Positions 1 through 64,000 of a stretch of 64,000 nt of DNA are shown in pieces. The translations under genes and the position numbers were made by a program. The notes below the pieces were generated by a model. The model searched no databases and was not told where the DNA came from. It worked only from the letters and a program-made list of their open reading frames with translations. Source of the stretch: Minisyncoccia bacterium. Its GTDB lineage: Bacteria > Patescibacteriota > Minisyncoccia > Phycocordibacterales > UBA918. The stretch covers positions 41,493 to 105,492 of the forward strand of contig JBGSYZ010000007.1 of NCBI GenBank assembly GCA_041750655.1. Direction: 5' to 3'. Positions within the stretch are counted from its first letter, which is position 1; each line of letters starts with the position of its first letter.

Positions 1-267
1 GTCGACTGTATGGTGTCGCATTCACAAACCCTCTATCACGCAGCAGATACTCTCTATAGTGAAATTGTAAAAAAAGGTGATTATCGCGAAGAGCAGGCCA
101 TCGCCAAACTCCTACGCCTTTTTGAATCACATGCCAAAACCATGGCTCTCTTTGCTGAACTCAAAGAATACTACCCAGAGGCAGCCAAGCGCGTCGAAGG
201 CTATATTCCGGCTCTTGGCACCTCGGTTGAACATGGAGAAATTATGTGGGAAGAACGTAAGCAATAA
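1..267 (+). CDS. 3' end of an upstream gene (partial; hypothetical protein)
   Basis: Frame 1 is open from the window edge to TAA at 265-267; no recognisable motif. Confidence 0.35.
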   Translation, partial: VDCMVSHSQTLYHAADTLYSEIVKKGDYREEQAIAKLLRLFESHAKTMALFAELKEYYPEAAKRVEGYIPALGTSVEHGEIMWEERKQ

Positions 268-271
268 AAGT

Positions 272-1330
272 ATGAACGTAGACTTTGATACAGAAATAGA
301 GCAACACCTTAGTAATATCCGTCGTCTCCAGACGGAGAGTGGTCTCTTTACGGCTTCAAGCCAAGGAGTGGTGACCGGCTATGATAAAGCCTGGCTGCGA
401 GACGTATATTTCATCGTACTTTCATTTTTGGAAACTGGCGATTTAGACACAACTAAAAAAGCCGCTAAAGCTCTCTTAAATATATTTGTAAAACACACAG
501 ATAAAATAGATTGGGCGATCCAAGAAAAACCACACGAAACATGGCAATTTATTCATGCGCGATTTCATCCAGAAACATTTGAAGAGTTTTGGGAAGAGTG
601 GGGAAATAAACAACATGACGCAGTCGGTGAAGTTCTCAATCTTTTAGTCACTCTAGAACTCATAGGTGAAGGTGTGATTGAAACAGAGGAAGAAAAAAAC
701 ATGATTCAGAAAATCGTTTACTACTTATGCAGCATTGAATACTGGCATGACGCAGATAATGGTATTTGGGAAGAGAATCTAGAGATACACGCTTCGTCGG
801 TTGGGTCAGTGGTGGCGGCCCTCCAGAAAGCTGATGAATTACCGTGGCTTGAGGTTCCCTACGAAGCCATCCGCAATGGACAAAATACCCTGCGCGGTCT
901 TTTACCTCGAGAATCAGCTGAAAAATTTTGTGACTTAGCGTTACTGACACTTTTGTATCCTTTTAAGGTGGCTACTGAAGCCGAAGCTAATGAGATATTA
1001 AAAAATGTTGAGTACCACTTAGCAAAAAATAAAGGAGTGATTCGCTATAAAACAGATCGTTACTACAACAACAACTTTGATGGCTGGAGCGAAGAAGCAG
1101 AGTGGTGCTTTGGTCATTCGTGGTTGGCGATTATTTATGCCGAGCGAGGTGACAAAGACAAAGCGTATCATTATCTAGAATTAGCACGAGCGGAGGTTAC
1201 AAAAGAAGGTTTCGTACCAGAACTGTATTACTCCAATACTGATACACCCAATGAAAATACGCCGTTGGGTTGGGCTGAGAGTATGTTGGTGATAGCTTTA
1301 CAGAAGGTAAAAGAAATGGAAAGTAGATAA
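272..1330 (+). CDS. GH15-like glycoside hydrolase (glucoamylase/glucodextranase-related)
   Basis: ATG at 272, same frame as track ORF 77..1330, directly after the upstream stop; GYDKAWLRD resembles the conserved W-x-RD region of GH15 enzymes. Confidence 0.45.
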   Translation: MNVDFDTEIEQHLSNIRRLQTESGLFTASSQGVVTGYDKAWLRDVYFIVLSFLETGDLDTTKKAAKALLNIFVKHTDKIDWAIQEKPHETWQFIHARFHPETFEEFWEEWGNKQHDAVGEVLNLLVTLELIGEGVIETEEEKNMIQKIVYYLCSIEYWHDADNGIWEENLEIHASSVGSVVAALQKADELPWLEVPYEAIRNGQNTLRGLLPRESAEKFCDLALLTLLYPFKVATEAEANEILKNVEYHLAKNKGVIRYKTDRYYNNNFDGWSEEAEWCFGHSWLAIIYAERGDKDKAYHYLELARAEVTKEGFVPELYYSNTDTPNENTPLGWAESMLVIALQKVKEMESR

Positions 1331-1336
1331 AAAACA

Positions 1337-1362
1337 GCCGCGCCCGAAGGGCGCGGCTTTTG
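1337..1362. terminator. Bidirectional rho-independent terminator between convergent genes
   Basis: GCCGCGCCC-GAAG-GGCGCGGC hairpin, A-run upstream and TTTTG downstream. Confidence 0.7.
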
Positions 1363-1366
1363 TATA

Positions 1367-1807
1367 TCAGCTAGATATATTTGCAGCTGCACAATAATTT
1401 GCTACCGGGCAGACCCGTTGCTGGTCATCAATTTTTACAACCTCTGATGCACAGACTACAGCTTGAACACCTGGAGGAAGCGGTACGTTTAAGTGAACAA
1501 AGACAGATGAGTTTAACGGGCACCATGTTCCGTTGTGATTAAATACCGGTCCGGTTGATAAAAATCTTATTTCAGTAACACGACATTCTGGATTATTGCT
1601 TCCTCCGCAACAATATGTAGTTCCATTAATACGCCTAGATTCTTCATTCAATAATCGATCGACACTACCGTATTCATGAAGAAGATTGTGACCATATCCA
1701 AAAGCACCAAATGGAATTTCTGACATATTTTCATTGGAACTTTGCGCTACTGCAGCGGACGATAATAGTACACAAACAACACTGTACGTGATAATTTTAA
1801 ACATCAC
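1367..1807 (-). CDS. Secreted cysteine-rich hypothetical protein
   Basis: N-terminal signal-peptide-like hydrophobic segment ending AVAQS; several Cys including a CCGG pair; terminator immediately downstream. Confidence 0.45.
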   Translation of the reverse strand: MMFKIITYSVVCVLLSSAAVAQSSNENMSEIPFGAFGYGHNLLHEYGSVDRLLNEESRRINGTTYCCGGSNNPECRVTEIRFLSTGPVFNHNGTWCPLNSSVFVHLNVPLPPGVQAVVCASEVVKIDDQQRVCPVANYCAAANISS

Positions 1808-1890
1808 TTAGCCTCCTCTTTTTTCTGATTAGGTAACTTTTCCTAACTACTATATACACCTTGAATTAATAATAGACAAGTTTTTTATTT

Positions 1891-2973
1891 TTAATACTGT
1901 CGCTTACTAAATCTCTGGGCAAGCTTTAGAATTAGGAACAAAATAAGTAATAGCAGGGTCAGTTGAACCAATATTGGATGAGCGAGAAATTTTGAAAGCA
2001 GGAAGAGTATTCCGTTGTAAACAAAGATGACAATCGCTTTAAGTCCACCAAAAATACTTTTTAGTAAAGTACCAAAGTTACCACTGACTCCTTCGGTGCT
2101 GCGAGTAATTTCACCGATGTGGCTGGTGGTTGCTCCATCATTTTTATCATCAGTGCCCATGTCTTCATTTGTTTCTGATTCTGAAGAGGTAGTGGTGGGA
2201 GCGGCGGCTTCGCCGCCGCTCGTTTCACCCACCTCAGTTTGAGTGGTAGCTTCGGCGCGGCTCTCACGATATTCATCCAGCTTGTCTTTACTGGTATTGA
2301 TAAAATTAGTGACTGACGAAAGAGTATTCCCGGCCCGGTTGTCAGTTAGAAATTGCTCTAAACCAGCCGGTTCATGAGAATTGTTTTCACCAGAGTTTTT
2401 ATTTTCCAGAACACTTTGGTCTTGTTTTTCAGTGTCGCTTTCTTCTTCGTCATTAGTTTTTGGTTTATCGTAGATTAACGGGTTGGTGCCCGCGGCTTTT
2501 TCATCTTCATCACTTACACCATCTCCATCATCGTCAGTATCTTCTGTATTTCCAATATTATCTTTGTCGGTATCTAAATCGACAAAAATAACATCTTCCG
2601 CAATAGCTGAAGTTAGGGTTACTGATTTGGTCCCAGAAGCGGTCGAAGATATTTCTGTTCGAGATAAAGAGGCACTGATAGTGCTGGTCCCGTATTTTGG
2701 TGTCCAATCAGCCCAACTTTCCACAATCCGCCCATCAAGGGCATCGATAAAATTCCGTTCAATCCGTTCACCGTTAACATAAAACTCCACCGCTCCCGAC
2801 AGGTCAGCGCCGGTATTGTTGCGTACGGCCACATAGACACGGATAGGTTCATCAGCAAAGAATAACTCTTGGTCATACCAAAGACCGCGAACAATACCAG
2901 CGTTAGATTCTTCTGCCTTTATAGGCGAAAAAGGAAGAAATAGTAGTATAAAAATAATCAGCCAAATCTGCAT
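1891..2973 (-). CDS. Acidic secreted/membrane-anchored hypothetical protein
   Basis: N-terminal signal peptide (LLFLPFSPIKA), long D/E/T-rich central region, C-terminal hydrophobic helix. Confidence 0.45.
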   Translation of the reverse strand: MQIWLIIFILLFLPFSPIKAEESNAGIVRGLWYDQELFFADEPIRVYVAVRNNTGADLSGAVEFYVNGERIERNFIDALDGRIVESWADWTPKYGTSTISASLSRTEISSTASGTKSVTLTSAIAEDVIFVDLDTDKDNIGNTEDTDDDGDGVSDEDEKAAGTNPLIYDKPKTNDEEESDTEKQDQSVLENKNSGENNSHEPAGLEQFLTDNRAGNTLSSVTNFINTSKDKLDEYRESRAEATTQTEVGETSGGEAAAPTTTSSESETNEDMGTDDKNDGATTSHIGEITRSTEGVSGNFGTLLKSIFGGLKAIVIFVYNGILFLLSKFLAHPILVQLTLLLLILFLILKLAQRFSKRQY

Positions 2974-3006
2974 ATAAATATTATACCCCCATTAAAAAGG
3001 ATTCAG

Positions 3007-3033
3007 CCCGGCGCCCACAAGTGGGGCGCCGGG
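3007..3033 (-). terminator. Rho-independent terminator for the 3044..3697 gene
   Basis: CCCGGCGCCC/GGGCGCCGGG 10-bp stem directly after the TGA stop, T-run on the minus strand. Confidence 0.6.
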
Positions 3034-3043
3034 CCAATAAAGT

Positions 3044-3697
3044 TCAAATATTGTCCATCGACGTGCATGTATTCCAAGCACCGATGAATTCAATTTCTTT
3101 TTTCGGGCCGTAGCCTCGTGTAACAGCCAAGAAAGGATCTCCAAAATCTGCCAGAATACGCACTCTTGTACCCGGAATTTCCTCGGCTACGCTCAGGCGC
3201 AATTTGAGGTTGTCCGGGACGGCGTGCCGTCCAAAGGCATCTGGGGTATAGAACCTCCAGAAACCCATTGTCTCGACCAAGTGATCATTGTTGCTCATCT
3301 CAGCGACAATGATAAAAGCAAAAACCGTCATCCAACTCACCAATGGGAGGTATAACCACCCAGTGTCAAAAGGCATATAACCTCCAGCAAAGAAAGCAAA
3401 GATGAAAAGTACGAATGAGAGGAGTAACGAAAACAGCACGCTTGGGATTTGGCCGACACGTAGCCACATAAACGGAAGCACCAAATTAATCACCATCAGA
3501 CCTTGAAAAAACCAGTGCAAAATTTCGTGCCCAACGGTAGGCCGACTTAATCGTTTCATCTTGGCCACGTGTTCTTCGACGTCTTTTCGGCTGAGGATTG
3601 GTAAATCGTATTGGCCGATCAGTTGAGCCAAGGTCATTGAATGGCTGTTCGTTGTCCGGAATTTTCCCAGAACAGGCATCATATCGACATACGACAT
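3044..3697 (-). CDS. Membrane protein with HExxH motif (putative zinc metallopeptidase)
   Basis: Multiple TM helices; GHEILHWF HExxH motif; ends with TGA followed by a hairpin. Confidence 0.4.
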   Translation of the reverse strand: MSYVDMMPVLGKFRTTNSHSMTLAQLIGQYDLPILSRKDVEEHVAKMKRLSRPTVGHEILHWFFQGLMVINLVLPFMWLRVGQIPSVLFSLLLSFVLFIFAFFAGGYMPFDTGWLYLPLVSWMTVFAFIIVAEMSNNDHLVETMGFWRFYTPDAFGRHAVPDNLKLRLSVAEEIPGTRVRILADFGDPFLAVTRGYGPKKEIEFIGAWNTCTSMDNI

Positions 3698-3845
3698 TTT
3701 TTTCTCCCTATCCAGACAAGATTGTCTAACAAGTAAGTTATGCTTTTATGCATAGTAAGTCAATAAGTAAAAGTATGCATTTACAAAACACAGCCTCTCT
3801 TGTATAGTATTGCCCTCGCAGTTAAGGATGAAAGGTTCCTAACGA

Positions 3846-4277
3846 ATGCAGAAAAAACCTAGCTTTGATGACTCGTTTCCGGTCACGATTTGGACCGACC
3901 TAACGCCGGGAGCAATCCGGATTGCTCGCATGTTGGGTGACAAAATATTGTTTGAGCGTGGGCTCGAGACCTACACTCAGTGGTATAACAAGCTCAAAGC
4001 ATTGGGGCACAGTGCGGTGGACACCGACTTTTTTCCGACCAATGGTCGTAACAAAAGTCTCTACCCGCAGGCCTTGCCGGCAATTATCGACAGGGTAGAG
4101 AATCAAGACGAAGCGGACTTTTTGTATGCGGTTATACGGGATTGTCCGCCGGTTGGCACTGAGAAAGTGTGTGCTGAAAAATGGGCTACCATGCTTGCCC
4201 GTCTCGGTATCGAAGGCGGCCCCACACTCGATGTTTCAGCCTTTCTCGGCCAGCAACAAGTCGCCCGGGCCGCCTAA
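3846..4277 (+). CDS. Hypothetical protein
   Basis: 143-aa ORF with terminator hairpin downstream (4305..4346). Confidence 0.45.
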   Translation: MQKKPSFDDSFPVTIWTDLTPGAIRIARMLGDKILFERGLETYTQWYNKLKALGHSAVDTDFFPTNGRNKSLYPQALPAIIDRVENQDEADFLYAVIRDCPPVGTEKVCAEKWATMLARLGIEGGPTLDVSAFLGQQQVARAA

Positions 4278-4304
4278 GTTCATTGCAAAAAAAAGTTCTT
4301 ATCA

Positions 4305-4346
4305 CCAGCCGGCCAGTTTCCAAACTGGCCGGCTGAATCTTTTTAT
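4305..4346 (+). terminator. Rho-independent terminator
   Basis: CAGCCGGCCAGTTT / AAACTGGCCGGCTG 14-bp stem followed by AATCTTTTTAT. Confidence 0.7.
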
Positions 4347-4372
4347 GCTTAAAATTTGTTATATTTAAGTAT

Positions 4373-4696
4373 ATGAGTATCTTTCGAGAATATATAGCCT
4401 ATTTAAAAGATAACCCGAAAGGGTATTGGTTTAAACGAAAGCTGTATGGGTGGGGGTGGACCCCGGCACGGTGGCAGGGGTGGGTCACATTAATTATTTT
4501 TATCGCTGGTATCATCTGGAATGCTATTCGTCTTGATTCTGCTTCTCATTCTGTTAGTGACACTCTTATAAACGTGGTGCCACAAACTTTTGTGTTACTT
4601 CTTTTGTTGCTTGTGATTTGCTACAAAACCGGCGAGAAACCGAAATGGCAATTTGGTTTCCCTAAAAAGTTAGAAAATGAAGAAACAATCAACTGA
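4373..4696 (+). CDS. Small membrane protein (hypothetical)
   Basis: 107 aa, Trp-rich N-terminus, two hydrophobic helices. Confidence 0.4.
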   Translation: MSIFREYIAYLKDNPKGYWFKRKLYGWGWTPARWQGWVTLIIFIAGIIWNAIRLDSASHSVSDTLINVVPQTFVLLLLLLVICYKTGEKPKWQFGFPKKLENEETIN

Positions 4697-4958
4697 TAGT
4701 TTTTTTATTTATATATTGAAGTGTGCTGACGGTACGCTGTACACTGGGTATACCGATGACCTACAGGAACGGGTTAAAACTCACAATGGTGAGAGCAAAA
4801 AAGTTGGTGCTAAGTACACTCGAGGTCGACGACCGGTGAAGCTGGTCTATAGTGAAGGTTTTAAAACCAAATCCGAGGCCATGAAACGAGAGATAGAAAT
4901 AAAAAAACTTACACGCCTACAAAAAGAAAAGTTATTCACACAGTTGTTAGCATCATAG
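4677..4958 (+). CDS. GIY-YIG nuclease superfamily protein (YhbQ/UPF0213-like)
   Basis: FIYILKCADGTLYTGYTDDLQERVKTHN matches the GIY-YIG core. Confidence 0.8.
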   Translation: MKKQSTDSFFIYILKCADGTLYTGYTDDLQERVKTHNGESKKVGAKYTRGRRPVKLVYSEGFKTKSEAMKREIEIKKLTRLQKEKLFTQLLAS

Positions 4959-5145
4959 TGTAGCGTGTAAAAAATTGTGGCTATATAATTATGTGAACAT
5001 GAGAACAAAGGGGGAAAGGAGGCAACTCCCCATACTACCGGTCATCATGCATTAAAAGTTATGCATAACAAAAAATGGCAGCAAAAAAGAAAGTAGCTAA
5101 AAAAGCTCCAGCTAAAAAAGCTAAGAAGAAATAACTTCTAAAAAA

Positions 5146-5170
5146 GGCGCCCCACAGGGGCGCCTTTTTT
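5146..5170. terminator. Bidirectional rho-independent terminator
   Basis: GGCGCCCC-ACA-GGGGCGCC hairpin flanked by A6 and T6. Confidence 0.75.
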
Positions 5171-5906
5171 ATTTGTCACTCATAAATATACTCAAATCGG
5201 AAGAATTTATTTTACCGTCACGGTTAAAGTCTGAACGCAGATTTTGCGTGGCAAAATCTGCCATAAAAATACTGGTATCAATAAAATTTTTCTTACCATC
5301 ATTATTCAAGTCAGTGTTAATTGGTTCTGGCAATACAGCAAGCATTTTTTTCTCAGTGGCTTTTTCTAGCACTGTCTCTTCTTGTAGTTTTTGGTTTTCA
5401 ATCTCAAAAATAGCGTCAATTGGTTTTTTTACTTCATCATCACTACCTAAACCGTCATGTTTTAATATTCGAATATCATTCAAACCAACTTCAGTTTCTC
5501 CAGTCGATAAGGTTTCAAAAGTTACGTTCAACAATTTTCCGGTGCCAGTGAATCCTCCGGGTACGGTGGTGCCACCAATAAAATTTAAAGTCCCGTCACC
5601 ATTACTGTACCAAGGCAATTCTGCCCACAGGTCCGCAATAGAGGTGTTGTAGTCAATCGATATAACTTTTAAATGGTGTGGGTCAAAATGTACCAGCCCC
5701 TTAAACACATTAACCGGCTGTCCTGCTTCTACGATAATATCGACAACGATTTTTTCACCAACAAAAGTACTACCCGATGTTGGTTCAATTCTCATGTCGG
5801 CGGCTGAAGTAAAATCTATAATATTGAAAATACTATTGATTCCAAAAAAACTAAAAATAGCGATGAGCGTAGTTATTAAAATTCTCCCAAGGGTTAGTTG
5901 TGGCAT
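5169..5906 (-). CDS. Membrane-anchored cohesin-domain protein with C-terminal dockerin-type repeats
   Basis: N-terminal TM helix; central region matches the cohesin fold pattern (VVDIIVEAGQPVNVFKGLVHFDPHHLKVISIDY...GTGKLLNVTFETLSTGETEV); C-terminal DLNNDGKKNFID and DFNRDGKINSSD calcium-binding dockerin repeats. Confidence 0.55.
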   Translation of the reverse strand: MPQLTLGRILITTLIAIFSFFGINSIFNIIDFTSAADMRIEPTSGSTFVGEKIVVDIIVEAGQPVNVFKGLVHFDPHHLKVISIDYNTSIADLWAELPWYSNGDGTLNFIGGTTVPGGFTGTGKLLNVTFETLSTGETEVGLNDIRILKHDGLGSDDEVKKPIDAIFEIENQKLQEETVLEKATEKKMLAVLPEPINTDLNNDGKKNFIDTSIFMADFATQNLRSDFNRDGKINSSDLSIFMSDK

Positions 5907-5970
5907 AATTTATAGTATAACCCCTCGAAATGGTTGAATTTATGTTTATGTACTGTAGGATAGGGGACTT

Positions 5971-7455
5971 ATGTCACGCGCTGCCGGACTCATAACGTTT
6001 AATACCGTTTCATACCAACACGATGCAATCACGCCTATCTTAAAAGAGGCGAGTTTTTCAGTCCGTCGGGGCGGCAAGTTTACTCTTATGGGTCAAAATG
6101 GTGCCGGTAAGAGTACTATTTTTGGTTTGATTGCAGGTGAGTATCAGCCGGATGAAGGTGACATTAATATCATGCCCAAAACTAGTGTCGCCGTGTCACG
6201 ACAAATTATTCCTCGAGCAGAACTGGAACTTACGATGCGGGAATTTTTTGAGAAATGTTTTTCCGAGAAAGTGTACAACATAGACCCAAAAATTGACGAG
6301 ATGCTTGAGGTGGTAAACATGACACCACCGAGTCCGGAAATGGCCAAAGATTTTAAAGATAGAGTGGTCGGCAGTTTTTCTGGTGGTCAGCAGGCTCGTC
6401 TACTTTTAGCCTCAGCCCTGATTCAAGAACCTGATGTTCTCTTGCTTGATGAACCAACCAACAACCTAGATGCTGAAGGTGTTGCTCACCTAACTGAGTT
6501 TCTTAAAGAGTATCGCAAGACCGTGATCGTGATTTCCCATGACGCTGAATTCTTAAATTCATTTACGCACGGTGTTTTGTATCTCAATACCCAAACACGC
6601 ACCGTCGAACAATACGATGGAAACTATAACGACGTGATTAAAGAGATTGCTCTGCGTGTAGATAAAGAAAAAAGACTGAACGCTCAAATGGCTAAAGAGA
6701 TTCAGGCCAACAAAGACAAGGCAAACTTCTTTGCGAACAAAGGTGGTAACTTGCGGGCGGTCGCCAAACGCATGCGCGAGAAAGTAGAAGAATACGAAGA
6801 AAATAAGGTTGATGTTCGTAAAGAAGACCGAACTATCCGACCGTTTGAAATTCCGGTTCAAGACGATGTGCCACTGGAAGTATTAACACTCACTTCTTAC
6901 AAAGTAATTAAAAATCACACTCCAAAAGATGTAGTGTGTGATATCACAATGCGCCGTGGTCAGCATTGGCGAATTGTGGGACCAAACGGAATTGGTAAAA
7001 CCACTCTTTTAGAATCACTAGCGACTGGTCATGCTAAAGGCGAAGTGGTAGCACCGGGTGTGAAGATAGGTTACTACCGACAGGATTTTTCAAACCTCGA
7101 TTTTGAGCAGACAGTATTTGACTGCTTGATGGAAGCTATGGAAAAGAAGCTAGAAGAAAGCATGCGTTCAATCGCCGCTGGCTTTCTCCTAACCGGAGAT
7201 GTGATGAAAAATAAAATTGGCTTGCTCTCGGAAGGACAGAAAGGTTTAGTAGCGTTCGCTCGTTTGGTCATGCAACGACCGGGGCTGCTTATTTTTGACG
7301 AACCCACCAACCATATCAACTTTCGGCATATTCCAGTGATAGCTGACGCACTAAGTAAATACAAGGGCACGATGATTTTGGTTTCCCACGTTCCAGATTT
7401 TGTGGAAAAAATTAGAATTGATGAAACCCTGGATTTAAACAAACTTAAGAAGTGA
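5971..7455 (+). CDS. ABC-F family ATPase (two ABC cassettes, no TM domain)
   Basis: Two Walker A motifs (GQNGAGKST, GPNGIGKTT), two signature/Walker B regions (FSGGQQ...LLLDEPTN, LSEGQKG...LIFDEPTN). Confidence 0.8.
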   Translation: MSRAAGLITFNTVSYQHDAITPILKEASFSVRRGGKFTLMGQNGAGKSTIFGLIAGEYQPDEGDINIMPKTSVAVSRQIIPRAELELTMREFFEKCFSEKVYNIDPKIDEMLEVVNMTPPSPEMAKDFKDRVVGSFSGGQQARLLLASALIQEPDVLLLDEPTNNLDAEGVAHLTEFLKEYRKTVIVISHDAEFLNSFTHGVLYLNTQTRTVEQYDGNYNDVIKEIALRVDKEKRLNAQMAKEIQANKDKANFFANKGGNLRAVAKRMREKVEEYEENKVDVRKEDRTIRPFEIPVQDDVPLEVLTLTSYKVIKNHTPKDVVCDITMRRGQHWRIVGPNGIGKTTLLESLATGHAKGEVVAPGVKIGYYRQDFSNLDFEQTVFDCLMEAMEKKLEESMRSIAAGFLLTGDVMKNKIGLLSEGQKGLVAFARLVMQRPGLLIFDEPTNHINFRHIPVIADALSKYKGTMILVSHVPDFVEKIRIDETLDLNKLKK

Positions 7456-7617
7456 TATACTACTAAAATATAAATATTAAAGAGGACGGATGAAAATATA
7501 ACGCATTATAAAAACTTATTAGATAAATAGTATTTTATGGCTAAAGGCAATTTCTCTCAAAATAAACGAGAAAAAAAGAAACCAAAGAAAGACAAAGGAG
7601 ATACGAAGTAACAGCAA

Positions 7618-7652
7618 GAGGCGCGCCCGTAGGGCGCGCCTCCAGCTTTTTG
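7618..7652 (+). terminator. Rho-independent terminator
   Basis: GAGGCGCGCCC-GTA-GGGCGCGCCTC followed by CAGCTTTTTG. Confidence 0.7.
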
Positions 7653-7661
7653 CACTAAGAA

Positions 7662-7919
7662 GTGAATAATGAGTATGGAAAGGAGGTGGTCAATGTGACT
7701 TACCAGAAAAAATGGCAAAAACCACCTGGTGAACGTTGGCGTAAATTGAGTCAAACCTACAACCCCAGACCGAAACCCGGCGACCATGTCTTACTTCGCA
7801 ATGACGAAGTAGATGTGGTCAAAAGCTACAACGAGGCCTACAAAATGTATACGCTTCAACACCATCAGGGACTGTTCTCGGCTGAAAACCTGATTGTTCT
7901 CAACGAGACAAAAAAATAA
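7662..7919 (+). CDS. Hypothetical protein (likely true start GTG 7695, after AAGGAGG)
   Basis: ORF with AAGGAGG Shine-Dalgarno at 7680-7687; terminator hairpin 7920..7955 downstream. Confidence 0.45.
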   Translation: MNNEYGKEVVNVTYQKKWQKPPGERWRKLSQTYNPRPKPGDHVLLRNDEVDVVKSYNEAYKMYTLQHHQGLFSAENLIVLNETKK

Positions 7920-7955
7920 CCCAGGCCGCGTGCGGCCTGGGTCAACCTATTTTCT
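7920..7955 (+). terminator. Rho-independent terminator
   Basis: CCCAGGCCGC-GTG-CGGCCTGGG hairpin followed by a T-rich tract. Confidence 0.65.
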
Positions 7956-7986
7956 GATACACTATTGGTATATAAGAACTTTATAT

Positions 7987-8190
7987 ATGGAAAACAATAT
8001 TGAACAACGTCTCGCCAACCAAGAAGAAAAAATTGAAGCTATCCTTACTTCAGTTAAAAAAACTGAAAAGTATTTTAAGGTTACTCTTTGGGTAACCGTC
8101 ATTATGTTTGTAGTACCTTTGTTAGGTCTACTATTTGTCATTCCAGCATTTATTGCCAGCTATACGACATCGCTTGGAGGTTTGATTTAA
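7987..8190 (+). CDS. Small membrane protein (67 aa)
   Basis: ATG at 7987 in frame with track ORF 7894..8190; C-terminal hydrophobic helix. Confidence 0.4.
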   Translation: MENNIEQRLANQEEKIEAILTSVKKTEKYFKVTLWVTVIMFVVPLLGLLFVIPAFIASYTTSLGGLI

Positions 8191-8193
8191 TTA

Positions 8194-8595
8194 ATGAAAA
8201 AACGGTCATACAAAATAACTAGTAATGTTTTCATTTGGCCAGGTGAGACAGTCCGGGGGACTGTCGCAAGACCTTTTGTGCCTTTTTCGAGCACGACAGT
8301 TCGAAGAAAAAAGCCAAAAGGTATACAGCACCGGTACGGTGAGCAGGATAAATGGCATTTTGTGTCCGTAACAAAGAAGATTGGAGAAGAAATCAAGAAA
8401 AATTTTGGTAGTAACAGCCGAGGGTTCGGATCATTGCCAGTCGAAGTGATTATTGGCAAAACGAAATGGACAACATCAATTTTCCCAGAAAAGACTTCTG
8501 GTTCGTACATCTTGCCTCTAAAACCTAAGGTAAGAAAAACAGAAGGTATTTGGGAAGGAGATGTGCTTAAGTATTCAATAAAAATTAAAGTTTAG
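8194..8595 (+). CDS. DUF1905 family protein
   Basis: SLPVEVIIGKTKWTTSIFPEKTSGSYILPLKPKVRKTEGIWEGD matches the DUF1905 pattern. Confidence 0.55.
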   Translation: MKKRSYKITSNVFIWPGETVRGTVARPFVPFSSTTVRRKKPKGIQHRYGEQDKWHFVSVTKKIGEEIKKNFGSNSRGFGSLPVEVIIGKTKWTTSIFPEKTSGSYILPLKPKVRKTEGIWEGDVLKYSIKIKV

Positions 8596-8597
8596 GT

Positions 8598-9236
8598 ATG
8601 AAGGTCAATGAAATATACAAAAAGTATAATATAAACAAAGGATTGCAGGAGCATATGCTCCGTGTGGCAGCAGTGTCAAAATTAATTTGTGATAATTTTG
8701 ATACTGATTTAGATAAAGAAAATGTAGTTAATGCATGTTTGCTTCATGATATGGCAAACCTAATAAAGTCAAAACTCGATAGCGCCCCAGAATTATTTGA
8801 ACCGGAAGGAATTGAGTATTGGGAAGGTGTTAAAAATGAAATGATAAGTAAATATGGAAATAATGTTCATGAAGCAACGTCTAAAATAGTTTCAGAAGTC
8901 ACTAACGAAGAAAAAATAAATATACTCGTAAGTGAAATGGCTTTTGATGCGATTAAAGAAATTGCTGAAAAAGGTAAAGTTGAAGTAAAAATTGCTTTAT
9001 ATTCAGATATGAGAGTGGGTATGTACGGCATTATTTCTCTCGATGAAAGATTTGATGATATAAAAGAACGATATGTTCCACGCGGTCGTTTTAGTGCTGA
9101 AGAGATAGAAGCTAGAAGGGAAGCAGCAAAAAGAATTGAAGATAAAATTTTCACGCATTGCAAAATCAAACCAGAAGATATAAATGATGAATCGACAAAA
9201 GTTATTCAGCAGGGATTATTAGGAGTAGAAATTTAA
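8598..9236 (+). CDS. HD-domain phosphohydrolase-like protein
   Basis: [12 protein letters not shown]...[10 protein letters not shown] fits the HD-motif spacing. Confidence 0.45.
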
Positions 9237-9237
9237 A

Positions 9238-9726
9238 ATGATTAAAAAAGCTTATTTAGCTGGGGGTTGCTTCTGGGGTCTCGAAGAACTTTTGCGCACC
9301 CAACCAGGCATTATCAGCACCGAAGCCGGGTACTGTGGTGGTAAAAATGAAAATCCAACGTACCGTGACCACCCTGGTCACGCTGAGTCGTTAGAGATTG
9401 AATACGATGACACAGTGACAAGTTATAAAAAAATTCTCGATTTCTTTTTTCAAATCCATAACCCGACTACCCTTAACCAGCAAGGGAATGATAAGGGCAC
9501 GTCGTATCGCTCTGCTATTTTCTATGCCAATGATGAAGAGAAGGCGGTTGCCCAAGAGATGATAGAGATAGTAAACGAATCAGGTCGCTGGGATAACCCG
9601 GTGGTGACTACTCTCGAGCCGCTGACTCGTTTTTGGCCGGCTGAACCGGAACATCAAGATTACTTACAACGTTTCCCAAGTGGCTACACTTGTCACGCGA
9701 TTTATTTTGATTCATATCTAGATTAG
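9238..9726 (+). CDS. msrA: Peptide methionine sulfoxide reductase MsrA
   Basis: [13 protein letters not shown] active-site motif and overall MsrA similarity. Confidence 0.85.
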
Positions 9727-9737
9727 TAGGGTAGCAA

Positions 9738-9772
9738 AAAGACCGGCGATCTTTACTCACCGGTCTTTTTAT
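9738..9772 (+). terminator. Rho-independent terminator after msrA
   Basis: AGACCGG...CCGGTCT stem followed by TTTTTATTT. Confidence 0.6.
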
Positions 9773-9798
9773 TTATCAACATCATATATTCCAGTACC

Positions 9799-9827
9799 TT
9801 GCAATACATAGTACCTTATGCTATAAT
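9799..9827 (+). promoter_or_regulatory. Sigma70-like promoter for the PadR gene (near-leaderless transcript)
   Basis: TTGCAA - 17 nt - TATAAT; -10 ends 6 nt before ATG 9834; imperfect CATAGTACCTTATG palindrome overlaps (possible operator). Confidence 0.5.
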
Positions 9828-9833
9828 ATTATT

Positions 9834-10196
9834 ATGACAGATACGTCGAGCACATACAGTGTAGAAAACGCCGAATCGCAAATGCGAAAAGGTTTTTTAG
9901 AATTTCCAGTTTTATTAATTATTGGGGCTAAACCAACCTATGCACCGGATATTTTGAAGCAGCTCAAACAAGCGGATTTGTTGGTCGTGGAAGGAACTCT
10001 TTATCCATTGCTTTCCAGAATGAAACGAGCTGAGCTGGTTTCATACACTTGGGAAGAAAGTAAGAGTGGACCACCACGCAAGATGTACACCATCACCGCC
10101 TCTGGAGAAAAAGCCCTTAAACAGTTAGAGATTTCTTGGAAACGTCTCGACTCATCCGTAAACACCTTAATCAAACACTATGAAAAAAGTAATTAA
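9834..10196 (+). CDS. PadR family transcriptional regulator
   Basis: GTLYPLLSRMKRAELV...PRKMYTIT matches the PadR winged-helix signature. Confidence 0.8.
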   Translation: MTDTSSTYSVENAESQMRKGFLEFPVLLIIGAKPTYAPDILKQLKQADLLVVEGTLYPLLSRMKRAELVSYTWEESKSGPPRKMYTITASGEKALKQLEISWKRLDSSVNTLIKHYEKSN

Positions 10197-11376
10197 CATA
10201 ACCCTCGGTGGACTAGTGTTCGCTATTGAACAACCTGCTTACGATGCTTTAGAAAACTATCTTAAAGCAATTAGATCTACACTTACTTCTGATGATGCTG
10301 CAGAGGTAGTGGCTGATATAGAGACAGCTATAGCTGAAAAATTTGTAGCTCGCAATCGTAGTGAAAAAATAGCAGTGACAGAAGAAGACGTAAAAATAAT
10401 CGTTACAGAAATGGGCACACCGGCTGACTTTGGTGGAGAAGAAGACAGTGGGGCAAAAAATACTAAGGATACTAGTGAAGATGATATTAAAAAACGTCTC
10501 TATCGCGATACTGATGACGTAGTAATCGCCGGTGTTGCTTCAGGAATAGCCAAGTATTTTGATATTGATCCAGTGATTGTGCGAGTACTTTTTGTAATAT
10601 CGATTTTCTTTAATGGTCTTGGTCTCATTGTGTACGTGTTGTTATGGTTGGTTGTCCCGGCTGCTGAAACAACTACTCAAAAATACGCGATGCGGGGTGA
10701 GAAAGTAACTCTTAAAGAAATTACGGAACGAGTAAAAAAAAATCTGAACGATTTAGAAAGCAGCAATCTTGAGAAAGCTAGAGGAATTGGTTCGTCGCTA
10801 AGAAATATTCTAGTTAAGTTATTTGAAGTGGTTGGTGTCCTCATACGGGTGCTAGCAAAAGTAATTAGATATATTTTAGGATTTATTTTTGTGGTTGGTG
10901 GAGCTCTAAGTATTGCTGGACTCGTCTCAGCCTACTGCGTAATACTACTTTCAGATCGAGTTTTAATGCCTGCTGAAGTACAAACCTCTCTAGAAATAAT
11001 GTTGAGCTCCACCATGGGTGTAGTAGCAATAACTGCTTCGTTTGTGATGATGATTATTCCGATGCTTATTATTGTGGTAGCTGGGGCATGCTTAATAGCA
11101 AAGCGTAATTATTTTACAGTAACAAAATTAGTGACACTGTTTGTGGTTTGGGTAGTGGCAATAATCTTAGCTTTCACTGCGTCTGCCTTGCAGGTGGAAA
11201 AAGTTATGCAAGCCATTGGTCCTCTTGAAGACACAGAAAAATACAACATCCATATAAATGTTGACGATACCGGAGTTAATATTGAAAGAGAAGTGGTTGA
11301 AGAAGGCGAAAAAAGTCTGCCACCAGAAACTGAACCGATTGAATTACCAGATATTGAGAGTGCAAATATTGAGTAG
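10180..11376 (+). CDS. DUF1700-like / PspC-domain membrane protein
   Basis: N-terminal segment typical of PadR-associated DUF1700; central PspC motif (VIAGVASGIAKYFDIDPVIVRVLFVI); multiple TM helices. Confidence 0.6.
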   Translation: MKKVINITLGGLVFAIEQPAYDALENYLKAIRSTLTSDDAAEVVADIETAIAEKFVARNRSEKIAVTEEDVKIIVTEMGTPADFGGEEDSGAKNTKDTSEDDIKKRLYRDTDDVVIAGVASGIAKYFDIDPVIVRVLFVISIFFNGLGLIVYVLLWLVVPAAETTTQKYAMRGEKVTLKEITERVKKNLNDLESSNLEKARGIGSSLRNILVKLFEVVGVLIRVLAKVIRYILGFIFVVGGALSIAGLVSAYCVILLSDRVLMPAEVQTSLEIMLSSTMGVVAITASFVMMIIPMLIIVVAGACLIAKRNYFTVTKLVTLFVVWVVAIILAFTASALQVEKVMQAIGPLEDTEKYNIHINVDDTGVNIEREVVEEGEKSLPPETEPIELPDIESANIE

Positions 11377-11384
11377 AGTGCTAG

Positions 11385-11417
11385 AAAAAAGCCGGACCTT
11401 CGGTCCGGCTTTTTTCT
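11385..11417. terminator. Bidirectional rho-independent terminator
   Basis: A6-GCCGGACC-TTCG-GGTCCGGC-T7. Confidence 0.75.
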
Positions 11418-11841
11418 ATGTTTCAGCGCGCCAGCGCTTAAGGAGTTTGGAAAGCCCAAGTGAAGTGATGAAAATCAAGACTGAAAGAATGAGAAATTTT
11501 GGTTCTAAAACGTTGAAACTAAAACCTTCCATTTTAAATTCTTCTAAATTAAGTGAAGCCCCGATTGAAACAAATGTTGCTGTGCCAAGCAGGATTCCCA
11601 AGAACGTAGCGGTAATAAAGGGAATAAACTTAGTGTTAAGAATACCGGCAAAATAACTAACACCATCAAATGGGAGAAAGATAAGACGCATGGTAAGGAT
11701 GGCTTCAAAGGTGTTGGCGCGGAGAGTTTCAACCCAGTTACCTAATAGCGAATCTTCAAGGCGTAATCCTTTGCCGAAGAAACGTCCGACAGCATACGCG
11801 ACGGCAGAAGATATGGTAGCGGCAATGATGGTAAGTACAGT
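11416..11841 (-). CDS. C-terminal TVP38/TMEM64 (DedA superfamily) portion, in frame with the upstream ORF across a single TGA
   Basis: No stop codon in the 50 codons between the TGA (11842-11844) and the track ORF 11416..11691; encoded ...AYAVGRFFGKGLRLEDSLLGNWVETL...PFDGVSYFAGILNTKFIPF matches the TVP38 family. Confidence 0.5.
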   Translation of the reverse strand, partial: TVLTIIAATISSAVAYAVGRFFGKGLRLEDSLLGNWVETLRANTFEAILTMRLIFLPFDGVSYFAGILNTKFIPFITATFLGILLGTATFVSIGASLNLEEFKMEGFSFNVLEPKFLILSVLIFITSLGLSKLLKRWRAET

Positions 11842-13494
11842 TCAATAGACAAAACCAAAGAAAATTCCGGAGAGAATGGTGAGGGCAGCAGCCGGAAAGA
11901 AGGTAATTGGTCTAATGGTGTAAAAAAGAATATAGACGAGTGGACCCCAGGCCGTCATCGACACAAAGTCAAAAATCATGAGGGCAGTTTGGGTGGTGTC
12001 CATGCTGTTGGCAGCCTTGTAGTTGGAAATAAGAGAAAGTATAAGTACCCAGATTAGGCCGGCGATTATTTTAGACAGGTGACGCTTGAAAAGATTGAGG
12101 ATGTCGGTTTTAAGTGAACTCAATTGCTCGGCGAAAAAATAATCGCCGGCTTTTTTAATGACAAGAGAGTACGTAGGGTAGGCATAAATTGTTCGACGCA
12201 ATTGCCACATAGAAATCTTGTTATCAATCGCCAAGGTAAAAGGAGTGATAAGTTCACCGGCTCGCGGTCCTATAATGTGTGCACCAAGAACAGCACCGTT
12301 GAGGCGTCTGGCAATAACGACGAGTAAGCCGGCAGTTTCACCATCGGTCTTAGCTCGATCGTTTTCTGAAAATGGCACTTCAATCCGAATCAATTGGTTT
12401 TCCGGGTATTTAATTTTGGCATCATTCCACGACATGCCTACTTGAGCTACTTCTGGAGTAGTGTACGTGACTTTCGGGATAGCTTTTGTATTTTTTACTC
12501 GCAACCAACCTTTGCTCACTACTCGTGTAACTACTTGTCGCGCCGTGTCATCTGCAGTGTGTGTAAATTTATATCTCTGAGCGACGTCGCCAATGACGTA
12601 GACGTATTTGTTGCTGGTTCGATGTTGACTATCGACTTTTACGCCCTGAGCATCAAATGTAATTCCAGCTGCATCTAAACCTTTGGGAATATTAGGAATA
12701 CGCCCAATAGCCACGAGTACGTTGTCAAAAGGAACTGAAAAAGTTTCTGTAACGGTATCACCGTCTTTGCGGTCGAAAATGGCTTTGCCATTTTCGACTT
12801 TTGTTATAAACGCCTGTGTCTCAATTCTGACACCAGTTTCTTCTAAGGCATTTTTTAATATCGGCCTAATAGATTCATCTTCCAATCGGCCAAAGTCGTT
12901 GTCAATGGTAGCGATAGTAACTTGACTACCAAGCATTGATAGAGCTTGGCCCATCTCTAAACCGATAGGTCCAGAACCAATAACCAACGTTTGTTTTGGA
13001 ATTTCAGTTAGTGAAAAAAGATTTTGGTTGGTAAGAATTTCCGATTCGGCTAAACCAGGTACATGTATAAGTCGTGGCGAGGAACCAGTGGCAATAATAG
13101 CGTTTTTATAATGATATATATCCGTACCAATTTTGATAGAACATTTTGTATTAAAAATCGCTTCGCCGAGCACCACGTCTATACCCAATTTTTCAAATGT
13201 TTCCGGTGTTTCCTCATTTAAAATGTTAGTAATAACACCACGTACGTAGTTGAAAGCTTCGGTGCGAAAAGCTTCGCTTTTCGCACCCTCACCAGCTACT
13301 TTTACCGCAGCATAATATTCTTTGGCTTTATGCAGTAGCGCTTTGCTGGGAATACAGCCCGAGTTGGTACATTCACCACCCATATGTTCGCGTTCTACCA
13401 GGAGAACTTTTTTTCCAACTTTTGAAAATCCCACAGCAGCCGTGAGTCCACCTGAGCCAGCCCCTATCACTACCACGTCGTACAATTTCTCCAT
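11842..13494 (-). CDS. FAD-dependent pyridine nucleotide-disulfide oxidoreductase fused to the N-terminal part of a TVP38/DedA domain; ends at an in-frame TGA
   Basis: VVVIGAGSGGLTAA Rossmann motif; redox CxxxxC (GGECTNSGCIPSK); C-terminal dimerisation region; then TM helices of TVP38 interrupted by TGA at 11842-11844. Confidence 0.75.
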   Translation of the reverse strand: MEKLYDVVVIGAGSGGLTAAVGFSKVGKKVLLVEREHMGGECTNSGCIPSKALLHKAKEYYAAVKVAGEGAKSEAFRTEAFNYVRGVITNILNEETPETFEKLGIDVVLGEAIFNTKCSIKIGTDIYHYKNAIIATGSSPRLIHVPGLAESEILTNQNLFSLTEIPKQTLVIGSGPIGLEMGQALSMLGSQVTIATIDNDFGRLEDESIRPILKNALEETGVRIETQAFITKVENGKAIFDRKDGDTVTETFSVPFDNVLVAIGRIPNIPKGLDAAGITFDAQGVKVDSQHRTSNKYVYVIGDVAQRYKFTHTADDTARQVVTRVVSKGWLRVKNTKAIPKVTYTTPEVAQVGMSWNDAKIKYPENQLIRIEVPFSENDRAKTDGETAGLLVVIARRLNGAVLGAHIIGPRAGELITPFTLAIDNKISMWQLRRTIYAYPTYSLVIKKAGDYFFAEQLSSLKTDILNLFKRHLSKIIAGLIWVLILSLISNYKAANSMDTTQTALMIFDFVSMTAWGPLVYILFYTIRPITFFPAAALTILSGIFFGFVY

Positions 13495-13560
13495 GTAAAG
13501 TTAAGTTAACGTTAATAAATAAATTATACACTATTCATACTTACTCCTGAGATAAAAAAT

Positions 13561-13593
13561 TGCCGCCCGAGTGGTCGGGCGGCATGCTTTTGG
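13561..13593 (-). terminator. Rho-independent terminator for 13594..14010
   Basis: TGCCGCCCGA-GTGG-TCGGGCGGCA hairpin; T-run on the minus strand. Confidence 0.65.
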
Positions 13594-14010
13594 TTAGGGT
13601 GATACTTCCGTAACAACGCTTTGTCTGAATGGTCTGTTCGATAGACCATAAAAGATTACCTTATCAAGTGTTACCATGGAAATATAAAGATCATCAACAC
13701 CGTTTATATCGAAGCGTCTTCTAACACCCAATTTTTTAATTTCAAGTGGCTGGATTGAGGTAGAACTAACCCGACACGATTTGTTTGCATATTTTCGTTG
13801 AGTGCTATCCAAGGTAAGAGCTTTTGTTAAAGCAACATCACCGTAGTACTGCCAAGTATGCCACAGAGTGAACGTTTGCCCCATGGTAGGGCAGATGATA
13901 GTAAAATCAGAATTCTCTGGCTGTAAAATCACTTCATCCCCAGTCGTAATTTCAAATATAGAGATTGAAATTCCGTAGATGAAGATGAAGAGAAATTCAA
14001 TTAAAAGCAT
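13594..14010 (-). CDS. Hypothetical membrane-anchored protein
   Basis: N-terminal hydrophobic helix; 138 aa. Confidence 0.4.
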   Translation of the reverse strand: MLLIEFLFIFIYGISISIFEITTGDEVILQPENSDFTIICPTMGQTFTLWHTWQYYGDVALTKALTLDSTQRKYANKSCRVSSTSIQPLEIKKLGVRRRFDINGVDDLYISMVTLDKVIFYGLSNRPFRQSVVTEVSP

Positions 14011-14085
14011 GCGCCACCTCCTTGTCTGTACCTAGATTACGTATTATTTATTTAGGGTCAAGTTATGAGTATGATTAATAAACAA

Positions 14086-14105
14086 GCGCGTGCCCGGGGC
14101 ACGCG
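14086..14105 (-). terminator. Rho-independent terminator for 14108..14410
   Basis: GCGCGTGCCC/GGGCACGCGC palindrome next to the stop, T-rich on the minus strand. Confidence 0.6.
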
Positions 14106-14107
14106 CT

Positions 14108-14410
14108 TCAATTATCACAACTCCATTTGTCAAAATAATGTCTATATACCAAACATTCCAATTCTTTCAGTTTTTTATTGTTGTCGGTATTTATTTTCTT
14201 CAGTTCTTGGAGCGTGGCAATTGCACAGGTAAAGTCATTGGTACATAGCCACAGCACTTCTGACTCAAGTATTGAAGTGTGAAGCTCCAAGCCCGTGGCA
14301 GATTTAAGTACGAACTCGTATCCTCGGCGACCCATCTCGTACATCCACTCTCGACCTAAACCGGGGTTAAAACCAAGTTGAAAGATGAGAATGAAAGGCA
14401 TGATTTTCAT
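14108..14410 (-). CDS. Small secreted hypothetical protein
   Basis: Signal-peptide-like N-terminus (MKIMPFILIFQLGF). Confidence 0.4.
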   Translation of the reverse strand: MKIMPFILIFQLGFNPGLGREWMYEMGRRGYEFVLKSATGLELHTSILESEVLWLCTNDFTCAIATLQELKKINTDNNKKLKELECLVYRHYFDKWSCDN

Positions 14411-14466
14411 TCTATCCTCCTGAGTGTTTCTGATTATAGATTAGCATGTGTTTTACGACTTTAGCG

Positions 14467-14495
14467 TTGCATATATGGATTTAATACCGTATAGT
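14467..14495 (+). promoter_or_regulatory. Sigma70-like promoter upstream of fusA
   Basis: TTGCAT - 17 nt - TATAGT; followed by a ~130-nt leader containing a GTGCGGCGAC-GAAG-GTCGCCGCAC hairpin. Confidence 0.45.
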
Positions 14496-14626
14496 ATTGC
14501 AGCTCAGCCCTTTTTGGGCAATTTTTCTATTGCGGGAGGGAGGTGCGGCGACGAAGTCGCCGCACAAACGCGCTTTAGGGAGGATTATAAACGGCAATTA
14601 ATCATTTAATAACCAAGATATTTATT

Positions 14627-16786
14627 ATGGCGAGGAAATTTCCAATCGAAAAAATGCGTAACTTCGGTATTGTAGCGCACGTTGATGCTGGTAAAACTAC
14701 CACTTCTGAGCGGGTACTTTTTTATACCGGTATGAGCCACAAAATCGGTGAAGTACACGATGGTGCTACTGTTACTGACTGGATGGAGCAAGAGCGAGAG
14801 CGTGGTATCACTATTACCGCTGCCGCTATCTCTTGTAACTGGACTAAGACCATGGTGGAAGATCGTACCTCAGACAACCTAAAGTTTGCGTTTAATATTA
14901 TTGACACTCCCGGTCACATTGACTTTACGGCTGAAGTAAAGCGTTCCATGCGCGTACTTGATGGTGCTGTAGTGGTATTTGACGGCGCAGCCGGCGTAGA
15001 GCCACAAACTGAAACCAACTGGGGGTATGCTGACGAAGCGGCTGTTCCTCGCCTCTGCTTCATCAATAAGATGGACAAACTTGGTGCCGATTATGATGCT
15101 TCGATAAAATCAATTGAAGACAGACTAAGTAAAAAAGCTGTTCGTATCCAACTCCCAATCGGACGCGAAGACACTCTCTCGGGTGTGGTTGATCTCATTA
15201 CTATGAAAGCGTATCGCTTTGGCGGTGAAATGGGTATGACAGTAACTGAAGAAGACATTCCTGCAGATTTAGTTGAAGAAGCTACCAAGCGCCGAGCCGA
15301 AATGATAGAACGAGTAGTAGAACATGATGATGTACTCATGGAAGCCTTCCTCGAAGGAAATGAACCTTCAATGGAAGACCTTAAAAAGACACTTCGTAAA
15401 GCGGTCATTGCCAACGAAATTTTTCCAGTCCTTACTGGTTCAGCTCTTAAAAATATTGGTGTGCAATTGGTACTCGACGCAGTGGTTGACTATCTGCCAG
15501 CGCCAACCGATTTACCACCGGTAGTTGGTATTAATCCAAAGACTGACGAAGAAGTCACTCGTAATCCTTCAGACGAAGACCCATTTGCTGGTTTAGTATT
15601 CAAACTGCAAGACGATAAATTCGTTGGTCAGCTCGCGTTCTTCCGGGTGTATTCTGGAAAAGTGAGTGCTGGTAGTTACATTCTTAACTCAAGTACTGGC
15701 AACAAAGAACGAGTAGGACGAATCGTGCGACTCCAAGCAGACAAGCGAGAAGAAGTGGATGAAGTATACGCTGGTGAAATTGCGGCAGCAGTAGGGCTTA
15801 AAGAAATTAAAACCTCGCATACTTTGTGTGACCAAGACAAGCCAATTATCCTTGAAACCATTACATTCCCAGAACCAGTGGTAGCAGTGCGAGTAGAACC
15901 AAAAACCAAGAATGACCAAGAAAAGATGGGTGTAGCTTTACGACGTCTGTCAGACGAAGACCCAACGTTCAAGGTTTCCACGGATGAAGAAACAATGGAA
16001 ACTATTATTGCTGGTATGGGTGAGTTACATCTTGATATTCTCGTCGACCGAATGAAGCGAGAGTTTGGTGTAGAAGCTAATATCGGTCAGCCGCAAGTGG
16101 CCTATCGAGAAACTATTCAACGCGAAGCTGAAGCTGACCACAAGTACGTGAAGCAGTCGGGAGGTCGTGGACAATATGGACACGCCAAGATTATTATTCG
16201 TCCGCTTAAGCCTTTAGCAGAAGATGAGACGGTTGCTAAGAACGTAACTCGAGAAGATCACTTTGAATTCATCAACAGTATCAAGGGAGGTGTGATTCCG
16301 GCCGAGTACATCCCAGCAGTCATGAAAGGTTGTAAGGAAGCAATGACTCGCGGTTTCGTAGCTGGTTACAAAATGGAAGACGTGTCAGTAGAGCTCGTCG
16401 ATGGTTCATACCATGATGTAGACTCGAGTGAAATTGCTTTCAAACTAGCAGGTATTCAAGCTTTCAAAGAAGCAGCGGCGAAAGCTGGTCCAGTTATTCT
16501 GGAACCAATTATGAAGGTAGAAGTACGAACACCAGATGAATACATGGGTGATATTCAAGGTAATATTTCATCTAAGCGTGGTCAGATTGAAGGCTCTGAA
16601 GAATTGGGAGGGAAGACTATCGTTAATGCTAAAGTGCCGCTATCAGAAATGTTTGGCTACACCAACACACTTCGATCTATGACTCAAGGACGTGCGTCTA
16701 TGACCATGGAGTTTGATCACTACGAAGTAGTGCCACCAAATGTCGCTGAAGATATTAAGAAGGCAAGAGGCGTAAAGAGTGAGTAA
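14627..16786 (+). CDS. fusA: Elongation factor G
   Basis: [35 protein letters not shown] and full-length EF-G similarity. Confidence 0.95.
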
Positions 16787-17058
16787 CCTCACTCTTTACG
16801 GAGGTTGCCTAGCATTTTCGTAGAAAATGGTAGGCAAACTGTACAGATCCTGTAAGGATTTAAAGCTGAACAGTTAAAGCGTTAGCTTTAACTGCCTTCA
16901 CGAGACGGAGCGTTATGAGGAGCGCATTTACTAACGCGACGAATCGCGAGTCCGGGGAGAAAGTACTTAGTAGAATTTATGTGAGACAAAAATTATACTT
17001 AGTAACTTGACCCTGAAAGTGAGTAGCCTTACTTTTTACAGACCTTGCTTAATCAAAA
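16787..17058 (+). other. Highly structured intergenic region downstream of fusA (candidate ncRNA / processing element)
   Basis: 15-bp hairpin TTGCCTAGCATTTTC...GAAAATGGTAGGCAA, perfect 10-bp hairpin CAGTTAAAGC-GTTA-GCTTTAACTG, and a segment homologous to 33560..33690. Confidence 0.35.
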
Positions 17059-17092
17059 ACGACCGGCGCCTTAGGGCGCCGGTCGTTTTAGT
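17059..17092 (+). terminator. Rho-independent terminator
   Basis: ACGACCGGCGCC-TTAG-GGCGCCGGTCGT followed by TTTTA. Confidence 0.7.
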
Positions 17093-17132
17093 TGGGGATA
17101 GTCATTTATTGTCAACAAATGTGGAGTAGAAT

Positions 17133-17585
17133 ATGTATATGGAACAGAATGAGGAAAATGAAAGTTTTCCACCTCAAATTGATGAATCTGAGTACAAAAT
17201 GCCAGAATCTAGCTTTGGAGTTACTACTTCAAAAAGTATTTTTCCTTGGCCGGTTATTTTTGTGGTTATTTTCTTGCTGGTACTACTCACTGGGCTAGGT
17301 TTTTATATTTACATGGGAATGAGTCACACTCCTGCTACAATTTCAGATACAAATCTTGAACCAGTGTCAGAAAATTTATCTGAAACAAATAAAAGTGATT
17401 CAGAGGATATTTCACCTGAAATGATTGCAAAAATGCAATCCATGCAGCGAGATACAATGGTTACTGATGAGGATGTTGCGCGTATGGAATCTATGCAACA
17501 GGAAGCTCCAGATCAAGAGATTGATCAGGAGGTATTAGACCGCATGCAAGCGATGAATCCAGACGTTTCATTACCAAATCCATAA
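17133..17585 (+). CDS. Single-pass membrane protein with acidic Met/Gln-rich C-terminal region (hypothetical)
   Basis: Central TM helix (WPVIFVVIFLLVLLTGLGFYIYM); repeated MQSMQ / MESMQ / RMQAM motifs. Confidence 0.4.
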   Translation: MYMEQNEENESFPPQIDESEYKMPESSFGVTTSKSIFPWPVIFVVIFLLVLLTGLGFYIYMGMSHTPATISDTNLEPVSENLSETNKSDSEDISPEMIAKMQSMQRDTMVTDEDVARMESMQQEAPDQEIDQEVLDRMQAMNPDVSLPNP

Positions 17586-17608
17586 TTCGTTATTTTAATT
17601 TTATAAAT

Positions 17609-18049
17609 ATGAGTAAAAATATAACTATGACCTACACACGTTCACTTTCACAAATTTTTGTTTTAGGAGTCGCTTTACTAATCTTGTTTAGTTACCAGTA
17701 TCTGGGGGCGGCCTGGACCAATCCTCCAAGTTCACCAACCAGCAATAATGTAGACGCGCCGATAAATGTAGGTACAGATCCTCAGATTAAGCTAGGTGAC
17801 ATTACCGCTGTACATCAAAAAGCAGGCTCACAAATGTGGTCACCTGAATACTGTGATGAAAACGGCGCTAATTGTATTGATCCAGCGACAGCAGTTTTTA
17901 TAAATGCGGCTTGTAGTGATGGTAATATACTCTATAAAACTGGTGGTTCGTGGACATGTGTGAACAATGTAACCAACTTATTCCCGTCTTGTTCAAACGG
18001 ACAGGTTTTAATGAAGGACGGTGGAGTGTGGGGTTGTACTGATAAATAA
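17609..18049 (+). CDS. Secreted hypothetical protein
   Basis: N-terminal TM/signal segment; six Cys; 6-nt spacing to the next gene (operon). Confidence 0.45.
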   Translation: MSKNITMTYTRSLSQIFVLGVALLILFSYQYLGAAWTNPPSSPTSNNVDAPINVGTDPQIKLGDITAVHQKAGSQMWSPEYCDENGANCIDPATAVFINAACSDGNILYKTGGSWTCVNNVTNLFPSCSNGQVLMKDGGVWGCTDK

Positions 18050-18055
18050 ATCTTC

Positions 18056-19174
18056 ATGAATTTTGCATATACCATTCGAAATTCAGCCTTTATTGCCTTT
18101 GCTATTTTGTTTGTTTACTTAATTTCTCAAACAACTTTCGCGCAATCTGTAACCAGTACGCTTGGTGGCTACGCCTGGAGTAGTACTATTGGGTGGCTAC
18201 AAATGAGCGGAGTTGCTTCTGATAGCTCAATATACGGAGTAAATCTTGACTCCTCTTCAAATCTGAGTGGCTACGCCTGGAGTAGTACTATTGGGTGGGT
18301 GAAATTTGGTAGCCTGTCTGGTTGTCCAGCTACCTCAAATTGTGATGCCCGTATAGTCAGTGGGGGTGAATTAAGTGGATGGGCTCGCGCTTGTACAGTA
18401 TTTCAATCAGGATGTAGCGGAGCTTTAAAACCAGATACAGCAACAGGAGGTTGGGATGGTTGGATATCACTCAATTGTAATAACACATTGTCGTGTGGTA
18501 CTAGTAACTATAGATGGAAACTAACTGGCTCTACTATTTCAGGGTATGCGTGGGGTGGCAGTGTAGTCGGTTGGTTATATGCCGATAATATTGACCTAGG
18601 ACTATCGCCTGCTACCGTAAATATTGGTGTACGTACACTAGGTTCTAGTAACCCGTTTACCTATACTTCACCATATCCACTTAGTGATGGTGAAGAAATT
18701 GAAGTAGGCTGGGATTCAGCCGACGCCTATGAGTGTTTTTCTACTCAAGGTAGTGGATTTTCAACCAGCGCTCAACTCAATGGTGTTGATGATACAGTTA
18801 GTGAACCAGCTAGTGGTTCCACAGAGACCTTCACAATATTTTGTCGTGGTATAGCAGGTGATGGGGCAGATTCCATTACTGTTGAATACCCTGTATCACA
18901 GGTTAGTATTTGGACTGAACCTATAATAACCGAACTAAACAACACGGTTATGATTTATTGGGATGTGACTGGCAATGATCCAGCAGCCTGCTCAATATCA
19001 GGACCTAATGGCTTTGGGATGACTTTAATCGCTGGCGAAGAATCCGGCTCGGTATCGAGTGACCCAATAGAAGGAGAGTCAGACTACACCATCACGTGCG
19101 CCGCCAACGGTATTAATCCAGCTGCTAATAATGCTGTTAAGGTCCGAGTGAATGCTAGTTCAGTAGAATCATAA
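18056..19174 (+). CDS. Secreted repeat protein (GYAWSSTIGW repeats)
   Basis: Signal peptide (AFAILFVYLISQTTFAQS); three GYAW(S/G)(S/G)(T/S)(I/V)GW repeats; exact 32-nt DNA duplication at 18165..18197 and 18267..18298. Confidence 0.45.
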   Translation: MNFAYTIRNSAFIAFAILFVYLISQTTFAQSVTSTLGGYAWSSTIGWLQMSGVASDSSIYGVNLDSSSNLSGYAWSSTIGWVKFGSLSGCPATSNCDARIVSGGELSGWARACTVFQSGCSGALKPDTATGGWDGWISLNCNNTLSCGTSNYRWKLTGSTISGYAWGGSVVGWLYADNIDLGLSPATVNIGVRTLGSSNPFTYTSPYPLSDGEEIEVGWDSADAYECFSTQGSGFSTSAQLNGVDDTVSEPASGSTETFTIFCRGIAGDGADSITVEYPVSQVSIWTEPIITELNNTVMIYWDVTGNDPAACSISGPNGFGMTLIAGEESGSVSSDPIEGESDYTITCAANGINPAANNAVKVRVNASSVES

Positions 19175-19480
19175 GTTTTGACCAAGTAAATTTAAAATTG
19201 GATAGCGTTAAATTTATTTTTTCTAAATATTTTTCTTGCACAGAGATTATTAATTTTGCTTTGCTATTAAAAAGCAAAAATAACTTGTCAAAAGTGCACC
19301 ACTCCTGTAACATACCGTGCACTACATTGCGCTTTTTCGGTGTGGGGATTCGCATTTTTATGCGTTTACTTATTTGAAGCGTGCTAGGGATGAGGCAAAT
19401 GTTCTCGCCTTCATCTCTGGTAGGTTTTATACCAATATAGCCAGGTGGTATTTATTAGTTCATTAGTATAAAAATTACTT

Positions 19481-20671
19481 ATGGCAGATTTTGATCGTTC
19501 AAAGCCCCATATGAACGTGGGAACCATTGGTCACGTAGACCATGGTAAGACGACTACAACAGCCGCTATCCTTAGCGTCCTTAACGCCCGTGGTGGTGAT
19601 TACGGAGCTAACGTAAAGGCGGTTGAAGATATTGATAAGGCGCCGGAAGAAAAGGCACGTGGTATTACTATTTCACTCTCGCACAGCGAGTACTGGACAG
19701 CTAATCGCCACTACGCTCACATCGACGCTCCTGGTCACGCAGACTACATTAAAAACATGATCACTGGTGCTGCACAGATGGACGGTGCTGTACTTGTGGT
19801 AGCCGCAACAGACGGAGCTATGCCACAGACACGTGAACACGTGCTTCTTGCTAAACAAGTGGGTGTGCCAAAGATTATCGTATTTTTAAACAAGTGCGAT
19901 ATGGTTGAAGACGAGGATATGATTATGCTCGTTGAAGAGGAACTTCGTGAACTTCTAACTAAGAACGGTTTTGATGGTGCTAATGCGCCGGTCATCAAGG
20001 GTTCAGGCCTTAAGGCTCTAGAAGATCCAGCTGGAGAATGGGGTAATAAGATTGTTGAACTGGTTGACGCCATGGACTCATACTTCCCAATGCCAGAACG
20101 TGAATTAGACAAGCCGTTCCTTATGCCGATTGAGGACATCTTTTCAATTGAAGGACGCGGTACTGTAGTAACAGGCCGGGTTGAACGAGGAGCTGTTAAG
20201 GTTGGTGAAACTATTCAAATTGTTGGAATCAAAGATACTGCCGAAACAACTGTAACGGGAGTAGAAATGTTCAATAAGCAACTTGATAAAGCACAAGCTG
20301 GAGACAACGCTGGAATTCTTCTTCGCGGAACTAAAAAGGAAGATGTACACCGTGGTCAAGTACTAGCCGCTAAGGGTTCTGTAACTCCCCACACTGAGTT
20401 CGAAGCTGAAGTATACGTACTGTCAAAAGATGAAGGAGGTCGTCACACACCATTCTTCTCAGGGTACAAACCACAGTTCTACATTCGTACAACTGACGTA
20501 ACTGGAGATGTAACTCTAGCTGATGGCGTAGAGATGGTTATGCCGGGTGATACGGCTCAGTTTAAGGTAAAGCTTGTAGCTCCAGTGGCTCTTGAAGAAA
20601 AGCAAAGTTTTGCGATTCGTGAAGGAGGTAAGACTGTAGGAGCTGGTGTTGTAACAAAGATTGTTGCATAG
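19481..20671 (+). CDS. tuf: Elongation factor Tu
   Basis: [22 protein letters not shown]-motifs; full-length EF-Tu. Confidence 0.95.
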
Positions 20672-20739
20672 TCAACAATACAAAACGTTGACTTTCCCTC
20701 ATATACCTGTATATTTGGGCAAAATCACAGTATAGAACC

Positions 20740-21093
20740 ATGACAACTAAAACGACAGAAAAAACAAAAGCAACAGCTGCTGGCGAAATCGGAAAATTGC
20801 GAATTCGCGTACGTGCCTATGATCACAAGATTTTAGACGCAAGCGTAAAGCAAATAATCGATACCGCCCTGCGGTTTGATGCGAGCGTAGTGGGACCAAT
20901 TCCACTACCAAACGAAGTTAAGAAATATACAGTTAACCGTTCATCATTCGTCTACAAAGATGCGCGAGAACAGTTCGAAATGCGAACCCATAAACGAGTA
21001 ATTGATATATTAAATCCCGCTCCGAAAGTTATCGAAGCATTAACCAATCTGTCGTTACCGTCTGGAGTCAATATTGACGTCAAAATGATGTAA
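20740..21093 (+). CDS. rpsJ: 30S ribosomal protein S10 (with N-terminal extension)
   Basis: [24 protein letters not shown]...RTHKRVIDI matches S10. Confidence 0.9.
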
Positions 21094-21101
21094 AAATAAA
21101 A

Positions 21102-21133
21102 AGACCCGCTGCGAAAGCAGCGGGTCTTTTTAG
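21102..21133 (+). terminator. Rho-independent terminator after rpsJ
   Basis: AGACCCGCTGC-GAAA-GCAGCGGGTCT followed by TTTTTAG. Confidence 0.75.
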
Positions 21134-21259
21134 TTATCCCCACGTATAGCTTGTTATAACAGGTAAAGGATAAGAGAATACTAACAACGGAGGCGTCCCA
21201 GAGAGGGACCGCCTTTTTTGTTGTTTCACCACACATTATTACATTATAAAATTATACAT

Positions 21260-23770
21260 ATGAGTACCGTACTAAATTTATCAAACATACTAAGAACACT
21301 GGCTCTTAGTTCAATCATAGCCTTGTATGTAGCTACTGCACCAATGGCTTCAGCAGCTTCATTAAGTGATATGTCCAATATCCTTACCAAGCTGCAGACT
21401 ACACTAGAACAATATCTAGCAAAGCTGCCTGGTGGAGATGTTTTGGGTGCTACTACTATCGTGGTAACGAACTCATCTGAGTTAGCAAACGCTATGGCTA
21501 ATGCTACTGGGGGAGAAACCATTCAGTTGGCACCAGGTAACTACGGCAAGATTTTCATTCAGACCGGCACCTACGCAAAATTGGTTGTTGGGGGTACTAC
21601 TATAAAGAATGTGCCAAATCCCTCCAGTCCAGTGTTAATTGAGTCACAGAACGCTAGCAATCCTGCTGTACTGACTCAAATTGATATTCGTAACAGTAAC
21701 TACTGGCATTTCAATAATTTGAACATTTTGCCTGGTCCACAAAAACCAACTTACAACGCGGTGAACTTCGCTGGAGATTATTTAACTCTAGAAAATTCAG
21801 TCATCGACTACGGTAACAACACCAACTACACTGCTAGCGATTGGCTCAACAAAGCTGGTCTCGGAGTATATGTAAACGGGAAGCACAATACCGTAAAAAA
21901 TAACTACCTGCATACTGTCGACAACGGCATCATTGTTGTCCACCATGCTGATTATGCGCAGATTATCAACAACACTGTTGATGGACTTTCAGGCGATGCT
22001 TCACGAGCACTTGGACACTATGGTCTTTTTGAGAACAACCTTTTCAAGAACTTCCATAAAGTTGATGCTAACCACGATGACTGTATGCAGTCATATATGG
22101 AAGCTGGTGTAAGTTCTTCACCAAACGCTGAGACCTTTATTACCGGTACCATTGTTCGAAATAACATTTGTATCGACACCACTGGTTCCCGCAGCGATCC
22201 TTTGTATTCAAACCCACAAGGGTATGTGCAGTTTTCTGGCTCAATGAATAATTGGATAGTTGAAAATAACGTCTATATTTCTTCAGCCTATCACGGGATT
22301 AATATGAGCGGTGGTAACGGTTCAACAATTAAGAACAATACAATCCTTGACTCTGACCCGGTTATAAATGGTTCAGATACAGTGTGGATTCGATTTGCTG
22401 GGGCACAAAATAGTGTGATGAAAGATAATGTTTCAAGTAAGTTTACCAATATTGTTTCTGGAGCAACTTATACCAACAACCAAGTGGTGAATTACAGCAA
22501 CTACGACAACCTCTTCCGCGACTGGCGTAACGGTGACGTTCGACTTAAGAGCGGTCAAAGTCTCAGTGGAGCAGGTGCTAATCTCGATCCAGCTACTGTT
22601 GGTAGCAATCGATCAATCACTACCACCACTCCAACCCCAACCCCAACCCCAACCCCAACCCCAACCCCAACTCCAACTCCAACTCCAACTCCAACTCCAA
22701 CTCCAACTCCAACTCCAACTCCAACCCCAACCCCAACAGCAGCTCCAACTCTTGTTTTCACTGCTTCACCAAGCAATATAACTTCAGCAAGACGAGTTAC
22801 GCTTACATGGACAACGACTGGTGCTACTTCATGTATTGCAAGTGGTTCCTGGTCAGGAAACAAAGCAGTTAATGGTTCGATTACTGACACGTTTAAGAGT
22901 ACAGAAACCCTCACCCTTACTTGTACTGGAGCTGGTGGTAGTGTGAGCAAGGATGTGACAGTTACGCTAGGTACAACCCCTACTCCTACTCCTACTCCTA
23001 CCCCTACCCCTACCCCTACTCCTACTCCAGGAAATGGAGAAGTATCTTGGACTTCAAAGTTTGGTCCACAGTCTAGAGTTGTTACAACAGATGTTGTAAA
23101 TGTTAGAAAGTCAGAAAGCTTTACAACACTCGGCACACAAACAGTAGGAAGTGCTGGTACTGTATTAAACATCAGTCCTATACTTAAAGATGGTTATGTT
23201 TACATTCCAGTTGATTTCGACAATTCACCTGATGGATGGGTTGCAGATACTTTTGTTAGAAATGAACCTGTAACGACTCAAATAGCTGAAACCCCAAAAA
23301 CAGAAACTCCTAAGACAGAAACTCCTAAGACAGAGACTCCAAAAACCGAACAACCAACTACTGAAACCCCTAAAACAGAGGTTTCAAAGACAGAGACTCC
23401 AACTACTGAAACCCCTAAAACTACCGAAGGTGTTACTGAAAGAATTATCACTACCGATCGTGTTAATGTTCGAGAAAAAGCTGGTGGTAAAGTCTTGGGT
23501 ATACAACCAGAACGTAGTCAAGGTACAGTATTAAACATTGAACCAAAAGCTAATAGTGGTTACACCTACATCCCAGTCAACTTCGATTCTGGAGTAGACG
23601 GATGGGTAGCTGATAAGTTTGTCACAATTGAAGGTGGTTCAACTTCAGTTGAGACACCACGCACCGAAGGTTCAACGGTTAACGCTGAAACTATTCGAGC
23701 CATGATTAATGATTTGTTAGCTCAGATTGCTGCTCTGCAAGCGCTCTTAGCTCAAATGCAAGGTAATTAA
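21260..23770 (+). CDS. Secreted right-handed beta-helix (pectate-lyase-fold) protein with PT-rich linkers and two SH3b-like domains
   Basis: Signal peptide (likely start M15 of track ORF 21218); NNxxxG / NNYLH parallel beta-helix repeats; (TP)n linkers; two homologous ~60-aa segments (TTDxVNVRxxxxxxxLGxQxxxxxGTVLNIxP...GYxYIPVxFDxxxDGWVADxFV) typical of bacterial SH3 domains; C-terminal coiled coil. Confidence 0.6.
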   Translation: MSTVLNLSNILRTLALSSIIALYVATAPMASAASLSDMSNILTKLQTTLEQYLAKLPGGDVLGATTIVVTNSSELANAMANATGGETIQLAPGNYGKIFIQTGTYAKLVVGGTTIKNVPNPSSPVLIESQNASNPAVLTQIDIRNSNYWHFNNLNILPGPQKPTYNAVNFAGDYLTLENSVIDYGNNTNYTASDWLNKAGLGVYVNGKHNTVKNNYLHTVDNGIIVVHHADYAQIINNTVDGLSGDASRALGHYGLFENNLFKNFHKVDANHDDCMQSYMEAGVSSSPNAETFITGTIVRNNICIDTTGSRSDPLYSNPQGYVQFSGSMNNWIVENNVYISSAYHGINMSGGNGSTIKNNTILDSDPVINGSDTVWIRFAGAQNSVMKDNVSSKFTNIVSGATYTNNQVVNYSNYDNLFRDWRNGDVRLKSGQSLSGAGANLDPATVGSNRSITTTTPTPTPTPTPTPTPTPTPTPTPTPTPTPTPTPTPTPTAAPTLVFTASPSNITSARRVTLTWTTTGATSCIASGSWSGNKAVNGSITDTFKSTETLTLTCTGAGGSVSKDVTVTLGTTPTPTPTPTPTPTPTPTPGNGEVSWTSKFGPQSRVVTTDVVNVRKSESFTTLGTQTVGSAGTVLNISPILKDGYVYIPVDFDNSPDGWVADTFVRNEPVTTQIAETPKTETPKTETPKTETPKTEQPTTETPKTEVSKTETPTTETPKTTEGVTERIITTDRVNVREKAGGKVLGIQPERSQGTVLNIEPKANSGYTYIPVNFDSGVDGWVADKFVTIEGGSTSVETPRTEGSTVNAETIRAMINDLLAQIAALQALLAQMQGN
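22621..22742 (+). repeat. Tandem hexanucleotide repeat (ACYCCA)n, ~20 units, encoding a (TP)n linker
   Basis: ACTCCAACCCCAACCCCA...ACTCCAACTCCA perfect period-6 array inside the CDS. Confidence 0.9.
22975..23030 (+). repeat. Second hexanucleotide array (ACYCCT)n, ~9 units, encoding (TP)n
   Basis: ACCCCTACTCCTACTCCT... period 6. Confidence 0.85.
23288..23425 (+). repeat. Period-15 coding repeat (ETPKT)n
   Basis: GAAACTCCTAAGACA repeated with minor variation, 8-9 units. Confidence 0.8.
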
Positions 23771-23801
23771 TCACAACCAGTCAATCCCTTTGATTGACAA
23801 C

Positions 23802-23832
23802 AAAACCCCGCATGTGCGGGGTTTTGTTTTGT
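23802..23832 (+). terminator. Rho-independent terminator after the 850-aa gene
   Basis: AAAACCCCGCA-TGT-GCGGGGTTTT followed by GTTTTGT. Confidence 0.75.
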
Positions 23833-23986
23833 ACACATATTTTGCTTGTGTTTATTGAGCAAAAGAGAGATAATATAAGAGCAACAGGAGGGCGGTTCCG
23901 AAAGGAACCGCCCTCACTCTGTTGTAGTAGTACCATTGAACACCTTAGTGGTACTGACTTGTTCTTTAGTTCTTTAATCAAATAAA

Positions 23987-24142
23987 TATGTTTGAAGAAA
24001 CATTGCCGGTGGAGATGCCTAAACAAATGGTGTCTTCTGCAAGCGATGATCGCTGGCTCGTAGAGTGTCTTACTCTCGCTGCGTTTGTTGCGCTGGCAAG
24101 CTCCCAGATTTTGGGACAAAATGTATTAGTAGCTCTTCTATA
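23987..24142 (+). CDS. Possible small protein (51 aa), not in the ORF track
   Basis: ATG...TAA ORF MFEETLPVEMPKQMVSSASDDRWLVECLTLAAFVALASSQILGQNVLVALL, followed by terminator hairpin AAAGCCCG...CGGGCTTT (24164..24195). Confidence 0.25.
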
Positions 24143-24340
24143 AGAGATACTCTTCAGCAAATCAAAGCCCGACTAACTATCGGGCTTTTGCTTTTAAGTG
24201 AACAAACGAGCGGAGCGACTATTGTGAACTTATGCAGGAAAGTTCAGGTAGATTGCGACACAGGAGAGCAATATACCGAACTTTGTCGCACAAGTGTCAT
24301 GACGTGATTTAAAGTTTTGAGTCTTAATCTTAATGAAAGA

Positions 24341-24363
24341 AGCCGCCCTCCTTGAGGGCGGCT
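24341..24363 (-). terminator. Terminator hairpin downstream of the high-GC minus-strand gene
   Basis: AGCCGCCCTC-CTTG-AGGGCGGCT; on the minus strand it follows the extended ORF end (24386). Confidence 0.5.
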
Positions 24364-24556
24364 TCGGTCGCAAGGTGCTTTTGGTTCAAGTAGCGATTCT
24401 TTGCTTTCGCTGCTCGTAGAAATTAGCGGCTTCAGCAAATGCATCGCTTGAGCGCCATCGAGCCAGCCAGGAAAGCCGATACGGCTTCTCGGCTGGTGTA
24501 TAGATCACCTGGACATTGTCAGGGTGGTCGTCCGCCGGGTCGGCATTGGTCAGGTT

Positions 24557-24997
24557 TCAGTCGATTTCCTGTTCGGTGCCGAGCAAGTTTCCATCTTCAT
24601 CGAAGATTTCGAAGAAGTCGAGACCATACGAGCGGGCCAGCTTGTGTCTGTAGTCACAGGTCGGCATGAACATGACCGGGCTTGAGAATTGGTCCCACCA
24701 ACGCCCGATGCGCCAGCCTATTGTTCGTTCGAAAATCGGACCGCTGTAATGGTGGTGTTGAAAGCGAACGGCAGCAACGGTGAAATCTGTATAGAGAAGC
24801 AGGAACGTCAGCACGAACGGTGCTCCCAGCCATGTCGGCAATGCCAAGCTGGCACCGGCCAGCATTAGATAGATGAGAGCGTAGGTGGTCCATATGTCGG
24901 CCACGTAGCGAGTCTTCTCGCCTCCCCGGTAGACCGGACAACCGGTCGTAAAAGGGTTGTAGGATTCCATATAATCAGGGCGCATTTTGGCCTCCAA
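24557..24997 (-). CDS. High-GC polytopic membrane protein (hypothetical), ending at an in-frame TGA; the frame continues to 24386
   Basis: About 55% GC against ~40% background; TM helices; HHHY motif; frame stays open for 56 further codons after the TGA at 24557-24559. Confidence 0.4.
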   Translation of the reverse strand: MEAKMRPDYMESYNPFTTGCPVYRGGEKTRYVADIWTTYALIYLMLAGASLALPTWLGAPFVLTFLLLYTDFTVAAVRFQHHHYSGPIFERTIGWRIGRWWDQFSSPVMFMPTCDYRHKLARSYGLDFFEIFDEDGNLLGTEQEID

Positions 24998-25059
24998 AGC
25001 CGAAGTTGTTTTCTATTTACTATTATAGCATATTTAGACCTAAAGTCAAGCAATAAACC

Positions 25060-25087
25060 TTGCAAATACTCAGTAAATCCGTATACT
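25060..25087 (+). promoter_or_regulatory. Sigma70-like promoter for the rplC block
   Basis: TTGCAA - 16 nt - TATACT. Confidence 0.45.
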
Positions 25088-25152
25088 AACCGCAGCTTTT
25101 AAAGACCTACGTTCGTTGATTGTTGGCTTGCCAACATGAGAACCACTGGGCA

Positions 25153-25210
25153 CAAACCGCGCTTTTTTGCTCGAGCTTTGTGCTCGACCATGCGCGGTTT
25201 TGTATTTTAT
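25153..25210 (+). promoter_or_regulatory. Leader stem-loop plus U-run upstream of rplC (attenuator-like)
   Basis: CAAACCGCGC ... GCGCGGTTTG long-range stem enclosing the GCTCGAGC palindrome, followed by TGTATTTT. Confidence 0.35.
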
Positions 25211-25259
25211 ACAAACACCATGCGGTCTAAAGCTAATTTATTAATTAACCAAGAACGCA

Positions 25260-25880
25260 ATGAAATTTATTCTTGGCATCAAAGACAGCATGACGCAAGT
25301 CTTTGACGACAACGGTCTGGCTCATCCAGCTACAATTTTACGTGTCGAACCAAGTGTGATTACTCAGGTGAAAACCAAGGAATCAGACGGGTACGACGCC
25401 GTACAGGTAGCTTCAGTTGAGCAAAAGGAACACCGAGTCGGTAAAGCTGAAAAGGGCCACTTTGGTAATGCGTACAAGCACGCCAAAGAGTTTCGTCCCA
25501 ATGTGATGAAAAAAGAATCACTGGAGGGGCTTGAGAAAGGAGCAACAATCAAAGTGTCGGTTTTCGAACCGGGTGACAAGATTGCGGTTTCGGCTATCTC
25601 TAAAGGTAAAGGATTCCAAGGCGGTGTGAAGCGTCACGGCTTCTCTGGCGGACCAGCGAGTCACGGACATAAGCACAATCACCGGGCTCCAGGCTCAATC
25701 GGTTCAACTGGTCCTGCTCGCGTATTTAAAGGCGTGCGTATGGCTGGCCGAATGGGTGCTGACCGAGTAACGGTTAAAAATCTAACAGTACTGCAAGTAA
25801 ACGAAGAACATAATATTCTGCTCGTAGAAGGTGCAGTACCAGGTCGAAAAGGAACATTAGTGGAGGTGCGTGGCATCTAA
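25260..25880 (+). CDS. rplC: 50S ribosomal protein L3
   Basis: Sequence similarity to L3; operon context. Confidence 0.9.
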   Translation: MKFILGIKDSMTQVFDDNGLAHPATILRVEPSVITQVKTKESDGYDAVQVASVEQKEHRVGKAEKGHFGNAYKHAKEFRPNVMKKESLEGLEKGATIKVSVFEPGDKIAVSAISKGKGFQGGVKRHGFSGGPASHGHKHNHRAPGSIGSTGPARVFKGVRMAGRMGADRVTVKNLTVLQVNEEHNILLVEGAVPGRKGTLVEVRGI

Positions 25881-25897
25881 GTCATAACAACATACAT

Positions 25898-26590
25898 ATG
25901 GAAACAAAAGTATTCGACATCGCTGGAAAAGAAGCTGGAAAAGTTTCTTTACCTGAGTCTGTGTTTGGTGTGGCTTGGAATGCTGACTTGGTACACGAGG
26001 TTGTGGTAGCTATGCAAAGCAACGCTCGCGCTGGTACCGCCCACACTAAAGACCGAAGTGAAGTACGCGGAGGTGGTAAAAAGCCTTGGAAACAAAAAGG
26101 AACAGGACGCGCTCGTCACGGGTCAAGTCGGTCACCGATTTGGACAGGTGGTGGAGTAGCTCATGGGCCTCGAAATGACAAAGACTACAGCAAGAAAGTA
26201 AACAAGAACGCCAAGGCTAAAGCCCTAGCGTCAGTACTATCAAAGAAATTTGCTGATGGAGAAATGATTTTCATCAATGAATTTAATTTTGCTGAACCAA
26301 AGACCACCGAGGCCAAGAAAGCTATTATGGCTATTGCCAAAGGTAGCAAGAACGAAGAGTTAGCGACCAAACGTAAGAATGCTGCTCTGATTGTTCTAAC
26401 TGAACGTGATCTAAACACTGAGAAGAGTCTACGAAACTTCAGCAACCTCGAGGTGGCTCAAGTGAAAGACATCAACCCAGTTTCACTTCTCACTTACAAG
26501 TATGTACTCGTCGCTTCACCAGAAGCAGCCTTTGAAGTACTCACCAATCGGGTGTCTACCAAAGTGGCTCGAGTTACAAAAGATAACTAA
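25898..26590 (+). CDS. rplD: 50S ribosomal protein L4
   Basis: Similarity and context. Confidence 0.9.
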   Translation: METKVFDIAGKEAGKVSLPESVFGVAWNADLVHEVVVAMQSNARAGTAHTKDRSEVRGGGKKPWKQKGTGRARHGSSRSPIWTGGGVAHGPRNDKDYSKKVNKNAKAKALASVLSKKFADGEMIFINEFNFAEPKTTEAKKAIMAIAKGSKNEELATKRKNAALIVLTERDLNTEKSLRNFSNLEVAQVKDINPVSLLTYKYVLVASPEAAFEVLTNRVSTKVARVTKDN

Positions 26591-26595
26591 TTAGT

Positions 26596-26988
26596 ATGGC
26601 ACTCTTTGGAAAGAAAAAAGAAGAAAAGAAGAATGCTGAAGACACTACAGTAGTAGAAAAAACGGTGGCTACAAAGCCAGCAGTTAACTACTCAACACCA
26701 AGTGATCGTAACCTTGAAGGTGTTATCGTTCGTCCTCATCTGACTGAAAAAGCAGTGGGTATGACTGGTAAGAATGTGTACACCTTTGAAGTGAGCGCCC
26801 GAGCAACAAAAATTGATGTTCGTGACGCAGTAGCACTAGTGTATGGTGTCACGCCGGTGAAGGTTAACATCGTTAAAAAAGCACCTCGCTCTTCCATGTC
26901 GCGAGCTCGTGGCCGCAAGGTAACAGTTAGAGGTATGAAGAAGGCCTACGTCTACCTTAAGAAGGGAGACACCATTAATATGGTCTAA
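26596..26988 (+). CDS. rplW: 50S ribosomal protein L23 (with N-terminal extension)
   Basis: Similarity and context. Confidence 0.85.
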   Translation: MALFGKKKEEKKNAEDTTVVEKTVATKPAVNYSTPSDRNLEGVIVRPHLTEKAVGMTGKNVYTFEVSARATKIDVRDAVALVYGVTPVKVNIVKKAPRSSMSRARGRKVTVRGMKKAYVYLKKGDTINMV

Positions 26989-27036
26989 GGACCGTTAGGA
27001 AGATAAGACTATTGTCACTAATTTCTAACTCAGATT

Positions 27037-27885
27037 ATGAAAAAATATAAACCAACCTCAGCCGGACGCCGTGATGGTTCCGTGATTGAGTACAAGAAAA
27101 AACTAACTTCGACGGCGAGTAAGCCACACAAGGCGCTGACCAAAGGTAAACGCTCAACCGGTGGCCGCAACAGCCAGGGAAGGACTACTACCCTACACCG
27201 AGGTGGTGGTAATAAACGAAAATATCGCGACATTGATTTTGTGTTCAATAAGAAAGATATTCCCGCCAAGATTGAAACGATAGAATACGATCCTAACCGC
27301 AGCGCTTTCATCGCACTCGTTTGTTATGCAGACGGGGAACGACGCTACATTCTGGCTGGTAGCGAAATGAAAGCTGGTGATATGGTTATTACTTCAGCTA
27401 AGGCTAGGCCTAAGTCAGGTAATCGACTACCATTGGGGAATATTCCAGCCGGTACCTTCGTGCACAGTGTTGAGCTCAAACCCGGTGCAGGTGCTCGGAT
27501 GGTGCGAAGTGCTGGTAACTACGCAGAAGTGGTAGCTCACGACAGCGGGTACTCACAGTTGAAAATGCCTTCAACTGAAATCCGAAGAGTACTCTCAACG
27601 TGTTGGGCCACAGTCGGAGAAGTTAGTAATGATGAATACCGTTTAGTACGTATTGGTAAGGCTGGACGCGCACGTCATATGGGACTTCGTCCAAAGACAC
27701 GTGGTACTGCTCAAAACCCAGTCGACCACCCACACGGAGGTGGAGAGGGTGTAAGTCCACGTGGACACCGTCGGGCTCGTACAAAGCAAGGACGACCGAC
27801 TGGTAAAGGTCAAAAGACCCGTTCACCAAAGAAGTACAGTAATAAACTTATTGTATCTCGGCGAAAAGTTGGTAAGCGCCGCTAG
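27037..27885 (+). CDS. rplB: 50S ribosomal protein L2
   Basis: GTAQNPVDHPHGGGEG motif; similarity. Confidence 0.95.
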   Translation: MKKYKPTSAGRRDGSVIEYKKKLTSTASKPHKALTKGKRSTGGRNSQGRTTTLHRGGGNKRKYRDIDFVFNKKDIPAKIETIEYDPNRSAFIALVCYADGERRYILAGSEMKAGDMVITSAKARPKSGNRLPLGNIPAGTFVHSVELKPGAGARMVRSAGNYAEVVAHDSGYSQLKMPSTEIRRVLSTCWATVGEVSNDEYRLVRIGKAGRARHMGLRPKTRGTAQNPVDHPHGGGEGVSPRGHRRARTKQGRPTGKGQKTRSPKKYSNKLIVSRRKVGKRR

Positions 27886-27943
27886 ACATCTTTTGAGTAA
27901 ATTTGAATGTCTAGTGGTAAACTAAAGACAGATATACCAAAAA

Positions 27944-27970
27944 CCGGGACGCTATGCGGCCCGGTTTTTG
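27944..27970 (+). terminator. Rho-independent terminator after rplB
   Basis: CCGGGACGC-TAT-GCGGCCCGG (one mismatch) followed by TTTTTG. Confidence 0.6.
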
Positions 27971-28030
27971 TATTGTAAATTGAATATAATTGTAGTATAA
28001 AATATTGCAGAAGAAGTGGAGGAGTGACTC

Positions 28031-28375
28031 ATGTCAATTTACATTGGTTGGGGCTTGATCGGCGCTCTAATTCCTTTTGGATTAGCTGTCTTATTTTTCA
28101 TTTACTTTCATCTATGGCACTTTCCTTTTGTAGTGCAAAAGAAACCAAGGGAAACAACATATAATGAAAACATAAAAAGATGGGAAAATTGGATGATATT
28201 TTATGACTCGGCGGAAAGTACATCTGTGCATGTTTCACGATACCCAATGGTGAATAGAATTTTTTCGTATATCAATCTTGGATTTACCTTCGCACTTGGG
28301 GAGACATTTCCATTAATGGTTGCTATGGGATGTGTTGGATTGATTGGGGAGAATATATATCGATTTTTCTTTTGA
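28031..28375 (+). CDS. Membrane protein (hypothetical)
   Basis: Three hydrophobic helices; 114 aa. Confidence 0.4.
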   Translation: MSIYIGWGLIGALIPFGLAVLFFIYFHLWHFPFVVQKKPRETTYNENIKRWENWMIFYDSAESTSVHVSRYPMVNRIFSYINLGFTFALGETFPLMVAMGCVGLIGENIYRFFF

Positions 28376-28427
28376 AGTATTATGAGTCGGACGCGCAGCG
28401 TCCGGCTTTTTGTTATACTAAAAGTAT

Positions 28428-28676
28428 ATGTTTAATCTGAATAAAATGTTTGGTGGTCCATATAATAAAGTAGAAACGGCATCGACTGAAGAAATTACTA
28501 ACAAAGCAAAAGAAATTCTATTTAATTTACGTGACACTGTACCGGGTCCGAACCCGCATCTTGATAGTTTGTACGCTGAGTTCGCAGCACTTATCGGTGA
28601 AGAAGGTTTAAGTAATGAAGAGCTAAGTGCTAGAGCTCGAGAATTAGCTCAGGATGAAATTAAAGAAGTGGCTTAG
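28428..28676 (+). CDS. Hypothetical protein
   Basis: 82-aa ORF followed by a GC-rich hairpin and T-run (28696..28730). Confidence 0.4.
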   Translation: MFNLNKMFGGPYNKVETASTEEITNKAKEILFNLRDTVPGPNPHLDSLYAEFAALIGEEGLSNEELSARARELAQDEIKEVA

Positions 28677-28744
28677 GTTTAAAATTAATAAATAAAAACA
28701 GGCGCACCCTACGGGCGCACCTGTTTTTATTCTCATGATTGAAA

Positions 28745-29107
28745 TCATTTTCCTGGCTTACGCTCCCGTTCATTAAACGTAAAGTTTTTGAGGGATTTAT
28801 CTTGTTGGAGTTCGTAAAAAATTTCTTTGGCATCTCGTTCGGTGTGCACAGCTACTTTTTGTACGCTCTGACCGCTAATGAGGAGTTCTAGGCCGCCGGT
28901 GGTGTAGGTGGCGGTCGCGAAGCGACCGCCACCGCGCGCTCCCCGCACCATCCGAATCTCTCCCGGGGCAATCATTTTCACCCCATTTATTTTAGTAAGA
29001 GCCCCAACCACCAATTTGGCGGTTTCGGTCAGGCTTGTATGTTCTCGACCGCGGGGTTTAGGCATATGGCGCAATATAGCATAGAAATAAAAAAGAAGGC
29101 CCGGCAC
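28745..29107 (-). CDS. Hypothetical protein (Gly/Ala-rich core)
   Basis: 120-aa ORF; no confident family assignment. Confidence 0.4.
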   Translation of the reverse strand: MPGLLFYFYAILRHMPKPRGREHTSLTETAKLVVGALTKINGVKMIAPGEIRMVRGARGGGRFATATYTTGGLELLISGQSVQKVAVHTERDAKEIFYELQQDKSLKNFTFNERERKPGK

Positions 29108-29128
29108 CTTTTGGCGCCGGGTTAAAAC

Positions 29129-29614
29129 CTAAGCTACTTTTCGAGAAAATACTGTGAAAAGCCAACGTGTAGGATTTTGTTGTGGTTCTTGTTTAGGAAC
29201 TTGCGCCAGTAGTCGACCAATTTCGCTGCAGCTTTCCCAAAATTTTCTTTGCAATACTTGCGACCATACCATTTCTAGTTCTCGTGTATCCTCACGACTC
29301 GAATCAGTTGGTATATCAAAACCCAACATAAACGATTCTTCTGGAGAAAGATTAAACAATCTCTTTACAGCACTAGATGTTGCTCGGTATTTAAATCGTT
29401 TGTCATGGCTGAACGCCAGAGCCAGTACATCGTGATCATAAGTAACAATGTCAATTAGACACACAGGTTTACCGTGGTGATAGGAAAACATATTGAACAC
29501 ATAGCCATTCGGCGCATGTTCATCAAGCCAAGCTTTGCCGCATTTTACACGTTCTTCAAGCGTCATTTGATGGTGGCTGATCATGGTTGTCTCCTTGTTG
29601 AAGCCTCTGCGCAC
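29129..29614 (-). CDS. Hypothetical protein
   Basis: 161-aa ORF. Confidence 0.4.
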   Translation of the reverse strand: MRRGFNKETTMISHHQMTLEERVKCGKAWLDEHAPNGYVFNMFSYHHGKPVCLIDIVTYDHDVLALAFSHDKRFKYRATSSAVKRLFNLSPEESFMLGFDIPTDSSREDTRELEMVWSQVLQRKFWESCSEIGRLLAQVPKQEPQQNPTRWLFTVFSRKVA

Positions 29615-29678
29615 ATAATGCTGGATTCGGGAGTAATGTCAACGGGTTTTGTGTTTAAGGAGCGGCAGCTGCGCTGCC

Positions 29679-29710
29679 GCTCCTTTTATTAGTTGACATT
29701 TACCCGCAAA
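29679..29710 (+). terminator. GC hairpin plus T-run
   Basis: GGAGCGGCAGC-TGC-GCTGCCGCTCC followed by TTTTATT. Confidence 0.45.
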
Positions 29711-29712
29711 TC

Positions 29713-29741
29713 CCGTACCATAGCCCCCGTTCCAACTTAGT
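29713..29741 (+). promoter_or_regulatory. Sigma70-like promoter for the rpsS-rplE block
   Basis: TTGACA - 17 nt - TACCAT; ~145-nt leader before rpsS. Confidence 0.5.
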
Positions 29742-29887
29742 ACGCATTTGTTGTCCATCTAACAACAAACGCACTTATTCAACACTATTTGGGGATTTCT
29801 AATAAGGCTGGCCGTTACCTCGCTTTATAAGAGATTCCCACCAACCATTCCCATTCTCGGGAGGGGTATTTATTTCTAAATTAATCT

Positions 29888-30220
29888 ATGTCACGATCAC
29901 TGTATAAAGGCCCATATGTAGACGCGAAACTCCTTAAAAAAGTTTCCAAGCTCGATGCCAAAACTCATAAGGGTTCAATTAAAACGTGGGCTCGAAACTC
30001 AACTATCTCACCGGAAATGGTTGGATTTACCTTTGGTGTCCACAACGGCAAGCAACACCTTGACGTATTTGTGTCTGAAGAAATGGTTGGACACGTATTG
30101 GGTGAATTCTCACCGACCAAAAAATTCTACCGACACGGAGGTAAGATGCAGAAAGAACTTGATACTAAAAAGAAGGAAGCGGAAATTGCAGCTGCTAAAG
30201 CTGCTAAAGCTGCTGGTTAA
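29888..30220 (+). CDS. rpsS: 30S ribosomal protein S19 (Ala/Lys-rich C-terminal extension)
   Basis: [11 protein letters not shown]...FGVHNGKQH...GHVLGEF matches S19. Confidence 0.9.
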
Positions 30221-30231
30221 TAACATTCTAT

Positions 30232-30576
30232 ATGAAAGCAGTACTCAAAAATTATCGCCAATCACCACGTAAAGTTCGTCTTATTGCTGATTTGGTGCGC
30301 GGGAAGAAAGTAAAAGCCGCTCTAGCCCAACTACAATTCGTTGAAAAACGAGCCGCTCTACCTTTTGCAAAAGTTATCAGCTCTGCTGCGGCTAATGCAA
30401 AATCACAAGGAGTTGATGTAGATGGCCTTATTATTACGAAAGTATCAGTTGATAAGGGTGAAATTTTTAAGCGTTTTATGCCACGAGCTCGTGGTTCAGC
30501 GTCCCGAATTAACAAGCGAAACAGCCATATTTCAGTCGAGCTTGGCACTAAGAAGTCTAAGGCTAAAGTTAAATAA
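30232..30576 (+). CDS. rplV: 50S ribosomal protein L22
   Basis: Similarity and context. Confidence 0.9.
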   Translation: MKAVLKNYRQSPRKVRLIADLVRGKKVKAALAQLQFVEKRAALPFAKVISSAAANAKSQGVDVDGLIITKVSVDKGEIFKRFMPRARGSASRINKRNSHISVELGTKKSKAKVK

Positions 30577-30580
30577 TACT

Positions 30581-31294
30581 ATGACACACGTAGCACATCC
30601 ATACGCCCAACGCCTCGGCATCATTCGTGATTGGAAATCACGGTGGTTTACTAACGATTCTACCAAGTACAAGGAATACATCCGAACCGATGACGCTGTG
30701 CGGACACTTCTCTCCAAAAAACTAAAAGGCATGTCTATTGCTGGAGTAGAAATCGAACGTGACGATAAGGTGTATCGTATTATCATCAAAACGTCTCGTC
30801 CCGGACTCATCATCGGCCGCAGTGGTGAAGGTGCAGTGACGCTTAAGAAAGACATCGATATGTTGATGCGTAAGCTTAAGCTGACTGAAAAGCCAGAACT
30901 TAAGATTGATATTGAAGAAGTTCGTTCTCCTGAGAGCAATGCTTCCATTGTTGGTCAAATGGTAGCTGAAGGACTAGAGAAGCGTATGCCGTTTCGTCGA
31001 GTACTTAAGCAAACTGCCGAAAAAGTAATGGCCAATCGTGACGTTAAGGGAGTTCGCATCCTCTTGGCGGGACGTCTTGGTGGAGCTGATATGGCCCGTC
31101 GTGAACAGCTTAAGAAAGGCCAGATTCCATTGCAGACACTCCGCGCTGATATTGATTTTGCTCGTGAACGAGCGACTCTACCGTATGGTGTTATTGGTAT
31201 TAAGGTTTGGATTTACCGAGGTGAAGTCTTTGTTGATCGCAAAGAAGGCACTGAAGAAGTTAAACCAGCTCCTCGTCGAGCCCGTAATGCATAA
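30581..31294 (+). CDS. rpsC: 30S ribosomal protein S3
   Basis: ATG 30581 in frame with track ORF 30422..31294; KH and S3 C-terminal domain similarity. Confidence 0.9.
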   Translation: MTHVAHPYAQRLGIIRDWKSRWFTNDSTKYKEYIRTDDAVRTLLSKKLKGMSIAGVEIERDDKVYRIIIKTSRPGLIIGRSGEGAVTLKKDIDMLMRKLKLTEKPELKIDIEEVRSPESNASIVGQMVAEGLEKRMPFRRVLKQTAEKVMANRDVKGVRILLAGRLGGADMARREQLKKGQIPLQTLRADIDFARERATLPYGVIGIKVWIYRGEVFVDRKEGTEEVKPAPRRARNA

Positions 31295-31304
31295 TTAAAC
31301 GCGT

Positions 31305-31739
31305 ATGTTATTTCCAAAAAAAGTAAAACACCGAAAATGGCAAGTGGGGCGTATGCACCCAGACAAGCTTCTTCGTCCTGAAACACGAGGGGTGACTGTA
31401 GCGTTCGGTTCATATGGTCTTAAGGCCACTACCCAATCAAGAGTTACGAGTAACCAAATCGAAGCGGCTCGTCGAGTAGTATCACGTACTTTGGGCAAAA
31501 CTGGTAAAATCTGGATTCGTATTTTCCCTGATAAGCCGTTTACAAAGAAACCAGCTGAAGTAGGTATGGGTAAAGGTAAAGGTGATTCAGCCGGTTTTAT
31601 CTTTGATGTTCGACCAGGTCGAATGTTATTTGAAATTGATGGTGTGTCTGAAGAAATCGCTCGCGAAGCGCTTCGCAAAGCAGCGTGTAAACTTCCGGTT
31701 AAAGCCAAGTTTGTCAGTCGTGATGAAACCCGCGTTTAA
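31305..31739 (+). CDS. rplP: 50S ribosomal protein L16
   Basis: MLFPKKVKHRKWQ...; similarity. Confidence 0.9.
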   Translation: MLFPKKVKHRKWQVGRMHPDKLLRPETRGVTVAFGSYGLKATTQSRVTSNQIEAARRVVSRTLGKTGKIWIRIFPDKPFTKKPAEVGMGKGKGDSAGFIFDVRPGRMLFEIDGVSEEIAREALRKAACKLPVKAKFVSRDETRV

Positions 31740-31749
31740 TTAAATACGT

Positions 31750-31962
31750 ATGAGTAACATGAAAGATATCAAAGCCAAAAACGATACAGATTTGGCAACA
31801 TATGTTCAGGAAAAGCGCGAAGCAGTTCGTAAGTTCAGGTTTTCGCTAGCTGGGTCACGACCGCGAAACGTGCGACAAATTCGAGTAGATAAGAAAGAAG
31901 TCGCGCGTGCTTTGACCGAACAAACTTTGCGGACTAAGGAAGCTAAAGCAAATAGCAAATAA
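31750..31962 (+). CDS. rpmC: 50S ribosomal protein L29
   Basis: Similarity and context. Confidence 0.85.
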   Translation: MSNMKDIKAKNDTDLATYVQEKREAVRKFRFSLAGSRPRNVRQIRVDKKEVARALTEQTLRTKEAKANSK

Positions 31963-31967
31963 TTATT

Positions 31968-32243
31968 ATGGCAAACAAAGAAACAACAAATACTGCTGAA
32001 ACTACTACTAAAGGACGCGTCCTTCGTGGTCGAGTAGTATCAACTAAGATGCAAGATACGATTGCAGTTATTGTGGACCGCTACGTAAAACATCCAAAGT
32101 ACAAGAAATTCCAGAAGCGAAGTAAGAAATTTTTGGTACATGACGCTGGTAATACTGCTAACGAAGGAGATTTGGTTTCAATTCGCGAAGTGGCTCCAAT
32201 GAGTAAAAGAAAACACTTCACTCTCATAACCGATACTAAATAA
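31968..32243 (+). CDS. rpsQ: 30S ribosomal protein S17
   Basis: Similarity and context. Confidence 0.85.
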   Translation: MANKETTNTAETTTKGRVLRGRVVSTKMQDTIAVIVDRYVKHPKYKKFQKRSKKFLVHDAGNTANEGDLVSIREVAPMSKRKHFTLITDTK

Positions 32244-32249
32244 ACGCGT

Positions 32250-32621
32250 ATGATTCAACCTCAAACAATAGTAAAAATAACCGATAACACAGGAGCCAAA
32301 GTTGGTCGTGTATTTAAGGTACTTGGTGGTTCAAAGAAGCGTTACGCTGAACTCGGAGAAATGGTAGTACTGTCTGTACAAACAGCCGAACCGCGTAAGC
32401 AAGTAAAAAAGAAAGATGTGGTGTACGGAATTATCGTGCGTCAACGAAAGCCATTTCGTCGTAAGGATGGTTCGTACATCAGTTTTGATGACAATGCCGT
32501 AGTCTTGGTCGACAAAGAAAAGAAAGAGCCAAAAGCCAACCGTGTGTTTGGTCCAATCCCACGCGAAATTGCTGAGGCAGGTTACCAGAAAATAGTTTCC
32601 CTCGCTCCTGAGGTTGTGTAA
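32250..32621 (+). CDS. rplN: 50S ribosomal protein L14
   Basis: MIQPQTIVKITDNTGAK...; similarity. Confidence 0.9.
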   Translation: MIQPQTIVKITDNTGAKVGRVFKVLGGSKKRYAELGEMVVLSVQTAEPRKQVKKKDVVYGIIVRQRKPFRRKDGSYISFDDNAVVLVDKEKKEPKANRVFGPIPREIAEAGYQKIVSLAPEVV

Positions 32622-32631
32622 TACATTTCAT

Positions 32632-32943
32632 ATGAAAATCAAAAAAGGAGACAAAGTAATTGTGCTATCAGGCAAAGAAAAAGGCAAGACCGGAAAGGTT
32701 GAACGGGTGCTGGCTGAAAGCAACCAAGTAATTGTTGAAGGAATCAACACTGTCACTCGACACTCAAAGAACAAACGAGTTCGTTCTCATGGTCAAATCA
32801 TCGAGAAACAAATGCCGATCAACGCTTCGAAAGTCGGAGTAGTAGTAGACGGTAAACCGGTTAGGGTTGGGTTCGTCTTTGAAGGAGAAGGTGACAAGAG
32901 AAAGAAGGTTCGCGTTGCTCGACCAAGCGGTACTAAGATTTAA
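32632..32943 (+). CDS. rplX: 50S ribosomal protein L24
   Basis: ATG 32632 (MKIKKGDKVIVLSGKEKGKTGKV) in frame with track ORF 32614..32943. Confidence 0.85.
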   Translation: MKIKKGDKVIVLSGKEKGKTGKVERVLAESNQVIVEGINTVTRHSKNKRVRSHGQIIEKQMPINASKVGVVVDGKPVRVGFVFEGEGDKRKKVRVARPSGTKI

Positions 32944-32947
32944 TACA

Positions 32948-33493
32948 ATGCCTATGGAAATGCTAAAAGACAAAATGAATACTGCGTTTGATGCCATGAA
33001 AAAAGATTTCGGGTACACAAACGTTATGCAAACCCCAAAGATAACTAAGGTAGTAGTTTCAACTGGTACTGGTAAAGTTGATGATAAAGGTAAGTTGGAA
33101 ATCATTAAAGATCGTCTTGCTACTATCACTGGTCAAAAGGCCTCACCACGACCAGCCAAGCAATCAATCGCGTCCTTTAAATTGCGTGAAGGCGATATTA
33201 TTGGGTATCAAGTGACCTTGCGAGGGAAGCGTATGCACGATTTCCTTAATAAGCTTATTCACGTAGCATTACCACAGACTCGTGACTTTCGTGGTCTTAA
33301 GGTAACAGCTATTGATGAGATGGGTAATATTACTCTGGGTATTAAGGAACATTCTATCTTCCCCGAAACTGCTGATGAGGACTTGCGAGATATTTTCTCT
33401 TTAGCTGTGACTATTGTGACTACAGCTAAGAATAAGGCTGAAGCCGAGGCGTTGCTGAGACATATTGGCTTGCCGTTGCAAAAAGTCGAATAG
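32948..33493 (+). CDS. rplE: 50S ribosomal protein L5
   Basis: ATG 32948 in frame with track ORF 32867..33493; similarity. Confidence 0.85.
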   Translation: MPMEMLKDKMNTAFDAMKKDFGYTNVMQTPKITKVVVSTGTGKVDDKGKLEIIKDRLATITGQKASPRPAKQSIASFKLREGDIIGYQVTLRGKRMHDFLNKLIHVALPQTRDFRGLKVTAIDEMGNITLGIKEHSIFPETADEDLRDIFSLAVTIVTTAKNKAEAEALLRHIGLPLQKVE

Positions 33494-33706
33494 ACTTTTT
33501 AGGAAGCAAACTGCTTTGCTTCCGGCAACGGTAAGAAGCACAGCGATGTCACAGCTATTCCTAATGCTGTGACCGCGAGCTGGGGTCGACAGTACTTACT
33601 ATAATTTGCACGAAGTGAAAAATTATAGTTAGTAACTGGTGACAGCCGTTGCAGAAGCCAGTTGAAGAAGTGACTAAATAGTTTTAACTATACATACTAA
33701 GTGAAA
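33494..33706 (+). other. Structured intergenic element downstream of rplE, homologous to the fusA-downstream element
   Basis: GGAAGCAAA-CTGC-TTTGCTTCC and GTCACAGC...GCTGTGAC hairpins; ~70% identity over ~85 nt with 16950..17040 (shared AGTACTTA and AAAATTATAnTTAGTAACT cores). Confidence 0.35.
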
Positions 33707-33745
33707 GAACGGCGGCCCCTAGGGCCGCCGTTCTTTCGTCGTCTT
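33707..33745 (+). terminator. Rho-independent terminator after the rplE block
   Basis: GAACGGCGGCCC-CTA-GGGCCGCCGTTC followed by TTTCGTCGTCTTT. Confidence 0.7.
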
Positions 33746-33765
33746 TGTGATTCCAATATTAAAAA

Positions 33766-33795
33766 ACGGGCGGGGCTGTTGCCCCGCCCGTTAAA
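33766..33795 (-). terminator. Rho-independent terminator for 33808..34593
   Basis: ACGGGCGGGGC-TGTT-GCCCCGCCCGT with T6 on the minus strand. Confidence 0.7.
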
Positions 33796-33807
33796 AGAGC
33801 AGTAGTA

Positions 33808-34593
33808 CTATTCGGCCGGTAATTGATTGGCGGCGGTCATCGAGCGCAGCTTTTCAACAAGAGTATGAACCTCCTCGCCGACCTCACTTGGCGCCGGTTC
33901 TTCCATTTTTTGTTCAACCATAAAGTCAATGATTTGGTTAACAGCCGACAGTAGTTCGCGTTTTTCCGATAGCCGCATTAGGCCACCGTTGGTATCAAGG
34001 TGTTGGAGTAATTCTTCCAATAACTTTTCCATCTGGCCAAGAACAGCGGTTGCTTCATCCTCTTCTTTCTGTAAAGCTTGGGCGAGACTGAAACAACCCT
34101 TATTTCTTAGGAAATTATCCTTTGTACCGGTTACATATCGATACATGGCCGTTTCCACCACTGCCGCTAGGTTTAGTTCAAGGAACTCAGTTCGGGCGGC
34201 TGTGGTGACTGATGTACTCATGCCAAAGCACATAAGGGCCAGCAAAGCGGGTAAAAGCATAATCAGAGCCAAAACCAGAACGCTGAACCAATGTAGTTCA
34301 AACGGAGCGGTGTGCCACCACTCGTAGTACGTACTAGACAATTCCAGCACCAAATAGCCGGTGACCAGGAATAATCCTGATAAGCACCAACCGCCGAATC
34401 TCCACCATTTTCCAGGCTTCAGCGCCTGCTTGATGTCGTGTTGGCGCTGATATTGGACACGCTCATGTGCTTCCTGTGCAGTCAGCGGCCGCACTTCCTG
34501 TATAACAGTGGTCATTTTCACCCTTCCCAAGGTTGATTTTCCATATAAAACAATACCTTGAAAAATTTTATAGTCAATATACAGATGATACAA
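33808..34593 (-). CDS. Membrane protein with coiled-coil C-terminal domain (hypothetical); GC higher than surroundings
   Basis: Probable start at internal M (MTTVIQEV...); two TM helices; inserted between rplE and rpsN. Confidence 0.4.
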   Translation of the reverse strand: MYHLYIDYKIFQGIVLYGKSTLGRVKMTTVIQEVRPLTAQEAHERVQYQRQHDIKQALKPGKWWRFGGWCLSGLFLVTGYLVLELSSTYYEWWHTAPFELHWFSVLVLALIMLLPALLALMCFGMSTSVTTAARTEFLELNLAAVVETAMYRYVTGTKDNFLRNKGCFSLAQALQKEEDEATAVLGQMEKLLEELLQHLDTNGGLMRLSEKRELLSAVNQIIDFMVEQKMEEPAPSEVGEEVHTLVEKLRSMTAANQLPAE

Positions 34594-34769
34594 ATGGCGA
34601 TTAGAGGTTGCTATTTATACATATTCAGGTATAGTAGCTCGCATTACGACCAGGAGAGATTTTGGTGGTGAAGGTGAGCTTTGGCGTTAGCCATTGCGAG
34701 CCGGATTATTAGGAGACAAGGTCGTCAATTCTAGACGAAACCAGTCTCAAACATTAAATACTTCATTCA

Positions 34770-34955
34770 ATGGCACGAAAGTCTATTATTGCGCGCGCGA
34801 AGCGCGAGCCGAAGTTCAAAAGCCGCGTAGTTCATCGTTGCTTTAAGTGTGGTCGAAAACGAGGTTACATGCGTGACTTCGATATGTGTCGAGTTTGCTT
34901 CCGCGAAGCGGCACTAGAGGGACATATACCAGGTATAAAGAAATCATCATGGTAA
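34770..34955 (+). CDS. rpsN: 30S ribosomal protein S14, type Z (zinc-binding)
   Basis: 61 aa, [21 protein letters not shown]4 motif. Confidence 0.9.
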
Positions 34956-35341
34956 GCGACACAGTAGGAGATTTCATCATCCAGCTTAAGAATGCTGGAG
35001 CGGTAGGCAAGGGCGAAATTACTTTGCCATATTCAAAACTAAAGCACGCGATTGCCGATAAGCTTGTAGCGGCTGGTTTTATTACTAGCGTGAATAAGAA
35101 AGGTAAAGGTGTCAAAAAAGAGCTGTCTATTGAGCTCAAATATGACAATGACCAACACTTTATCCGTGGTGTACAACGTATCAGCAAGCCTGGTCGTCGT
35201 CTGTACGCTGGCGTTGCTGAAATTCACCCAGTGAAATTTGGTCACGGAAAGCTTATTCTCTCAACCCCAGCAGGTATTTTGACTGACGACGAAGCACGTC
35301 ACCAAAACGTTGGCGGTGAGCAATTATTTAAAATTTGGTAA
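34949..35341 (+). CDS. rpsH: 30S ribosomal protein S8
   Basis: ATG 34949 overlaps the rpsN stop (ATGGTAA); [16 protein letters not shown] matches the S8 N-terminus. Confidence 0.85.
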
Positions 35342-35343
35342 GT

Positions 35344-35877
35344 ATGAGCAGACTAGGAAAACTACCAATAACGGTTCCGTCAGGCGTTGAAGCAACGTTG
35401 GCTGATGGAGTACTAACAGTGAAGGGTCCAAAAGGAACCCTTTCACGTAAACTCGTCAAAGAAGTAACAGTAACCATCGACAATGGTGAAATTGTAGTGG
35501 CTCCCGCTAAGGAGGATGGTTCAGCCAAGGCTTTGTGGGGAACATTCGCCGCTCACGCCAATAATATGGTGAAAGGTGTAACTGAAGGTTTTACTAAAGT
35601 TCTAGAGATTGAAGGAGTTGGGTATCGAGCAGAAATGAAGGGTGCCAACTTAGCTTTAAGTATGGGCTTTTCACACCCAGTCGAGATGGCACTTCCGGAA
35701 GGACTGTCCGCTACAGTAGAGAAGAACGTCATAACGATTACTGGTTCTGACAAAGAGGCGATCGGCCAATTTGCTGCTGACGTACGAAACGTTCGAAAGC
35801 CTGAGCCGTACAAAGGTAAAGGCATTCGGTATCAAGGTGAACACATTATTCGTAAGCAAGGTAAGAAGGCTGTGTAG
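35344..35877 (+). CDS. rplF: 50S ribosomal protein L6
   Basis: ATG 35344 (MSRLGKLPITVP) in frame with track ORF 35335 (TTG); similarity. Confidence 0.85.
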   Translation: MSRLGKLPITVPSGVEATLADGVLTVKGPKGTLSRKLVKEVTVTIDNGEIVVAPAKEDGSAKALWGTFAAHANNMVKGVTEGFTKVLEIEGVGYRAEMKGANLALSMGFSHPVEMALPEGLSATVEKNVITITGSDKEAIGQFAADVRNVRKPEPYKGKGIRYQGEHIIRKQGKKAV

Positions 35878-35895
35878 TCTTGTAAATACATTCAT

Positions 35896-36246
35896 ATGAA
35901 CAAAACAGCACAAAAAACCCAAGAACGAAATCGACGACACGCGCGTATTCGCGCTCGGGTTACCGGAACAGAAGCCCGACCACGTCTGGCAGTATTTCGC
36001 AGTAATAAATACCTGTACGCTCAGCTTATAAACGATGAAACAGGCACCACTTTAGCTTCAGTTGATACACGTAAAATGAAGGGTGATAGTACAAGCGCTA
36101 AAGCCAGCGAGGCCGGAAAAGCGATTGCTGAAGCCGCTCAAAAATTAAAAATCGAGGCTGTAGTCTTTGACCGAGGTGGCTTCAAATACCAAGGTGGTAT
36201 TGCTGCTTTAGCGGATGGCGCTCGAGAAGGAGGACTAACGTTTTAG
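35896..36246 (+). CDS. rplR: 50S ribosomal protein L18
   Basis: Similarity and context. Confidence 0.85.
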   Translation: MNKTAQKTQERNRRHARIRARVTGTEARPRLAVFRSNKYLYAQLINDETGTTLASVDTRKMKGDSTSAKASEAGKAIAEAAQKLKIEAVVFDRGGFKYQGGIAALADGAREGGLTF

Positions 36247-36277
36247 CCAAACAAATTTAATTAATTAACAAACAAAC

Positions 36278-36955
36278 ATGTCAGAAAAAGAACAGGAAGC
36301 TACAACTACTCCCGAAGTAGAAAAGACAACCGATACGGTTGTCGCTGATGCACCTGTGGCTGAAAAGACGGAAGTGGCAAATGATGCTACAGACGCTACA
36401 GCTCCAGATGCTCGTCCTCGTCGCGGTGGTCCACGAGGTGGCGGTGATAAAAATGATCGTCGTAATCCACGTCGGGCTCGTCGTAATGATCGTCGTGGCG
36501 AACGACAAAAGCCAGAATTTGACCAGAAAATTATTAGCATCCGCCGCGTAACGCGTGTTATGGCTGGTGGTCGTCGTTTCTCATTTTCTGTGGCGATGGT
36601 GATTGGTGACAAGAAAGGAAAGGTGGGTGTAGGAATCGGCAAAGCCGGTGACACGCAGCTAGCGATCGAAAAGGCGGCTCGCAACGCTAAGAAAAATCTG
36701 TTCACTGTACCAGTCAACAAAGACATGCACATTCCTCATGACGTGCAGGTGAAGTATGCTTCAAGTGAAGTTATGATTATGCCAGCTCCTGGTCGTGGAC
36801 TCGTAGCCGGTTCTTCAGTGCGAACTGTACTTGAACTAGCGGGGGTAAAGGATGTGACTGCTAAGGTCTTCTCTCGTTCAAAGAACAAGTTAAATAATGC
36901 TAGAGCTGCTATCTTAGCGTTGAAGCAACTACGAGTTAATTCATCACAAAAATAG
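36278..36955 (+). CDS. rpsE: 30S ribosomal protein S5 (with ~75-aa acidic/Arg-rich N-terminal extension)
   Basis: IISIRRVTRVMAGGRRFSFSVAMVIGDKKGKVGVGIGKA core matches S5. Confidence 0.9.
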   Translation: MSEKEQEATTTPEVEKTTDTVVADAPVAEKTEVANDATDATAPDARPRRGGPRGGGDKNDRRNPRRARRNDRRGERQKPEFDQKIISIRRVTRVMAGGRRFSFSVAMVIGDKKGKVGVGIGKAGDTQLAIEKAARNAKKNLFTVPVNKDMHIPHDVQVKYASSEVMIMPAPGRGLVAGSSVRTVLELAGVKDVTAKVFSRSKNKLNNARAAILALKQLRVNSSQK

Positions 36956-37013
36956 TATGCACTCAGGAGCACTAAGTGTTTCTAAAACTCATTAATCATT
37001 CGTTAAGAAATCT

Positions 37014-37460
37014 ATGCAGTTACATGAACTAAAACCGAATACAAAAAAGAAGACAGCTCGACGAATTGGTCGCGGTGGTAAGCGCGGTAAAACGTCTGGT
37101 CGTGGTATGAAAGGACAAACTGCCCGTGCTGGTAACAGTACTCGTCCTGAAATGCGAGATATAATCAAGAAATTACCAAAACTTCGTGGTCATGGTAAAA
37201 ACCGAGCTAAGACAGTAAACGCCGATAAGATTCTTCCAACAGTTATCAATGTATCAGCTCTAGAACAGCTAGAAGCTGGGACAGCAGTAAACCCAAAAAG
37301 CTTAGTAGCGATTGGTTTGGTTAATGCACGTCGTAAGAAAGCCCCAGTGGTAAAAATTCTTGGAAATGGGGAACTTACCAAGAAATTGACTATAACTGAT
37401 TGTCTGGTTTCTAAAACAGCTAAAGACAAGATTGAAAAGGTGGGAGGTAGTGTGGCGTAA
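37014..37460 (+). CDS. rplO: 50S ribosomal protein L15
   Basis: Similarity; directly follows rpsE with a 58-nt gap and no rpmD (L30). Confidence 0.9.
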   Translation: MQLHELKPNTKKKTARRIGRGGKRGKTSGRGMKGQTARAGNSTRPEMRDIIKKLPKLRGHGKNRAKTVNADKILPTVINVSALEQLEAGTAVNPKSLVAIGLVNARRKKAPVVKILGNGELTKKLTITDCLVSKTAKDKIEKVGGSVA

Positions 37461-37536
37461 ACTCGCTTCACTACAGGGAGTAGGCTACAATAGTCTACAC
37501 AAACATTGTACGTAATTACGGTATATCCGACTTCTT

Positions 37537-38808
37537 ATGGATACATTCATCCACAAACTAAAAATTATTATCAAAGATAAAAGTATTCGCAATCGGATTC
37601 TTTTCGTACTCGGAGCATTAATTGTCTTCCGAGCCTTGGCGGCAATTCCAATTCCTGGAGTCGATATTTTCGTACTACAAGAATTTTTCAGCAATAACCA
37701 ATTCTTGGGGCTCATGAACATCTTTTCAGGTGGTGGATTAGCTAACCTCTCGATTGTGATGCTTGGAGTCGGTCCGTATATTACAGCGTCTATCATCATG
37801 CAGTTGATGACGGTGATGTCTCCGGCTCTAAAATCTATGCAGACAGAAGACGGTGAAGCTGGTAAGCAGAAATTCATGCAATACAGTCGTATGCTGACGT
37901 TGCCACTAGCCATCCTTCAAGCCTTTGGTTTTCTGACATTGCTTCAGAACCAGGGCGTCATTGCTGGGCTTGATACTTTTGGTTTTGTTACCAACGTGAT
38001 TCTTGTGGTAGCTGGCTCGATGCTACTGATGTGGATTGGTGAGCTAGTGACTGAATACGGTATTGGAAACGGAGTATCCATTCTTATCTTTGCAGGTATA
38101 GTGGCTTCGATTCCGACTACCATTTCTCAGTTATTCTTCAGCTACAATCCATCACAGTTACCGCTGTACTTAGGGGCAACCTTAGTGACCTTTATCATCA
38201 CCTACGCAGTAGTAGTAATGACTGAAGCCGAACGGCCAGTGCCAATTACGTATTCTAAGCAGGTGCGCGGAGGAAAGACGTATGGCGGGACTCAGACGTA
38301 TCTGCCGCTTCGTCTCAATCAAGCGGGTGTGATTCCAATTATCTTTGCCCTCTCTATTCTTTTGTTCCCGCAAATGGCTATTAATATCCTAGCAACTTTC
38401 AATTGGCCATGGGTAGCGACGTTCTCAGATTACGTACTACGTTTCTTCAATAACTTGCCACTGTATGCGGCGGTATACTTTGTATTCGTATTTCTCTTTA
38501 CCTTCTTCTACACCGCGGTAACCTTTGATCCAGAGTCAGTATCAAAGAACCTGCAACGCAATGGTGCTTTTATTCCTGGAATTCGTCCTGGTGGTCAAAC
38601 TTCCGATTATCTTGGCAACTTAGTCACACGTCTTACGTTAGTAGGAGCCATTTTCCTCAGTTTGGTTGCAGTACTCCCGATCGGGATGCAAATTGTGACC
38701 GGAGTAGCAGCACTGTCTATTGGTGGTACGGCGCTTCTTATTGTGGTGAATGTGGTACTCGATCTCATCCGACGCATCGACGCCCAAGTCTCACTGAGAG
38801 AGTATTAA
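37537..38808 (+). CDS. secY: Preprotein translocase subunit SecY
   Basis: 10-TM topology; similarity and context. Confidence 0.95.
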   Translation: MDTFIHKLKIIIKDKSIRNRILFVLGALIVFRALAAIPIPGVDIFVLQEFFSNNQFLGLMNIFSGGGLANLSIVMLGVGPYITASIIMQLMTVMSPALKSMQTEDGEAGKQKFMQYSRMLTLPLAILQAFGFLTLLQNQGVIAGLDTFGFVTNVILVVAGSMLLMWIGELVTEYGIGNGVSILIFAGIVASIPTTISQLFFSYNPSQLPLYLGATLVTFIITYAVVVMTEAERPVPITYSKQVRGGKTYGGTQTYLPLRLNQAGVIPIIFALSILLFPQMAINILATFNWPWVATFSDYVLRFFNNLPLYAAVYFVFVFLFTFFYTAVTFDPESVSKNLQRNGAFIPGIRPGGQTSDYLGNLVTRLTLVGAIFLSLVAVLPIGMQIVTGVAALSIGGTALLIVVNVVLDLIRRIDAQVSLREY

Positions 38809-38963
38809 ATCATTTAATACTTCGTTGCATTGCAGAAAAAGCGCCTCGCTGTACAACTAGTACACCTCGGGCGTTTTTTAAGTGTGCGCCTCGTCTAAAA
38901 CGATTTACTATTTCTCTCAACCTTGGTGAAGAATATAGATTTTAAGGTGACTCAACCAAAGCA

Positions 38964-39000
38964 AAAGTCGCGTGCCCGAAGGGCACGCGACTTTTGTTTC
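38964..39000. terminator. Bidirectional rho-independent terminator
   Basis: AAAAGTCGCGTGCCC-GAA-GGGCACGCGACTTTT followed by GTTTC. Confidence 0.75.
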
Positions 39001-39616
39001 ATTGCAACGACTGACCGACACTGGCGCGTTCAATCTTTTGTTTCCATTTTTCAGTACGGAGCCAGAGTTTGTATTCATCGAAAATTTTGAGCGCTACACT
39101 CATGGGATTGTTTTGAGCGGTGTCGATAACTAAGTCAAAATGAGATGGATGATAGGGGTTGATACCATATAGTTTTTCGTAGCGGCGTCGCTCACTGTCC
39201 ATGCGTTCGCGTATACCGTTCTCTACCTCACTGACGTCTATGGCGTATTCGGCACTTTTCATCCGGCTGTCGATATCATGAAAAATTCGAGCCGCTGCCA
39301 CATCCATATCTAAATACAAAAATACTTTAAAAGAGTCAGGAATCCAGTGGAAGCCTAAGCGAGCGTCAACAATATACTGATCCTGATTGGCGTACTTTTT
39401 AATTTCTTCATCAATCTCGCGGTCAATCCCCTCTTCATTCTCAGCAATTTTATTGAGTTGCCCAAGTGACAAACCTCGTCGTTTAGCAATTTCGCGCACC
39501 ACCGCTCCTGAATAAAACCGTTGGTAACCTAATAGCTTAGAAAGTTGTTCAGCGGTCGAGGACTTACCACTGCCCGGTCGGCCAGAAATTGTAATAATGT
39601 GTTTTTTTTGTTGCAT
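38999..39616 (-). CDS. Cytidylate kinase-like P-loop nucleotide kinase (track ORF extends to 39652)
   Basis: ITISGRPGSGKSSTAEQLSKLLGYQRFYSGAVVREIA resembles the CMP-kinase N-terminus; start probably at MQQKK. Confidence 0.55.
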   Translation of the reverse strand: MQQKKHIITISGRPGSGKSSTAEQLSKLLGYQRFYSGAVVREIAKRRGLSLGQLNKIAENEEGIDREIDEEIKKYANQDQYIVDARLGFHWIPDSFKVFLYLDMDVAAARIFHDIDSRMKSAEYAIDVSEVENGIRERMDSERRRYEKLYGINPYHPSHFDLVIDTAQNNPMSVALKIFDEYKLWLRTEKWKQKIERASVGQSLQ

Positions 39617-39677
39617 AGATTTCGTAGTGAATGAAATGATTCCGAGAAACACTTAGTGCTTGGGAATTACTTTCTAT

Positions 39678-40250
39678 CTATAATACACGCCACACATTGA
39701 ATGCGGCAATAATCTCTTGCGCCACTTCCTCAGCTTTCATGTCGCTGTTGTCTATTACTAAATCAAATTGGGATACGTCGTACACGTTAATCCCATAATG
39801 TTTCATGTAGCGTAGTTTGTGGTTCTCAATACGTTTCTTGGTACGCTCTAAAGCTTCTTCGTAACTAGCCATACTATCACCACTTTTTACTCTGATGGAT
39901 GCGTTGCGATCCTCGTAGATGCGTTTGGCAGAGGTTTCAATGGGAATCATCAAAAACACCTTAAAGCCACTCGGAATGAAATGAAAACCAATATGAGCGT
40001 CAACTACATATTCGTTTTCCTCTTTTTCTATGCGTTTTTGTTCTTCATCAATCAGATGGTCCAATTCCTCACCTTCCTTTGCAATATACTCATTCAGCTC
40101 CTCCAAAGTCATACCTCGTTCTTGAGCTAATTGGCGGCTAAAATCACCGGCTGAGAAAGATTTGTAACCTAATTTCTCAGCTAGTATTTTTCGGACAGTA
40201 GACTTTCCGCTCCCAGGGTAGCCGCCGATGACAATAATGTCTTTCTTCAT
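39678..40250 (-). CDS. Second cytidylate kinase-like paralogue
   Basis: IIVIGGYPGSGKSTVRKILAEKLGYKSFSAGDFSRQLA; paralogous to 38999..39616. Confidence 0.55.
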   Translation of the reverse strand: MKKDIIVIGGYPGSGKSTVRKILAEKLGYKSFSAGDFSRQLAQERGMTLEELNEYIAKEGEELDHLIDEEQKRIEKEENEYVVDAHIGFHFIPSGFKVFLMIPIETSAKRIYEDRNASIRVKSGDSMASYEEALERTKKRIENHKLRYMKHYGINVYDVSQFDLVIDNSDMKAEEVAQEIIAAFNVWRVL

Positions 40251-40324
40251 GCTGCCTAGAATACCATATTGACATTGGAGTTTTGGCTTGTATTTTCGCG
40301 TAAGTTACGTACACTTAACTCGAT

Positions 40325-40921
40325 ATGCATCCAAAAACTGTTATATTTATTGGTCCACAGGGTAGTGGAAAAGGTACACAAATCGCCAAGCTTAAAGAGG
40401 TCTTAGAAACCAAAGATACCGGACGAAGAGTAGTCGATATCCAGACTGGTCGGCGTTTCCGAGCGCTGGCCGCCAAGCAAGAAACCTTTGCGGAGGAAAA
40501 AGTGGCCGCTACACTCGACTCCGGAGTTCTTCAGCCAGATTTCTTAGTAGCAGTCTTGTGGGGACAAGCGATGATCGATCAGCTCGACGATAAGAGTCAT
40601 CTGCTCATCGACGGTTTCCCGCGCACAGTAGCGCAGGTGGCTGATCTAGAAGATGCGTTTAAATTTTTTGAACGAACCCAGATTGAAATAATAAATCTTG
40701 AGACTCCTGAAGCAGTAGTCCGAGATCGAATGTATAGCCGCGCTCGCGTAGATGACACCGATGCATCGATTGAAGAACGATTACGTTGGTATCGAGAAGA
40801 TACGTTGCCGGTCGTGGAATATTTCCGCCACCGTCAAAATACTATTGTGCATGATGTGGATGGTACTAGCACCATCGAAGTGGTGCATGCCGATATTTTG
40901 ACTGCTTTGCAACTTACATAA
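40325..40921 (+). CDS. adk: Adenylate kinase
   Basis: GPQGSGKGTQ P-loop, IDGFPRT motif. Confidence 0.85.
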   Translation: MHPKTVIFIGPQGSGKGTQIAKLKEVLETKDTGRRVVDIQTGRRFRALAAKQETFAEEKVAATLDSGVLQPDFLVAVLWGQAMIDQLDDKSHLLIDGFPRTVAQVADLEDAFKFFERTQIEIINLETPEAVVRDRMYSRARVDDTDASIEERLRWYREDTLPVVEYFRHRQNTIVHDVDGTSTIEVVHADILTALQLT

Positions 40922-41697
40922 TGATTACTAAAAAAACACACGAAGAGATATTGGTCCTGCGCGAAGCGGGGGGTATCTTGGCAACCATCCTAGATAAGTT
41001 GGCGAGTGAAGCCAAGCCCGGGGTCAGTACCGAACACCTCAATGACGTAGCCATTAAAATGTGCGAAGAGTATGAAGTTGAGCCAGTGTTGCTCGGTTAT
41101 CACCCGAGTTTTGCGCCTGCTCCATACCCGGCAGCGGTCTGTACCTCAGTCAATGATGTCGTACAGCACGGTATTCCCTTGGAGGATGAGATTTTAGTGG
41201 AAGGGGACATTATTAATATTGATATGTCGATAGGCCTAAAAGGTCTGGTTGTAGATTCTGGTATTACGGTGCCGGTTGGGAAAGTCGATGGCCGAGCAAC
41301 CGAATTGATAAGTGTTACTAAAGGTGCTCTTTTGGCGGCTATCGAAGTTGCTAAGCCCGGTAATCATATTGGCGATATTAGCGCCACAATCCAACAATAC
41401 GTGGAAAGTCGTGGCTTTGGCCCGGTAGCGGCTCTCTGCGGCCACGGGGTGGGTTATGGTGTCCATGAAGAGCCGCAGATACCCAATGTCGGCAAGAAAG
41501 GTACCGGGCCTTTGATAGAGGTGGGTCACGTGTACGCCATTGAGCCAATTGTGAACGAAGGCAGCGGGGAAGTGATTTTTGATGATGAAGGTGATGGCTA
41601 CCGAGTGTTTTCCGAAGACGGGTCCCGTAGCGCCCATTTTGAGCACACGGTCGTGATTACTGAAGCTGGGGCGGAAGTGCTAACGACTAAAAATTAA
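40921..41697 (+). CDS. map: Type I methionine aminopeptidase
   Basis: Start overlaps the adk stop (TAATG); GHGVGYGVHEEPQIPN metal-site region. Confidence 0.9.
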   Translation: MITKKTHEEILVLREAGGILATILDKLASEAKPGVSTEHLNDVAIKMCEEYEVEPVLLGYHPSFAPAPYPAAVCTSVNDVVQHGIPLEDEILVEGDIINIDMSIGLKGLVVDSGITVPVGKVDGRATELISVTKGALLAAIEVAKPGNHIGDISATIQQYVESRGFGPVAALCGHGVGYGVHEEPQIPNVGKKGTGPLIEVGHVYAIEPIVNEGSGEVIFDDEGDGYRVFSEDGSRSAHFEHTVVITEAGAEVLTTKN

Positions 41698-41726
41698 GCT
41701 TTAAATAAATTTAAAAACCTGTATAG

Positions 41727-42086
41727 TTGCTGGGGATTTGTCTATATGAGGAAATGGTAATGCCACTATATGAATCACCAGCTTTGATACTGGCTGGTTT
41801 TGGAGACGAAAAAACATGGCGCAAAGATTGGCGCCTTTGGAATCATTATCATGTGTGCCATATTGTTAGAAGTATTGAGTATACTAAGGGGAAACTTCCG
41901 ACTAGTGAGAGATTCGCTTTGGCTAAAAAATACTTTAAGGCTGTTGCTGAACACAATTTCGGCACCTCAAGTTATATAGTATACATGAATCAAAAAAGGG
42001 CGGCATTTAAGGCGTTAAGAGAAAGTTTAAACTCAACACCAGATTTCATGATCGGTGAAACTCCCCTGTTCAAGGTCTATGATTGA
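41727..42086 (+). CDS. Hypothetical protein
   Basis: 119-aa ORF. Confidence 0.35.
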   Translation: MLGICLYEEMVMPLYESPALILAGFGDEKTWRKDWRLWNHYHVCHIVRSIEYTKGKLPTSERFALAKKYFKAVAEHNFGTSSYIVYMNQKRAAFKALRESLNSTPDFMIGETPLFKVYD

Positions 42087-42201
42087 AAAAGATCCGCGAC
42101 GAAAGTCGCGGGCCTTTCTTTTTTTACCCAGTACGCTATACTGCCTCACGAATTACTGGAGGTAATCACTCTTTTGTTTATAAATAATTTTTAATATTTT
42201 T

Positions 42202-42816
42202 ATGTCAAAACTACCACACCAAGAACGGACCTTTGTTATGTTTAAGCCTGATACAGTGCAGCGCAGTCTAATTGGTGAAATCATCAAGCGCTTTGAAGCG
42301 ACTGGTCTAAAGTGTACCGCTATGAAGATGTTTATGGCGGACGAGGAGCGTCTTTTCAAACACTACAACAAAGATGAGGCGTGGTTTATGAAGAAAGGGA
42401 CTGGTATTGTGGAGAACCTCAAAGCTCAAGGCTTGCCAGTTGAGAAAGAAGCGCTTGAGTACGGCAAGGATATCATTCGAGCCAACGCCACATTCATGAT
42501 GTCAGCACCAGTGGTAGCGATGGTGTGGGAAGGTAACCAGGCCGCAGCGGTCATCAAAAAGATTGTCGGTTCGACCGAACCGGCTACTTCAGATGTAGGG
42601 ACTGTGCGCGGTGATTATACAGTCGACTCTTACTCACATGCGGCGGTTGAAGATCGCGCGGTGCGCAATCTCATCCACTGTACTGACCCAGAAGATGGTC
42701 CAGATGAAGCGGAGCGTGAGATTGCTCTCTGGATGAAAGAAGATGAAGTGATGAATTATGTGACGGCTCAAGAACGGATTATGTACGACGTTAATTTCGA
42801 CGGCACCCCTGAATAA
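42202..42816 (+). CDS. ndk: Nucleoside diphosphate kinase (extended form)
   Basis: ERTFVMFKPDTVQRSLIGEII...NLIHCTDPED (active-site His region). Confidence 0.7.
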   Translation: MSKLPHQERTFVMFKPDTVQRSLIGEIIKRFEATGLKCTAMKMFMADEERLFKHYNKDEAWFMKKGTGIVENLKAQGLPVEKEALEYGKDIIRANATFMMSAPVVAMVWEGNQAAAVIKKIVGSTEPATSDVGTVRGDYTVDSYSHAAVEDRAVRNLIHCTDPEDGPDEAEREIALWMKEDEVMNYVTAQERIMYDVNFDGTPE

Positions 42817-43191
42817 TCCAAAATGAATTTCTAACTTCGTTGTACTACAAAAAAAGATTCTCGCTGGGCTTCAGCCCCACTTGTGTCTTTTTTCTTGTAC
42901 GCCTCGTTAGAAAATCATTTTCAGCTATTCAGAATTTGGAGTTAAAGAAAGACTGGTGAAAAAATAATTTAGTGTTCTGGTTATGAAGAGTGTGAACGAG
43001 CCGCAGCTTTGCTGCGGCTCGTTTGCTATAATTGACTATGGAACCACTATTCGTATGTTCCGGAATACATGTGCTCAGGGCTGCCTGTAGTCGCGAGGCG
43101 TAATGAGAACTGGCAACAGATTTCAGACACAAATCGGAAAGGGTGCCCACCTGATATTTAATAGTCAGGAGCATGCGTTTGTGGTTCCTTC

Positions 43192-43222
43192 GAAAAAACC
43201 GCTTTCGGGCGGTTTTTTCGTT
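43192..43222 (+). terminator. Rho-independent terminator/attenuator just before the 43250 gene
   Basis: A6-CCGCTTTCGGGCGG-T6. Confidence 0.7.
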
Positions 43223-43249
43223 GTTTGCTTATCGTGATACAATTTTCCA

Positions 43250-43630
43250 ATGCTTAAGACTAATACGCTACTTTTCTTGATAGCCGCCTCAATTTTAGCT
43301 GTCGTTCATTATATTTCTTTAGAGTTGTATCTCTATTGGCGTTATCTATGGTTAGACATACCAGTACATTTTTTAGGAGGAGCTGTCGCTGCTCTTGGAG
43401 CGTATGCGTTTTTTGACCTTAGGCTACCACTAGCCAAACACATTGTCGGTGAGTGGTGGCGGACTATGTTGTTTGTGGTATTAATTATGATTGCATGGGA
43501 GTTATTTGAGTTATGGTCAGGAATGCCGATTCAAGATAGCTATGCCCGCGACACAGCTTCAGATTTAGTGAATGGTTTTATCGGGGGTTTATTTGGTTAT
43601 TTTATTGCTAAGCGTATGCGCACACTATAA
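43250..43630 (+). CDS. Small 4-TM membrane protein, possibly VanZ-like
   Basis: RDTASDLVNGFIGGLFGY resembles the VanZ-like D-x-DD/N-x-G C-terminal motif. Confidence 0.35.
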   Translation: MLKTNTLLFLIAASILAVVHYISLELYLYWRYLWLDIPVHFLGGAVAALGAYAFFDLRLPLAKHIVGEWWRTMLFVVLIMIAWELFELWSGMPIQDSYARDTASDLVNGFIGGLFGYFIAKRMRTL

Positions 43631-43633
43631 TGT

Positions 43634-44992
43634 ATGTCAGTACTTGGATTTTACGGTGGAGTAGGAAGTGTAACCGGAGCAAATTTTTTGTTAGATACCG
43701 GTAACGCCGCTTTTTTAGTTGATTGCGGTTTGATTCAAGGTGACCGCTTCGCACAAGAAGCTAACGCTGATCCGTTTATTTATAATCCAGCTGATATCGA
43801 TGTGTTAATGGTCACTCACGCTCACGCCGACCATATTGGCCGTATCGGTAAGCTCATCAAGGATGGCTTTACCGGCACTATCTATTCCACTCCTCCGACA
43901 AAAGATTTGGCTAATGTCATGTTACGAGACGCTATAAAAGTTATGCGTTTTGAGGAAGAAAAGTACGGCACAGAAGTATTGTATGAAGAGTCAGATATTG
44001 ATGAAGCCTTGCGCCACTGGAAAACCGCTCCGTACAATCAACCAATTGAAATGCCTGACGATGTTATCGCTACCTTCACTGATGCTGGACACATTCTTGG
44101 CTCGGCGATGGTGCATTTTGAGCGTAATGGCAAGCACATTGTCTTTACTGGTGACATTGGCAATGTGCCTCAACCACTTCTTAACCCACCGGTTCCACCC
44201 ACCAACTATCAATATTTAGTGATGGAAAGTGTGTATGGTGATCGCACTCATGAAGAGGTAAAGGAGCGAACTGATTTACTGCGTTTTTATATTGAAGATA
44301 CAATTAAAAAAGGAGGGACACTGCTTATTCCTGCTTTTTCACTCGAACGTACTCAGGGAATGTTGTATGAAATAAATAATCTGGTTGAGGAGGCGGGAAT
44401 GGCACCAGTACCGGTTTTTCTTGATTCTCCCCTAGCTATCAGCGTAACTGGTATTTACAAGGAACACCATGAATATTTAAAGGATTCAGTCCGTAAAGAA
44501 ATTGAAAGTGGCGATGATATTTTTTACTTTCCAAAGCTCGAGTTTACTAACACTCGCAAAGATTCCGAAGAGATACACGAAGAAAAAGGTCCTAAAGTTA
44601 TTATTGCTGGTAGTGGCATGAGCCACGGAGGTAGGATTTTAGGTCACGAAAAACGATACCTCGAAGATAAAAATAGCACGCTGCTTCTTGTTGGTTATCA
44701 GGCAGTGGGAAGTATTGGTCGACTCCTCAACGATGGCGCCAAGAAAGTGACAATCGATAATGTCGAAGTAAAAGTAAAAGCTCGAGTAGCGCGCATTCGT
44801 GGGTATTCCGGGCACGCTGATCGCGACCAGCTGGTAGAGATAGTGGCTGCTGGTGGCGAGAATGCCAAGCAGGTATTTGTGACCATGGGTGAAGAACGGT
44901 CCTCACTTTTTTTGGTGCAACGATTACGCGATTATTTAGGAGTAAATGCGGTGGCACCGGAGCAAGACCAGGAAGTAGAAATCGACTTCTGA
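43634..44992 (+). CDS. MBL-fold beta-CASP family ribonuclease-like hydrolase
   Basis: VTHAHADHIG zinc motif; C-terminal GYSGHAD (beta-CASP motif C). Confidence 0.6.
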   Translation: MSVLGFYGGVGSVTGANFLLDTGNAAFLVDCGLIQGDRFAQEANADPFIYNPADIDVLMVTHAHADHIGRIGKLIKDGFTGTIYSTPPTKDLANVMLRDAIKVMRFEEEKYGTEVLYEESDIDEALRHWKTAPYNQPIEMPDDVIATFTDAGHILGSAMVHFERNGKHIVFTGDIGNVPQPLLNPPVPPTNYQYLVMESVYGDRTHEEVKERTDLLRFYIEDTIKKGGTLLIPAFSLERTQGMLYEINNLVEEAGMAPVPVFLDSPLAISVTGIYKEHHEYLKDSVRKEIESGDDIFYFPKLEFTNTRKDSEEIHEEKGPKVIIAGSGMSHGGRILGHEKRYLEDKNSTLLLVGYQAVGSIGRLLNDGAKKVTIDNVEVKVKARVARIRGYSGHADRDQLVEIVAAGGENAKQVFVTMGEERSSLFLVQRLRDYLGVNAVAPEQDQEVEIDF

Positions 44993-45144
44993 CCAAAAAA
45001 CAATGAGCGCAAGCGATTGTGTTTTTAGGTCGTTCCGTTAGGCATTTTCATCCCAAAAAATGACTAGGAACACTGCAGTTTATAGTTTAGTCAAATCTAT
45101 TTCTTTGTTCGCTGCACGTCTGCTGCAATCTGAAAATTTTAAAT

Positions 45145-45182
45145 AAAAAAGAGCGGCGCCAAAGGCGCTGCTCTTTTTGTTT
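45145..45182. terminator. Bidirectional rho-independent terminator
   Basis: A7-GAGCGGCGCC-AAA-GGCGCTGCTC-T5. Confidence 0.75.
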
Positions 45183-45193
45183 TTACCAGTAGC

Positions 45194-45541
45194 TTACTTA
45201 GCGGCCACCTCTAGAAATCTAGTGAAAGCGGCTGGTCGATCTTTGGCCATAGTGGCCATAATTTTGCGATCAACTTTAATTTCTTTGTCAGCTAATTGTT
45301 TGATGAATTGGCTGTACTTCATGCCGTTGTTCTTCAGAACAGCATTGATGCGAGTAATCCAAAGTTTTCGGAAGTCATTCTTCTTTTTCTTTCGATGGTC
45401 GAATGAGTACAAGCTAGCATGAAAGATCGCCTCGCGAGCCACTCGCTTCTTCTTAGAGCGGTCAAAGCGGTAACCTTTTGTTTCCTCAAGAATATTCTTT
45501 CGGCGTTTATTAGCGGTAACGCCTCCTTTTACACGTGCCAT
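45194..45541 (-). CDS. rplT: 50S ribosomal protein L20
   Basis: MARVKGGVTANKRRKNILE...; similarity. Confidence 0.9.
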   Translation of the reverse strand: MARVKGGVTANKRRKNILEETKGYRFDRSKKKRVAREAIFHASLYSFDHRKKKKNDFRKLWITRINAVLKNNGMKYSQFIKQLADKEIKVDRKIMATMAKDRPAAFTRFLEVAAK

Positions 45542-45565
45542 AGATTAGGAATTAATTAGTAATAG

Positions 45566-45757
45566 TTACGCGCCTGTCTTTGGAAGAAAGCGGCGAGTAA
45601 TTCTTTTTGAAAGAGTCAAAGTTTGAGTGCGTTTTCGGGCTTGTCGCTGTGTACCTGATTGCTTAGCATTAAAGTGGTTCTGACCCGGTTTTCGTGCCAC
45701 CAACTTGCCGTTCTTGGTCACTTTTATTCGTTTGCTGTACGACTTGTTTGTTTTCAT
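45566..45757 (-). CDS. rpmI: 50S ribosomal protein L35
   Basis: MKTNKSYSKRIKVTKNGKLVARK...; similarity. Confidence 0.85.
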   Translation of the reverse strand: MKTNKSYSKRIKVTKNGKLVARKPGQNHFNAKQSGTQRQARKRTQTLTLSKRITRRFLPKTGA

Positions 45758-45911
45758 AGTAAATTTTGTGTTTTTTGATCGGGCTGTGCTATTGGGTGAG
45801 AAAGCCTGGGAGGCTTTCGCAGGGGTTGCCAGCTATTTTTAAGAAGAAAATAGCGTCAGCCCAAATAAGCAAAGTGGGCAAAATATAACGTATTTAGTGT
45901 TAAAAGTAAAG

Positions 45912-46568
45912 CTATATCATCCCGCTTTCTAGTAGTTCATCCAAGCTCTTTTTCTTAGACTTCTCTTTAGTAGTATCGGCTTTCTTAGCAGATTTTTTTT
46001 CTGCTTCAGCTGGGTCTTCTTTGAGTTTGCCAGCCTTCACCGCCTTACCTTCGCGCTCAATAGTGGTTGTCCAGCCTTTAGGGCTTTTTTTGATCGGGTC
46101 AGCCAATTTGTATTCAGCCGGGATGATCTTCAGAAATCGTTCTAGTCGTTCTTTGAGAAAAGCTTCTTCCATGTACTTATACCGTCCCCAAAGAAAGAGG
46201 TCGACTTTCACCCTGTGACCTTCTTGTAGCCACTCAGCTGCTCGTTTAGCCTTAAGTTGTTGGTCATGCTCTCCAGTACCAATCTTTACCTGCACACTCT
46301 TTGTTTCAGTGACGTGACTCTTAGCCTTCACTTCGCTGGCTTTACGCTTTGTTTCATAGCGATATTGTCCGAAGTCCATAATTTTAGCTACCGGTGGTTT
46401 AGCTCCTGGAGAAATCTCAATTAAATCCAAGTTAGCATCATCAGCCGCCTTAAGAGCTTCATCACGTGAAAGAACGCCAAGGTTTTCCCCTTGGGCTCCA
46501 ATTACGCGCAATTCTTTAGCACGGATAGCTTGATTAATTTTGGTTCGAGTATCTTTTCGCGGTGGCAA
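45912..46568 (-). CDS. infC: Translation initiation factor IF-3 (Lys-rich C-terminal tail)
   Basis: IF-3 N- and C-domain similarity; track start is TTG; an in-frame ATT lies 2 codons upstream (46572-46574). Confidence 0.85.
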   Translation of the reverse strand: MPPRKDTRTKINQAIRAKELRVIGAQGENLGVLSRDEALKAADDANLDLIEISPGAKPPVAKIMDFGQYRYETKRKASEVKAKSHVTETKSVQVKIGTGEHDQQLKAKRAAEWLQEGHRVKVDLFLWGRYKYMEEAFLKERLERFLKIIPAEYKLADPIKKSPKGWTTTIEREGKAVKAGKLKEDPAEAEKKSAKKADTTKEKSKKKSLDELLESGMI

Positions 46569-46748
46569 AGTAATGGGTCTTAATGAATAATTCGCTTAGC
46601 TCTTTCAAATGTTAGTTGTAGAGTTGTATCGCAATATTTATGGGGAACTATACTATAAAAACGAGTAATTGCAACGAATAGTATTTGAATTTATGTTTGT
46701 TTATGATAATCTCCGTCTTGGATGCAGAGTCATTTTAGGAGATGTTAA

Positions 46749-47312
46749 ATGGGTGCCAAGGATTGGACCGAGGAAAAAATCTCTAAATTACAAGAAATGT
46801 GGCTGAACGGAAAGCCCGCTCGGTACATTGCTTCAGAGCTAGGTGCTCCTATTACTCGAAATGCAGTAATAAGTAAAGTAATGGCTCTTGGTATTTATGA
46901 AAAAAGAAGGAGTACCTGTCACTCTCTTTCAGTAAAGCGTGCACCAACTCAAAGACTTGGTGGTCTTAGACCTAAACCAAGGTCTAAAAAAACAAGGTGC
47001 AAAAAAGACCAAGACAAGCCAGACTGTAAAGTGTTGAGGACAGGTCAATTGCTGAATAAGTCTGGTTGGTTAGATGATGATGCGGTTAAACATCGAGTTC
47101 AACAGCTTGAAGGAGAAGCCCTCAAGATACCAGTTGAGAAAAGGTGTGGTGTCATGGATTTGACTGATAACACCTGTCGTTGGTCAATTGGAGACCCAGC
47201 GTCTGAAGAATATTTTTTCTGTGGTAAACCAGTTTGTAAAAAAGCTAATGGAGCACGTTCACCGTACTGTGCCGACCACACAGAAACTGCGTATCATCCC
47301 CAGAAGGTATAG
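46749..47312 (+). CDS. GcrA-like cell-cycle regulator family protein
   Basis: N-terminal WTEEKISKLQEMWLNGKPARYIASELGAPITRNAVISKVMALGI; C-terminal CRWSIGDP...FCG...YC..H matches the GcrA C-terminal domain. Confidence 0.6.
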   Translation: MGAKDWTEEKISKLQEMWLNGKPARYIASELGAPITRNAVISKVMALGIYEKRRSTCHSLSVKRAPTQRLGGLRPKPRSKKTRCKKDQDKPDCKVLRTGQLLNKSGWLDDDAVKHRVQQLEGEALKIPVEKRCGVMDLTDNTCRWSIGDPASEEYFFCGKPVCKKANGARSPYCADHTETAYHPQKV

Positions 47313-47352
47313 ACGTAGTAAAATTGGTAAAATAACGATGTATCGTAGTATG

Positions 47353-47387
47353 AAAAAAGGCGGGCCGACAGGCCCGCCATTTTTATT
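47353..47387. terminator. Bidirectional rho-independent terminator
   Basis: A6-GGCGGGCC-GACA-GGCCCGCC-ATTTTTATT. Confidence 0.75.
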
Positions 47388-48195
47388 CTAGATTTACTTT
47401 TGGTTTCCAGAGAATAAAGTAACTAGTTTTCTTTTGGTACTCTCGATATTCGTCACCATATTTTTCAATAAATATGTTTTCCAGCATCGGGCCAGTAATT
47501 CTGGTTACGATGTAGGTTATTAGCAAAGGAGAAACAAGTCCAACATAGCCATAGGCAAACGGCACCACCATGACAGCCAAACCCCACCACATAAGTGTTT
47601 CGCCAAAATAATTTGGTCGGCGGCTGTATTTAAACAAACCAGTGGTCATGAGATTGGCTTTTTCTAGGCCACTTTTTTTTGCGGCAATAAATTTATCTAG
47701 CTGCCAATCAGCAGTTGTTTCAATGGCAAAACCTACCAACCAAATAATGCATCCACCAATAATAAATCGTATATCAAATGAAAAGGGATTTGCAATCGCC
47801 AGAACAATCGGTAGTGATACTAAAGTAATGATTATTCCTTGTAGTAGGAATACTTGTGCGTAGCTACGAAAAATAAAATACAACATGCCGTTACTCTGCC
47901 ACGCCACCCGCCAGGCGGCATAACGAGCGTCTTCTGGTTGCCCATAATTTTTATGAAATATGCGTAAACAGAGACGGGCTGACCACACGGCAATGAGAGT
48001 ACTTACTATAGTCGGTACTAATCCAAACGCACCGGTTAAGTACACCGTAGTAACGGTGGCAACAAGATAAATCGGACCATAGGCAATATCCATAATACTA
48101 TTGTCTTCACGAGCTATTGCTACAAGAAAAACCGTAGTAACTGAAATAAGCACTACAAAAAAATAAATACCTAAAGTTGTAAGAGCTATCGACAT
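47383..48195 (-). CDS. DUF1295 / steroid-5-alpha-reductase-ICMT-like membrane protein
   Basis: Polytopic; YSRRPNYFGE and C-terminal LENIFIEKYGDEYREY motifs. Confidence 0.55.
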   Translation of the reverse strand: MSIALTTLGIYFFVVLISVTTVFLVAIAREDNSIMDIAYGPIYLVATVTTVYLTGAFGLVPTIVSTLIAVWSARLCLRIFHKNYGQPEDARYAAWRVAWQSNGMLYFIFRSYAQVFLLQGIIITLVSLPIVLAIANPFSFDIRFIIGGCIIWLVGFAIETTADWQLDKFIAAKKSGLEKANLMTTGLFKYSRRPNYFGETLMWWGLAVMVVPFAYGYVGLVSPLLITYIVTRITGPMLENIFIEKYGDEYREYQKKTSYFILWKPKVNLE

Positions 48196-48239
48196 ACGTT
48201 GTAGCTTATATAATAGCAGATGCTACAATATTCTTACGT

Positions 48240-48764
48240 ATGGCCGATGAACCTGTCAAAAAAACCGTAAAGAAACAAACCCGTAAAACCACTACTAAGA
48301 AAGTAGTGGGTAAAGCTGTTACTCCAACAGCAACCAAGGTGGTAACTCCAAAAGCAACCAAGAAAGGTTTGTCATTAAAATTTGTTCTATTTACCATTCT
48401 GGTTTTATTCTTGGCGTCCGGAGGAGCTTTTTACGTAGGGTATTCAGCTGATGGTGCTATTGATGTTAACGAAAAGTTATCAGATGGTTCGACGATGGTT
48501 GAAGGAGCTCAAAATTCAGAAGGAGCCAGCAACACCAATCCACCTCCGTTAAAAGAAAGACCCAAACTTGAACCAGCTAGTGTCGAAACACCAGCGCCAA
48601 CTCCTGAGCCAGAGGTTGAAGGGGTAGCTACCAGTAGTAACGAATCAGCCGAAATCAATGAAGGAGAGAGTAAGGTAGAAAGCGAAACTACAGCACCTGA
48701 AGATGAAGGTGTTATTTCTACCGACGAAGCAGTAGATCCTGCTGAAGAAACACCAACAGAGTAG
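48240..48764 (+). CDS. Lys-rich N-terminus / single TM / acidic C-terminal tail protein (hypothetical)
   Basis: KKxxKK-rich N-terminus, TM helix LKFVLFTILVLFLASGGAFYV, Glu/Thr/Pro-rich tail. Confidence 0.4.
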   Translation: MADEPVKKTVKKQTRKTTTKKVVGKAVTPTATKVVTPKATKKGLSLKFVLFTILVLFLASGGAFYVGYSADGAIDVNEKLSDGSTMVEGAQNSEGASNTNPPPLKERPKLEPASVETPAPTPEPEVEGVATSSNESAEINEGESKVESETTAPEDEGVISTDEAVDPAEETPTE

Positions 48765-48769
48765 GGGGC

Positions 48770-49162
48770 TTATTTCTTTTTCTGTGAACACTTTGTGCAA
48801 CGACAGGGTTGGCAGTGATCTAGCCAATACTCTTGGCCGTAATCATAGGTAATTTCCTCACCATTTTTGATATAGTTCAGGGCTCTGATTAGTATCTTTT
48901 CTTCTTCTTCGTCTATTTCGGCTTCACAATTGGGGTCACATGAATGGTTTATATACCGAGAAGTATTTGAGCGATCTTTACCATCGATAATCCAGTCATC
49001 ATCTAAAGTAAACAGGTACTTGCCGCCCCGCCTATCACCTTCAGCAGTGGTAATTCTCTCTCCAGTGTATTCGATAACCACGGTGTCTGGTTTAATATCT
49101 TCGTGTGCAAACAATCCTAAACCAGCCTTTGAGCGTTTCACTTTTACTTTTGGAAATTTCAT
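48770..49162 (-). CDS. SET-domain protein (putative protein-lysine methyltransferase); track ORF extends to 49192
   Basis: GLGLFA...EYTGE...NTSRYINHSCDPNC...GEEITYDYG plus post-SET Cys cluster (CQPCRCTKC). Confidence 0.7.
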   Translation of the reverse strand: MKFPKVKVKRSKAGLGLFAHEDIKPDTVVIEYTGERITTAEGDRRGGKYLFTLDDDWIIDGKDRSNTSRYINHSCDPNCEAEIDEEEEKILIRALNYIKNGEEITYDYGQEYWLDHCQPCRCTKCSQKKK

Positions 49163-49220
49163 AACGATTATTTTTACCAGGATACATAGCATTTTACAAA
49201 TGTGATGTGGGATAACAAAA

Positions 49221-49243
49221 ACCGGCGCCCTCCGGGCGCCGGT
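49221..49243 (-). terminator. Terminator for the 49265..49951 gene
   Basis: ACCGGCGCCC-TCC-GGGCGCCGGT, T-run on the minus strand. Confidence 0.65.
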
Positions 49244-49264
49244 TTCGATCGCATATAACCTCGC

Positions 49265-49951
49265 CTATCGATTGTTGGCTAATTGTTCAGTCAATAATTT
49301 GATAAGAAGTTGCAGTAACTCACGAAGTTGCATTTGTAGTTCTGCTTGATCTGTACTTCGACCGTAGTCTCGATATTTTTCATCAAGTCGATCACGGTCA
49401 CGATCTCTATCACGGTCTTGATCCCTGTCTTCATCACAGTCTCCCTCTCGGTCACCGTGGGCAATGTGGGCCTGTACGGCTGATTGGGCTACTTCGATAG
49501 TTCGACCGTCATGACAAAGTTGACGTTTCCGGTCGTCTTCTCGACTATCGTCACTATCGTCGCTATCGTTATCCATTTCTTCATCATCTGTACTAGCCAG
49601 CTTAGCGGCTGCTTTGTCAGCAATTTCGGTAGCACTTTGAGCTTTTTCTTTAGCGTTGGCATACTTTTCATCATCGAAATCATCTATAGCGTTGGCCAAC
49701 TTTTCTTTTGCTTTGCTCAATTCTTCCTCGGCATCATTTATAGTACTGGTTGCAGCCTCACTATTATCAATATCAGACTCTAGGTTTTCAATAGCGTCTT
49801 CAGCATCATTGATAGCATCAGTTGCCTGTCCTTCTGTAACAGTTGCAGCATAGGCCATATTAGCCAAACCAAAACTCATGAATATAGCGAATACTGCAGA
49901 AAATAATACCGGCAAGACTACTCTCAGGTTTATTTCTAATGTCTTTGTCAT
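49265..49951 (-). CDS. Secreted acidic protein with (DR)n repeat (hypothetical)
   Basis: Signal peptide ...ANMAYAATV; Asp/Glu-rich; DRDQDRDRDRDRDR tract. Confidence 0.4.
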   Translation of the reverse strand: MTKTLEINLRVVLPVLFSAVFAIFMSFGLANMAYAATVTEGQATDAINDAEDAIENLESDIDNSEAATSTINDAEEELSKAKEKLANAIDDFDDEKYANAKEKAQSATEIADKAAAKLASTDDEEMDNDSDDSDDSREDDRKRQLCHDGRTIEVAQSAVQAHIAHGDREGDCDEDRDQDRDRDRDRDRLDEKYRDYGRSTDQAELQMQLRELLQLLIKLLTEQLANNR

Positions 49952-50467
49952 AAATAATATTGTTAATTATAAATTTTATCTTTTAATACCACCCATCATG
50001 CAGTATTGGAAAATCCAAACTCAATCAAGTGTACTATAAAAATGATGACGTTGGGTAAACACTTAAGTTACATAAAATTTGTACTCTTGTGTAAAGCTAT
50101 TGTTAAATAAAATTATTGTATTGCAACTACACTGTTCGAGTTTTTATACTATCTAAAATCAGCCTTTACGCATGACTTTTACACAGACTTATTCACTCGT
50201 TATACACAGCTATACGATTATATGGCTAGCTATATAAACCAATTAAGACTCTCTACTTACATAGCCTTGTGTAGATAAAGTCAAGGCAAAATTGACAGTA
50301 GTTTTTTGTAGGAGTACCGTCAATATACAGACCACGATTGATGGGCGTGGTAGCTAAAAAAAGGGGATTACCACTTAACTCGGTCGGCCTGGTCTTAGGT
50401 CGCCTTTTTGGCGTTTAGTTTATTAGGGGTATTTATCAAATAATACTTATTTAACATTTAACAAATT

Positions 50468-52036
50468 ATGACGAGTTCAATTAATTACACAAAAATCATC
50501 ATGAGCGTGGGCATGATTGCCTTCGTCGCTGCTCTGGTGGTTGGAGCGACCGGTGCGTTCTTTAGTGACTCCGAAACTTCAACTGGTAACGTGTTTACCG
50601 CTGGAGCGATTAATCTCACTGTAGATAGTGAACAGCATTACAACAATGCAGTTTGTAATGACAATATTTGGGTACTAACAGGTCCTGCTGAGAATCCACA
50701 ATATCCAATCCCGGGCACACCTTGTTCAGGAACGTGGGCAGCTACTGATTTAGGCGCACAAACATTCTTCAATTTCACTGACGTGAAGCCTGGTGATGAA
50801 GGTGAGAACACTATCTCACTACATGTAGACAGCAACGATGCTTACGCTTGTGTGGATGTGACTCTCACTAAAAACGATGACGTCAGTACAGTATCCCCAG
50901 AGTTAGATGCTGGTGACACTCCAAATACCGGTAGTCTGTTTGACGGTGAGCTAGCACAGAATATGACTTTCTTTGCGTGGGCTGACAATGGTAAGGATAT
51001 TACTGGCGCTACAGTTGGTATAGAAGGTGACAATATTTGGCAAGCTGGTGAAGTGCCTTTATTCTCAAACGTTTCTGGTCCTGCTAGCGATGTGCTAGAT
51101 GGTGAAAGCTACACTCTTGCTGACAGCAGCACTGGTGCTTTGCCGGGTGGTGTAACAAGCTACATTGGACTAGCCTGGTGTGCGGGAACAATCGACGCTT
51201 CTGTACCGGGAACCATTACTTGTGACGGTGGCACTATGGGTAACATTGCTCAAACTGACTCTATGGAAGCCACTATTGCTTTCCGAATTGAACAAGCTCG
51301 AAATAACGAGAACTTTGAGTGTGGAGATATTCTGGGTGCTAATACTGATGTGGCAGTTAACACCAACGAAGTGTTTTCTCAAACTGATCGTGCGGCTGCA
51401 GCAGCCGCTGGAAATTGGTTCTTCTACAATGACACCAATGACACAATCATGACAGTTGATGAATTCAGTGGTACAGCCGGCCTAAACCACATGGACACAA
51501 TTGGTGGTTCAGTCGGTGCATATATGAAGCTTGGTACAGAGACAAATCCTCGTTATAACATTGCAACCTATCAGTTTGGTTCAATACCACTTGCTTCGAT
51601 TGGTACATTGAAATACCGAGTGTACGACGCAACTAGTGACGGCGATCAACCATTTATGAATATTGATGTAGACTTTGCGACTACTTCGATTTCTGGATAT
51701 CAAAATCGTCTTATCTACGTACCAGGTGCCTCAACAAATCCGGCACTAGCGGTGAGCACGTGGACTGACATTGATACATTGAGTGGTATGTGGGGATGGT
51801 CTGGTTATGCAAAAGGACCAGATAAAATTGCAACCACTTTAGACGACAATAGTTGGCCAGATGGTAATACGAATGAATACCGTACTTGGGGCGACATAGT
51901 AGCGTCATTCCCTAGTGCAACTATTTTCCCTAGTGGATTCTTGGGTGTTCGCGTAGGCGAGCCAGGACCTGCAGCAGCAGAGGGTTATATAGATTGGATA
52001 GAGTTTGACGGTGTCAAATACGACTTCCAAAACTAG
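50468..52036 (+). CDS. TasA/camelysin-like secreted protein with SipW-cognate-type signal peptide (paralogue 1)
   Basis: N-terminal TM helix then GAFFSDSETSTGNVFTAGAINLTVD and FFNFTDVKPGDEGENTISLHV (resembles the TasA/CalY N-terminal signature). Confidence 0.6.
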   Translation: MTSSINYTKIIMSVGMIAFVAALVVGATGAFFSDSETSTGNVFTAGAINLTVDSEQHYNNAVCNDNIWVLTGPAENPQYPIPGTPCSGTWAATDLGAQTFFNFTDVKPGDEGENTISLHVDSNDAYACVDVTLTKNDDVSTVSPELDAGDTPNTGSLFDGELAQNMTFFAWADNGKDITGATVGIEGDNIWQAGEVPLFSNVSGPASDVLDGESYTLADSSTGALPGGVTSYIGLAWCAGTIDASVPGTITCDGGTMGNIAQTDSMEATIAFRIEQARNNENFECGDILGANTDVAVNTNEVFSQTDRAAAAAAGNWFFYNDTNDTIMTVDEFSGTAGLNHMDTIGGSVGAYMKLGTETNPRYNIATYQFGSIPLASIGTLKYRVYDATSDGDQPFMNIDVDFATTSISGYQNRLIYVPGASTNPALAVSTWTDIDTLSGMWGWSGYAKGPDKIATTLDDNSWPDGNTNEYRTWGDIVASFPSATIFPSGFLGVRVGEPGPAAAEGYIDWIEFDGVKYDFQN

Positions 52037-52130
52037 TTTTCTCTAGCCGTACAAAACCTCAGCTTGGCTGGGGTTTTGCGGGCTGGCCGGGAACAGGACA
52101 GCGTCTTATCACTATCTAAATATTTATATT

Positions 52131-53771
52131 ATGCAGCGCATTATTTTAAGTCTTATGCTTATCGTGGGAGTGGCTGGGGCACTCACTTACGGAGCGACTA
52201 ACGCCTTCTTTAGCGACACTGAGAGTTCAGTCGGTAACACATTTGCCGCTGGAGCGATTGACCTCAAAGTCGATAACGAAAGTTACTACAACGGTGTTCT
52301 CAATGCGTCTACTACGTGGGAGCAAACAGATTTAACAATCGAAAAATTTTTTGATTTTCTTGATTTGAAACCCACCGACTATGGTGAAGATACTATCTCG
52401 CTTCACGTAGCTACCAACGACGCGTATCTGTGTGCCAATGTGACGCTCACGAGTAATGATGACAATGGTATCAATGAACCAGAATCTGAAGTCGATCAAA
52501 CTGATGGTCCGGGTAATGGCGAACTCGCTGACCTCGTAAATTTCCTCTGGTGGGCTGACGATGGCGATAATGTGCTTGAGGAGGATGAGACAGTGATCAC
52601 TCAAGGTAATCTTGGCCAACTCGGTGTCGGTAATTCCTACCCACTGGCACTGGCTGATAGTGATGAAAATATTTGGACTGGAGAGGGTGGCCCTGTTCCC
52701 GGCAACGAAACCCTTTATATCGGCAAGGCGTGGTGCTTTGGTGATATTGCTCCCGCCCCGCTCGCACAAGATGATGAAAATGATGCTATGTCACCAGCCG
52801 GTGATAATAACAACAATGCTACTGCGGGTGAACCAGAAGACGGTGGTATCACCTGTGACGGCACACAGTTGGGCAACGAAAGTCAGACCGACTCACTGAC
52901 AGCGGACGTTTCTTTCTTCGCTGTACAAGCGCGACACAATGATGGTTTCCAGTGTGATTTTCCTCAGGGTCCGCGCACTACTTTGACTCTCGTAAAGCAG
53001 GTACTTAATGGTGAAGCTACTGTCGCTGATTGGACTCTTTCAGCCGCTGGCCCAACTCCACTGACTGGTATTTCTGGCACTGTTGATGTAACCGGTGTGT
53101 CAGTAACTCCCGGCACGTACGACCTTTCAGAATTAGGTATTGACGGTGAGTATTTAGCTTCCAACTGGTCATGTACTGGTGGTAATCAAACCGATTTTGA
53201 CACTATTGAAATTAGTGAGGGTGACAATGTGGAGTGTCGTATTTCCAACTACTTAGTATGTGATCCATCTCAGGCTTACGCTGATCATGTGGTGACCTCT
53301 AGTCAGGCGTTACGAAAGAATGGTACTGCAGTTCTGCCAGAGCGTTCTAATGCTAGCTCAAGTCTTGGTGCTCCAGAAAGTAGTGGCTTGCCAAGTGACC
53401 CAGCGGTAGCGGCCGGCACCTTCTTTAGTCTTGGGTTTGGCGGCTCTATAGTGGTGGAATTCTTGAACAACTACATAGTGGATGGACCTGGCCCTGACCT
53501 ACAAGTGTGGGAAGTAACTGGTGGAGTATATCCGGACGAGTTGATTCAGCTTGACGCAAGTAAAGATGGAGTGACTTGGTTCCCAATTGGCACTGGTCTA
53601 ACTCGTGACGCGCAGACTGACTTAGCACTGTCCGGACTGTCATGGGCGCGTTATATTCGACTAACCGATATATCTAATCCGGGCGATTTCGCAGATGCTA
53701 CTGCTGATGGCTACGACCTCGATGCCTTCAGCGCGCTCAACTGTGCTGATAGAACCCTTATTCCAGACTAG
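52131..53771 (+). CDS. TasA/camelysin-like secreted protein (paralogue 2) with C-terminal prealbumin-fold-like domain
   Basis: NAFFSDTESSVGNTFAAGAIDLKVD, FFDFLDLKPTDYGEDTISLHV; later TLVKQVLNG...GTYDLSE...GY...WSC (Cna-B/prealbumin-like pattern). Confidence 0.6.
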   Translation: MQRIILSLMLIVGVAGALTYGATNAFFSDTESSVGNTFAAGAIDLKVDNESYYNGVLNASTTWEQTDLTIEKFFDFLDLKPTDYGEDTISLHVATNDAYLCANVTLTSNDDNGINEPESEVDQTDGPGNGELADLVNFLWWADDGDNVLEEDETVITQGNLGQLGVGNSYPLALADSDENIWTGEGGPVPGNETLYIGKAWCFGDIAPAPLAQDDENDAMSPAGDNNNNATAGEPEDGGITCDGTQLGNESQTDSLTADVSFFAVQARHNDGFQCDFPQGPRTTLTLVKQVLNGEATVADWTLSAAGPTPLTGISGTVDVTGVSVTPGTYDLSELGIDGEYLASNWSCTGGNQTDFDTIEISEGDNVECRISNYLVCDPSQAYADHVVTSSQALRKNGTAVLPERSNASSSLGAPESSGLPSDPAVAAGTFFSLGFGGSIVVEFLNNYIVDGPGPDLQVWEVTGGVYPDELIQLDASKDGVTWFPIGTGLTRDAQTDLALSGLSWARYIRLTDISNPGDFADATADGYDLDAFSALNCADRTLIPD

Positions 53772-53808
53772 TAGTAAAAAATTCAGTGGTTGAAGTCATT
53801 AAAAACTC

Positions 53809-54741
53809 ATGTCTAAATACCAACGTTCACAAATAAAAATCGTAATTCTGGCAGTTTTTGTGCTGTTGGTTGGTGTATTAGTGGTGCGTGGAGAAACAGT
53901 TGGTTCAACATTTGCGACTGGCTCAGGAACTGGTGGTCTGGAGTTACAGATAGACAGCAGGACTTACTACAATGGTGTTTTGCAACCGAAATTGTCTTGG
54001 GGATTGAAAAACTTAAAACCATGGAGTGATCGTTTCTTCAAATTTGAAGATGTAAAACCAGGGGACACCGGTACGACCACCATCAGTATTCACATTAAGA
54101 AAAACCCGGCCTGGGTGTGTTTAGATTTTCAAAATCTAAAAGACAAAGAGAACGGTGAAAATGAACCAGAATCATATGAAGATGGTAATGACGGAGGCGA
54201 GCTCTCAAAAGAGCTTGAATTCTTTGCGTGGCGTGATGATGGCGACAATATCTTTGAAGTTGGAGAAAAACCCCTCTTTGGAACCAGTAGCCAATCAGCT
54301 AAAGAGGTTTTAAAAGGGAAATCGTATGCTATTGCTGATAGTACACATGGTCCGGCTCAAGCATCTAATCAAACCAAATACGTGGGAATCAATTGGTGTG
54401 CCGGAGATTTGTCAGTCAATGTCGCGACTGCTGAAATTACGTGTGATGCGGAAGCGATGGGCAATGAAGCCCAAACTGATTCAATGACACTTGATGTTTC
54501 ACTGCGGGCGGTCGCATCTAAACAACAGTCAAAGTTTAAGTGTGTGATGGATGACGAAGGTGAACATCATGGTGGACCAAAAGGTGATCATGATGACGAT
54601 GATGAAGACGATAATCACAACGATGACGATGATGACACTTCATGGCACCACGGTGGGTCAAAAGATAATGCTTGGAATAAGACAAAAAATTACTGCAAGA
54701 ACGCGTGGCAGAAAGTAAAAAATTATAAAAGACATTCATGA
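53809..54741 (+). CDS. TasA/camelysin-like secreted protein (paralogue 3, divergent N-terminus, His/Asp-rich tail)
   Basis: FFKFEDVKPGDTGTTTISIHI and overall collinearity with paralogues 1-2; C-terminal HHGGPKGDHDDDDEDDNHNDDDDD. Confidence 0.5.
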   Translation: MSKYQRSQIKIVILAVFVLLVGVLVVRGETVGSTFATGSGTGGLELQIDSRTYYNGVLQPKLSWGLKNLKPWSDRFFKFEDVKPGDTGTTTISIHIKKNPAWVCLDFQNLKDKENGENEPESYEDGNDGGELSKELEFFAWRDDGDNIFEVGEKPLFGTSSQSAKEVLKGKSYAIADSTHGPAQASNQTKYVGINWCAGDLSVNVATAEITCDAEAMGNEAQTDSMTLDVSLRAVASKQQSKFKCVMDDEGEHHGGPKGDHDDDDEDDNHNDDDDDTSWHHGGSKDNAWNKTKNYCKNAWQKVKNYKRHS

Positions 54742-56291
54742 AGTATATTTTTTACATTATAAATAGTATTTTTGTTCTGCTGATGCTAGCGGTAGCCGGT
54801 TTGTTCTTGGTACCTCTTTTACCAATTGAGCACAATTTGGAACTCAAGATTGTGGAGTCGGGCTCGATGGAGCCAGCGATTATGACCGGGTCACTGGTGG
54901 CTATTTGGCCAGCGACCCACTATGGAGTAGGTGATATCATTACGTTTAAAAGTAAAAGTTCTGAGGTACCTACTACTCACCGTATAGCCAATATTTATGA
55001 AGAGAATGGTCAGACCTGGTTTATTACTAAAGGTGACGCCAACGAAGAAGCTGACTCACAAGCCACAGCAGCTACAGATGTTATCGGTTCAGTCAAAGTA
55101 GCTGTTCCGTACGCTGGCTTTATATTAGATTTTGCTCGTCAGCCGATTGGATTCGCGTTTCTCATTTTATTACCAGCCTTGATGCTTATCTTGAGTGAGG
55201 TAGGGAAAATCTGGTCAGAGATTAAAAAACGAAAAAATACCGAAGCAGCTAGTTCTGCTGAAGTTGAAACAAAGTCAGTTGTCGCTGAAAAAGTAGAACC
55301 AAAACTCGCTTCAAATTCGACTGCTCGTCCAATGATGGATATTTCAACTCCAACTCGTTTTTATGTTTTACCGACATTAGATTTGCGGGGACTGACTCCC
55401 TATCCACGAAGTCAATCGCTCGCGCTTAACCAAAAACCGCCTTCTCGTTGGTTTATTTTGCCTGGCGTTTTCTTGTTTTGTGCCACTGTTATTGGTTCAG
55501 GTTTTCTTGGCTCGACCGTTTCGTATTTTAACGACATTGAGCGCAGCGTTGGTAATGGGCTTCGAGCCATCTCGCTTGATTTTACTGTATTGCCTGACGG
55601 AGAACAGTATAGTTTTGAGAACGGTGAATTACTGGCTGATGATGATGGTGCCTTAGTAACAGTGGTTACTCCAGAGCCCGGCAGTGTGTCCATGCGCTAC
55701 GATGTTTCAGTGGAAGTTACTGGTGGTAACGCACTGTTTTGTGATGCAATTAGTGCTTCGTCCGTTAGTCCGGTTTTGTACAGTGGTTCGCTCTCGGCCC
55801 TTAATGCTAATGATATTTTGTTTGATACTCCGTGGCCTCTCGCACTATCGTTACCTGATAGCACCGGTTTCTTTAATGGTGAAATGTGCTCCCTCGATAT
55901 AATCTTCACTGCTTGGCATTACGATGTTGCGACCGATCAAGGCTACTTTGATGAAGAGCGGGCGCCACTTTCGTTTGAACTAATTTTACCGAACGTCGCT
56001 CCACAACAGTTGCTGATTACTTCGTTTGATGTTGCCACTGACACACCGACTAGCACTCCCGAAACAAAAGCCAGCTCTACCATAGCTCTACCACCAGTAT
56101 TGGATGAAGTAGACAACGCATCACGCACCGAGAATAAACTTGCAGGTGTCGAAACTGAAGCTGTGTTAGAGCCAGAAGTTACACAATCTGATGAAGAGAC
56201 TGAAAAAACTCCTGTTACAGAGAGTGAGGTGGAAAGTACCGACGATGTACACGTGGTTGAAGATGATGTGCAACCAGAAATAGTTGAATAA
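54738..56291 (+). CDS. SipW/Sec11-type (archaeal/ER-type) signal peptidase I fused to a C-terminal TasA-like domain
   Basis: ESGSMEPAIMTGSLV (catalytic Ser box), TTHRIANI (His box), ITKGDANEEAD; then a second TM segment followed by STVSYFNDIERSVGNGLRAISLDFTV (SipW-cognate-like motif) and an acidic tail. Confidence 0.6.
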   Translation: MKYIFYIINSIFVLLMLAVAGLFLVPLLPIEHNLELKIVESGSMEPAIMTGSLVAIWPATHYGVGDIITFKSKSSEVPTTHRIANIYEENGQTWFITKGDANEEADSQATAATDVIGSVKVAVPYAGFILDFARQPIGFAFLILLPALMLILSEVGKIWSEIKKRKNTEAASSAEVETKSVVAEKVEPKLASNSTARPMMDISTPTRFYVLPTLDLRGLTPYPRSQSLALNQKPPSRWFILPGVFLFCATVIGSGFLGSTVSYFNDIERSVGNGLRAISLDFTVLPDGEQYSFENGELLADDDGALVTVVTPEPGSVSMRYDVSVEVTGGNALFCDAISASSVSPVLYSGSLSALNANDILFDTPWPLALSLPDSTGFFNGEMCSLDIIFTAWHYDVATDQGYFDEERAPLSFELILPNVAPQQLLITSFDVATDTPTSTPETKASSTIALPPVLDEVDNASRTENKLAGVETEAVLEPEVTQSDEETEKTPVTESEVESTDDVHVVEDDVQPEIVE

Positions 56292-56319
56292 ATTTTAATA
56301 AAGAGAGAATAGTAAATTA

Positions 56320-56350
56320 AGTCACGGATACCAGTCCGTGACTTTTGATA
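56320..56350 (+). terminator. Rho-independent terminator after the fibre/peptidase module
   Basis: AGTCACGGA-TACCAG-TCCGTGACT followed by TTTGAT. Confidence 0.6.
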
Positions 56351-56394
56351 TGAGCAGTGTTCTTATTGACATAGGGTAGGGGGTACCCTATAAT

Positions 56395-56655
56395 ATGCCT
56401 ATGCAAGAAGATAGAAAAAAAATAATCGACCACATAAGTCGTCTGGAAGGACAGCTTGCTTCAGTAAAATCAGAGCTTTCGCTTGATAATCCAGATTGTG
56501 AAAAAGCTAGTCAAACCCTCCAATCAGCTGCTCGCTCTTTTGCTGGTCTTCGTGAACAGTTTGTTGAAACATTTTTACTAACCCATTTTATAAACAGTAA
56601 AAAAATTAAAAACCAGAGATTATTTAATCAGCTTATTGCCTTAATAAAAAGTTAA
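56395..56655 (+). CDS. CsoR/RcnR/CstR-family metal/persulfide-sensing repressor
   Basis: LSRLEGQLASVKSEL...PDCEK...ARSFAGLREQFVETFL matches DUF156/CsoR helices with a conserved Cys. Confidence 0.6.
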   Translation: MPMQEDRKKIIDHISRLEGQLASVKSELSLDNPDCEKASQTLQSAARSFAGLREQFVETFLLTHFINSKKIKNQRLFNQLIALIKS

Positions 56656-56658
56656 CTT

Positions 56659-57180
56659 ATGAAACATGTTGATGTACATACCTTTAAAGAGGTGGTTGAA
56701 GCCGAGCGTGATAACGAGACTGTTGATTTTATTAATGTGTGCACGCCAGCTGAATATAAAGAAAAACATATTCCAGGCGTAAGAAACGTACCACTTGATG
56801 AGATTGAAAAGAGAGCTGGTGAGTTTGCTAACAAGAAAACACTCTATATTCACTGCCGCAGTGGTAACCGTGGCCGTCAGGCGATGGAAAAATTAGCTAA
56901 GCTTGGCGTAACGGCCGAACTAGTTAATGTTGAAGGAGGAATTATAGCTTGGGATCAAGCGGGATTTGTAACCGACTCACTGACAAATAGAATTCCCATT
57001 ATGCGACAAGTTTTAATCGCAGCTGGTGGTTTGATACTACTCGGGTATGTTCTGTCAGTATCTGTGTTCGATCAATTTATCTTTCTTAGTGTTTTTGTGG
57101 GGGCAGGTTTAATGTTTGCTGGTATAAGTGGTTGGTGTGGAATGTCGTACGTACTCGCTAAAATGCCCTGGAATAAATAA
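56659..57180 (+). CDS. Rhodanese-domain protein with C-terminal DUF2892-like membrane segment (YgaP-like)
   Basis: Active-site loop YIHCRSGNRGRQA; C-terminal two hydrophobic helices. Confidence 0.6.
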   Translation: MKHVDVHTFKEVVEAERDNETVDFINVCTPAEYKEKHIPGVRNVPLDEIEKRAGEFANKKTLYIHCRSGNRGRQAMEKLAKLGVTAELVNVEGGIIAWDQAGFVTDSLTNRIPIMRQVLIAAGGLILLGYVLSVSVFDQFIFLSVFVGAGLMFAGISGWCGMSYVLAKMPWNK

Positions 57181-57202
57181 TTAATAAATTAAAAAATAAA
57201 TT

Positions 57203-58012
57203 ATGCGCTATCTCATTGGACTACTAGGGCTCATTGCTCTTTCAATTGGAGTTTGGAACTTTGGTGGTGAAGAATTAGAAGAAAAACAGCAAAATCAATT
57301 TAAGGTTGAGTCTCAAAAAAATGAAGATTTAGTTGACGAACTGGAAAACTATCAGGTGACTGCAGCTGATTTTGTGAATGCTGATGAGCTCATATCGAAT
57401 GAAGTGACAAATGAACTGTCACAAACTGAAATCGAAGGACTTAAGTATATGCGGGAAGAGGAAAAACTGGCTAGAGACGTTTACTTGGCTTTGTACGAAT
57501 ACTGGAACATTCCTATCTTTAACAATATTGCCGGAAGCGAATCCACCCACATGTCAGCCGTGCTTACATTATTGGAAAAATACAATTTAACCGATCCAGC
57601 TAGTGATAAAAGAGGGGAATTTACAAACAACGACCTTCAAGCTCTCTACAATCAACTAGTAGCTGAAGGTAAAAAAACAAAAGCAGCCGCTTTCACTGTT
57701 GGGGCTAAAATTGAAGATTTAGATATCCGCGATTTGGAAGAAAATATTAATGCGACAGATAATCAGGATATTCGCATTGTCTATGAATCTTTACAACGCG
57801 GATCAAGAAATCATCTCCGGGCCTTCAATCGCCAGTTGATAAACGAAACTGGTACTAACTATGAACCAGAGTTCATGTCAGTCGAAGAGTTTAACGCTCT
57901 TATCTCTACTGGGGTTGAGAAAGGTAATGTACAAGGCCAAGGCAATCAAGGGAGTTTTGAAGGAGGTCAAAATAGAAACTCTGGACAGGGGCAAGGTACT
58001 GGTAGCAGATAG
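57203..58012 (+). CDS. DUF2202 (ferritin-like) secreted protein
   Basis: Signal peptide; YMREEEKLARDVYLALYEYW...NIAGSESTHMSAVLTLLEKY matches the DUF2202 pattern. Confidence 0.5.
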   Translation: MRYLIGLLGLIALSIGVWNFGGEELEEKQQNQFKVESQKNEDLVDELENYQVTAADFVNADELISNEVTNELSQTEIEGLKYMREEEKLARDVYLALYEYWNIPIFNNIAGSESTHMSAVLTLLEKYNLTDPASDKRGEFTNNDLQALYNQLVAEGKKTKAAAFTVGAKIEDLDIRDLEENINATDNQDIRIVYESLQRGSRNHLRAFNRQLINETGTNYEPEFMSVEEFNALISTGVEKGNVQGQGNQGSFEGGQNRNSGQGQGTGSR

Positions 58013-58034
58013 GGTAGACATTAATCTTTTATCT

Positions 58035-58961
58035 ATGACAGACAAAATTAACTATCAAAAATATTTAGCGTATAAGCCAGAAGTGCAGGGTTTCTTCGAT
58101 GGACGAACCAATACTATCAGTTACGTAGTAGCCAATCCGGAAACCAAAAAGTGCGCCATTATCGATAGCGTGATGGATTACGAACCACACAGTGCCACCA
58201 TTTTCTTTGAAAATGCTGATGCAATTGTGAAGTATGTAAAAAATAAGGGTTATGAAGTGGAGTGGATTTTGGAAACCCATGTTCATGCTGACCACCTTTC
58301 GGCCGCACCGTACTTAAAAGAAAAATTAGGCGGTACTATGGCCATCGGTAAGTACATAGTCGATGTGCAAAATATCTTCGGCAAAGTCTTCAATGAAGGA
58401 ACTGAGTTTGAGCGCGATGGTAGTCAGTTTGATCGGCTGTGGAATGATGGTGACACGTTTACTCTAGGTAATATTACAGCGAGTGTCATCCACACTCCCG
58501 GCCATACTCCTGCTGATATGGTCTATGTCATTGGCGATGCTGTCTTTGCTGGGGATACTATGTTTATGCCAGACTTTGGGACAGCTCGATGTGATTTCCC
58601 CGGCGGAAGCGCTGAAACGCTATATGAATCCACTCAAAAAATATTTGCCCTACCTGAAGAGATGAGGATGTTCATGTGCCACGACTACTTACCAGAAGGA
58701 CGAACTGAATATGTTTGGGAGACAACAGTTGGTGAGCAGAAGAAAAATAATATTCACCTCAAAGAGGGAACAGACCCTGAACGATTCAAGTCTATGCGCG
58801 ATGAACGCGACGCGAAGCTCGGTATGCCTAAACTCATCATTCCATCAATTCAGGTAAATATGCGGGCCGGCAATATACCTAAAGAAAAAGAGACAGGAAA
58901 CATGATGCTAAAGATGCCAGTTAATAGTGTGTTTTCTAAGCAGCCAACAAATAAGTCTTAG
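58035..58961 (+). CDS. MBL-fold hydrolase, persulfide dioxygenase (ETHE1/Blh)-like
   Basis: ATG 58035 (MTDKINYQKY) in frame with track ORF 57861; ETHVHADHLSAAPYLKEKLGG metal-binding motif. Confidence 0.55.
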   Translation: MTDKINYQKYLAYKPEVQGFFDGRTNTISYVVANPETKKCAIIDSVMDYEPHSATIFFENADAIVKYVKNKGYEVEWILETHVHADHLSAAPYLKEKLGGTMAIGKYIVDVQNIFGKVFNEGTEFERDGSQFDRLWNDGDTFTLGNITASVIHTPGHTPADMVYVIGDAVFAGDTMFMPDFGTARCDFPGGSAETLYESTQKIFALPEEMRMFMCHDYLPEGRTEYVWETTVGEQKKNNIHLKEGTDPERFKSMRDERDAKLGMPKLIIPSIQVNMRAGNIPKEKETGNMMLKMPVNSVFSKQPTNKS

Positions 58962-58974
58962 ACATAAAAATATA

Positions 58975-59025
58975 AAAAAGCTCAGGCCGGGCATCCTAGC
59001 GGATGCCCGGCCTATGTGTTGTTGT
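58975..59025. terminator. Bidirectional rho-independent terminator
   Basis: AGGCCGGGCATCC-TAGC-GGATGCCCGGCCT flanked by A/T runs. Confidence 0.7.
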
Positions 59026-59035
59026 ACAGATTTCT

Positions 59036-59740
59036 TCACACTGGGTTGAGAATAAAAACCAAGCTGGTTATTGATGCCCCTACTGAGAGGATGCAATGAC
59101 CTGACTCAGGTGTTTCCCACACGTTCCAGATAAGTTTCCCTTTTCCCGAAGTGTAGAAGTACAGCTTACCGATGAAGCAAGTCGTCGCGACCACAATCCA
59201 GAATCCGGTCCAGCTCAGAGCGTCAACCCCGATAGCGGCAAACCCGAAGGTAACCACCAGAGCGAAACTGAGTGATCCGGTTGCAAAGAAGAACAAAGCG
59301 CCAACCAGATAAGCTTGTTTGGGTTTAAGCCAGCTAATCCTAGCGGCCAACTTTTCTTCCCACCCGTACCATTTACTAATCGCCGACAGAGTCATGAGTG
59401 ACAGAATCATCGGCAATGCCCACGGTTCGTGGTAAATGAGTGGCATCGGAATGACTATCACGTACCAGCTAATCATGGTCTGGTCCACGAAACGCAAGAA
59501 CCGACTAGGTCGCCACGTATGATACGCAGCGCTGCTGTTATATAGGCAGATTTTGATTAGTATGTACAAAACCAGCCCGGGAGACATATGGCCCCACAAC
59601 AGATACGACACAAGTATCAATAACGATATATAGGCGAGGTGACAATATACCACTATTGGGTGTCTTGGATGATGAAGGTCGGGGTTCTCCTCGTTGTGAA
59701 CGGGGAGGCCAGCCAGCGTAAATTGCAAAGAACGCAGCAT
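59036..59740 (-). CDS. Polytopic membrane protein, possibly hemolysin-III/PAQR-like
   Basis: 7 predicted TM helices; NEENPDLHH near the N-terminus and SSAAYH motif. Confidence 0.35.
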   Translation of the reverse strand: MLRSLQFTLAGLPVHNEENPDLHHPRHPIVVYCHLAYISLLILVSYLLWGHMSPGLVLYILIKICLYNSSAAYHTWRPSRFLRFVDQTMISWYVIVIPMPLIYHEPWALPMILSLMTLSAISKWYGWEEKLAARISWLKPKQAYLVGALFFFATGSLSFALVVTFGFAAIGVDALSWTGFWIVVATTCFIGKLYFYTSGKGKLIWNVWETPESGHCILSVGASITSLVFILNPV

Positions 59741-59865
59741 CAGACTCTCCTCCTAAGATTGAGATTTCTGTATCCAATTTGTATTTTGCTACTATTATAT
59801 ATTTTGTCAAGTTTTTTATGCACAGTGGTCAAAAAATAAAAAATACAAAAGTAAATGTAAAAAGA

Positions 59866-59890
59866 AAGGGCCCGCGCGTACGCGCGGGCC
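59866..59890 (-). terminator. Terminator for 59891..60541
   Basis: GGGCCCGCGCG-TA-CGCGCGGGCC next to the stop; T-run on the minus strand. Confidence 0.65.
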
Positions 59891-60541
59891 TTAAGTGTTT
59901 GAACGAAGATGACTGGCAATTTTTTCCAGCACTTCACCGTCTGTGTCAGTTACCGGTAAGTCATGCCCACCCGGTACTTCCAGTAGTGTACCTGATACCC
60001 GAGCAGCCACTTCACGCACGTGTGATGGTGGTGTGATGGTGTCTTCGTTGGCACTCACCACGAGCACGTTTTCAAGGTTTTTACCCACCGGCACACTGCC
60101 GACGGCCGCCGACATGAGCGATGTCAGTGACTCGGGCCGTTTTGGCCAGACTGTCAGCATCTGGCGGATCGCTCCAAACGGGTTGCTCGCTAGGTAGACA
60201 GCTTCATCGAGATCAAACCGGCTACAGTTACCACCGATCATCCCAGTATTTACGAGAGCGGTGCCACGCACCAATCCGTTAGGTGCCAGCTGAGCGACGG
60301 TGTAAGCCACCAATGCCCCGAGCGAGTGCCCGCACAGAAGTACTGGTGTACCTAGCGTAGACAGCTCTTCGAGAATAACTCGGGCTCGAGACTCGATACC
60401 ACCGACCAAATCCATGTTGGCTCCAACCAAGCACGTGTGGTGCTGATCGCGTGTTTCCGGCCACAAGTAGTCCGGATGTCGAAATGCTCCCCCAATCATC
60501 GCGATGGGGAGCGAGCGTTTCTTGCGCATAGCTTCCTCCAT
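59891..60541 (-). CDS. Alpha/beta-hydrolase (GHSLG esterase/lipase-type); high GC
   Basis: LLCGHSLGALVAY nucleophile elbow; ~55% GC. Confidence 0.6.
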   Translation of the reverse strand: MEEAMRKKRSLPIAMIGGAFRHPDYLWPETRDQHHTCLVGANMDLVGGIESRARVILEELSTLGTPVLLCGHSLGALVAYTVAQLAPNGLVRGTALVNTGMIGGNCSRFDLDEAVYLASNPFGAIRQMLTVWPKRPESLTSLMSAAVGSVPVGKNLENVLVVSANEDTITPPSHVREVAARVSGTLLEVPGGHDLPVTDTDGEVLEKIASHLRSNT

Positions 60542-60706
60542 TCATAAAGCGTAGGGATTAATCTTATTGTGTCGGCAATCTGGGTGGGCGTCAATCAGAA
60601 TGTGGTACTTGTGGGGCAGCTTTTTTAATGTAAGAACTGGTCTGACTGAAATGGAGTGTGCTAATTTCTTGAAGGTGGTTGATTCATGGTGAGGTAAAAA
60701 GAAAAG

Positions 60707-60752
60707 CCCCGCGAGTTGTGAAGTCTCGGGGACTTCTCTTGCGGGGCTTGTT
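60707..60752 (-). terminator. Terminator for 60759..61250
   Basis: AAGCCCCGC...GCGGGGCTT long stem, T-run on the minus strand. Confidence 0.55.
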
Positions 60753-60758
60753 GGTTGA

Positions 60759-61250
60759 TTATTGGTGCTCTGACTTCAGGTGGTCGATGAAGCTGTCGAG
60801 CATTTCAGGCGACATAGCTCCAAAGACCGACCCTTGACACACGTACGAGGTTGCACCGAGTCGACGAAACTCGTTGTAGTGAAACCCCATCATGGCGGCA
60901 AAGGCTTGTACTTGTGCAGGTGTGACGTCGACAGACCTTGGCTTGTGCGCCTTGACACGCACCAGTTCGAGCCAGTTGTAGGCACGTAGACAAGTTGCGA
61001 AGGCATGGTCCCTGAGATTGCCCATGTTTTCTGGCAGTCCGTGCTCTTTCAACAGGGCTGCAGCACGAGTCATGTTCTCGAGCCGATATCGCAAAGAGTT
61101 CGGGCAGGGCCAGTGTTGGTCGATGCTCTCGTAGACGATACGGGCGACTTTCCAGCGCAGTACGCAGTTCATCTCCGGCTTGTGTTTCGTAATCTTCCCG
61201 AAGATCGCTTGCGTACGGATCTTTCGAGGAAAGGGTGGGATGTCCATCAT
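60759..61250 (-). CDS. Hypothetical protein; high GC
   Basis: 163-aa ORF with GC-rich codon usage. Confidence 0.4.
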   Translation of the reverse strand: MMDIPPFPRKIRTQAIFGKITKHKPEMNCVLRWKVARIVYESIDQHWPCPNSLRYRLENMTRAAALLKEHGLPENMGNLRDHAFATCLRAYNWLELVRVKAHKPRSVDVTPAQVQAFAAMMGFHYNEFRRLGATSYVCQGSVFGAMSPEMLDSFIDHLKSEHQ

Positions 61251-61353
61251 TGGAAAGACCTCTTCTTTCTAGTGTTTCAGAATTAGTAAAATAATACATT
61301 AAATATTAAAAAAGTCAAATAGATTCTAATTTCCAAACATCTCTCCCTAATAC

Positions 61354-61420
61354 AGCAAAACGATCCTTATTTTATAAGGCTCGTTTTGCTTCAGATTTGG
61401 TGGAGATGGTGGAAACGAAC
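61354..61420 (-). repeat. Duplicated tmRNA 3'-terminal fragment plus its own terminator (att-like remnant)
   Basis: 61398..61415 TGGTGGAGATGGTGGAAA is identical to the true ssrA 3' end at 61615..61632; preceded on the minus strand by AGCAAAACGA...TCGTTTTGCT hairpin. Confidence 0.6.
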
Positions 61421-61614
61421 CATCAAGTTACTAACCAAAATATTTGTTGCCCAAATATTTTGCTAAGTACTTGCAGGCCCACCTCGCGGTTCACGGCATT
61501 TGTAAAGCCATGAACATCGCTGCGGTTGATTCGATTTCACGAAAGCAAAGTAGTTTGCTTTCTCACCATCTTCACCTAAAACACAAAACCACCCCAAAGA
61601 GGGTGGTCGTGTTT

Positions 61615-62007
61615 TGGTGGAGATGGTGGAAATCGAATCCACGTCCGAGAATGGTCACACATATGATTCTTCAATGCATAGCTACACTTTTAAGTTTTAA
61701 TATGATGATAGGAAGTGTAGCCAAAGCTCACCATATCTAGTTCGTACATCTCGGTTTCCTAGCCGAACAGTTTAGGATTCCGCAGTCTCATTTTTATTCC
61801 ACCCCACGCCACTTATGAGACTTCAGTGGGTGAAGCGTCGCTCCGGCCGGCGTTATTTACGCGAAAGCGGGTGCGAATCCAAACGCGTTAGCGTACGGAC
61901 TTGGTACAGATTTGTTTGCATCTATACGTGGTTGCCTTTTAACGAATGGCGACCAATTTCGACATTGCACATATGTATGGGTCAAACCGTCGATGCCTGT
62001 CATCCCC
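61615..62007 (-). ncRNA. ssrA: tmRNA (transfer-messenger RNA), 393 nt, one-piece
   Basis: 5' GGGGAUGACAGGCAUCGACGG... and 3' ...GGACGUGGAUUCGAUUUCCACCAUCUCCACCA (T-arm, acceptor, CCA); G3-U70 wobble in the acceptor stem; tag ORF GCA AAC ... TAA (61857..61919) after UAGAU encodes ANKSVPSPYANAFGFAPAFA; terminator ACCACCC...GGGTGGT plus U-run downstream; smpB upstream. Confidence 0.8.
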
Positions 62008-62036
62008 TGAAAAAGTCCGGGGGACTTTTTCAGTTG
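62008..62036 (-). other. Perfect 12-bp hairpin abutting the tmRNA 5' end
   Basis: CTGAAAAAGTCC-GGG-GGACTTTTTCAG. Confidence 0.4.
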
Positions 62037-62183
62037 AGCTCGGTGACTGTTCGAATTTTGGTCTGGTATCTTACCAGATGTATTCGAAAGGTATCGAACT
62101 TTCACTGAAGTCTGTAAGCAGACTCTTTCAGGGAATTTCAGTAGAAGAAAGTGGGGAGGCAGGGCGCCGCAGGCGCCCTGCAC

Positions 62184-62459
62184 TCATGTTTCTGGATTCG
62201 TATCAGGGTGGCCGAAGTTGTGAGACCTCGGCACAGTACCCGCAATTGCGAGGCCAATGTCTTCGTCGACAGTAGTCTGGTCGCCTGGGGGATTTTCAAC
62301 ATGATTGTCAGCGGTGTTGCGACCACCAGCAAAAGAAATTTCTTCAGATTCAGACAAGTTCGTCTGGACTCCAAAGCAGGCAAGAAGCCAAGCAAACCAT
62401 TTTGGCATGACGGGCATCATTCGGGCTTCAGCCATGAACGGATCTGTTTCTTGCTTCAT
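62184..62459 (-). CDS. Hypothetical protein (high-GC region)
   Basis: 91-aa track ORF; coding status uncertain. Confidence 0.25.
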   Translation of the reverse strand: MKQETDPFMAEARMMPVMPKWFAWLLACFGVQTNLSESEEISFAGGRNTADNHVENPPGDQTTVDEDIGLAIAGTVPRSHNFGHPDTNPET

Positions 62460-62729
62460 GCGACTGCTCCCGTACAGTCTTGTTTCACTAGGGTATTTTC
62501 TGCTTTGGTGGTGGCACAGTCGTTGTCGTCCATGTAGCCACTTTCACGCATTGCCATTTTGTCTTTTTCAGACAAATTTCGGCCATGCCCCAAAAGCACT
62601 AGCCAAGCCAGTGCACTCAAATTTCCATCCATTCCGTACACGATAGGTCCTCCCTCGTTTCTTCAAAAAATTTCAGTTACACACAGGTGGTGCGCAGGCC
62701 GGTGGGGTACCGGCCTGCGCGAAAGTTCA

Positions 62730-63074
62730 TCAGGCAGTCTTTTCTGCCCTCTTGCCGGACGGAGTGAGTTCTCCGAGTTCAAGCAAAACCCAAGCAATGA
62801 GCGACTCGTATAGCTCTTCGCGGTCGAGGTAAAGATTGACCGTGAGCTGGGCCAGGGTTTGGCGAGCTTTCTCTTCGGCGTAGTCTTCGGCCATCTCCAG
62901 GATATCATCCTGGTATTTTTCCTTGAGGAGACGCCACAGAAGCTTTCGAAGCTCCCTTTCTGGGTGTCCATTCAAATCTCGGTGTTCGTGAAGGAAAATG
63001 ACTTCGCATTTCTTTTTTGGGGGCATTTTTCTGTCCGTTTTTGGGTTGGGGTATGGCAGTTCACTCTGAACCAC
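62730..63074 (-). CDS. Hypothetical protein (high-GC region)
   Basis: 114-aa ORF with charged helical sequence. Confidence 0.3.
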   Translation of the reverse strand: MVQSELPYPNPKTDRKMPPKKKCEVIFLHEHRDLNGHPERELRKLLWRLLKEKYQDDILEMAEDYAEEKARQTLAQLTVNLYLDREELYESLIAWVLLELGELTPSGKRAEKTA

Positions 63075-63092
63075 CTGTATGTAACCAAAATT

Positions 63093-63548
63093 TTACTGAA
63101 ATTTCAAAGATCGTCTGAGCTCGCGCTCGGTGTCACGCTTTTTAATTGATTCACGCTTATCTGCCTTCTTTTTACCACGTGCTACAGCAATTTCAAGCTT
63201 GATAGTGCTCTTTTTATTATACAACGAAATAGGCACTATTGTCAAACCAGATTGTTCGCTCTGTTTGTACAGTTCAGCCAGCTGTTTCTTGTTCAAAAGA
63301 AGTTTTCGAGTACGTTCTGGATCGTAATCAGCGCTAACGTTCTTTTTTTGGAAGGCCGGGATACTGGAGCCAGTTAAAAAAGCTTCGCCACCACGAATTA
63401 CCACATGGGCGCCCTCGAGCTTGCCCTGGCCTTTTCGGACTGATTTTACCTCAGTACCAAGCAGCGAAATACCCGCCTCGTAGGTCTCAAGGATTTCAAA
63501 ATCAAAGTAGGCCTTTTTGTTGCTCACTAATGCCATAGGTGTGGTCAT
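63093..63548 (-). CDS. smpB: SsrA-binding protein SmpB
   Basis: Full-length similarity to SmpB; basic C-terminal tail. Confidence 0.9.
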   Translation of the reverse strand: MTTPMALVSNKKAYFDFEILETYEAGISLLGTEVKSVRKGQGKLEGAHVVIRGGEAFLTGSSIPAFQKKNVSADYDPERTRKLLLNKKQLAELYKQSEQSGLTIVPISLYNKKSTIKLEIAVARGKKKADKRESIKKRDTERELRRSLKFQ

Positions 63549-63682
63549 AACTATACCCCGACCCTAGTTCTCAGTCTATTCAAGCACTCAGAGACTTCAT
63601 AAAATACTGTAATTTAAAAACCAGGGCAGGGTATAGCAAATTCCTCGCAAAATGGGGTGATTTCTGTATAATGACGGGCACT

Positions 63683-64000
63683 ATGAATAAGGAGCAAAAA
63701 GAAGTCATTAATTCACCAATTGTGGCTGAAAATCACGAAAAAAACAAAGAAAAAAAATCTGACAAAAAAAATCAAAGTAACTTATCTACGGAACACAAGC
63801 GTCGGATTAAGATGCCAGAAAAAATGCCGGTTGGCCCGGGTAATTTTTGGAATAACATACTTACCACTGTATTAATTTTGGTAGGATTAACTTTTTTGTA
63901 TTCTTATATAGCTGAATCACAGAATCCAGTTGATGAACTATCAGTGTCGGAAGTGGTCCAACAAGTGAAGAATGGCGAAGTGTCAGAAATCGTGGTCCAA
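63683..64000 (+). CDS. ftsH: ATP-dependent zinc metalloprotease FtsH, N-terminal part (runs off the window)
   Basis: ATG 63683 preceded by TATAAT; N-terminal TM helix and FtsH extracellular-domain pattern (NFWNNILTTVLILVGLTFLYSY...); ORF open to the window end. Confidence 0.65.
   Translation, partial: MNKEQKEVINSPIVAENHEKNKEKKSDKKNQSNLSTEHKRRIKMPEKMPVGPGNFWNNILTTVLILVGLTFLYSYIAESQNPVDELSVSEVVQQVKNGEVSEIVVQ

Follow-up and report, generated by a model that had tools for sequence, protein, structure and literature searches.

The fusion most commonly found for membrane proteins of the COG0398 group joins them to the domains PF07992 and PF02852 (Todor et al. 2023, mBio, PMC10127716), and the two re-entrant helices of DedA proteins are considered to be the substrate site (PMC10127716). 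UGA within a bacterial gene also has a precedent: Absconditabacteria (SR1) and Gracilibacteria use genetic code 25, in which it is translated as glycine (Campbell et al. 2013 and Rinke et al. 2013, as presented in the summary of their work in PMC13293708). Among Patescibacteria, this recoding of UGA to glycine is reported to be confined to a single lineage, Gracilibacteria/JAEDAM01, to which the Absconditabacteria, formerly SR1, belong (PMC13293708). Here, we focus on a gene for an oxidoreductase–DedA fusion in a 64-kb stretch of DNA (the window), where one UGA falls on a codon that specifies glycine in the relatives. The case is an ordinary one, and a recent nonsense mutation that turned GGA into TGA is its probable explanation.

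The gene lies on the minus strand, and its features are collected in table 1. Beyond the internal TGA the frame runs for 141 codons without a stop to the TAG, and 50 codons separate the TGA from the first ATG downstream. A sequence-only reading of the same DNA had described an oxidoreductase–TVP38/DedA fusion of about 692 aa with a CTNSGC redox centre, in which a 550-aa ORF ends in the middle of the TVP38 domain and continues, free of stops, for 50 codons into a 91-aa ORF. This description is borne out throughout: the full-length product is 692 aa, the redox centre is formed by Cys42 and Cys47 (13371..13354), three Pfam domains are present and the membrane domain at residues 533–646 spans codon 551.

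Table 1. Features of the interrupted gene and its flanks (window positions; 1 is the first base).
Feature	Position	Strand	Remarks
Full oxidoreductase–VTT/DedA fusion frame	11416..13494	-	692-aa read-through product with internal TGA; ends at TAG 11418..11416
ORF as ended by the standard code	11842..13494	-	550 codons, ATG 13494 to TGA 11844..11842; oxidoreductase (residues 1 to about 460), linker, two hydrophobic helices, first VTT re-entrant segment
In-frame TGA, codon 551	11842..11844	-	plus strand reads TCA
Open codons 3′ of the TGA (141)	11419..11841	-	encode the remaining VTT/DedA part: a TM helix, then the second re-entrant helix (MRLIFLPFDG...) and the final two TM helices
91-aa ORF of the mechanical ORF list	11416..11691	-	starts at the first in-frame ATG 3′ of the TGA (11691)
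Redox-active disulfide C42-T-N-S-G-C47	13354..13371	-	in GGECTNSGCIPSK; aligns with CLNVGC of 1EBD
Bidirectional intrinsic-terminator hairpin	11385..11415	.	GCCGGACC-GAA-GGTCCGGC with A6/T6 flanks; directly 3′ of the full-frame TAG
TATAAT hexamer	13523..13528	-	perfect match, 29 nt upstream of the ATG; seen in the sequence only, absent from the output of the two-hexamer scan
Terminator-like hairpin of the upstream gene	13561..13584	-	5′ boundary of the transcription unit

The oxidoreductase half carries Pyr_redox_2 (PF07992, residues 5–316, 187.9 bits against a gathering cut-off of 26.1) and Pyr_redox_dim (PF02852, residues 339–448, 87.6 bits against 25.3). With both domains above their gathering scores and a CxxxxC disulfide, it is a class I pyridine nucleotide-disulfide oxidoreductase; the two cysteines are invariant in the family (C43/C48 in the numbering of alignment A1). 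The nearest proteins to this half are dihydrolipoamide dehydrogenase 1EBD (E about 2e-57 to 4e-57 over residues 7–449) and MerA. The His-Glu dyad of dihydrolipoamide dehydrogenase and glutathione reductase is absent: HAHPTLGE of 1EBD aligns to YAYPTYSL, and Y440, P441, Y443 and L445 are invariant in the family. Scores also stay below every curated NCBIfam equivalog cut-off (339.6 against 408.8 for TIGR01350; 295.9 against 454.45 for the MerA model TIGR02053). Because of these sub-threshold scores and the replaced dyad, the protein is not a canonical dihydrolipoamide dehydrogenase or glutathione reductase, and both identities were rejected.

The membrane half matches VTT_dom (PF09335) in the read-through frame only, with 60.2 bits (cut-off 33.9) over positions 1–122 of the 123-position profile; no match is on record for the terminated 550-aa product. 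The domain thus straddles the stop at position 551. By analogy with the fusion partner described in PMC10127716, it would belong to the COG0398/TVP38 subfamily. The present protein shares with the known COG0398–oxidoreductase fusions the same three Pfam domains, the CxxxxC motif and two re-entrant segments (FFPAA... and FLPFDG...), but differs from them in the stop that interrupts this copy at codon 551, in the N-terminal position of the oxidoreductase in its family, and in the missing dyad and sub-threshold scores described above.

The read-through frame is collinear from end to end with more than 100 homologs of 683–708 aa, and the only truncated entry among the more than 100 homologs listed is the 550-aa product of the window itself. 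Since the open extensions behind other TGA-ended ORFs of the window span 0–56 codons only, and since more than 100 full-length proteins have a homologous remainder of the domain, the 141 codons of the present extension exceed what chance would produce. Transcription signals flank the entire frame: the TATAAT upstream of the ATG is likely to be the −10 element of a monocistronic unit, and a scan for transcription signals finds no terminator after the internal TGA.

The alternative that the gene has split functionally, so that the 550-aa protein cooperates with a 91-aa protein initiated separately at ATG 11691, draws on the presence of this in-frame ATG 50 codons past the stop and on the scarcity of Shine–Dalgarno (SD) motifs in the window generally, where SD-like 4-mers accompany 13 of 61 genes. 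It is nevertheless very improbable. A search upstream of ATG 11691 found neither an SD-like motif nor a promoter signal, and the 50 residues that initiation there would forfeit are conserved and include the invariant family positions T555, A566, G570 and F573. A split is found in none of the more than 100 homologs; an apparent one at locus L039 was dismissed as a gene split, being the artefact of a scaffold gap (a run of Ns). As a separate gene, the 91-aa ORF is not plausible.

What the interrupted codon should encode is clear from the relatives. In the protein alignment, column 551 is glycine in all 119 full-length homologs, with no other residue and hence neither cysteine nor selenocysteine among them, and it lies in a conserved stretch that comprises G543, F546, G547, G551, T555, A566, Y567 and G570. 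At the DNA level, the codon at this site is GGT in 12, GGA in seven, GGC in five and GGG in three of 27 relatives, and TGA in none. The two closest by the gene itself, L001 (77% identity) and L004 (74%), have GGC and GGT respectively, and those closest by EF-G (L036, L038 and L040) have GGC. TGA is a single G-to-T transversion away from GGA; the expected ancestral plus strand would read TCC, so that the suspect base is the plus-strand A at 11844.

The sequence-only reading had proposed just this comparison of orthologues, and had named Gly and Trp as the residues that would be informative. The glycine found is informative in that sense, yet it does not discriminate between the explanations. 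Against the nonsense mutation it can be held that decoding of UGA as glycine would likewise place a TGA at an invariant glycine, and that continued translation predicts the intact 141 downstream codons equally well. GGA makes up 20–24% of the glycine codons of the window and, weighted by usage, 18–20% of the eight sense codons that are one step from TGA. Under plain mutation, a random new TGA therefore derives from an ancestral GGA with a probability of about 0.2, and its occurrence at a glycine column is not evidence for glycine decoding.

Programmed recoding would have UGA translated at this site either as selenocysteine or, in the manner of code 25, as glycine by a tRNA-Gly with the anticodon UCA. 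The exact coincidence of the TGA with the invariant glycine column speaks for it, as does the fact that the phylum holds the only known lineage in which UGA means glycine (PMC13293708), but the coincidence is weak for the reason just given and the window as a whole argues against it. In a stop-to-stop analysis nearly all long coding ORFs of the window are free of internal TGA, and a crude gene call of 78 ORFs gives 38 ending in TAA, 23 in TAG and about 17 in TGA. Three of the TGA-ended genes were checked and are complete by profile: an ABC-F protein (positions 3–494 of 499), a beta-CASP RNase (to position 628 of 631) and the CMP kinase Cmk (161 of 169); an ATGA overlap is present at 54738–54741. 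Translation of the entire window under code 4 or 25 is thereby excluded, since its real genes lack internal TGA and several of them end on it. In a tblastn comparison of about 35 genes from the loci of the two closest relatives against the window, a stop was met only in the gene studied here. Eight adjacent pairs of same-frame ORFs were considered as further interrupted genes and proved to be separate genes (among them S17/L14, L6/L18 and SmpB with its neighbour). The window therefore follows the standard code, its assembly is clean and exactly one of its genes is interrupted; the sequence-only reading was right to call the TGA single.

The lineage points in the same direction. For EF-G and for the interrupted gene, the closest relatives that bear a name come from Nomurabacteria, Kaiserbacteria and Paceibacterota, which places the organism among the Paceibacteria of the Nomurabacteria/Kaiserbacteria type and not among the Gracilibacteria. 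It shares with the code 25 lineages the phylum and the occurrence of UGA where all homologs have glycine. There, however, genes contain many UGAs each, whereas here in-frame UGA occurs in one of about 78 ORFs; here UGA serves as a terminator, and the lineage lies outside Gracilibacteria/JAEDAM01 (PMC13293708). A reading of UGA as sense in the lineage at large, one of the options put forward in the sequence-only reading, is therefore unsupported: TGA is a working terminator, no other in-frame TGA was found and the organism is outside the UGA=Gly lineage.

Local signals of recoding are likewise lacking. The 86 nt that begin just before the UGA fold with −13 kcal/mol against a mean of −16.4 for shuffled sequences (z = +1.1), and contain no SECIS-like or other structure 3′ of the UGA. 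An Rfam scan of positions 11300–12100 with an E-value threshold returned only weak matches, all of them on the terminator hairpin at about 11385–11415; the sole Rfam match in the whole window is a tmRNA. For a bacterial selenoprotein one would thus have neither a SECIS hairpin nor an Rfam match at the site, and glycine instead of Cys or Sec in 119 of 119 homologs. Programmed readthrough is characterized by a stop that is conserved in relatives, but the 27 relatives compared at the DNA level and the 119 proteins all have glycine. No tRNA gene was found within the 64-kb window or the 31 related loci, and no release-factor GGQ motif within the window, both results applying to these stretches only. 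Programmed recoding at this codon is scarcely credible in the light of these findings. We give equally little credence to an ambiguous intermediate of the UGA-to-Gly reassignment known from elsewhere in Patescibacteria, in which the allele would be tolerated because UGA, besides its usual function as a stop, could to some extent be decoded as glycine (by a low level of tRNA-Gly(UCA), for example, or by another suppressor).

Of the stop codons, UGA is in general the most prone to leak, with UGA-C as the classic leaky context. The stop might accordingly be real and leaky, with near-cognate suppression, typically by tRNA-Trp, yielding a little full-length protein, so that the allele is tolerated and some selection acts on the downstream part. 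The general leakiness of UGA and the intact downstream frame would fit this, but the base that follows is A (UGA-A, not UGA-C), no stimulatory structure is present and the TGA occurs in no relative. The insertion of Trp, Cys or Arg in place of an invariant glycine in a packed helix would, moreover, probably not restore the function of the protein, and we consider this explanation improbable. The sequence-only reading offered four options and preferred none. All the evidence is compatible with the first two, the very recent nonsense mutation and the sequencing error, which lead; readthrough or recoding is unsupported, with no TGA in relatives and no structure after the UGA.

The age of the lesion can be gauged from the part of the gene behind it. 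In comparison with the nearest relatives (74–77% amino acid identity), synonymous sites have reached saturation, which makes dN/dS uninformative, and lineage-specific amino acid changes were counted instead, a change being scored as specific to the window where L001 and L004 have the same residue. Downstream of the stop, where identity to L001/L004 is 79%, the window has nine such changes in 141 positions, as against 65 in 540 upstream; L001 and L004 each have 14 specific changes in the same 141 positions. On these counts, there is no sign of relaxed evolution behind the stop. The absence of extra divergence implies that the stop is very young, is an error or is not effective. If the nonsense mutation is real, the lesion would be very young in evolutionary terms, given that the frame is still open over the 141 codons that follow and that these match intact orthologs in their degree of conservation.

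The genomic setting suits a gene that can be lost. A search with EF-G finds relatives at 95% identity. In L036, L037 and L040 an intact ortholog of 692 aa occupies the same place beside EF-G, and in L041–L043 no homolog is found within 10 kb of EF-G; the stretch from DUF1905 to EF-G differs among the three lineages. Frameshifted copies of the gene occur in other MAGs (L028 and, with multiple frameshifts, L032), and both were ruled out as second instances of an in-frame TGA. The gene is therefore accessory, lies in a variable region and is dispensable in a sister lineage. In such a region a null allele would come as no surprise.

A sequencing, consensus or co-assembly error has to be weighed against the nonsense mutation on the same evidence. 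The true codon would then be GGA and the 692-aa gene intact, with the T an artefact or a minor strain variant. The 141 downstream codons, wholly intact and conserved, are what such an error would leave; the contig is metagenome-assembled and the related records are co-assembled MAGs; and other assemblies of the gene contain artefacts, namely the split at the N-gap in L039 and the multiple frameshifts in L032. Substitution errors at the consensus level, on the other hand, are rare in short-read assemblies, and across the roughly 35 genes aligned with those of close relatives the window has no other stop or frameshift. The truncated 550-aa product also carries both the 'ncbi' and the 'lgn' (Logan) source labels, a weak hint that the TGA recurs in an independent assembly. 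Searches of genome and metagenome contig collections with exact patterns of 30–48 nt, with N at the variable base, returned no second copy of the site, and look-ups of the exact products (the 550-aa ORF, the 91-aa ORF and the neighbouring 398-aa gene) matched no record. An error is a possibility to be taken seriously, albeit an unlikely one.

Under the nonsense mutation that we favour, a single G-to-T transversion would have converted GGA (Gly551) to UGA in an otherwise intact accessory gene, whose product would be a membrane-anchored class I FAD/NAD(P) disulfide oxidoreductase joined to a COG0398-type VTT/DedA domain. With the standard code, ordinary termination of the RF2 type would be expected at the UGA and would release a 550-aa protein. 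Hydropathy agrees with the AlphaFold model of P0002, the intact homolog nearest to the gene (mean pLDDT 81.9; 60–80 in the membrane part), on the layout that follows the oxidoreductase: a long linker helix, two hydrophobic helices, the first re-entrant segment (RPITFFPAAALTILSGIFFG) and then a long helix, 536–575, in which the model places the invariant glycine. Beyond this helix follow a cytoplasmic stretch, the second re-entrant segment and two more TM helices. A stop at codon 551 is thus predicted by the model to spare the enzyme and its membrane anchor and to remove the bulk of the DedA core. Everything behind the first re-entrant segment would be lost (what remains of the next TM helix, the second re-entrant helix and the final pair of TM helices), and with it the DedA-type function. 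Since the region around the gene is variable and dispensable, the lesion may represent a first step of gene decay or a null allele at the level of the strain.

In this respect the locus resembles ordinary nonsense pseudogenes and null alleles: the TGA is one base from a sense codon of the relatives, the gene is dispensable, the TGA is not conserved and there is no recoding signal. It differs from them in nothing substantive, save that the lesion is very young and has been followed by no secondary decay. As it stands, the finding is of little consequence and bears chiefly on annotation, which should flag the locus as a pseudogene or a possible error and not as two genes. Were the UGA decoded after all, for which the present evidence offers no support, it would mean stop-codon ambiguity outside the sole lineage of Patescibacteria known for UGA=Gly.

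The family has a value apart from the stop codon, as an oxidoreductase joined to a COG0398-type DedA domain, without the His-Glu dyad, that in its intact form is abundant in Patescibacteria and functionally uncharacterised. Full-length patescibacterial homologs of about 692 aa number in the hundreds.

In the oxidoreductase half of the fusion protein, the His-Glu catalytic dyad of dihydrolipoamide dehydrogenase and glutathione reductase (HAHPTLGE) is replaced throughout the family by an invariant YAYPTYSL. The family lacks the dyad of those enzymes, and is therefore an uncharacterised branch of the class I disulfide oxidoreductases, abundant in Patescibacteria.

The VTT half occurs in two sub-types, distinguished across the family at residues 558–560, which read AAT in about 51 of the 119 homologues versus GEN in about 68. 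The AAT sub-type is common to the window and its closest relatives by the target gene (L001 and L004), while L036, the closest relative by EF-G, carries GEN. Between the window and L036, identity is 75% upstream of the in-frame stop but falls to 51% downstream of it (window 11419–11841 against L036 7343–7765), a drop that suggests replacement or recombination at the level of the domain.

The gene lies in an interval between a DUF1905 gene and EF-G that forms a small variable region among genomes with 95% identical EF-G (window 8598–14410, compared with 6393–9786 in L036 and 8146–9646 in L041, both loci found via EF-G). In the window, the target gene shares this interval with a gene that encodes an HD domain and another for a PspC-domain membrane protein; the interval of L036 holds the target gene with different small genes, and in L041–L043 the target gene is missing from the interval. 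Broken copies occur in three other public MAGs, with at least three frame changes in L032 (1501–3567), one frameshift in L028 (1501–3599) and an interruption by 10 Ns from scaffolding in L039 (5610–7699). None of the three contains an in-frame TGA, and they are probably assembly artefacts or pseudogenes.

Features of the window discussed in the text
Feature	Position	Strand	Remark
PspC-domain membrane protein	10180–11376		between DUF1905 gene and EF-G
YAYPTYSL, dyad replacement	12157–12180	−	residues 439–446
Two neighbouring secreted-looking proteins	17609–19174	+	
850-aa protein	21218–23770	+	
beta-CASP metallo-beta-lactamase RNase	43634–44992	+	NCBIfam match
tmRNA gene and SmpB-like ORF, near each other	61615–62007 and 63093–63548	both −	

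The two secreted-looking proteins, the larger of which has many cysteines and GYAWSSTIGW-like motifs in repeats, are probably surface proteins; their 44–77% identity to relatives' homologues, against 95–97% for the flanking EF-G and EF-Tu, argues that they are fast-evolving. The 850-aa protein likewise looks like a variable surface protein: only its ends align with the 741–979 aa proteins of relatives (58–60% identity N-terminally, 41–43% C-terminally), the middle being non-homologous, and these counterparts carry TSP_3/F5_F8_type_C or Beta_helix domains.

SD-like 4-mers at −20 to −4 precede 13 of 61 gene starts across the window, and none was found ahead of the target-gene start; as start calls are crude, this is no more than a hint of weak SD usage. 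The tmRNA gene (Rfam, 111 bits) encodes the tag ANKSVPSPYANAFGFAPAFA, and the ORF near it looks SmpB-like by eye. The beta-CASP product is probably a generic RNase of that type; its top NCBIfam match, a 'type VII CRISPR-associated Cas14' model, scores 436 bits, far under the 800-bit cut-off, and it also matches aCPSF1.

Follow-up and report, generated by a model that had tools for sequence, protein, structure and literature searches.

We consider it reasonably probable that the operon described here, from a Paceibacteria-type CPR bacterium, is a self-contained TasA-superfamily surface-fibre module working by donor-strand complementation, and from its sequences and predicted structures it most likely makes a protein fibre of the TasA type with adhesin-like domains. 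The operon lies in a window of 64,000 nucleotides (the whole stretch of DNA that was analysed) and consists of four same-strand open reading frames, P1-P4, at exactly the coordinates given in a preliminary description of this DNA. The same four-gene module is kept across the genomes of hundreds of ultra-small Patescibacteria (CPR). Its features are as follows.

49952-50467, no strand assigned: AT-rich divergent intergenic region 5' of the operon, presumed promoter and 5' UTR
50468-52036, + strand: P1, 522 aa, proposed class A fibre subunit
N-terminus of P1, + strand: signal peptide
50555-50626, + strand: conserved N-terminal arm of P1, AFFSDSETSTGNVFTAGAINLTVDS
50606-51352, + strand: TasA-like jelly-roll core of P1 (aa ~47-295)
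51353-52033, + strand: C-terminal lectin/CBM-like jelly-roll of P1 (aa 296-522)
52052-52078, + strand: strong stem-loop in the P1-P2 gap, from the fold of 52037-52130
52131-53771, + strand: P2, 546 aa, proposed class A fibre subunit
N-terminal part of P2, + strand: signal and N-terminal arm, then the core (aa ~45-280)
52977-53243, + strand: SpaA_2 prealbumin-like domain of P2 (aa 283-371, PF19403)
53244-53768, + strand: C-terminal domain of P2 (aa 372-546)
53809-54741, + strand: P3, 310 aa, class B subunit
54559-54738, + strand: Asp/His-rich tail of P3 with a basic terminus (aa 251-310)
54738-56291, + strand: P4, 517 aa, SipW-like peptidase with a C-terminal extension
54738-55232, + strand: N-terminal S26B signal peptidase of P4 (TM1, catalytic domain, TM2; aa 1-165)
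within 55233-55505, + strand: P4 linker, predicted cytoplasmic, with a conserved 'RPMMDI' (aa 166-236)
within 55233-55505, + strand: third TM helix of P4, an internal signal-anchor and a helix in the AF2 model (aa 237-256)
55512-55583, + strand: second SipW-type cleavage/donor-strand motif, STVSYFNDIERSVGNGLRAISLDF, in P4 (aa 259-282)
within 55584-56291, + strand: Ig-like beta-sandwich of P4C, the second half of P4 (aa 283-425)
within 55584-56291, + strand: disordered acidic Glu/Thr/Pro/Val-rich tail of P4C (aa 428-517)
56319-56344, no strand assigned: terminator-like hairpin closing the operon, a GC-rich stem of 11 bp and then UUUUG

P1-P3 are indeed paralogues, with 34-37% identity across a common core of ~285 aa (37% for P2 versus P1), and a family HMM recovers all three (P1 E 6e-131, P2 E 1e-66, P3 E 2e-71). 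Each of them carries the block 'FFxFxD(V/L)KPxDxGxxTIS(L/I)H'. The mature portions are highly acidic (pI ~4.05, D+E 13-19%), as are the secreted matrix proteins of the TasA superfamily. The C-terminal domains vary strongly across the family. The prealbumin-like domain previously noticed in P2 corresponds to SpaA_2 (PF19403, 80.1 bits against a cut-off of 25, E 1.9e-22, profile positions 4-96 of 96), and the C-terminal domain that follows it gave no match in a Pfam search and has no similarity to the C-terminal domain of P1.

The first reading of the locus, as TasA/camelysin-like genes accompanied by an S26B peptidase, agrees with the HMM searches and with the predicted jelly-roll fold, and none of the outcomes named beforehand as refuting it came about. 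The core profile aligns with the TasA-family profile: hhalign of the core alignment against 117 TasA-family sequences gave Prob 97.1 and E 5.8e-11 (P1 6-125 / TasA 3-80), a span that takes in the signal together with the donor strand and with the 'KPGD' ('NLKPGD...') strand pair. When the N-termini were removed, the KPGD strand alone aligned with TasA with Prob 16, and the P1-P3 family profile matched no PDB sequence, TasA included. The likeness is thus confined to the first ~120 residues, i.e., the N-terminal third, and to the generic jelly-roll fold, the core being a predicted jelly-roll beta-sandwich that resembles the fold of TasA. As TasA homologues in Patescibacteria were noted as early as 2022, the locus is a variant rather than the first of its kind.

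The best conserved stretch of the family is the N-terminal arm at residues 28-53 (0.88 versus 0.56 for the remaining core), with the nearly invariant consensus FFSD-T/S-E-T-S-x-G-N-x-F-x-A-G-A-I-D-L. It aligns with the TasA donor strand, including the key aromatic and acidic positions, which are critical in known donor strands (TasA F29; AbpX W2 and E4); TasA lacking residues 28-38 has been used as a donor-strand mutant in a comparison of pellicle phenotypes (PMC9674648). The AF2 monomer model leaves the arm unstructured while the domains are confident, which, together with its top conservation, suggests that the arm acts as a functional element of the mature protein, beyond a mere export signal. 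Only P1 and P2 pass the TIGR04088 model of the SipW-cognate signal (23.3 and 21.9 bits, cut-off 19).

P4 contains the SGSMEP, TTHRI and KGDANEE boxes and was rightly assigned to the archaeal/ER-type S26B peptidases: it scores 110.3 bits on TIGR02228 (cut-off 51.85), and a profile search retrieved human SEC11C (E 6e-14) and SEC11A (E 6e-13). The candidate catalytic residues S43, H81 and D100/D106 are intact and invariant in 75 homologues. Against NF046067, the Bacillus SipW equivalog model, P4 gave 114.2 bits, below the cut-off of 190; by its sequence it is SipW-like in role and type and no SipW equivalog. The preliminary description had treated P4 as a peptidase alone, which proved incomplete, as residues 166-517 form a conserved extension that comprises a TM helix of its own, another motif of the SipW type and a beta-sandwich. 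The linker and the third TM helix are conserved in the homologue alignment, and we infer the cytoplasmic location of the linker from the basic residues that follow TM2 and precede TM3.

What P4C has in common with the core family is limited to the TM-plus-arm module; its Ig-like fold differs and is complete in the AF2 model. Residues T260, Y263, D266, E268, N273, A277 and F282 of the internal motif are at least 90% conserved, and the segment aa 259-282 has a pLDDT <50 and is therefore not packed on the domain. Among the related loci, P4C is fused to sipW in 41 and encoded by the next gene, often overlapping, in 31, so that it is fused to or directly 3' of sipW in at least 72. As it is a separate gene in those 31 loci, we read P4C as a TapA-like component and propose, by analogy, that it is the fibre initiator; in TapA, too, the arm belongs to a protein whose Ig-like fold is different and complete (PMC10151520). 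Alternatively, P4C could be a permanent, uncleaved accessory of the peptidase that aids substrate recognition, comparable to the DUF5305/TafG of archaeal loci (Tafi and AbpX) or to eukaryotic SPC22/23, in which case the remaining fibre model may still hold. We regard this as unlikely, if still a serious contender. Fusions of SPase I to an accessory with an extracellular beta-sandwich have been described in TasA-superfamily loci (bioRxiv 10.64898/2026.01.04.697558), and the internal motif scores 13.6 bits on TIGR04088, under the cut-off of 19, which leaves self-cleavage of P4 uncertain. However, the P4 extension has no Pfam match at E up to 10, DUF5305 included, and DUF5305 consists of two TM helices together with an alpha/beta domain on the cytoplasmic side, whereas P4C combines a single TM helix with a beta-sandwich and an acidic tail. 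Moreover, the motif after TM3 aligns by hhalign with the cleavage/donor-strand module of the substrates (core-family N-terminus, Prob 95.7, E 9.4e-9; TasA N-terminus, Prob 74, E 2.7e-5). In the 31 loci with a separate gene, P4C is an independent pre-protein that has an N-terminal TM helix of its own as well as this motif, and in this it resembles a substrate.

P3 has the TM helix and core of P1 and P2 and lacks the AFFSD-E-S donor-strand segment. The motif A-x-F-S-D-x-E-x-S-x-G-N, formerly ascribed to all three paralogues, is accordingly present in P1 and P2 only, P3 reading '...VVRGETVGSTFATGSGTGGLELQIDS', and P3 matched neither TIGR04088 (up to E 10) nor PF12389. Of 81 related loci, 55 have precisely one donor-strand-less (class B) gene, which in 52 of these stands immediately 5' of sipW. 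The Asp/His-rich tail reported for P3, a putative metal-binding element, exists (D+E 25%, H 12%), and it varies among orthologues, being common to close relatives only. From its sequence, we propose that P3 is a fibre terminator or anchor. P3 may itself be cleaved at the small-residue site V-R-G|E, which makes a membrane-anchored version tentative.

These N-termini also bear on the view that P1-P3 are monomeric surface or secreted adhesins, or glycan-binders, which share a SipW-type signal and a scaffold, form no fibre, and are served by the peptidase as a dedicated export processor. The limitation of TasA likeness to the N-terminal third would fit, as would the highly variable C-terminal domains, which are typical of surface adhesins, and polymerisation of P1-P3 is itself an inference. 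Yet the ~25 residues past the predicted cleavage site are the very ones that are best conserved and align with the donor strand, a variant without just that segment is retained as a single copy per locus, and P4C, with a different fold, bears this arm as well and is linked to the peptidase. An arm serving for export alone hardly explains this combination, and we judge monomeric adhesins to be rather improbable. A reading of P1-P3 as metalloproteases of the camelysin type (MEROPS M73), with SipW serving their export, is suggested by the name of the matching Pfam family (PF12389, Peptidase_M73, 'camelysin metallo-endopeptidase') and is very remote, as the match in P1 (23.9 bits, threshold 22.5; P2 stays below at 20.7) covers only profile positions 5-50 of 196, the ~50 residues of the signal and first strand, HExxH is absent from P1, P2, P3 and P4, and TasA and CalY, the type members, are now regarded as fibre subunits.

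The donor-strand fibre that we favour might be assembled as follows. Sec would insert all four proteins, and the S26B domain of P4 would cut P1 and P2 within 'A-FFSD' or immediately ahead of it and so expose the arm. The peptidase would probably also sever its own C-terminal half at a site between TM3 and 'SYFNDIE', releasing P4C as an already complete Ig-like domain that bears the same kind of arm. Like TapA, P4C could then fill the groove of the first P1/P2 subunit with its arm and so start the fibre, after which each P1/P2 subunit would donate its arm to the next. As P3 keeps the acceptor core and lacks the donor segment, it could only be added last and would end the fibre, probably holding it at the cell via its N-terminal helix or basic C-terminus. 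From every subunit an extra domain would project, lectin/CBM-like in P1 and prealbumin-like in P2, giving a fibre adhesive to, for example, a host cell or surface; a bulky C-terminal domain on each subunit might interfere with TasA-like packing. It is tempting to speculate, and we do so tentatively, that Paceibacteria possess a complete chaperone-free fibre line of four to six genes, in which a self-cutting peptidase frees the initiator where the subunits emerge, payload subunits donate strands (possibly triggered by Ca2+) and a single donor-less subunit terminates and anchors the fibre. If true, this would be a polyvalent adhesive organelle with which ultra-small episymbionts grip hosts or surfaces, and, alongside type IV pili, a second major appendage of CPR bacteria.

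The closest point of comparison is the tapA-sipW-tasA operon of Bacillus subtilis (PDB 8AUR, 5OF1/5OF2), in which an S26B SipW-type peptidase gene likewise lies beside its substrates. There, tapA and sipW overlap, whereas here the TapA-like part and sipW are fused; the order is also reversed, in that the subunit genes come first and the TapA-like part follows sipW or lies within it, and there are two to four subunit paralogues per locus instead of one. Compared with TasA, the core is longer (~250 aa versus ~210 aa) and has four invariant Cys that TasA lacks, and the subunits add C-terminal lectin-like or prealbumin-like domains. The donor-strand-less P3 has no Bacillus counterpart, and the globular domain of P4C is not demonstrably homologous to TapA (PDB 6HQC).

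Other archaeal and bacterial TasA-superfamily systems comprise the AbpA/AbpB bundling pili, AbpX and Tafi (TafE/TafA pilins, TafC tip, TafF membrane anchor, TafD peptidase and TafG/DUF5305). Their loci, as we propose for the one described here, join major and minor subunits with a tip or initiator protein, with an anchor that consists of one TM helix and a jelly-roll, and with a dedicated signal peptidase I. The mature proteins are acidic in both (pI ~4), and our subunits share the aromatic-2 and acidic-4 donor-strand positions with AbpX. In contrast, the present lineage is Patescibacteria, the core subfamily is different, the DUF5305 partner is absent and predicted export is by Sec instead of Tat. 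AbpX-linked peptidases have 10 TM helices and P4 has 2 (+1), and we did not find a fusion of an initiator-like protein to the peptidase, as seen here, described for those systems. Chaperone-usher pili, with tip-first assembly and a PapH-type terminator/anchor, would offer a functional analogy; they are evolutionarily unrelated, and the present module has no chaperone, usher or outer membrane. Streptococcus pyogenes SipA is catalytically inactive and serves sortase-linked pili, whereas P4 retains Ser, His and Asp and no sortase is conserved across the loci studied here. This SipA/LepA protein (PDB 4N31) is described as a signal peptidase homologue without which pili do not polymerise.

The CPR origin suspected from the sequence is supported by the homologues, since every named one and all 80 related loci belong to Patescibacteria. 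In nearly all of these 80 loci the TasA-like genes precede sipW, so that gene order is conserved. The loci also show three classes of N-terminus and both fusion and fission of P4C. Across 81 loci, no neighbouring gene beyond the module is conserved in more than 14, which indicates that the module is self-sufficient.

Within the operon, the P3 stop codon overlaps the P4 start (ATGA). The 516-nt spacer at 49952-50467 is as AT-rich as first described, with a GC content of 32% against 43% (0.433) in the window, which ranks among the lowest 0.2% for segments of 516 nt. It matched no Rfam family, showed only weak sigma-70-like matches and contains a terminator-like hairpin at 50385-50402. The fold of 52037-52130 has a dG of -31 kcal/mol (z -3.4; 0 of 200 shuffles as stable), and its stem-loop is possibly an attenuator or mRNA stabiliser 3' of the first subunit gene. 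The hairpin closing the operon has a dG of -20 kcal/mol (z -3.9), again with none of 200 shuffles as stable.

Four consecutive genes had been proposed at 50468-56291, and four co-oriented open reading frames (ORFs) do span this interval, encoding three TasA-like paralogues (P1-P3) and a SipW-like S26B signal peptidase fused to a further C-terminal part, P4C:

50468-52036, forward strand: P1, ORF of 522 aa
52131-53771, forward strand: P2, ORF of 546 aa
53809-54741, forward strand: P3, ORF of 310 aa
54738-56291, forward strand: P4, ORF of 517 aa

The start of P4 overlaps the stop codon of P3 (ATGA), and a strong terminator-like hairpin follows the operon on its 3' side (56319-56344, z -3.9). Between P1 and P2 lies a perfect 12-bp stem-loop (52052-52078; spacer dG -31 kcal/mol, z -3.4), which, by analogy with pilin operons, may set a higher ratio of P1 to P2, P3 and P4. 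The divergent 5' spacer (49952-50467) is as AT-rich as first described, with a GC content of 0.32 (0.433 in the whole window), which places it in the bottom 0.2% of windows of its length. It contains, some 60 nt ahead of P1, a terminator-like hairpin and then a T-run (50385-50410), the folding energy of which is not significant (z -1.6); as the spacer including this hairpin also gave no Rfam match, we do not propose a riboswitch or leader. The genes on either side of the operon are unrelated. The spacer is shared with a divergent gene (49265-49951, reverse strand) for a 228-aa protein with an N-terminal hydrophobic helix, an (Asp-Arg)n repeat and acidic regions that look helical by eye; this protein has no Pfam match and is not kept beside the module in other loci. 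Upstream, at 46749-49192, three genes that are unusual as neighbours in a reduced genome encode a homologue of GcrA-like cell-cycle regulators (PF07750, E 2e-27), a membrane protein of the DUF1295/steroid-reductase-like type and a small protein with a SET domain.

P1-P3 share 34-37% identity across a core domain of ~285 aa with, among its invariant features, the block FFxFxD(V/L)KPxDxGxxTIS(L/I)H and four cysteines; all three are recovered by the family HMM (E 6e-131, 1e-66 and 2e-71, respectively). The A-x-F-S-D-x-E motif attributed to all three paralogues holds for P1 and P2, which score 23.3 and 21.9 bits on TIGR04088, the model of the SipW-cognate signal (cut-off 19), but not for P3, which matches neither TIGR04088 nor PF12389 even at E up to 10 and reads RGETVGSTFATGSGTGGLELQIDS after its TM helix. 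The putative N-terminal donor-strand segment (AFFSD..., hereafter the arm) is the most conserved stretch of the protein (0.88 versus 0.56 for the remaining core). In the confident AlphaFold2 model of P1 (pLDDT 86.8), two beta-domains are predicted and residues 18-45, comprising the signal end and the arm, are unstructured, leaving the arm unpacked in the monomer. After the core, P1 carries a 227-aa C-terminal domain, and P2 the expected prealbumin-like domain (SpaA_2, E 1.9e-22) plus an unassigned 175-aa C-terminal domain; BLASTP shows no relation between the P1 and P2 domains, and neither the isolated C-terminal domains of P1, P2 and P4 nor P3 gave a usable Pfam match at E up to 10. Once mature, the proteins would be very acidic (pI ~4.05), as are other secreted TasA-superfamily proteins. 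The JGI label 'ribosomally synthesized peptide' was rejected, these being folded, multi-domain proteins of 300-550 aa.

The relation to TasA was assessed by comparing the CPR core profile with a profile of 117 TasA/CalY-family proteins, retrieved with a B. subtilis TasA sequence that is 99% identical to the database entry. The two profiles align with a Prob of 97.1% (E 5.8e-11) over P1 6-125 and TasA 3-80, taking in the signal peptide, the donor strand and the 'NLKPGD...' strands, with TasA A28-F29-N-D aligned to P1 F31-F32-S-D. When the N-termini were removed, nothing but the KPGD strand aligned (Prob 16). As a search of the whole-family sequence profile against all PDB sequences was empty at E up to 10, the homology is shown by profile-profile comparison. 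On these sequence profiles and predicted folds, the core belongs to the TasA superfamily as a divergent and enlarged member, and not as a close TasA/camelysin orthologue.

P4 is a signal peptidase, as the preliminary description had it, although its fused second half was overlooked there. It fails the Bacillus SipW equivalog (114 bits, cut-off 190), and an alignment of homologues shows that its other 350 residues are also conserved, with the following parts:

After TM2: basic stretch, then a linker with an 'RPMMDI' motif, seen by conservation
aa 237-256: third TM helix (TM3)
After the third TM helix: second SipW-type motif, STVSYFNDIERSVGNGLRAISLDF
aa 283-425: Ig-like beta-sandwich, predicted very confidently (pLDDT 94-98)
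C-terminal: disordered acidic tail

Aligned to the core-family N-terminus, the TM-plus-motif module gives a Prob of 95.7% (E 9.4e-9); aligned to that of TasA, it gives a Prob of 74%. P4C had been considered as a shortened form of the core, but neither BLASTP nor hhalign relates its sandwich to the core, and this reading was abandoned. In its logic P4C is an exact match for TapA, a complete Ig domain that bears a TasA-like strand at its N-terminus and sets off TasA filaments (PMC9674648, PMC10151520).

We then scanned one genome per species and obtained 404 stretches with a P4 relative, of which the best 80 are all from Patescibacteria, including Nomura-, Kaiser-, Zambryski-, Taylor-, Yonath- and Adlerbacteria, Paceibacterota and Minisyncoccia. 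Searching all ORFs of these loci with HMMs built in this analysis bore out the conservation of gene order: in almost every locus, two to four core-family genes on the same strand lie directly upstream of the peptidase gene, sipW. Three classes of N-terminus were found:

Class A (P1/P2-type), 140 genes: ...GaTGAFFSDTETStGNtFtAGaIDL
Class B (P3-type), 59 genes: ...rg...G.TFATgg.dLkIDS, without the AFFSDTETS segment
Class C (P4C-type), 62 genes: T.SYF.D.E.S.gN.l.Ag.LdF

The commonest architecture is A-A-B-S(+C), S being the peptidase. Class B occurs in 55 of 81 loci, never in more than one copy, and directly before sipW in 52. Class C is fused to sipW in 41 loci and is the next gene after it in 31, where it encodes a pre-protein that stands alone and has a TM helix of its own. 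When the flanking ORFs of the 81 loci were clustered to find further conserved partners, such as a sortase, a glycosyltransferase or regulators, no cluster occurred in more than 14 loci, and the top ones were antisense shadow ORFs. Among 1.84 billion representatives, the core without its N-terminus retrieved 1,120 clusters at 50% identity (E up to 1e-3), or 839 at E up to 1e-10.

The C-terminal domains vary widely across loci, as do the P3 tails. An Asp/His-rich tail was therefore rejected as a hallmark of P3; it is common to close relatives only. Many P3-type proteins (L014, L028, L030, L041, L056, L058 and L063) carry a recurring Cys-flanked domain of ~110 aa after the core, with the pattern 'CSPGYWKQSQHFGNW.APYTP...NALGRQTVAALLNA...CPL', and those of other loci have Asn/Thr/Ser/Gly-rich tails ending '...NIINQIRLLIGR'. 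In some loci the free-standing P4C-type gene is very large, encoding 829-1,279 aa (L061 8525-12364, L077 8506-11433, L066 8545-11034), with extra domains after the arm, one of which, in L061, is lectin/LamG-like by eye; such proteins would be consistent with adhesins at the fibre tip.

The initial observation holds for the most part: it is wrong in one detail, the motif of P3, and leaves out one important point, the fusion in P4. Its interpretation as a TasA-like, SipW-dependent fibre or adhesin system is supported by the family models, the comparison of profiles, the predicted folds and a strongly conserved gene order. Fusions of signal peptidases to accessory subunits exist in other TasA-type loci (bioRxiv 10.64898/2026.01.04.697558), and P4C could likewise be an uncleaved accessory subunit of the peptidase, similar to DUF5305/TafG; we consider this unlikely, since P4 has no DUF5305 match in Pfam, its topology is unlike that of DUF5305/TafG and the free-standing P4C genes resemble substrates. 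That P1-P3 are monomeric surface adhesins with merely a common export signal is consistent with their variable domains, yet seems rather improbable to us, as it leaves unexplained the conservation of the arm after the cleavage site, the single arm-less paralogue per locus and the presence of an arm on another fold that is coupled to the peptidase. A metalloprotease function, suggested by the name of Pfam Peptidase_M73, is highly implausible: the name is historical, the PF12389 match (P1 23.9 bits; P2 20.7 bits, below threshold) is restricted to the N-terminus, namely profile positions 5-50 covering the signal and first strand, and P1-P4 contain no HExxH motif.

From the paralogue, TasA, P4 and comparative results together, we infer a fibre mechanism with cleavage, donor-strand polymerisation and distinct subunit roles. 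The peptidase would cleave the signal peptides off P1 and P2 and probably also cut its own C-terminal half after TM3. The arms freed in this way would engage in donor-strand complementation of the TasA kind, for which the strong conservation of the arm, its unpacked state in the P1 monomer model and the acidity of the mature parts are indirect support. P4C, whose fold is complete and which bears an arm, would act as a TapA-like initiator, and P1 and P2 would polymerise, displaying lectin-like and prealbumin-like domains. P3 keeps the acceptor core and lacks the segment equivalent to TasA 28-38, which was removed in a tested TasA donor-strand mutant (PMC9674648), and could therefore only join last; it would end the fibre and possibly anchor it, being either cleaved at a candidate V-R-G|E site or kept in the membrane. 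In this it resembles TafF, the proposed membrane anchor of archaeal Tafi, composed of one TM helix and a jelly roll, and, at the level of concept, the terminator subunits of chaperone-usher pili.

Patescibacteria account for a large share of the diversity of bacteria, and an attached life on other cells appears to be the rule for most of them; to our knowledge, type IV pili are almost the only kind of attachment machinery known in them. The module is small, self-contained and widespread (~404 species-level genomes with a P4 relative, ~1,100 core clusters at 50% identity), and represents a concrete, testable candidate for a second attachment or matrix structure. Its donor-strand-less subunit and peptidase-initiator fusion are natural 'experiments' on donor-strand assembly, and its proteins, soluble acidic beta-domains, could be expressed and tested without culturing the organism. 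Bacillus, AbpA/AbpX and Tafi loci already show this general plan, in which major and minor subunits are combined with a tip, an anchor and a dedicated peptidase, and NCBI annotates some relatives as 'SipW-dependent-type signal peptide-containing protein'. Our literature search found no paper on the CPR system itself, the sole mention being a report of TasA homologues in Patescibacteria from Pfam PF12389 counts (Wang et al., 2022, PMC9245690). Within the searched literature, we did not find described the enlarged Cys-containing core, the per-subunit payload domains, a paralogue without donor strand kept once per locus, or a peptidase and an initiator-like protein that are fused in some loci and split in others. 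The module extends the TasA superfamily to Patescibacteria, a lineage not mentioned in a RefSeq-based survey (bioRxiv 10.64898/2026.01.04.697558).

Elsewhere in the window, the stretch 56366-56655 has a perfect sigma-70 consensus (TTGACA-17-TATAAT, 12/12) that overlaps the GC-rich palindrome ATAGGGTAGGGGGTACCCTAT, both directly before a CsoR/RcnR-type repressor gene (PF02583), an arrangement that looks like an autoregulated operator. The annotated repressor ATG immediately follows the -10 box, pointing to either a leaderless mRNA or a start at the second ATG. Downstream, at 56659-58961, are genes for a rhodanese that has a TM domain like that of YgaP, a ferritin-like protein (DUF2202) and a protein of the MBL fold; with the repressor they may form, in this CPR genome, an operon of the CstR/CsoR type for sulfur/persulfide or metal stress. 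A tmRNA gene lies at 61615-62007 on the reverse strand (Rfam, 111 bits), with the ARAGORN tag peptide ANKSVPSPYANAFGFAPAFA.

Follow-up and report, generated by a model that had tools for sequence, protein, structure and literature searches.

A SipW-type signal peptidase and a substrate-type protein are joined in a real and conserved gene fusion in the DNA analysed here, which comes from a tiny Patescibacteria bacterium; this stretch of 64 kb is referred to below as the window. The fused open reading frame (ORF) combines two genes of a TasA-like fibre operon, sipW and a gene designated here as X, that are normally adjacent and translationally coupled. The reading that is given somewhat better than even weight is that of an enzyme-substrate fusion, in which X would be a TapA-like initiator or accessory that is cleaved at S262|Y263 and donates a strand to a TasA-like subunit.

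Results

The encoded protein consists of a peptidase (residues 1–165) followed by a basic linker, a third transmembrane (TM) helix, a cleavage motif, a β-sandwich and an acidic tail. Hydropathy analysis and AF2 models place the three TM helices at approximately residues 2–27, 136–160 and 237–257. The features of the ORF, with positions in the window, are as follows.

54738–56291, + strand: fusion ORF, 517 aa, ATG start and TAA stop
54738–55232, + strand: SipW-like signal peptidase I module (residues 1–165), comprising TM1, the catalytic β-domain and TM2
54864–54866, 54978–54980, 55035–55037 and 55053–55055, + strand: predicted catalytic residues Ser43, His81, Asp100 and Asp106, respectively
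55233–55448, + strand: linker predicted to be cytoplasmic (residues 166–237, ~75 aa)
55323–55373, + strand: conserved X n-region motif RPMMDISTPTRFYVLPT within the linker (residues 196–212)
55449–55508, + strand: TM3 (residues 238–257), predicted h-region of an internal signal peptide or a signal anchor, N-in/C-out
55509–55589, + strand: SipW-type c-region and N-terminal strand (residues 258–284), GSTVS|YFNDIERSVGNGLRAISLDFTV
55581–55985, + strand: X β-sandwich (residues 282–416) with a conserved Cys335/Cys384 pair
55986–56291, + strand: acidic, disordered tail rich in Pro, Thr and Ser (residues 417–517, ~100 aa), then TAA

No internal stop codon is present in the 517-aa ORF between 54738 and 56291 on the + strand. 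A search with the full-length protein returned 211 homologues; the best 120 of these are mostly 440–590 aa in length, with query coverage of at least 75–80%, and both HMM-defined modules are present in 149 of the 211. Given that the reading frame runs unchanged through the junction in these 149 fused homologues, which derive from many independent Patescibacteria assemblies and data sources, the fusion is not an artefact. The first-pass annotation, which had described a signal peptidase and a substrate-type domain in one ORF, was therefore correct in this respect, and the missed stop codon or frameshift that it advised checking for is excluded. A sequencing or assembly error of that kind, between sipW and the next gene, would fit the arrangement in relatives, in which the two genes are separate and adjacent with an ATGA overlap. 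It is contradicted, however, by the 149 in-frame homologues and by the conserved in-frame motif inside the linker, and an indel in this genome would touch this copy alone. The artefact reading, to which a negligible probability is assigned, is effectively refuted.

Judged by sequence, residues 1–165 are an archaeal/ER-type signal peptidase I (MEROPS S26B) of the SipW kind. The module matched TIGR02228 (archaeal/ER-type signal peptidase I) over residues 9–155 with 110.3 bits (E = 8.1e-32), above the cut-off of 51.85, and can be aligned over its full length with SipW proteins of 188 and 203 aa that are encoded on their own. Against the Bacillus SipW equivalog model NF046067 it scored 114.2 bits, below the cut-off of 190, and it is thus described as SipW-like rather than as the Bacillus equivalog. 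Ser43 lies in SGSMEP, His81 in PTTHR and Asp100 and Asp106 in KGDANEExD, an arrangement of the Ser-His rather than the Ser-Lys type; the four residues are conserved at 96–99% in 120 homologues, the remainder being gaps and never substitutions. AF2 models the module as TM1 (residues 2–27), a β-domain (35–123) and TM2 (136–172), and its best Foldseek match was human SEC11C (7p2q_A; E = 4.7e-6, target TM-score 0.60). With this TIGR02228 score, unsubstituted Ser43, His81, Asp100 and Asp106 and a SEC11-like predicted fold, the peptidase looks active.

Three genes precede the fusion gene in the operon, and a hairpin closes it.

50468–52036, + strand: p1, TasA-like subunit gene, 522 aa, with a SipW-type signal and strand (…GATGA|FFSDSETSTGN…) and an extra C-terminal domain
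52131–53771, + strand: p2, TasA-like subunit gene, 546 aa; the product has a signal of the SipW type, a prealbumin-like SpaA_2 domain and one more domain at its C-terminus
53809–54741, + strand: p3, shorter paralogue, 310 aa, with a body as in p1 and p2 and a His/Asp-rich tail; its stop overlaps the fusion start
56319–56344, no strand assigned: operon-closing hairpin of 10 bp, G+C-rich and terminator-like, from a promoter/terminator scan

TIGR04088 (cut-off 19 bits) matched p1 with 23.3 bits and p2 with 21.9 bits, and gave no match to p3; when 12 paralogues from 4 loci were aligned, p3 was seen to be without T-x-A|F-F-S-D-x-E, a part of the motif. In addition, p1 scored 23.9 bits against PF12389 (residues 9–55) and its signal and strand are covered in an hhalign alignment with TasA (E = 3.6e-5), while p2 matched PF19403 SpaA_2 at 1.9e-22 (residues 283–371). 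Likeness to TasA at the N-terminus, and this alone, suggests that p1–p3 are donor-strand fibre formers. The ATG of the fusion gene shares bases with the TGA stop codon of p3 in the sequence ATGA at 54738–54741, the overlap with the previous gene that had been reported earlier. No gene of this region has a recognisable Shine-Dalgarno sequence. The scan assigned to the gene after the hairpin a perfect sigma-70-type promoter of its own (56366–56394). The four operon genes are found in synteny in three diverged genomes.

The linker contains 13 Lys/Arg against 8 Asp/Glu residues (pI 9.9) and is predicted to be disordered (AF2 pLDDT 48–59). The conserved motif within it corresponds in alignment to MSDMFVPRR or MDDVLVPRR at the N-terminus of free-standing X, and M199, I202 and P205 are conserved at 83, 80 and 93%, respectively, among 120 fused homologues. 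TM3 was modelled by AF2 as a helix at residues 237–256 with a pLDDT of ~90; hydropathy agrees, and the flanks obey the positive-inside rule.

The peptide STVSYFNDIERSVGNGLRAISLDFTV, quoted in the first-pass annotation as a SipW-cognate-like cleavage region after a new TM segment, occupies residues 259–284. The predicted scissile bond, Ser262|Tyr263, lies between nt 55523 and 55524 in the motif T-V-S|Y-F-N-D-I-E-R-S-V-G-N, after a 20-residue h-region and a 5-residue c-region, and its register equals that of TWA|AFND in TasA and TSA|AFHDIE in TapA. Among 120 fused homologues, position −3 is Thr (94%) or Ser (6%) and position −1 is Ser (82%) or Ala (18%). Free-standing X proteins show the same pattern, the fused and free forms together having Thr or Ser at −3 and Ser, Ala or Gly at −1. 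The P1′ residue is aromatic, as in p1 and p2, and is not Pro. By hhalign, the X segment aligned with the signal and strand region of p1–p3 with an E value of 2.3e-5. When all six frames of the complete 64-kb window were scanned, the motif was confined to the two upstream TasA-like genes and the fusion, one stop-ridden spurious match aside, and its occurrence is therefore beyond chance. When strand similarity was tested with strict register and globular-coverage filters, the X strand was slightly closer to the p strands within its own genome than across genomes (permutation p = 0.004), a small effect with phylogeny uncontrolled.

TIGR04088 scored 13.6 bits (E = 0.056) on the fusion segment of the window, below the cut-off of 19. 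Scores for other family members were 19.9 bits for a free X protein (P0209), 19.1 bits for a SipW fusion (P0107) and 18.2 bits for P0171, which JGI names as a SipW-dependent-type signal peptide protein. The strand after the site is disordered in the AF2 monomer, and in the full-length model (pTM 0.48) the cleavage site is not docked in the active site, the pLDDT there being ~52. Whether X is fused or free, the conservation pattern indicates selection on the cleavage site; cleavage at S262|Y263 is probable, and self-processing by the fusion protein is plausible.

The X β-sandwich is all-β in the AF2 model (pLDDT 87.7, pTM 0.78), and Cys335 and Cys384 are invariant in alignment A2. The tail contains 25 Asp/Glu against 4 Lys/Arg residues (pI 4.05) and has low pLDDT at its start; other family members have LTD domains in place of the tail or added to it. 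The 255 residues after the predicted cut thus comprise strand, sandwich and acidic tail. Of the ~250-aa domain and acidic tail described earlier, the tail stands and the domain is smaller than was supposed, its folded part being ~135–150 aa (residues 282–416).

The earlier view of this globular domain as a TasA-like paralogue is not upheld. In hhalign comparison with p1–p3, which the first-pass annotation had proposed, 31 N-terminal columns of X aligned and no more: the signal and strand are similar, whereas the globular body has no detectable relationship to those of p1–p3. Matches of the p1–p3 profile HMM on X proteins likewise end at approximately profile position 57. With TasA, the strand alone aligned (E = 0.088) and the body did not; with TapA (TIGR04087; the family of PDB entries 6HQC, 6QAY and 8AIF), hhalign found nothing. 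PF12389 (TasA/camelysin, Peptidase_M73) gave no match on the fusion protein, and PDB sequence searches with the X profile, and likewise with the p1–p3 profile, returned nothing meaningful. Foldseek comparison of the X domain with the PDB gave weak Ig-like matches alone, including the chaperone-usher proteins AggA, CooA, CfaB, PsaA, Saf and Caf1 (TM ~0.4, E above 1e-3); TapA was not among the matches, nor was TasA in the top 50.

The X half of the fusion is homologous to a free-standing preprotein encoded directly after sipW in related genomes. Among 80 related loci, retrieved with a SipW alignment and represented by one per species, sipW is followed by a separate full-length X gene in at least 36 and is fused to it in 7. 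Locus L006 has the same gene order as the window, its sipW and X being separate genes, of 188 and 312 aa, that overlap by ATGA; the arrangement at locus L005 is similar. That the same genes are separate yet adjacent in relatives provides Rosetta-stone evidence for the pairing of sipW with X. Fusions are found at several places in the SipW tree, and 16 SipW proteins are fused to a TM segment, strand and disordered tail without the X sandwich. A profile search with X returned 1255 homologues among 1.84 billion representatives; a word-indexed search with the C-terminal domain alone returned two fragments and no more. No Pfam or NCBIfam model was found for the free-standing X family, and those database records that name the fusion homologues give “signal peptidase I” and nothing more.

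Discussion

The preferred reading can be set out as the following scheme. TM1 would pass from inside to outside, placing the catalytic domain outside the membrane, and TM2 would return, so that the linker, the former n-region of X, would be cytoplasmic; TM3 would then pass outward again and present X as an ectodomain. Here, the peptidase module would cut Ser262|Tyr263, in cis or on a neighbouring molecule, freeing a 255-aa protein with the new N-terminus YFNDIERSVGNGLRA…, the first segment of which would donate a strand to a TasA-like subunit. X combines the cleavage/strand motif common to p1 and p2 with a different body, a small, disulfide-bonded β-sandwich and a disordered acidic tail, and its role would be to nucleate or cap the fibre, like that of TapA with TasA. 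Enzyme and initiator would be held at a 1:1 ratio by the fusion, and the initiator would be made at the site where the N-termini of subunits are set free.

SipW processes TapA, an accessory protein that is approximately as scarce as SipW itself and whose gene overlaps sipW. The N-terminal strand of TapA is unstructured and complements TasA, its body is a small β-sandwich and its C-terminus is disordered and charged; residues 44–57 suffice for biofilm formation, most of TapA being dispensable (PMC10151520). X resembles TapA (YqxM, from B. subtilis tapA-sipW-tasA) in the strand that follows the SipW site, TVS|YFNDIER in the fusion and TSA|AFHDIET in TapA (sequence checked against 6qay), and also in the β-sandwich body and disordered, charged C-terminus. 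The SipW fusions that carry strand and tail only parallel the sufficiency of TapA residues 44–57 (PMC10151520). By contrast, X is downstream of and fused to sipW, whereas TapA is encoded upstream and separately, and X is further set apart by its conserved disulfide pair and by a cytoplasmic n-region motif that is long and conserved. Because no homology to TapA could be detected in the X body, and its Foldseek matches are weak and Ig-like, the comparison is one of analogy. Two further non-TasA accessories of TasA-like filaments, CapP (BC1280) of Bacillus cereus and AbpB of Pyrobaculum, are proposed initiators or regulators of polymerisation and have a signal peptide, a β-rich N-terminal domain and either distal domains or a disordered anchoring region at the C-terminus (PMC13082335; PMC9245690). 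X is likened to these by their descriptions; unlike X, both lack a peptidase fusion, and no dedicated peptidase lies near AbpB. X is probably a minor, strand-donating accessory of the TapA, CapP and AbpB kind.

The peptidase half is like SipW and the archaeal/ER signal peptidases I (S26B, TIGR02228, SEC11) in its Ser-His-Asp residues, flanking TM helices, predicted fold and operon setting with TIGR04088-type substrates; it differs in a C-terminal extension of 350 aa that brings in TM3 together with a module of the substrate type. The third-best Foldseek match was S. pyogenes SipA (PDB 4n31; E = 4.2e-4). Signal-peptidase homologues of the SipA/LepA type are needed for Gram-positive pilus polymerisation, SipA being a chaperone without catalytic residues. 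SipA likewise represents a signal-peptidase fold in surface-fibre assembly, whereas in the fusion the catalytic residues are fully conserved. The initiator and terminator subunits of chaperone-usher systems, which use donor-strand exchange, are like X in having an N-terminal extension strand and an Ig-like body; the fusion system, however, is without chaperone or usher and would be Sec/SipW-dependent.

A rival to the cleavage reading has X held on SipW by TM3 as a permanent signal anchor, the membrane-proximal strand of X filling the groove of the last subunit and the peptidase forming an usher-like fibre base. This is judged unlikely, with a modest chance of being right. Every form, fused or free, retains the cytoplasmic motif and linker, which is unexpected for a disposable signal peptide and implies that the segment may be retained or its cleavage regulated; the recurrence of fusions in the SipW tree, the undocked site in the AF2 model and the co-localisation of TapA with the membrane (PMC10151520) point the same way. 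Small residues at −3 and −1 and a cleavable P1′ are nevertheless conserved as in p1, p2 and TasA, and such residues ahead of a strand would have no obvious purpose if the bond were left intact. Moreover, mere anchoring would give free-standing X no need of a place beside sipW.

Release of X as a fourth fibre subunit, as the first-pass annotation had suggested, appears improbable. A self-processed X that polymerises with p1–p3 would account for the signal and strand motif common to X, p1 and p2 and for its translationally coupled place in the same operon. Against this, the body is unrelated to p1–p3 at the profile level, the fusion forces a 1:1 ratio with the enzyme, there is one X per operon, always beside sipW, and the globular domain is absent in some lineages; the stoichiometry and the strand-and-tail-only lineages argue for a minor accessory rather than a subunit. 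Slightly less probable again is that the long ORF yields two proteins, an internal start at Met198 or Met199 producing a separate X preprotein and leaving the fusion largely nominal. The sequence MMDI does align with the N-terminal region of free X, and in genes without a recognisable Shine-Dalgarno sequence the DNA is silent on internal starts. However, the motif Met is internal in most free X proteins, which have ~15 residues ahead of it, so that conservation of M199 is not that of a start codon. No promoter or ribosome-binding signal was seen for such a start, and the in-frame arrangement is kept in 149 homologues.

If X is the cleaved, TapA-like accessory favoured here, a natural fusion of SipW with such a protein would give independent evolutionary support to the idea that TapA acts in physical association with SipW at similarly low copy. 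The fusion would also support the short post-cleavage strand as the essential part of TapA, a question on which the strand-plus-tail-only forms bear especially. With enzyme and substrate in one polypeptide, the fusion would be a compact experimental system in which to examine how specific SipW-type peptidases are. Hundreds of proteins whose annotation reads “signal peptidase I” and no more hold a second, distinct module.

The analysis also flags a widespread four-gene TasA-like fibre operon in Patescibacteria/CPR, a group for which literature searches found no link to a TasA-like operon. Patescibacteria/CPR depend on surface contact with their hosts. A more speculative proposal, considered unlikely, is that the fusion is a membrane-embedded fibre assembly machine with processing enzyme, nucleation site and anchor in one polypeptide, X being either tethered or cleaved on a cytoplasmic cue read by the Y-x-R-x-R-x-M-D-D-V-F-V-P-type motif. 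If true, it would be a one-polypeptide counterpart of the chaperone-usher platform in Patescibacteria, possibly serving host attachment.

Organization of the fusion gene

The ORF that encodes a SipW-like signal peptidase and protein X runs from ATG to TAA without interruption (517 aa) and lies downstream of three TasA-like genes.

50468–52036, +, p1, TasA-like gene; additional C-terminal domain of ~230 aa
52131–53771, +, p2, TasA-like N-domain, SpaA_2 prealbumin-like fold domain (PF19403, 1.9e-22, aa 283–371), further C-terminal domain
53809–54741, +, p3, TasA-like gene
54738–56291, +, SipW-like signal peptidase fused to X

Given that their N termini match TIGR04088/PF12389 and align with the signal and strand of TasA, p1–p3 are probably donor-strand fibres. 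The start ATG of the fusion shares ATGA with the TGA of the preceding gene, in agreement with the tight overlap reported in the first-pass annotation. Three TM helices were placed by hydropathy and the AlphaFold2 (AF2) model at approximately aa 2–27, 136–160/172, and 237–257. The SipW-type peptide occupies aa 259–284; scanning the 64 kb in all six frames located this motif in p1, p2, and the fusion only, together with one spurious, stop-ridden match.

Residues 9–155 matched TIGR02228 (archaeal/ER-type signal peptidase I) at 110.3 bits (cut-off of 51.85); the Bacillus SipW equivalog model scored 114 bits, under its cut-off of 190. The annotated combination of a signal peptidase and a SipW-type motif in one ORF was thus confirmed. 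By contrast, the motif is followed not by a domain of ~250 aa, as had been described, but by ~135–150 folded residues and a 101-aa acidic tail (25 D/E, 4 K/R, pI 4.05).

The top PDB match of the full-length fusion model was human SEC11C, the catalytic subunit of the signal peptidase complex (7p2q_A, E 4.7e-6); next in the ranking came LexA C-domains and SipA (4n31), a signal peptidase homologue associated with pili. Among 120 homologues, Ser43 (SGSMEP), His81 (PTTHR), and Asp100/Asp106 (KGDANEExD) are 96–99% conserved, the exceptions being gaps only. Given this conservation and the SEC11C match, the N-terminal half is apparently an active SipW-like enzyme. It belongs to the ER/archaeal-type signal peptidase I family, every testable feature of which was found.

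A whole-protein search returned 211 relatives. The best 120 of these are mostly 440–590 aa in length, cover at least 75–80% of the query, and originate from Kaiser-, Nomura-, Zambryski-, Paceibacteria and other Patescibacteria; those that carry a name are annotated as “signal peptidase I” only. A protein identical to the fusion is carried by a 123-kb NCBI contig. Local HMMs, one per half, detected both modules in a single chain in 149 retrieved proteins, the cassette of four genes (three TasA-like, then the fusion) is syntenic across three diverged genomes, and a conserved motif is encoded in frame at the fusion junction. These observations exclude the missed stop codon or frameshift that had been a concern at the junction, and a sequencing artefact is ruled out by the same evidence.

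X as a formerly separate gene

At E ≤ 1e-3, an exhaustive profile search with the C-terminal-domain alignment (A2) returned 1255 proteins; X is not covered by any model of Pfam or NCBIfam. Besides the fusions, 69 proteins starting with Met are free-standing X, with a 40–100-aa N-terminal region, one TM helix, T-x-S-Y-F-x-D-x-E-x-S-x-x-N, and then the X domain. At L006, a locus of a related genome, the operon is ordered as in the window, except that sipW (188 aa) and X (312 aa) form two genes with an ATGA overlap; L005 is similar (SipW of 203 aa, then X of 310 aa). Residues 1–165 of the fusion align to the separate SipW and those from ~196 to the end align to X, the linker RPMMDISTPTRF being the counterpart of the free X N-terminal region (…MSDMFVPRR or MDDVLVPRR). 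Judged from sequence, the second half of the fusion is the once-separate gene X.

The SipW alignment retrieved 80 species-representative genomes: in 36, a separate full-X-domain gene comes directly after sipW, whereas seven have a SipW-X fusion and seven a SipW with other long tails. Fused forms are scattered among unfused ones at no fewer than four places in a rough neighbor-joining tree without support values, and repeated fusion is suggested. Many SipW-clade metagenome-assembled genomes (L007–L086) are labelled “uncultured Candidatus Saccharibacteria”, or in some cases even “Gammaproteobacteria”, in TPA assemblies. Their SipW and X genes nevertheless cluster with the Paceibacteria type, and those titles are probably unreliable. 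Genuine outgroups in this set are L065 (Bacillus caseinilyticus) and L085 (Methanocellales).

Predicted processing of X

In the hhalign register, T-x-A/S falls exactly at the TasA cut, TWA↓AFND. The corresponding TapA site is TSA↓AFHDIET, with an experimentally confirmed mature N terminus at A44 (PMC10151520); the TapA sequence was checked against 6qay. Across the X halves of 120 fusions, T (94%) predominates over S at −3 and S (82%) over A at −1; free-standing X has T at −3 (93%), S/A/G at −1 (100%), Y at +1 (88%), and F at +2 (87%). These conserved −3/−1 positions, which precede the N-terminal strand, would be explicable mainly as peptidase recognition. The predicted signal geometry is standard (h-region of 20 residues, c-region of 5), and the charge distribution places the linker (13 K/R versus 8 D/E) on the inner side of the membrane and the two acidic domains on the outer side. 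The fusion's own segment scored 13.6 bits against TIGR04088, under the cut-off of 19, which was passed by the free X protein P0209 (19.9 bits) and by the SipW fusion P0107 (19.1 bits, residues 243–272), the latter matching the peptidase model too. Cleavage is predicted between S262 and Y263, which would free 255 aa. AF2 leaves this region undocked (pLDDT ~52), and the structure therefore neither supports nor opposes cleavage in cis.

Alternatively, X may be retained or conditionally cleaved, serving as a membrane anchor or a terminator tethered to SipW. Free X carries a cytoplasmic n-region motif ahead of the TM helix, Y-[VLA]-R-x-R-x-[MT]-D-[DE]-[VI]-[FL]-V-P (P0144–P0230), which in the clade of the window reads R-x-M-M-D-I-x-x-P (RPMMDISTP in the window, 55323–55373, aa 196–212). 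This motif is unstructured in AF2 and is kept in every architecture (free, fused, and strand-only), a persistence that one would not expect of a signal peptide to be discarded; retention or conditional cleavage is thus a less likely but credible alternative. The absence of Shine-Dalgarno sequences from the genes here would accommodate internal initiation at Met198/199, but the Met lies internally in most free X proteins and such initiation is very improbable.

Role of X

X shares the SipW motif with p1 and p2, and to that extent the likeness to p1–p3 originally proposed holds, but its body is unrelated to theirs. Body homology of the C-terminal half to the TasA/camelysin and TapA families was likewise tested and none was found; on this comparison it is not a member of either. 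Sixteen SipW proteins (e.g. P0107 and P0113–P0119) have the cytoplasmic motif, TM helix, and strand (…GGTIA↓YFSDIERSIGNIFRAG…) but lack the beta-sandwich body, ending in a disordered acidic/Pro-Thr tail or an LTD domain. SipW entries without the X sandwich include P0100, P0107, P0108, P0113–P0119, and P0122, and loci L035, L078, and L081. Given the unrelated body, the forced 1:1 ratio with the enzyme, and these sandwich-less fusions, we argue that X would be a minor accessory rather than the fourth fibre subunit first envisaged.

The N terminus of TapA is cleaved by SipW, is unstructured, and complements TasA by donor-strand insertion; its complete Ig-type body stays out of the filament. TapA can dispense with its C-terminal half, and residues 44–57 suffice in vivo (PMC10151520). 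TapA is similar in abundance to SipW, and tapA overlaps the sipW gene (PMC10151520). The sufficiency of the strand after the SipW cut is paralleled by SipW fusions with a strand but no sandwich, and the low, SipW-like copy number by an X held 1:1 with the peptidase by fusion. As far as can be read from its sequence, X would work like TapA, CapP, or AbpB. The X strand scored 52.5 against p strands of its own genome and 50.7 against those of other genomes (28 of 42 loci; permutation p = 0.004; phylogeny uncontrolled), a co-variation weakly consistent with strand donation.

Genes of the p3 type have a TasA-like body without the T-x-A↓FFSDxE segment of the SipW motif in all four loci.

Genes of the p3 type, with a His/Asp-rich end tail
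Window, 53809–54741
L001, 7024–8004
L003, 5760–6992
L004, 5971–6999

Such proteins may be uncleaved (membrane-anchored) or strand-less end subunits; speculatively, a strand-less p3 would complement a strand-only X.

Other features of the window

48770–49192, −, small protein with a SET domain (PF00856, 7.5e-27), closely preceding the fibre operon
49952–50467, gene-free 516-nt leader of the fibre operon, without an Rfam match; terminator-like hairpin at 50385–50402, ~65 nt before the p1 start
56366–58961, perfect TTGACA-17-TATAAT promoter, then a CsoR/RcnR-type repressor (PF02583), a rhodanese with YgaP-like TM, a DUF2202 protein, and a metallo-beta-lactamase-fold protein
61615–62007, −, tmRNA gene (RF00023, 111 bits)

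The cluster at 56366–58961 looks like a sulfide/persulfide-responsive one; its DUF2202 and metallo-beta-lactamase-fold ORFs overlap by ~150 nt as called. Because G+C is raised at 60–61 kb (0.54) and 62–63 kb (0.51) versus ~0.42, and the ORFs there, beside the tmRNA gene, have no Pfam match, 60000–63000 may be an integrated element.

Implications

Given that the features of X mirror published TapA, the best-supported mechanism is an enzyme-substrate fusion: enzyme and substrate in one chain would yield a strand-donating initiator or cap, made at the site of subunit processing. The SipW/TasA/TapA logic is known; the fusion of the accessory to the peptidase is new. Full-text literature searches found no link of CPR, Patescibacteria, or Parcubacteria to SipW, TasA, or camelysin, and the system is hitherto undescribed in the phylum of this organism. 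The mechanism is one that we infer and the system does not constitute a new category, but the fusion is genuine, and it informs both the TapA-SipW question and the surface biology of the CPR.
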